This document shows positions 1 to 30,086 of a stretch of 30,086 bases of DNA, piece by piece; the stretch's first letter is position 1; every line of letters starts with the position of its first letter. Where the stretch lies: assembly GCA_025453595.1 (NCBI GenBank), contig JALOQB010000032.1, positions 1-30,086 of the forward strand. The letters run 5' to 3'. A model generated the notes under the pieces. The model was not told the DNA's origin, made no database searches, and saw nothing but the letters and a program-made list of their open reading frames with translations. Position numbers and translations under genes: made by a program. This stretch comes from Polyangiaceae bacterium. Lineage in GTDB: Bacteria; Myxococcota_A; Polyangia; Polyangiales; Polyangiaceae.

Positions 1-8856: not shown

Positions 8857-9771
8857 TCAGGGGCAAGACCAACCAGAGCGGTCCTTGAGCCTCCCTTGCT
8901 TGCCGGTCGGTACGTGATGGAGATCTCCCGGCTCTCCCTGCCCCGGAGGAGCGCCATGTTGCGTCACATTGATGGGGTTGAGGCCGATCCTTTCGTGCAA
9001 CGTGGGGGCCTTCAAGTACACATCCCAGTGGTAGCCCCCTCCGGTGGCTGGCCGGGCCCACGCGTTCCCCTGAGCGTCCAGCCAGCAAGGCCGCCCAGAG
9101 TGCACCCCGCACACCCTGGTGGAGCGCCTCTCCCAGTATGGCGAAAGGCAGAAGGGGTGAGCACCAGGGCAGGGGGCGACGGGGAGACGACCGTCCATCC
9201 GAATCGAAAACGGAGCCTCGACATGGCGAGGCCTTGCGATCCACCGGACTGCCCTCGGGGATCGCCCCTGCAAGGCCGCGTAAAGCCTCCACCGGGTCAC
9301 CTCGAGCAGTTCCACACCACCAGAAGAACGATCGCAAGAATTACGCCCTTCTATGTGGTTGCACAGAACAGCGACGTCCTCCTGATGTGCCTGCAGCAAG
9401 GCAGCGCCGAGGACCTCGGTGACGATGTTTGTCCAGTCTTTGCCAAGCCCGCTCCATGCCGCAAGCTCACGCACCCCCCAGACTCTCCCCGCCACAGAAA
9501 CCTTGGAGAGCACACGCCCGCGCCTTGCAAACTCACGGAGCCTGTCGACAGCTTGCTTGAGGTTGCGGTCAGCGCCGTTGAGGTCAGGTCCCTCGGTCCG
9601 GTACACCTCGTCGAAGTAAGCAAAATCTCCCACCTTCGAGAGCAAGACAAAGCCAGGCAACCGAAGGAGCAAGTTGGCATCCTCGACCCGCTGGAGGAGG
9701 CATTTTTTTGCCATGTCACCCGAGAGTCCAGGTTGGCGGAAGAACCCAGGGTCAAGGACCAGCAGGGTCAC
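8857..9771 (-). CDS. Hypothetical protein, translationally coupled partner of the islet ATPase. Function unknown, and the distal half is of doubtful coding quality.
   Basis: GTG start at 9771 overlaps the ATPase TGA (GTGA). The first about 165 aa (MTLLVLDPGFF...VAVLCNHIEGRNSCDRS) have normal composition and lower GC. The remaining about 140 codons are W/C/H/R/P-rich and could be non-coding read-through or a frameshifted tail. Confidence 0.4.
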   Translation of the reverse strand: MTLLVLDPGFFRQPGLSGDMAKKCLLQRVEDANLLLRLPGFVLLSKVGDFAYFDEVYRTEGPDLNGADRNLKQAVDRLREFARRGRVLSKVSVAGRVWGVRELAAWSGLGKDWTNIVTEVLGAALLQAHQEDVAVLCNHIEGRNSCDRSSGGVELLEVTRWRLYAALQGRSPRAVRWIARPRHVEAPFSIRMDGRLPVAPCPGAHPFCLSPYWERRSTRVCGVHSGRPCWLDAQGNAWARPATGGGYHWDVYLKAPTLHERIGLNPINVTQHGAPPGQGEPGDLHHVPTGKQGRLKDRSGWSCP

Positions 9772-11411
9772 GGCTTCGAGCCCGCGAGACTGGCCGGGTG
9801 GGGAGGCTCTCCGTCATCATCGGGCTCCTCACCTTCGTCGTGGATTACTCCCGAAGAATTCCCGGGACTTCCCACATTTTTACGCTTATCCAGCCCGGCA
9901 TCGTAGATGTCACGCTCTTCGTCCGTAGCGACATCCATGAAGTCGCTCGGCCACCGCTCGACATCGCCGCTGGAAGTCAGGCTAGAGATATCGATGCGAG
10001 ATCGTCCCTTGGCGTCCTGAGACACCTCGACGATGCGGACGTTCTCGCGGAGCCATGTCTCCATCTCGCTCCCCTCGGGAACGCGAGCGATCAAGCCACG
10101 TAGCCTGCGGACCAGGTGATCGCTGTGGGTCTCGACGATGAGGTTTCGCCCGCTCCGAGCCAGCGCGACAAACCAGTGGGCCAGCGAGGACTGGAGCTTA
10201 GGATGGACGTGAGCCTCGGGCTCCTCGATGGCGCCATGAGAGAATTTCTGGAGCTGGGCAAGGAACGCGACACGTTCAAGGTTGACCTTAGAGCTGTCAA
10301 AACGCCTGGGGTCGAGCAAGAGCCCGTACTCGATCACCGGGAGCAGGTAGGTCAATCCGCGGCCGACATGCTGAAAATTGGACTTACCAAAGAGGAGTTG
10401 AAAACCGAGATCCCTCTCGGCGATGGAGACCTTACCATGCACCCCCATCGACGCTAGCACGTCGTTGACGGCCCCCTCGAGCGGCTGGGCACGGAGCGAA
10501 GGAAGCTCTGTGATCTTGCCGCCTTCGACCTGGAGAGGGGGTAGGTAGTGAACCCTGTCGTTACGGCGAGCATGCAGGAGTTGCGCAGCATACTGGCCTG
10601 AGACCCCGAGGGTCTCGGGCGGGGTAGTCGCGGCACGATAGAGGAGCGGCGGCGGCTCGCGAAGAGAGCTGAGGTAGCCAAAGTCTCGAAGCACAGCGCG
10701 GAGATCTTCCAGAGGCTGGACAAAGAGGAAAGTCCATAGATGAAGCTGGAGCCTTACCCCTGCGCGAGGGCCGATCTTCATCGAACGCTTGAGCGAGAGG
10801 ACAGGGAGAAAGTGATCCCATTCGATATCCACCTCGCTAAAGTAGTTTCCGTTCAAGAGAGCATGATCTCGAGGATTCTCCTTGGAAATTTTCGCCTTGT
10901 AGCCCCGGGAACAAAGTTCAGAGCTGAGCGATCTGAGAGCAACAGAGGCGAGGAAAGCTCGCTTCTTTTCTTGCCTGAATTGGAGGCGAATTTCGGTCTG
11001 CACCTTGGCTTTGGGAAGGTCGGATGAAAAGCCATCTAGCCCCCCTTCTTTTAGTTGAATTTTCGATGTTTTTCCGATCGCCTCGCGGGCCTTTGCGAGA
11101 TCGATTTCTGATTCAAATGTCAAGCAGATGGCAGGTCCCTCGATGGTCTCGCTATCTTCGTCCCCACCAGGCCACCCGGAGGTGAGTTCCTGCAAACTGA
11201 TGGCCTCGACGGCGCCCTCAAGGTGGAGAGAAACTTCGGTGCGTGGGTAGTCGAGGGTTTGTTTGAGGAGCAAGAGAGCCTGGACCAGGGAACTCTTGCC
11301 GCTATTATTGCGGCCCACCAGCACGGTGAGAGGAGCCAGGTTGAGGTGTGTGCGAGCTTCATAGCTTTTGAAACGTTCGACCTCGATTGAAAGGAGTCGG
11401 GCGCGCGCCAT
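9768..11411 (-). CDS. ABC-type AAA_21/AAA_15-family ATPase, as in the OLD, Septu PtuA, PARIS AriA and Gabija GajA N-terminal families. The C-terminal tail may be DUF3696-like.
   Basis: ATG at 11411. Walker A is 'LTVLVGRNNSGKSSLVQALLLL'. The signature/Q-loop-like region is 'GRGLTYLLPVIEYGLLLD'. Walker B and the H-loop are 'AIEEPEAHVHPKLQSSLA...NLIVETHSDHLV'. The C-terminal 'VERWPSDFMD' is recalled from memory as resembling the end of DUF3696. GC is low, about 50%. Confidence 0.8.
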   Translation of the reverse strand: MARARLLSIEVERFKSYEARTHLNLAPLTVLVGRNNSGKSSLVQALLLLKQTLDYPRTEVSLHLEGAVEAISLQELTSGWPGGDEDSETIEGPAICLTFESEIDLAKAREAIGKTSKIQLKEGGLDGFSSDLPKAKVQTEIRLQFRQEKKRAFLASVALRSLSSELCSRGYKAKISKENPRDHALLNGNYFSEVDIEWDHFLPVLSLKRSMKIGPRAGVRLQLHLWTFLFVQPLEDLRAVLRDFGYLSSLREPPPLLYRAATTPPETLGVSGQYAAQLLHARRNDRVHYLPPLQVEGGKITELPSLRAQPLEGAVNDVLASMGVHGKVSIAERDLGFQLLFGKSNFQHVGRGLTYLLPVIEYGLLLDPRRFDSSKVNLERVAFLAQLQKFSHGAIEEPEAHVHPKLQSSLAHWFVALARSGRNLIVETHSDHLVRRLRGLIARVPEGSEMETWLRENVRIVEVSQDAKGRSRIDISSLTSSGDVERWPSDFMDVATDEERDIYDAGLDKRKNVGSPGNSSGVIHDEGEEPDDDGEPPHPASLAGSKP

Positions 11412-11423
11412 AGTTTCATCGGT

Positions 11424-11450
11424 AGTCTACCTTTGTCGCTTGGTTGTCAA
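11424..11450 (-). promoter_or_regulatory. Putative sigma70-like promoter for the islet ATPase operon (TTGACA-N15-TAGACT).
   Basis: On the minus strand 'TTGACAaccaagcgacaaaggTAGACTaccgatgaaactATG' has a perfect -35 and a 4/6 -10. It sits in an AT-rich stretch ending about 12 nt before the start codon, which implies a very short leader. Confidence 0.3.
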
Positions 11451-11736
11451 TGCTCTTTTGATCGAGCCACAGCCGGCATAGTCATTTGATCGAAAGCGCC
11501 GGAGCACGATGACAGCGCCCGCAATGAGGACAGGCAGACACGCTCGCGGCCGAGGCCGCCCTGGAGGGCGAGCAGCTATCCAGGCGGAGGCCTACCCGTT
11601 CGCGGGGTCCGAAGCCCGGAACGCAGAGTTCGAGACCCGGAAGCTGGGGGCCGGCGCGTGAGCAGGATTGCCGGCAGACCTTCCAGGGCTCGATGCGCAA
11701 CGCGGACCGGTGGGTGAAGCTGCCGGCGTGACGAGG

Positions 11737-11828
11737 TATAGAGGCGCCGATGCACACGCGACTTCCACGGGTCTCTGCAGCCTTCGCCTTGCTGATAAGC
11801 GCGAACGCAGGCGCGCAGCCGGCGGGGT
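11737..11828. repeat. Right copy of the imperfect direct repeat, forming the start of the intact MscS gene.
   Basis: See the left copy at 8614-8705. Confidence 0.6.
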
Positions 11829-13027
11829 CCGCGGCGGCCCGGGCTCCGCGGCCAGCCGTCTCCGCGGAGGCCCTCGGCAAGGGGGCCGAGACCTGGGTGG
11901 TGGAGCTGGTTCCCGACCGGTTTCTGGGCGTCTCGCTCTGGGGCCTCGCCCTGTGGCAGTGGCTGGGCATCGTGATCGGCCTGGTGCTGGGCTGGATCGT
12001 GGCGACGCTGGTGGCGTCCGGGGTCGTCGCCGCCCTCAACGGCCTCGTGAAGCGCACCGCCGCCACCTGGGACGACCTGCTGCTCCAGTCGTCGCGGCGC
12101 CCCGTCCGGCTGCTGCTGTGGGTCCTGCTCTTCCAGCTCGCCTGCTCCCAGCTCGCCCTGCCCGGCAGCGCCGACCGCAACGTGGGCCACCTCGCTTACA
12201 CCGGCTACGTCATCGGCGGCGCCTGGTTCCTCCTCACCCTGCTCAACACCGGCACCTCGCTCTACGAGGGCGCCCTCGCCGACGACACCGCCGGCGAGCT
12301 CCGCAGCCGCTCGCTCCGCACACGGCTGACCGTCGCCCGGAGCATCACCTCCGTGCTGCTGCTGCTCGCCGCCGGCGCCATCCTGCTGATGCAGTTCGAG
12401 GTGGTGCGCAACATCGGCCTCTCCCTCCTCGCCTCCGCCGGCGTCGGCGTCGCGGTCATCGGCTTCGCGGCGCAGAAATCCCTGGCGGGCGTGGTGGCCG
12501 GGATCCAGCTCTCGATCTCCCAGCCCGTCCGCATCGGCGACCTGATCCAGTTCGAGAACGAGCTGGGCAACATCGAGGAGATCAACCTCACCTACGTCGT
12601 CATCAAGCTCTGGGACGAGCGCCGCCTGGTGGTGCCCATCTCCAAGTTCGTCGAGGCCAACGTCCAGAACTGGAGCCGCGGCCACCTCCAGCTCCTCGGT
12701 ACCGTGTTCATCCACGCGGACCCCACGGTCCCCGTCCCCCTGGTCCGCGCCGAGCTCGAGCGCCTCTGCGCCGCCCACAAGCTCTGGGACCAGCGCAAGG
12801 CCCTCCTCGCCGTCACCGACATGAGCCCCGACTCCATCACCCTGCGCGCCCTCGTCTCCGTCAGCCACCCGGACCACTTCTTCGACCTGCGCAACGACGT
12901 CCGCGAGGGCCTCATCGCCTTCCTCCAGCGCCTCGACGGCGGCGCCTACCTGCCCCGCCGCCGCTGGGTCATGACCCCTTCCTTCCCTTCCCCCGAGGCC
13001 CCCAGGGAGACCCCCTCCGGGGAGTGA
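11750..13027 (+). CDS. MscS-family mechanosensitive ion channel with a signal peptide and an extended N-terminus.
   Basis: The ORF is 425 aa with N-terminal signal-like 'RVSAAFALLISANAGAQ' and TM helices. The conserved MscS pore and beta-domain region is 'GVGVAVIGFAAQKSLAGVVAGIQLSISQPVRIGDLIQFENELGNIEEINLTYVVIKLWDERRLVVPIS'. Confidence 0.8.
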   Translation: MHTRLPRVSAAFALLISANAGAQPAGSAAARAPRPAVSAEALGKGAETWVVELVPDRFLGVSLWGLALWQWLGIVIGLVLGWIVATLVASGVVAALNGLVKRTAATWDDLLLQSSRRPVRLLLWVLLFQLACSQLALPGSADRNVGHLAYTGYVIGGAWFLLTLLNTGTSLYEGALADDTAGELRSRSLRTRLTVARSITSVLLLLAAGAILLMQFEVVRNIGLSLLASAGVGVAVIGFAAQKSLAGVVAGIQLSISQPVRIGDLIQFENELGNIEEINLTYVVIKLWDERRLVVPISKFVEANVQNWSRGHLQLLGTVFIHADPTVPVPLVRAELERLCAAHKLWDQRKALLAVTDMSPDSITLRALVSVSHPDHFFDLRNDVREGLIAFLQRLDGGAYLPRRRWVMTPSFPSPEAPRETPSGE

Positions 13028-13031
13028 TCGC

Positions 13032-16000
13032 TTGCACCCTTCTCCTCGCCCCGCTCCCCTCCTCCTGGGCTCCTGGCTCCTGGCCCTGACCCTCTTCGCC
13101 CCCACCCTCTCCCGGGCCCAGCAGCCCTCCCCCGGCCCCTCCAGCAGCGCCCCCGCCACCTCCGCCTCCAGCAACCCCGCCCCTTCCCCGGAGCGCCAGA
13201 CCCTGCTGCGAATCCTGGAGCTGTTCGAGGGCTCCCTTGATGTCAAAATAGACCCGCAAACGCTCTTCGAGCCACCGCTGGAGGACGAGGGGGCGCTGCG
13301 GCTGGCGGCGGCGCGGAGCCGGGCGCTCCTGCGGGAGGTGACCGAGCCCCCGGGGAAGAAACAAGGTCCTCCACCGGCGCTGTCGGCGGGGGCCCTGTCG
13401 CCGGCGGTGGAGGCGGCGGCGCAGCGGATGAAGCTGGAGCCGTCGAGGCTGGCGGAGGCGCTGGAGCTGGAGCAGGAGCGGCTGAAGTTTTACGAGCTGG
13501 AGGCGGAGCAGCGGGGGAAGCTGCTGGCCGCCCACCGGGAGCGGCAAGAGACGGCGAGGGCCGCGGAGGCGGCGAAGGCGAGCGAGGAGTCCGAGGAAGA
13601 GCGGCGGGCCAAGGAGGCAGAAGAGGAGCGGCAGCGGGCGCTGAAGGCGGCGCAGCAGGCCAGGAGCGAGGCGGATCGCCTGGTGTCGGAGGAGCTGGCG
13701 CGGCTGCTGGGGCTCGAGAAGACGCTGGTGGCGCGGTCGGCGGAGCTGGATGACGAGCGCAAGCGGTTGCTCCAGCGGAGGGACGAGCTGCTGGGGCTGA
13801 GGCAGCGGGCGAGGGCCTCGCTGGAGCAGGGGGAGGCGGAGCGCGACGCGAGCTACCGCGAGCTGCAGCAGCGGCACCGGAAGGCCCGGGAAGAGATGAG
13901 CGGGGTGATGGAGGAGCTGAGGTCATCCAAGACCCGCATCCCGGCGCTGGGGGACGATCCGTTGAGGGATTTCCGCGGGAGCGTCTCGACGGAGAAGGTG
14001 AAGGCGCAGCGGCAGCGGCTGGAGGCGCTGCGGGGCGGGCTGCTGGGGAAGGAGCGGAGGCTGCTGGGAGAGCGAGCGGAGGGGCTGCTGGACGAGCTGG
14101 ACGGGATCAACCAGGAGCGGCTGGGGCTGCTGCCGCGCCTGTCCACGGGGCTGCGGGCCTCGGAGCTCAGCTTCTCGGAGCGGGGGCTGGAGCAGGCGCG
14201 GGCGGAGGTGGCGCACCTGAAGTTGATCTTGCAGGCGCACGGTCATACGGCGCAGGAGTGGCTGCGTGGGTGGAGGGACCAGCAAGGGTCCGCGGGGGAG
14301 GTGGCGCTGCGGCTGGCGACGGCGGTGCCGTGGCTGCTGCTGCTGGTGATTTTTGCCTGGTGGAGGCGCGGCAGCCGCAAGCTCTTCGAGGAGCTGGAGG
14401 AGCGGCTGGAGCGGGAGGAGCGGCGCCACCCGTTCCTGGCGCGGCGAGGGCCGGTGCGGCTGTACCGATTCTTGCTGTCGATACGGCGGACCGTGGAGCT
14501 GATGCTGCTGGTCTCCGCGATGCACTGGCTGCTGCCCGAGGAGACGCGGGCGCTGCTGGAGGTGCAGCTGCTGACGCTGGGGGTTTCCTGGTCCCTCGCG
14601 GGGAGCCTCGTGGTCACCGCGATCAACACGCTGGCCTCCGGGGGGCGCCAGCGCTCGGGGGAGGCAGCCCGACGCGACCGGCTGCGCCTGCGATCCCTGC
14701 GGCTGGTGGGGCGCACGGTGGTGCTGGTGGCGCTGCTGCTGGTCGCGAGCACCCGGCTGGTGGGCGAGGGGACGATCCACCACTGGATCCTGTCGCTGAG
14801 CTGGCTCACGCTCCTGCCGCTCTTCCTGCTGCTCGTGCACTGGTGGCGGGGCGAGCTGCTGGCGCGCCTGCGCAAGGAGGGGAGCCAGGGGCCGCTGCAC
14901 CGCTGGGTACCGGAGCGCCCGGGCGCCTCGTTCGGCCTGGCCGCGGCCTCGCTGGCGGCGCTGTACCTGGGCGCGAGCGCCGCGGCGCGCCTGGCCCGGG
15001 GCTGGGTCAACGGGTTCAACCTGGCCCGCAAGGCCCACGCGTACCTCTTCCAGCGCGAGCTGGACAAGCTCAACCGGGAGCACCTCACCGCCCGGTACAG
15101 CCCCCTGTCCGAGGGAGAGCTGGAGCGGCTCGGGCCAGGGTCGCCTTCCGTCTCCTGGATCGCGGGGCCCGAGGACGACGCCATCGGGCTCATCAAGGAG
15201 CGCGTCGAGGCGCGGCAGGGCAACGTGATCGCCCTGGTCGGGGCCCGGGGCATGGGCAAGAGCACCATGCTGCGCCAGCTGCGCCAGGGCGAGGATGCGC
15301 TCTGGGTCGACGGCGAGGGCGAGGACCTGGAGTTCATCCGCCGATCCCTCGCGGATCAGCTCGACCTCGACAGCATGGCCTCCCTGTCCGCCATCGGCGC
15401 CGCCCTCGACCAGGAGAGCCGCCCCCGCCTGCTGCTCCTCGACGGGGCTCGCGCCCTGATCCGTCCGGTCATGGGCGGCCTCGCCGGCTTTGATCAGCTC
15501 GTCAACGTCGCCCGCTCCTGCAGCCAGCGCGCCGTGTGGGTCATCGCCATCGACGCGGTTGTATGGAAGTTCCTGTCATGCGCCCGGGGCGTGTACCCGC
15601 TCTTTGACGAGGTGATCTTCCTGAAGCCCTGGGGCGAGGACCGGATCGCCGAGCTGCTCCAGCAGCGGACCGGGGAGGTCGAGCTGGCGCCGAGCTTCGA
15701 GCGGCTGCTGGAGGAGCCGGTGGTGGACGAGCTGGAGCTGGCGGAGGCGCTGCAGGAGCGCAAGGCGTCGTATTTCCGGCTGCTGTGGGATCAGGCGGGG
15801 GGCAACCCGGGGGTGGCGCTGGAGCTCTGGCGCCATGCCCTGGCGCGGGACGAGGGGGGCAAGGTCCAGGTGAAGCCCCTGCGGACGCCGGACGCGGAGG
15901 ATCTGGAGCAGCTGCCGGACGAGGCGCTCTTCGTGCTCCGGGCGATCCTGCAGCTCAGCCCCGCGACGCCGGAGCAGGTCGAGGCGGCGACGGGGCTCGA

Positions 16001-16145
16001 CGGCAAGACGATCCAGGACGCGCTGCGCTACGGCCTGGCCCACGACTACCTGCAGCAGCGGGACCGGAGGTACCTGGTAAGCTGGTCCTGGTACCCCTTG
16101 CTCGAGCAGCTCTTGCAGCGCCGTCAGCTCCTGGTGAAGCCATGA
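13032..16145 (+). CDS. Large membrane protein: signal peptide, about 400 aa of periplasmic coiled coil, a multi-TM region and a C-terminal AAA+ (Orc1/Cdc6-like) P-loop NTPase domain.
   Basis: TTG start at 13032 with a GGGGAG RBS about 9 nt upstream. The signal peptide is 'LLLGSWLLALTLFAPTLSRAQQ'. A long E/R/A/L coiled coil follows. Hydrophobic segments include 'VPWLLLLVIFAWW', 'VELMLLVSAMHWLL', 'VVLVALLLVAS' and 'WLTLLPLFLLLVHWW'. Walker A is 'VIALVGARGMGKSTML'. Walker B is 'RLLLLDGA'. A sensor-2-like 'AGGNPGVALELWRHAL' is present. It lies 4 nt after the upstream MscS gene, and its stop overlaps the next start. Confidence 0.7.
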   Translation: MHPSPRPAPLLLGSWLLALTLFAPTLSRAQQPSPGPSSSAPATSASSNPAPSPERQTLLRILELFEGSLDVKIDPQTLFEPPLEDEGALRLAAARSRALLREVTEPPGKKQGPPPALSAGALSPAVEAAAQRMKLEPSRLAEALELEQERLKFYELEAEQRGKLLAAHRERQETARAAEAAKASEESEEERRAKEAEEERQRALKAAQQARSEADRLVSEELARLLGLEKTLVARSAELDDERKRLLQRRDELLGLRQRARASLEQGEAERDASYRELQQRHRKAREEMSGVMEELRSSKTRIPALGDDPLRDFRGSVSTEKVKAQRQRLEALRGGLLGKERRLLGERAEGLLDELDGINQERLGLLPRLSTGLRASELSFSERGLEQARAEVAHLKLILQAHGHTAQEWLRGWRDQQGSAGEVALRLATAVPWLLLLVIFAWWRRGSRKLFEELEERLEREERRHPFLARRGPVRLYRFLLSIRRTVELMLLVSAMHWLLPEETRALLEVQLLTLGVSWSLAGSLVVTAINTLASGGRQRSGEAARRDRLRLRSLRLVGRTVVLVALLLVASTRLVGEGTIHHWILSLSWLTLLPLFLLLVHWWRGELLARLRKEGSQGPLHRWVPERPGASFGLAAASLAALYLGASAAARLARGWVNGFNLARKAHAYLFQRELDKLNREHLTARYSPLSEGELERLGPGSPSVSWIAGPEDDAIGLIKERVEARQGNVIALVGARGMGKSTMLRQLRQGEDALWVDGEGEDLEFIRRSLADQLDLDSMASLSAIGAALDQESRPRLLLLDGARALIRPVMGGLAGFDQLVNVARSCSQRAVWVIAIDAVVWKFLSCARGVYPLFDEVIFLKPWGEDRIAELLQQRTGEVELAPSFERLLEEPVVDELELAEALQERKASYFRLLWDQAGGNPGVALELWRHALARDEGGKVQVKPLRTPDAEDLEQLPDEALFVLRAILQLSPATPEQVEAATGLDGKTIQDALRYGLAHDYLQQRDRRYLVSWSWYPLLEQLLQRRQLLVKP

Positions 16146-17053
16146 ACCCTCGCTCTGGTCCCCCCGGGGTTGCCCTCCGCCTCGCCTGCGCCCTGGCCCT
16201 GTGGTCCGGCCTGGCGGCGGCCCAGGATATGCCGGACGTCAGCAAGATCGCGGGCTTCGTCCGGTGGGGTGGGGTGCTGCTCTCGGCCCCGCTGGTGCTG
16301 GGCTCGCTGGTGGTGCTCCGGCTCATCGAGGACGGCGCCAGGAAGCTCGGGGAGCGCTTCCCCAACCGGCGCCCGACGCTGCAGAAGCTCGAGTCGGTGC
16401 TGCGCTTCGTCGTGTACATCGCGACGGTATCGCTGTGCATCTGGCTCAGCGTCCGCCTCGATCCGGCGGCGCTGGCGGTGATCGGCGGCGCCCTCGCCTT
16501 CGCGGTGGGCTTCGCCACGAGGGACCTGGTGGCCGCCTTCGTCGCCGGCCTCACCATCATCTTCGACCGACCGTTCCAGGTGGGCGACCGGGTGAACTAC
16601 GGGGGGCAGTACGGCGATATCACCAAGATCGGGCTGCGCAGCGTCCAGATGAACACGCTCGATCACAACGTGATCACCATCCCCAACAACAAGGTGCTCA
16701 CCGACGTCACCTCCAGCGGCAACTACGGCGCCCTCGAGATGCAGGTCGCCATGGATTTCTACATCGGCATCGACCAGAACGCCCGGCTCGCGGCCCAGCT
16801 CGTCGAGGAGGCCTGCCTGGTGAGCCCCTACGTGTTCCTTGGCCACCAGGTCCCCGTCGAGATCCGCCAGGAGCTCCTCCACGACCTCGTCGTCCTCCGC
16901 CTCAAGGCGCGCCCTTACGTCTTCGACTGCAAGTACGAAAAACGCTTCGAGACCGACGTCCACCTGCGGGTCCTGGAGGCCTTCCGGCGCCACAGCATCG
17001 CCCCCCCGGCGATCCTCCACCGCGACGCCCGCGGCGCCCCTCAGAAGCCGTAG
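16142..17053 (+). CDS. MscS-family small-conductance mechanosensitive channel.
   Basis: ATG at 16142 overlaps the upstream TGA (ATGA). The sequence 'DRPFQVGDRVNYGGQYGDITKIGLRSVQMNTLDHNVITIPNNKVLTDVTSSGNYGALEMQVAMDFYI' is canonical MscS. The six-frame ORF extends upstream to 15785, but that stretch lies inside the previous gene. Confidence 0.85.
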   Translation: MNPRSGPPGVALRLACALALWSGLAAAQDMPDVSKIAGFVRWGGVLLSAPLVLGSLVVLRLIEDGARKLGERFPNRRPTLQKLESVLRFVVYIATVSLCIWLSVRLDPAALAVIGGALAFAVGFATRDLVAAFVAGLTIIFDRPFQVGDRVNYGGQYGDITKIGLRSVQMNTLDHNVITIPNNKVLTDVTSSGNYGALEMQVAMDFYIGIDQNARLAAQLVEEACLVSPYVFLGHQVPVEIRQELLHDLVVLRLKARPYVFDCKYEKRFETDVHLRVLEAFRRHSIAPPAILHRDARGAPQKP

Positions 17054-18657
17054 CGCAGCTTGTACGGGATGCAGGCGTTGCTATCCACCACGTCCACCAG
17101 CACCCGCACGTCCGCCGACTCCTCATCGCCCTGGCAATTGAGGTTGGGCGTCAGGTTCCCGTCCGTCGAGCAGCAGCCGGGGCCGAAGGGCGTGGTCGAG
17201 GCCGAGTCGCCCCCGTTGCACGAGACCTGCTGACCCGCCACCGTCGGCCCGTTCTTGCACTTGAAATACGCGCACACGCGCACCCCGTTCCCCTGGGTAA
17301 ACTGGAAGGTCGGGTTCAGCTCGCACTGGATCGTGTCCTCGAAGTCCAGGCGGTACCAGTCCCGATCCGACGCCTCGCTCAGCGCCCCCTCCGCCACCAG
17401 CACCGAGTTGAACGAGCAGTCGTCGACCTGCCCCAGATCCGCCGCCGTGTCCGCCGTGTTGTTCGGCTCGTGAATGTCCTCCTCGCACGGGTCTGTCCCC
17501 GCAAAGACCTTCGTCTTGCAGATCCCCACGACCCCCTTGCCGCCCGCGAAGGTCTGCTTGTTGCACACCCCCCCGTTGCAGTCGCTGTCATCGCAGCAAT
17601 ACGCCTGGCACACCCCGTTGGAGCAGATGTTCCCGGCCTCGCACGGGTTCGCCTGGTTGCACCCCTCGCAGGTCGCCTGCGCGTTGCCCAGGGACGAACA
17701 GAAGAACGTTCCCCCATTCTGGTTGCTGAAGCGGCACGCCTGGCTGTCGCTGCACCCCTGGTTGGTGATCGGGTTGCAGTTGAAGCCATTGCTTCCCAGG
17801 GTAACGCAAGACCCCCCCGATGCGATCGGATCAGGCAGGTCACAGACCGGGTTGGTCGTCCCTTGCTGGCAAGCATCGCAGCTCGCCTCCGAGCAGCTTC
17901 GCAAGGCCAGAAACTCCGGGTCGTTCTGGCAATCCTTCCCCGCGTTGACGCTCACCAGGCACGCCTTGCAGTTGTCCCCGCAGGCCGCCGCCTCCGCGCA
18001 GCAGTTCTGCGTCAGGCACTCGCCGCAGGCCCCGGAGAAGCCCGTGCCGCAGCTGGGCGCACCGCCAGCCCCCGCCCCCGCCTGTCCGGAACCTCCGGCT
18101 CCCGCCGATCCGCCCGCCCCCGCTGGATCGGAGCCTCCCGCCCCCGCTGGATCGGAGCCGCCAGCCCCCGCAGGATCGCTCCCACCCGCCCCCGCCGGAT
18201 CGCTCCCACCCGCCCCCGCAGGATCGCTCCCACCCGCACCCGCAGGATCAGAACCGCCCGCCCCCGCAGGATCAGAACCGCCCGCCCCCGCCGGATCGGA
18301 GCCGCCCGCGCCCGCAGGATCGCTCCCACCTGCCCCCGCAGGATCGGAGCCGCCCGCGCCGGCCGGATCGCTGCCACCCGCACCCGCCGGGTCGCTCCCA
18401 CCCGCACCCGCCGGATCGCTCCCGCCTGCACCTGCTGGCTCGGAGCCACCGGCGCCGGCGGTACCACCCACCCCCGCGGTGCCCCCTGCGGAGCTACCGG
18501 CAGAGCCGCCCTGCGCGCCAGCGCCGGCGGTGCCAGCGCCGCCCGCGGTGCTCCCGGCAGAGCCACCTGCAGCGACGTTTCCAAGGCCGGTCTCGTCGGT
18601 GCCGCAGGCGAGGAGGAAGAGACCGGAGAGCAAGAAGGGGAGCAAGGATGTACGCAT
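17041..18657 (-). CDS. Lipoprotein with a tandem octapeptide-repeat linker (SDPAGAGG, about 14 copies), a Cys-rich domain and a C-terminal PPC-like (pre-peptidase C-terminal) domain.
   Basis: The lipobox is 'LFLLACGTDE'. The repeat block is (GSDPAGAG)n. The region has over 40 Cys in CxxC/CC patterns. The C-terminus has 'EPNNTADTAADLG...DRDWYRLDFED', which is PPC-domain-like. Confidence 0.7.
   Translation of the reverse strand: MRTSLLPFLLSGLFLLACGTDETGLGNVAAGGSAGSTAGGAGTAGAGAQGGSAGSSAGGTAGVGGTAGAGGSEPAGAGGSDPAGAGGSDPAGAGGSDPAGAGGSDPAGAGGSDPAGAGGSDPAGAGGSDPAGAGGSDPAGAGGSDPAGAGGSDPAGAGGSDPAGAGGSDPAGAGGSDPAGAGGSAGAGGSGQAGAGAGGAPSCGTGFSGACGECLTQNCCAEAAACGDNCKACLVSVNAGKDCQNDPEFLALRSCSEASCDACQQGTTNPVCDLPDPIASGGSCVTLGSNGFNCNPITNQGCSDSQACRFSNQNGGTFFCSSLGNAQATCEGCNQANPCEAGNICSNGVCQAYCCDDSDCNGGVCNKQTFAGGKGVVGICKTKVFAGTDPCEEDIHEPNNTADTAADLGQVDDCSFNSVLVAEGALSEASDRDWYRLDFEDTIQCELNPTFQFTQGNGVRVCAYFKCKNGPTVAGQQVSCNGGDSASTTPFGPGCCSTDGNLTPNLNCQGDEESADVRVLVDVVDSNACIPYKLRYGF
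18100..18450. repeat. Tandem repeat array: 24-bp unit, about 14-15 copies, with mostly synonymous variation.
   Basis: Read directly on the plus strand: 'gcccccgc(a/t)ggatcg(gag/ctc)cc(g/a)cc(c/a)' repeated. It encodes SDPAGAGG units on the minus strand. Confidence 0.7.
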
Positions 18658-18760
18658 GGGGGACCTCGGGTTGAGAGGTGGATTGTACCGCGTCGAGAGG
18701 CCAGGCGAGGGAAGAAGAAGCCCCCTTCCCGCAGAGGTCGCGGGGCGCTAGTCGAAGGCG

Positions 18761-20173
18761 ATGCACCCGTTGACGGAGAAGATTCTGGCGCAAGATCCCC
18801 GAGCCACCGCGAGGGCCTGCCGGCTGTGCGACGACCGGGTACCCGGTTACCTGGATCTGCTGCGTGGGCTCTTTCCCCACACCGGGCGAGCCTTTCTGGT
18901 CGGCGTGACGGGGAACCCGGGGGCCGGCAAGAGCACGGTGGTGGACCGGCTGGTGGAGCAGTACCGCAAGGCAGGGAAGCGGGTGGCGGTGGTGGCGGTG
19001 GACCCGACGAGCCCGTACTCCGGCGGGGCGATCCTGGGGGACAGGATCCGGATGCAGCGCCACTTCGAGGACCCTGGCGTGTTCATCCGGAGCGTGGCGA
19101 CGCGGGGCGCGCTGGGAGGGCTGTCGCGCTCGGCCTGGGACATCGTGAACGTGCTGGACGCGTGGGGCGCCGACGTGGTGATCGTCGAGACCGTGGGGGT
19201 CGGCCAGGACGAGCTGGAGATCACGCGGACCGCGCACAGCACGGTGGTGGTGATGGCGCCGGGGCTGGGCGACGACGTGCAGGCGAACAAGGCCGGGCTG
19301 ATGGAGTGCGCGGACGTGTTCGCCGTGAACAAGGCGGACCGGGAGGGGGCCGACGCGACGGTGCGGGATCTCGAGCTGATGATCGCGCTGGGGGGCGAGG
19401 TGCTGTCCGCGGGGGCCCACAGCCGGGGGCACGGGGCCGGTCACCTGGACCTGGCGCAGGCCAAGGTGAAGCACGGCGAGGGCGTGTGGGTGCCCCCCAT
19501 CGTGCGCTGCGTGGCGACCAGGAACCAGGGGGTCGACGCCCTCGTGGCGAAGCTGGAGGAGCACCGGCAGTGGCTGGCGAGCGAGCACGGGCAGCGGCGG
19601 GCCGAGCAGCGCCAGCGGGAGCAGCTCCGGGGGTTCCTGCGGGAGGCGCTGGTGGAGGAGGCCGCCGCGGCGCTGGGGGCCCGCATCGACGAGGCCGCGG
19701 CGCGGGTGCAGCGGCGCGAGGTGGATCCGTACACGGCGAGCGAGGCGCTGGTGGCGGCCTTTCGCCGGGGGTCGTTACTTCTTGCGGCCCACGTGCTCGG
19801 CCTTCCCGGCGCTGGGGCAGAGGTCAGCGGCCCCGCAGCGATCGCAGGCGGGGCGCTGGGCCGAGCAGACGCGGCGCCCATGGAAGATCAGCACGTGAGA
19901 GACCAGGTCCCGGTCCTCGGCGGGGAAGATCGCGGTCAGCTCGGCCTCGATCTTCTCTGGCGTGGTCTCGCGAGCCCAGCCGAGGCGCTGGCTCAGCCGC
20001 TGCACGTGGGTGTCGACCACGACGCCCTCGGGCATGCCAAAGCAGACCCCCAGCACCACGTTGGCGGTCTTTCGCCCCACCCCCGGCAGCGCCGTGAGGG
20101 CCTCGAAATCGTTGGGCACTTCCCCCCGGTGACGCTCGACGAGCTGGCGCGCCAGGGCCACGATGTTCCGTGA
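18761..20173 (+). CDS. meaB: MeaB/ArgK-family GTPase (methylmalonyl-CoA mutase-associated G-protein). The conserved protein ends at about 19790 and the remaining ORF is likely read-through.
   Basis: The P-loop is 'GVTGNPGAGKSTVVDRL'. 'VIVETVGVGQDE', 'NKADREGA' and the C-terminal dimerisation helix 'VDPYTASEALVAAF' are present. There is no in-frame stop until 20173. That gives about 400 nt of convergent overlap with nth, antisense to it. Confidence 0.7.
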   Translation: MHPLTEKILAQDPRATARACRLCDDRVPGYLDLLRGLFPHTGRAFLVGVTGNPGAGKSTVVDRLVEQYRKAGKRVAVVAVDPTSPYSGGAILGDRIRMQRHFEDPGVFIRSVATRGALGGLSRSAWDIVNVLDAWGADVVIVETVGVGQDELEITRTAHSTVVVMAPGLGDDVQANKAGLMECADVFAVNKADREGADATVRDLELMIALGGEVLSAGAHSRGHGAGHLDLAQAKVKHGEGVWVPPIVRCVATRNQGVDALVAKLEEHRQWLASEHGQRRAEQRQREQLRGFLREALVEEAAAALGARIDEAAARVQRREVDPYTASEALVAAFRRGSLLLAAHVLGLPGAGAEVSGPAAIAGGALGRADAAPMEDQHVRDQVPVLGGEDRGQLGLDLLWRGLASPAEALAQPLHVGVDHDALGHAKADPQHHVGGLSPHPRQRREGLEIVGHFPPVTLDELARQGHDVP

Positions 20174-20512
20174 TTTGGTGCGGAAGAAGCCGATGCGCTG
20201 GATCAGCGGCTCGACCTCCTCCGGCGTCGCCCGGGCCAGGGCCTCGGCGGTGCCAAAACGACCGAAGAGGGCGGGGGTCACCTGGTTGACCATCCGGTCC
20301 GTGGTCTGCGCCGACAGCACGGTGGCCACCAGGAGCTGGAAAGGCCCCTGATGCACCAGCTCGCAGTGAGCATCCGGGTGAAGCCCGCGGAGCCTGGCAA
20401 AAGCGGCCCTGGCTCGCGCACGTCGCTGGGGAGAAATTCGCACGGCGGGGCGAAGAACTAGCACGGACCAGGGCGATCGAATAAACCCGACCTGCGGGCG
20501 TCCAACGTCCAT
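19775..20512 (-). CDS. nth: Endonuclease III (DNA glycosylase/AP lyase).
   Basis: 'LLVATVLSAQTTD', the HhH-GPD motif 'LPGVGRKTANVVL', 'VDTHVQRL' and the 4Fe-4S cluster 'CSAQRPACDRCGAADLC' are all present. ATG at 20512. Confidence 0.85.
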   Translation of the reverse strand: MDVGRPQVGFIRSPWSVLVLRPAVRISPQRRARARAAFARLRGLHPDAHCELVHQGPFQLLVATVLSAQTTDRMVNQVTPALFGRFGTAEALARATPEEVEPLIQRIGFFRTKSRNIVALARQLVERHRGEVPNDFEALTALPGVGRKTANVVLGVCFGMPEGVVVDTHVQRLSQRLGWARETTPEKIEAELTAIFPAEDRDLVSHVLIFHGRRVCSAQRPACDRCGAADLCPSAGKAEHVGRKK

Positions 20513-20554
20513 CTATTTCACCCAGGTCACCCCTGGCCTCACCTGTTCGAAGGA

Positions 20555-22141
20555 GTGCTTGCGATGCAGAACGTGATCCGAAAGCTCAGCCTGGCCACCT
20601 TGCTGGTCATCCCCCTCGTCACCGGCGCCGGCTGCGAGGCCGCCGACAAGCTCAAGGAGGCCCAGGGTGACCTGTGCTGCACCGACTTCAAGGTGGGCGC
20701 TGACCTGAGCAACATTGACTGGGGTATCGAGGGCGAAGGCAAGGCCGAGTTCTCGGCGTTCATGCAGGCCTCCGCCGACTTCGCGGCGTCCGCCAGCGGC
20801 CTGGTGCTCGAGCTCGGCACCCTCTGCCAGGCCGTCGCCGTCGACATGGGCGCGGACGAGAACGAGGTGAAGGAGACCGACCCGGGCAACCGCGCCGCCG
20901 CCTGGTGCAACATCGTCGTCACCAGGATCAAGGCCGCCGGCTCCATCTCCATCGAGGCCCAGCCCCCGGTCTGCTCCATCAGCGCCAGCGCCCAGGCCAA
21001 CTGCGAGGCCAGCTGCTCCGGCAAGGCCGAGTGTCAGCTCCAGCCCGGCGAGCTGCCCCAGTGCGAGGGCGGCGAGGCCTCCTTCTCTTGCGAGGGCAAG
21101 TGCCAGGGCTCCTGCTCCGGCTCCGCTGACCTCGCCGTCACCTGCGAGGGCTCCTGCTCCGGTACCTGCGAGGGGTCCTGCGAGGGTACCTGCGAGGGCA
21201 AGTGCAACGGTACCGAGAGCAACGGCCAGTGCCAGGGCACCTGCGAGGGCACCTGCTCCGGCTCCTGCGCCGGCAAGTGCCGCGGCTCCTGCAAGGCCGA
21301 GGCGAACGCCAACCTCGAGTGCGAGGGCGAGTGCACCGGCTCCTGCGAGGGGACCATCAAGGCCCCGCGCTGCTCCGGCGGCTCCCTGCCCAAGGCCAAG
21401 TGCGAAGTCTCGGCCGACTGCTCCGGCTCCTGCAGCGCCAGCGCCCAGGCCAAGGCCGAGTGCAAGCCCGGCAGCCTCCGCATCAAGGCCGCCGGCGAGC
21501 TCAACGCCCGCGCCGTCGCCTCCCTCGAGGCGAACCTCCCCAAGATCCGCGTCCTCCTCGAGGCCAAGGCCAAGCTCCTCGCGGCCAACGCCCAGGCGGT
21601 GGTCCAGGTCGGCGGTCGCTTCACCGCCAAGGGCAACCTCAGCGTCAAGGCCACGGCCTGCCTGATCCCCGCCGTCGCGGCCCTCAGCGAGGCCGCTGGC
21701 AACGTCCAGGCGACCGGCACCGTCAGCGCCGAGTTCTCCGGCGCCATCAAGTTATCCAGCTTGCAGCGCCCCCGCAGGGGAGCGACCATCGACCGATGCG
21801 TCTCGCGGGCCCGTCCCCCCTGCCCCGCTGGCTCCTGGCCACCACCCTCCTCTCCGCGGCCCTCGCGGCCTGCGGCGAGGGGCTGGGCGCAGCTCCAGGC
21901 TCCGAGGGCGCCGGGGCCTCCAGCGGAAACGGCGGCGGTGGCGCTCCGGCCAGCGTGCTCTCCGGCGAGGCCCTCTACAAGCAGCACTGCGCCTCCTGCC
22001 ACGGCCCCACCGGCGAGGGCGCCACCGGCCCCTCGCTCAGGGGCTGGTCCCGGGGCGAAGCGGTGCTCCGCGAGGCCATCGAGACCCGCATGCCACCGCA
22101 GAACCCCGCCGCCTGCCAGGGGGCCTGCGCGCGGGACGTGA
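20555..22141 (+). CDS. Cys-rich lipoprotein with CEGxC repeats. The plausible native protein ends near 21750 and the ORF has no stop until 22141.
   Basis: A GAAGGAG RBS lies 7 nt upstream of the ATG at 20555. The lipobox is 'LVTGAGC'. Repeats such as 'CEGSCSGTCEGSCEGTCEGKCNG' are present. The distal Pro/Arg/Ser-rich tail overlaps the next gene's start region in another frame, which suggests a frameshift or an undetected stop. Confidence 0.6.
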   Translation: MLAMQNVIRKLSLATLLVIPLVTGAGCEAADKLKEAQGDLCCTDFKVGADLSNIDWGIEGEGKAEFSAFMQASADFAASASGLVLELGTLCQAVAVDMGADENEVKETDPGNRAAAWCNIVVTRIKAAGSISIEAQPPVCSISASAQANCEASCSGKAECQLQPGELPQCEGGEASFSCEGKCQGSCSGSADLAVTCEGSCSGTCEGSCEGTCEGKCNGTESNGQCQGTCEGTCSGSCAGKCRGSCKAEANANLECEGECTGSCEGTIKAPRCSGGSLPKAKCEVSADCSGSCSASAQAKAECKPGSLRIKAAGELNARAVASLEANLPKIRVLLEAKAKLLAANAQAVVQVGGRFTAKGNLSVKATACLIPAVAALSEAAGNVQATGTVSAEFSGAIKLSSLQRPRRGATIDRCVSRARPPCPAGSWPPPSSPRPSRPAARGWAQLQAPRAPGPPAETAAVALRPACSPARPSTSSTAPPATAPPARAPPAPRSGAGPGAKRCSARPSRPACHRRTPPPARGPARGT

Positions 22142-24096
22142 CCGCCTACATCCTGGCCCAGTTCGGCGCCCCCCCCCTGGTCTGCAAGGGCGATGAGCTC
22201 CCGCCACGGCGGCTCCGGCTGCTGAACCGGCGCGAGTACAACGCCACCATCCGGGACCTGCTGCGGCTCGGCGAGGACGCGAGCACCGGGGCCTCCTGCT
22301 CCACCGACGCGGACTGCAACATCTCCGAAGAATCCTGCGTCGCTGGCGCCTGCCAGCAGGACCCTTGCGGCCTCCACACCTTCGTGCTTCCGGCGCCCAG
22401 CCCCCTCCCCACGACCGTGCATGTCGCGGGCAGCTTCAACGGGTGGCCCGGCACCGTCGCCGCAGGAGGGTGGAAGATGACCCATGTGCCCAGCAAGGGC
22501 CTCTACGTCGCCAAGAAGGCGCTGCAAAACGGCGATTATTCGTACAAATTTGTCATCAACGAGGCCACCTGGATCAGCGACCCGGGGAACCCGAAGGGCG
22601 AGCCTGACGGGTTCGGCGGCCAGAACTCGTTGCTCAGCGTGGCCTGCTCGGCGCCGGGGGGCACCGGGGGGGCACCGCCGGAGCTGGATCTTGCCAAGAG
22701 CTTCCCGGTCGAGAGCCGCCCCAAGGGGTTCAGCTACGACAACAGCGCGACCGCGGGCCTGGTCACCTCGATCCACGTGGAGCAGTACCTCAAGGCCTCG
22801 GCCCAGGTGGCCAAGCTGGCCCTCGGCAACGCCGCCAAGCTGCTGCCCTGCAGCCCGGCGACGGAGAGCGCCTGCCGGACGACCCTCGTGCAGCAGCTCG
22901 GGCGCCGCGCCTTCCGCAGGCCCCTCACCGCCGCCGAGAGCGCGCGCTACGAGAAGCTGGCCTCCCTGCAAGATGGGCACGAGACCGCCGTCGAGGCGGT
23001 GGTGCGCGCCCTGGTGCTCTCCCCTCACTTTCTCTACCGCTCCGAGGTCGGCGTGCCCCAGCCCGACGGCACCTTCCGCCTCTCCCCCCACGAGATCGCC
23101 ACCGCCCTCTCCTACGCCTTCTGGGGCACCATGCCCGACGACGAGCTGGCCGCCGCCGCCGACAGCGGGGCCCTCGCCTCCCCCGACGCCATCGAGGCCC
23201 AGGCCCGCCGCCTCCTCGCCAGCCCCCGCGCCCGCCCCGCCCTCGCCGCCTTCAGCGCCCAGTGGCTCGGCATCGAGGGGGTCCCCTCCCTCGCCCGCAG
23301 CTCCGTGCTCTACCCGGGCTGGTCCGCCGCCCTCGGCGAGGCCATGCTCGACGAGTCCCGACGCCTCGTCGAGCACGTCGTCTTCGACGGCACCGGCAAG
23401 CTCGAGGAGCTCCTCACCGCCGACTACTCCTTCCTCGACCCCCAGCTCGCGTCGGTCTATGGAGCCTCTCTACCCTCGGGGGCCGGCAAGGCGCAGCTCC
23501 CGCCGGAGCGCAGGGCGGGGCTGCTGACCCACGGGAGCGTGCTGGCGAGCACGTCCCACTCGGACCAGTCGTCGCCGATCCGGCGAGGGCTTTTCGTGCG
23601 AGAGCGGCTGCTCTGCCAGGACCTGGGGCAACCGCCGGCGAACGCGGGGGGCGTGCCGGAGGTCGACCCGAAGGCGACCACGCGGGAGCGGTTCCGGCAG
23701 CACTCGAGCGACCCGACCTGCCGCAGCTGTCACCAGTACATCGACGAGGTGGGGTTCGGGATGGAGCGCTTCGACGCGATCGGCCGCTACCGGACGGAAG
23801 AGAACGGCCAGCCGATCCCGCCGGACGGGGACATGAACGACGTCGAGGGGCTGGGGACAGGGACGAAGGGGGCCTACACCAGCCTGCCGGAGCTGGCCTC
23901 CATCGTGGCCCGGAGCGAGGCGTTCCACGGTTGCTTTGCGCGGCAGGCGTACCGGTTTGCCCACGGGGCGATGGAGGGGGACGCGGACCGCTGCGCGCTG
24001 CAGGCGCTGGAGGGCCGCTTCGAGGCGTCCGGGTACGACGTGCGCGAGCTGTGGGTGGCGATCACGCGGCTCCCCGGCTTCGCCGCGCGGCGGTGA
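21796..24096 (+). CDS. Cytochrome-c-domain lipoprotein of the Planctomycete/myxobacterial DUF1587/1592/1595/1588/1585 type, with an internal CBM48/AMPK-beta-like module.
   Basis: ATG at 21796 with GGGGAG upstream. The lipobox is 'LSAALAACG'. The haem motif is 'CASCHG'. The module 'VHVAGSFNGWPG...DYSYKFVINEATWISDPGNP' is CBM48-like. The C-terminal 'CRSCHQYIDEVGFGMERFDAIGRYR' and 'PELASIVARSEAFHGCFARQAYRFAHG' are typical of this family. Confidence 0.75.
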   Translation: MRLAGPSPLPRWLLATTLLSAALAACGEGLGAAPGSEGAGASSGNGGGGAPASVLSGEALYKQHCASCHGPTGEGATGPSLRGWSRGEAVLREAIETRMPPQNPAACQGACARDVTAYILAQFGAPPLVCKGDELPPRRLRLLNRREYNATIRDLLRLGEDASTGASCSTDADCNISEESCVAGACQQDPCGLHTFVLPAPSPLPTTVHVAGSFNGWPGTVAAGGWKMTHVPSKGLYVAKKALQNGDYSYKFVINEATWISDPGNPKGEPDGFGGQNSLLSVACSAPGGTGGAPPELDLAKSFPVESRPKGFSYDNSATAGLVTSIHVEQYLKASAQVAKLALGNAAKLLPCSPATESACRTTLVQQLGRRAFRRPLTAAESARYEKLASLQDGHETAVEAVVRALVLSPHFLYRSEVGVPQPDGTFRLSPHEIATALSYAFWGTMPDDELAAAADSGALASPDAIEAQARRLLASPRARPALAAFSAQWLGIEGVPSLARSSVLYPGWSAALGEAMLDESRRLVEHVVFDGTGKLEELLTADYSFLDPQLASVYGASLPSGAGKAQLPPERRAGLLTHGSVLASTSHSDQSSPIRRGLFVRERLLCQDLGQPPANAGGVPEVDPKATTRERFRQHSSDPTCRSCHQYIDEVGFGMERFDAIGRYRTEENGQPIPPDGDMNDVEGLGTGTKGAYTSLPELASIVARSEAFHGCFARQAYRFAHGAMEGDADRCALQALEGRFEASGYDVRELWVAITRLPGFAARR

Positions 24097-24137
24097 GCCA
24101 CGGAGCGCCCTGGCGCGGGTTCAGGTACAGTCGGGCG

Positions 24138-30086: not shown

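Follow-up and report, generated by a model that had tools for sequence, protein, structure and literature searches.

A membrane-anchored AAA+ protein of Orc1/Cdc6-STAND type and an MscS-family channel encoded as a conserved gene pair

The MscS family serves as the standard model for tension-gated channels, and its regulation is known from domains fused in cis (the MscK periplasmic domain, cNMP-binding domains and EF hands). In a Polyangiaceae genome, the gene of one such channel (MscS2) overlaps the end of a gene for a large membrane protein with a cytoplasmic P-loop module, referred to here as the accessory protein. The same two genes lie side by side in Myxococcota, Alphaproteobacteria and Gammaproteobacteria. 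We propose, with a probability of roughly one half, that they form a conserved two-gene module for a heteromeric inner-membrane complex in which the accessory protein would be a dedicated subunit of MscS2. We know of no separately encoded accessory subunit with an ATP switch for an MscS channel.

The three-gene locus and the conserved pair

The window (the whole stretch of DNA that was analysed, 30,086 nucleotides of contig JALOQB010000032.1) carries three adjacent open reading frames on the + strand. The MscS1 gene (11750-13027) encodes a 425-aa MscS-family paralogue, the accessory gene (13032-16145) a protein of 1037 aa and the MscS2 gene (16142-17053) a 303-aa MscS-family channel. Both channel proteins match PF00924 (MscS1: 60.4 bits, E-value 1.8e-16; MscS2: 64.3 bits, E-value 1.1e-17; gathering cut-off 20.2). 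The TGA stop of MscS1 is followed by 4 nt and then by a TTG at 13032, the sole available in-frame start of the accessory gene. At the second junction, the ATG start of MscS2 overlaps the stop of the accessory gene as ATGA (16142-16145, + strand), a stop/start overlap of the translational coupling type. MscS1 and the accessory gene are clearly coding because their third-position GC is 0.93-0.95. A preliminary description of this DNA had placed the three genes at these positions in a co-directional, translationally coupled operon, and the reading frames, the 4-nt gap and the overlap confirm the three-gene locus as such. It had also treated the genes as a single stoichiometric unit. This does not hold: MscS1 is not co-conserved, and the unit comprises the accessory gene and MscS2 only.

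In clusters at 50% identity, the accessory family has 1434 representatives at E<1e-3, of which 434 reach E<1e-30. A length of 950-1250 aa and the same layout are common to nearly all of them, and source records call them nothing more specific than "AAA family ATPase", "hypothetical" or "ATP-binding protein". In genome loci drawn from 256 species hits, counting only those with downstream room, the accessory gene is followed directly by an MscS2 orthologue of the same orientation at 75 of 76; the exception is a single locus (L031) with an accessory gene and no MscS2 downstream. The pairing holds equally in the reverse direction. When 80 metagenome loci were picked by MscS2 similarity alone (47-75% identity), an accessory gene abutted MscS2 upstream in 62 of the 63 with upstream room. 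Accessory/MscS2 junctions have the 4-nt start/stop overlap in 50 of 78 cases and a gap of no more than 39 nt in all others. The identities of the two proteins co-vary (Pearson r = 0.85, 41 loci), and the pair is kept down to 28% accessory identity in Novosphingobium. The association of an ATPase with an MscS channel that the preliminary description had remarked on is, then, very strongly conserved, and no curated family or paper describing the pair was found. Around the pair, no other gene family is conserved, the best being present at 13 of 80 loci. Cultured carriers (Caulobacter sp. NIBR2454, Novosphingobium pentaromativorans US6-1 and Corallococcus sp. 4LFB) make the pair directly testable. 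The same 4-nt overlap is found in the Caulobacter and Corallococcus isolates.

The conserved unit is two genes, the accessory gene and MscS2, and not three. MscS1 shares only 23% identity with MscS2 over 140 aa. Apart from the window, its position directly before the accessory gene is found at just two loci (L003 and L004), those of the near-identical relatives; a relative of 49% identity and 80 other genomes have no such upstream orthologue. MscS1 is an extra MscS paralogue added to the operon in this lineage. A complex in which MscS1, the ATPase protein and MscS2 are all obligatory, for example with a heteromeric MscS1/MscS2 pore, would fit the tight spacing in the window, where 4 nt separate the first two genes and the last two share 4 nt. 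Extra MscS paralogues are also enriched near the module (they occur at approximately 26 of 80 loci and directly follow MscS2 at 14 of these), and one is found next to the module on a Caulobacter plasmid. However, these paralogues differ in position, strand and sequence, and the upstream MscS1 orthologue has the narrow distribution given above. Of the alternatives considered in this paper, we regard the three-subunit complex as the least probable.

Architecture of the accessory protein

From its N-terminus onwards, the accessory protein has a signal peptide, a periplasmic part made of long helices (about 370 aa), a membrane region of five TM helices and, in the cytoplasm, a P-loop module. This architecture, outlined in the preliminary description, is borne out by the sequence and by an AF2 model (mean pLDDT 86). 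The N-terminus is signal peptide-like (aa 1-29, 13032-13118, + strand; hydrophobic segment at aa 8-27), with a putative cleavage site at TLSRA/QQ. Long helices extend through aa 124-416 and hydrophobic helices through aa 427-604. The periplasmic domain (aa 50-426, 13179-14309, + strand) is modelled as long antiparallel helices, including residues 158-209, 213-263 and 321-369, with pLDDT mostly >90. Its invariant residues are E213, D272, Y275, P304, N360 and R363, and it matches no Pfam family in either the window protein or other family members. The five-TM region (aa 427-604, 14310-14843, + strand) has a predicted N-out, C-in topology based on hydropathy and K+R counts (11, 8 and 6 in the cytoplasmic loops versus 1 and 0 in the periplasmic loops). 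By this prediction the ATPase is cytoplasmic and the helical domain periplasmic. A conserved Arg-stripe helix, RRDRLRLRSLRLVGR (14670-14714, + strand), is located at the cytoplasmic end of TM4, and R552, S555, L556 and V559 are conserved in this region. A hydrophobic helix, Ala/Gly-rich by composition, continues into a long cytoplasmic stalk helix that leads to the ATPase (aa 634-700, 14931-15131, + strand; modelled by AF2 as a helix at 632-688).

In outline, this protein resembles MscK (KefA) and MscM (YjeP), the large MscS-family channels of E. coli, in which a signal peptide precedes a large periplasmic domain of helices and extra TM helices surround a C-terminal MscS core. Factors other than tension also modulate their gating, K+ in the case of MscK. 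In MscK all of the parts belong to one polypeptide, which lacks a nucleotide-binding domain. The accessory protein has no detectable sequence homology to either channel. The preliminary description had likened the periplasmic coiled coil and TM region of the middle protein to the N-terminal two-thirds of MscK/KefA, as if a protein of that kind had been split and an ATPase added. On this reading the middle protein would be the homologue of those two-thirds, with the ATPase inserted, and MscS2 that of the C-terminal third. The common overall topology (a signal peptide, helices over approximately 400 aa in the periplasm, several TM helices and an MscS core) is consistent with this origin, and EcMscK (7uw5_A) is the single best Foldseek match for the periplasmic and TM model, at an E-value of 0.1 that is not significant. 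However, hhalign assigns the comparison of this region with MscK a probability of 0.1% (BLASTP E-value: 0.58). The accessory protein does not match NCBIfam PRK11281 or PRK10929, and the MscK and MscM entries among PDB sequences do not match it at E<=1. Homology to MscK is unsupported at the sequence level, and we consider a split MscK very unlikely. A single MscK-type polypeptide was also rejected as a description of the pair: the genes are separate at every examined locus, with no in-frame fusion, and no natural fusion was present among 150 representatives or approximately 160 loci.

The cytoplasmic AAA+ module (15171-16121, + strand) comprises an alpha/beta base (aa ~714-880), a helical lid with a GNP motif (aa ~900-936) and a winged helix (aa ~956-1030). 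The motifs quoted in the preliminary description are present as the Walker A sequence GARGMGKST (aa 737-745, 15240-15266, + strand), the Walker B sequence LLLLDGA (aa 800-806, 15429-15449, + strand) and the GNP motif GGNPGVALELW (aa 923-933, 15798-15830, + strand), and its assignment of the C-terminal domain to the P-loop AAA+ proteins is upheld, as Orc1/Cdc6-STAND type, by fold and by Pfam. The best Foldseek matches of the model (pLDDT >90 in this region) are archaeal Orc1/Cdc6 proteins (1w5t, 2qby and 2v1u; E-values 8e-7 to 7e-6, probability 1.0), with alignments of approximately 400 columns at a sequence identity of just 9-15%. These are followed by ORC, RuvB and, from the STAND NTPases, Apaf-1 and NLRs. 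AAA_16 matches 44 of 48 family members and AAA_22 matches 43 of 48, with weak additional matches to nSTAND, NB-ARC and NACHT. The window protein itself matches AAA_16 alone, at 28.1 bits and so below the curated cut-off of 32.6.

Two known classes are closest to this module. It shares with Orc1/Cdc6 and ORC the AAA+ base, lid and winged helix and the conserved Walker A and B motifs, and these proteins are its best structural matches. It differs in having a lid with a GNP motif rather than the sensor-2 type motif of the ORC lid, and in being tethered to a five-TM protein encoded beside a channel gene. The curated ORC-CDC6-like family PF24389 matches only 3 of 48 members (E-value: 0.004), and no replication genes recur near the pair at 80 loci; the protein is membrane-anchored. 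STAND NTPases are switches that oligomerise, and they share the domain order of the module: a nucleotide-binding domain comes first, then a helical domain whose motif is GxP-like (GNP in the accessory protein), then a winged helix; Apaf-1 and plant NLRs are among the matches. Unlike STAND proteins, the accessory protein has no TPR, WD40 or LRR repeats: it ends right after the winged helix, with no C-terminal repeat sensor, and has a periplasmic and TM region at its N-terminus instead.

Across 170 family members, the Walker A residues G740 and G742 are kept in all 170 and K743 in 166. The Walker B residue D804 is kept in 168, and the residue after it is D or E in 145. G924, N925, P926, R852, R879, R916 and R934 are near-invariant, and the winged helix has conserved basic residues at R970, R999, R1030 and R1031. 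The switch looks functional across the family, judging from these residues. The window protein differs from the family consensus in three places: the second acidic position of Walker B, after the aspartate, is a glycine (D805G), and two conserved arginines are replaced (R850C and R855Y). In the window organism the switch may bind nucleotide but hydrolyse it poorly.

Membrane-bound ATPases of a related type suggest another role. ExeA/GspA is an inner-membrane AAA_22-type ATPase with a periplasmic domain and a partner encoded adjacent to it. Similarly, the accessory protein could be an assembly or positioning factor that uses ATP and its periplasmic domain to insert, oligomerise or localise the channel in the envelope and is not a permanent regulatory subunit. 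The AAA_22 matches of the family are in keeping with this role (we take this Pfam family to include ExeA-type ATPases). Loading and assembly are the typical tasks of Orc1/Cdc6-type AAA+ proteins, and the strict pairing of the genes would fit this role just as well. However, the conservation of translational coupling points to the two proteins being made in matching amounts and not to a catalytic helper, and MscS channels are not, to our knowledge, in need of assembly factors. In ExeA the ATPase is N-terminal and is followed by one TM helix and a peptidoglycan-binding domain. The order is reversed in the accessory protein, in which Pfam detects no peptidoglycan-binding domain, and the partner is an MscS channel. 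An assembly factor is an unlikely reading, if the least unlikely of the alternatives.

The MscS2 channel and the proposed gating model

MscS2 is composed of a signal peptide, a conserved periplasmic N-terminal peptide, three TM helices, a beta-domain and a C-terminal domain. In phmmer searches it matches 39 solved MscS-family sequences, including structures of MscS, MscK and MscM, and hhalign aligns it with E. coli MscS over 159 columns (probability 97.7%). F120 and F124 correspond to the gate positions L105 and L109 of E. coli MscS, and R127-D128 to Q112-G113. The median identity of MscS2 orthologues is 61%; the pore-lining F120 and F124 are invariant, and the pore-lining helix and beta-domain are nearly so. 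The channel is, by this conservation, strongly constrained.

The conservation of the pore also bears on a reading in which the output of the system is not the pore. In such a membrane-tethered signalling device, MscS2 or the periplasmic domain would sense envelope tension and the ORC-like AAA+/winged-helix module would bind DNA or a cytoplasmic partner. The best structural matches of the accessory protein are DNA-binding Orc1/Cdc6 proteins, the winged helix included, and four arginines are conserved in the winged helix of the family. However, the usual role of a winged helix in AAA+ proteins, STAND proteins among them, is internal regulation. The near-invariant pore helix and beta-domain are as expected of a working channel, and there are no conserved target genes nearby. 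We consider a DNA-binding role decidedly unlikely.

Our preferred reading, the heteromeric complex, would work as follows. MscS2 would be the pore-forming subunit, presumably a heptamer as in other MscS channels. The accessory protein would contribute a periplasmic bundle of long helices (approximately 370 aa), five extra TM helices with an Arg-striped interfacial helix packing around the TM paddles of the channel, and, via the stalk helix, an Orc1/Cdc6-STAND-type switch beside the cytoplasmic vestibule. ATP binding, hydrolysis and oligomerisation of the switch would be passed on through the stalk and TM helices, and the state of the switch would set whether, or at which tension, the MscS2 pore opens. 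Release of ions or osmolytes would in this way be tied to a cytoplasmic or envelope signal and not to membrane tension alone. Overall the complex would work like MscK, with its periplasmic domain and extra TM helices around an MscS core, except that these parts would come in trans from a non-homologous protein equipped with a nucleotide switch. We infer the physical complex, its stoichiometry and the nucleotide control of gating from the gene pairing, coupling and co-divergence together with the domain and fold assignments. The conserved motifs of the switch, the constrained channel, the predicted topology, the stability of the module across near-identical strains and its minor recurrent neighbours from ion homeostasis also speak for the complex. 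Against it weigh the absence of natural fusions, the unpaired accessory gene of L031 and the altered Walker B and arginine residues of the window protein; modules of Orc1/Cdc6 type, moreover, mostly work on DNA or as loaders, and the winged helix may serve another purpose. It is possible, and we suggest it tentatively, that the two proteins assemble in a fixed ratio, for example 7:7, into a supercomplex whose Orc1/Cdc6-STAND-like switches form a ring around the cytoplasmic vestibule and gate the MscS pore.

A related combination is found in the bCNG channels, which combine an MscS pore with a nucleotide-responsive, cNMP-binding cytoplasmic domain. That domain is fused in cis, whereas here a P-loop AAA+ module is carried by a separate and much larger subunit. 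If such a supercomplex exists, it would be the first P-loop-NTPase-gated channel of the mechanosensitive family, and its MscK-like architecture would be assembled in trans with a protein unrelated to MscK by homology. It would link envelope or periplasmic sensing and the cellular energy state to solute release, and the finding would also extend the range of Orc1/Cdc6-STAND AAA+ proteins to the control of membrane channels. An ATP-regulated channel complex that has not been described would then occur in hundreds of soil and marine bacteria.

Genomic surroundings of the module

The preliminary description had also reported a divergent LysR gene upstream of the operon. A LysR gene is indeed present on the - strand (7469-8377), but it is not directly adjacent here: a low-GC, defence-like insertion of 3.27 kb (8429-11701) lies between it and the operon. 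The insertion is strain-specific. It is missing from two relatives of 97-99% identity, in which the distance from LysR to MscS1 is approximately 230 bp. The operon in the window adjoins this island of defence-like ATPase character; across near-identical strains the accessory/MscS module is stable and the island is variable.

The surroundings are relevant to an anti-phage or abortive infection role, in which a STAND-like NTPase would act as the sensor of infection or envelope damage, and the channel, opened by it as an effector, would depolarise the cell. Membrane-permeabilising effectors are common in defence systems. The resemblance of the NTPase to STAND proteins (the Apaf-1 and NLR structural matches and the weak nSTAND, NB-ARC and NACHT matches) is compatible with this role, as is the position of the operon next to the island. 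However, near-identical relatives that lack the island keep the module. In PADLOC-DB v2 the channels have no match and the ATPase matches PDC-S01 only, through its P-loop (E-value: 7e-4). No viral contigs carry the module, and it is found on 3 of 72,556 plasmids. The channel, at its median identity of 61%, co-diverges with its partner, unlike defence genes with their fast turnover. A defence function is, in our judgement, improbable. No defence genes recur near the pair, and the minor neighbours that do recur are ion-transport genes, namely a Na+/H+ exchanger at 9 of 80 loci and a Usp-domain transporter at 7 of 80, besides the extra MscS paralogues.

Organization of the operon and MscS2

The window has a GC content of approximately 70% overall. 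Three co-directional ORFs encode the channel protein MscS1 (11750-13027, 425 aa), the accessory protein (13032-16145, 1037 aa) and the second channel protein, MscS2 (16142-17053, 303 aa). The TGA stop codon of MscS1 is followed by a 4-nt gap and then by TTG at 13032, the sole in-frame start codon for the accessory gene, and the ATG start codon of MscS2 shares the sequence ATGA with the accessory-gene stop. MscS1 and the accessory gene are clearly coding, because their third-position GC is 0.93-0.95. Both channel proteins score well over threshold against PF00924, the model of the MscS beta-domain, and share only 23% identity. The preliminary description of a three-gene operon with overlapping stop and start codons is therefore accurate in its coordinates, ATGA overlap and MscS-family assignments, as well as in the three motifs reported for the middle protein, which lie at aa 737-745, 800-806 and 923-933. 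A scan for promoters and terminators within the operon gave nothing above shuffled sequences.

MscS2 matches solved MscS, YnaI, MscK and MscM chains. In an hhalign alignment with E. coli MscS (probability 97.7%), its invariant residues F120 and F124 align to the L105/L109 hydrophobic gate of the E. coli channel, and an invariant Arg-Asp pair aligns to Q112-G113, the TM3 hinge. The signal peptide is followed by a conserved periplasmic peptide (A-x-A-Q-D-x-P-D ... R-W-G-G), and two cysteines of the cytoplasmic domain, C225 and C263, are invariant across the clade. The clade-specific peptide, the cysteines and the Arg-Asp pair could be contact or regulatory sites.

The gene at 17041-18657 (-) is convergent with MscS2 and overlaps its 3' end by 13 nt. 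Its product has a lipoprotein-like signal sequence (...LLAC), a Cys-rich C-terminal half and approximately 13 tandem copies of the 8-aa unit GGSDPAGA (24-nt period, repeats at 18110-18450), with no match in Pfam or NCBIfam. Also downstream of the operon are genes for a DUF1592/DUF1588/DUF1585/DUF1595 protein with a cytochrome c domain (21130-24096) and for a protein of approximately 1180 aa with a Ser/Thr kinase domain at its C-terminal end (24766-28302). Both types are frequent in Myxococcota, and these two genes seem unrelated to the operon.

Anatomy and family of the accessory protein

The layout of the accessory protein rests on hydropathy, on the charge of the loops and on an AlphaFold2 model built from a 48-sequence alignment (mean pLDDT 86). 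The N-terminus (aa 1-29) resembles a signal peptide and is joined by a low-complexity linker to the periplasmic domain (aa ~124-416), in which long helices, several of approximately 50 residues, run antiparallel; five TM helices follow (aa 427-604). An N-out, C-in topology fits because Lys and Arg are concentrated in the cytoplasmic loops (11, 8 and 6 residues, versus 1 and 0 in the periplasmic loops). A conserved arginine-stripe helix, RRDRLRLRSLRLVGR, leads into TM4, and an Ala/Gly-rich helix (aa 632-688) runs on as a long stalk. The C-terminal region combines a P-loop domain of alpha/beta type with a helical lid and a winged helix.

The preliminary description had called this region an Orc1/Cdc6-like AAA+ domain. 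The Pfam models AAA_16, AAA_22 and AAA_14 match the protein weakly, each under cut-off; among 48 family members, AAA_16 is matched by 44 and AAA_22 by 43, and the N-terminal 700 residues have no Pfam match. When the whole model was compared with the PDB using Foldseek, archaeal Orc1/Cdc6 proteins ranked first (1w5t, 2qby and 2v1u; E-value ~1e-6, probability 1.0), followed by eukaryotic ORC/Cdc6, RuvB, Apaf-1, CED-4 and plant NLRs. Because of this ranking, the call is correct at the level of the predicted fold. By sequence, the module is assigned to a poorly resolved Orc/Cdc6-STAND neighbourhood. Weak PDB sequence matches, to a ribosome hibernation factor (E-value: 0.005) and to TrlF (E-value: 2e-4), lie where the protein forms a charged coiled coil and were judged to be compositional.

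It had also been suggested that the middle protein represents the N-terminal part of a split MscK. As a statement of homology this is not supported: sequence searches of Pfam, NCBIfam and the PDB connect the protein to neither MscK nor MscM, and a 48-member profile aligned to E. coli MscK with an hhalign probability of 0.1% (BLASTP E-value: 0.58). A separate, high-confidence model of aa 50-700 (pLDDT 88.5) had no Foldseek match at E<1e-3 among 350,542 chains; the top-ranked chain was indeed E. coli MscK (7uw5_A), but weakly so (E-value: 0.098, probability 0.72, TM 0.17). The resemblance to MscK is one of architecture and may reflect analogy.

Relatives were collected by an exhaustive phmmer search of 1.84 billion cluster representatives. 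Residues 425-1037 served as the query, since coiled-coil words of the whole protein saturated the candidate list (2 matches). The search gave 1434 relatives at E<1e-3, of which 434 reach E<1e-30. Of the top 150, nearly all have a length of 950-1250 aa, with the match extending to the C-terminus. Source annotations in the family go no further than "AAA family ATPase", "ATP-binding protein" or "hypothetical protein". Pfam, NCBIfam and PADLOC contain no family covering the protein beyond generic AAA models.

Among 170 members, the Walker A glycines are invariant and its lysine is present in 166; the Walker B aspartate is present in 168 and is followed by D or E in 145, and the lid motif G-N-P is essentially invariant. 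R852, R879, R916 and R934 are invariant or nearly so in 48 aligned homologues, and invariant residues also occur in the periplasmic and TM parts of the family. The protein of the window is atypical at three otherwise near-invariant positions: it carries D805G, which removes the second acidic residue of Walker B, as well as R850C and R855Y, with codons within 15429-15449 and 15579-15596. D805G and R850C are unique to it in the 48-sequence alignment; Y855 is shared with P0002, a relative of approximately 50% identity, and another relative, P0153, has C at this position. These substitutions suggest that ATP hydrolysis may be altered or weakened in this lineage.

Pairing of the accessory gene with MscS2

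A scan of one genome per species detected relatives in 256 species, from which 80 loci were taken. Most are from Polyangiaceae and other Myxococcota; a minority are from Steroidobacteraceae, Caulobacter or Brevundimonas, other Gammaproteobacteria and one Fibrobacteria MAG. Of the 76 loci with sufficient sequence downstream, 75 carry an MscS2 orthologue (E-values of 1e-90 to 1e-145) as the very next gene, in the same orientation. In L084, where the ORF was missed owing to N runs, MscS2 was recovered by tblastn (59% identity). The sole exception is L031, with no orthologue after its accessory gene (6605-9952); a weak MscS-like ORF (5836-6495) lies on the opposite strand just upstream of that gene. 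At 50 of 78 junctions the accessory gene and MscS2 overlap by 4 nt (ATGA or GTGA), and any gap is at most 39 nt. Apparent fusions of the two proteins, such as a 1302-aa ORF in L076, are alternate-frame ORFs in high-GC DNA. In the reverse test, 80 metagenome loci from soil, sludge and marine samples were picked by MscS2 similarity alone (47-75% identity). Of these, 63 have enough upstream sequence, and in 62 of them an accessory gene abuts the MscS2-type channel gene. MscS2 orthologues have a median identity of 61%, versus 32-42% for most accessory partners, and identity in one protein tracks identity in the other (Pearson 0.85, n = 41).

Clustering of all ORFs from the 80 loci revealed no further conserved family, the best occurring in 13. 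Minor repeat neighbours include a Na+/H+ exchanger (9 loci), a Usp-domain transporter (7), poly-gamma-glutamate CapB/CapC-like proteins (8) and LysR (7), and fit ion or osmotic homeostasis better than defence. A defence role for the module is unlikely: it has no PADLOC matches, occurs on no viral contigs and in only three plasmid records, is highly conserved, and is stable while a neighbouring defence-like island varies. The module is duplicated in some genomes, with two copies on separate contigs in each of three MAGs (L024/L037, L043/L069 and L070/L078).

The near-universal two-way pairing in the sampled loci, the conserved translational coupling, the co-divergence of the two proteins and the selection acting on the periplasmic, TM and nucleotide-binding parts of the accessory protein together indicate a physical and functional partnership. 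In the best-supported reading, MscS2 would be the pore and the large protein a dedicated accessory subunit of a heteromeric complex; assembly of such a complex, its stoichiometry and the control of gating are inferred. Modules of the Orc1/Cdc6 and STAND types act as nucleotide-dependent switches whose oligomeric state changes, and control of MscS2 by nucleotide state is therefore proposed. Periplasmic or envelope input may set the nucleotide state of the accessory protein, relayed via the TM helices, and this state would control the opening threshold of MscS2. The large protein could possibly be an ExeA-like assembly factor instead, but translational coupling speaks for matched amounts of the two proteins. 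A signalling or DNA-binding output via the winged helix would be a further, less likely possibility.

Full-text literature searches, and the terms looked up in a 2026 STAND survey, yielded no description of an ATPase that is paired with an MscS channel. Each component is of a known kind; what is new is the combination. A dedicated MscS2-accessory pair would be of considerable interest to channel biologists and is testable in cultured strains, which carry it under generic annotation only. Caulobacter sp. NIBR2454 has the pair, WP_269717132.1 and WP_269717133.1, on plasmid pNIBR24541, where the two genes overlap by 4 nt and are followed by another MscS gene; Novosphingobium pentaromativorans US6-1 has it, as WP_007014233.1 and WP_039857743.1, on pLA3, with an accessory protein only 28% identical; and Corallococcus sp. 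4LFB also carries it.

MscS1, LysR and the upstream insertion

Co-conservation does not extend to all three genes. An MscS1 orthologue is directly upstream only in the window and in L003 and L004 (metagenomic relatives, 97-99% identical), and the next relative (49% identity) has an unrelated opposite-strand gene at that position. MscS1 therefore lies outside the conserved unit, which is the accessory gene plus MscS2, and its distribution contradicts an obligatory three-subunit complex. Other MscS paralogues occur in the flanks of approximately 26 of the 80 loci, 14 of them directly after MscS2, with variable position and strand. Because we estimate this enrichment to be far over chance expectation, recruitment of a second MscS looks like a recurrent theme.

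The divergent upstream LysR gene of the preliminary description is adjacent to MscS1 in L003 and L004; in the window (7469-8377, -) a 3.27-kb segment intervenes. This low-GC segment (8429-11701; GC 0.59-0.63) replaces 133 bp of the LysR-MscS1 intergenic region seen in the two relatives, with which only 48 bp ahead of MscS1 are still shared. It encodes a 547-aa AAA_15/AAA_21 ATPase (9768-11411, -), whose best PADLOC match is NsnB (E-value: 9e-48), with weaker matches to AriA, GajA and Old, and a 304-aa ORF (8857-9771, -) without any family match, which shares a 4-nt overlap with the ATPase gene. The segment looks like a strain-specific, two-gene defence-type island placed in the promoter region of the operon. 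Beside LysR, a gene at 4539-7751 (-) encodes a large protein (931 aa as called in relatives) with a major vault protein shoulder domain (PF11978, E-value: 1.4e-23) and weakly matched vault repeat domains, and so appears to be a bacterial MVP-like protein.
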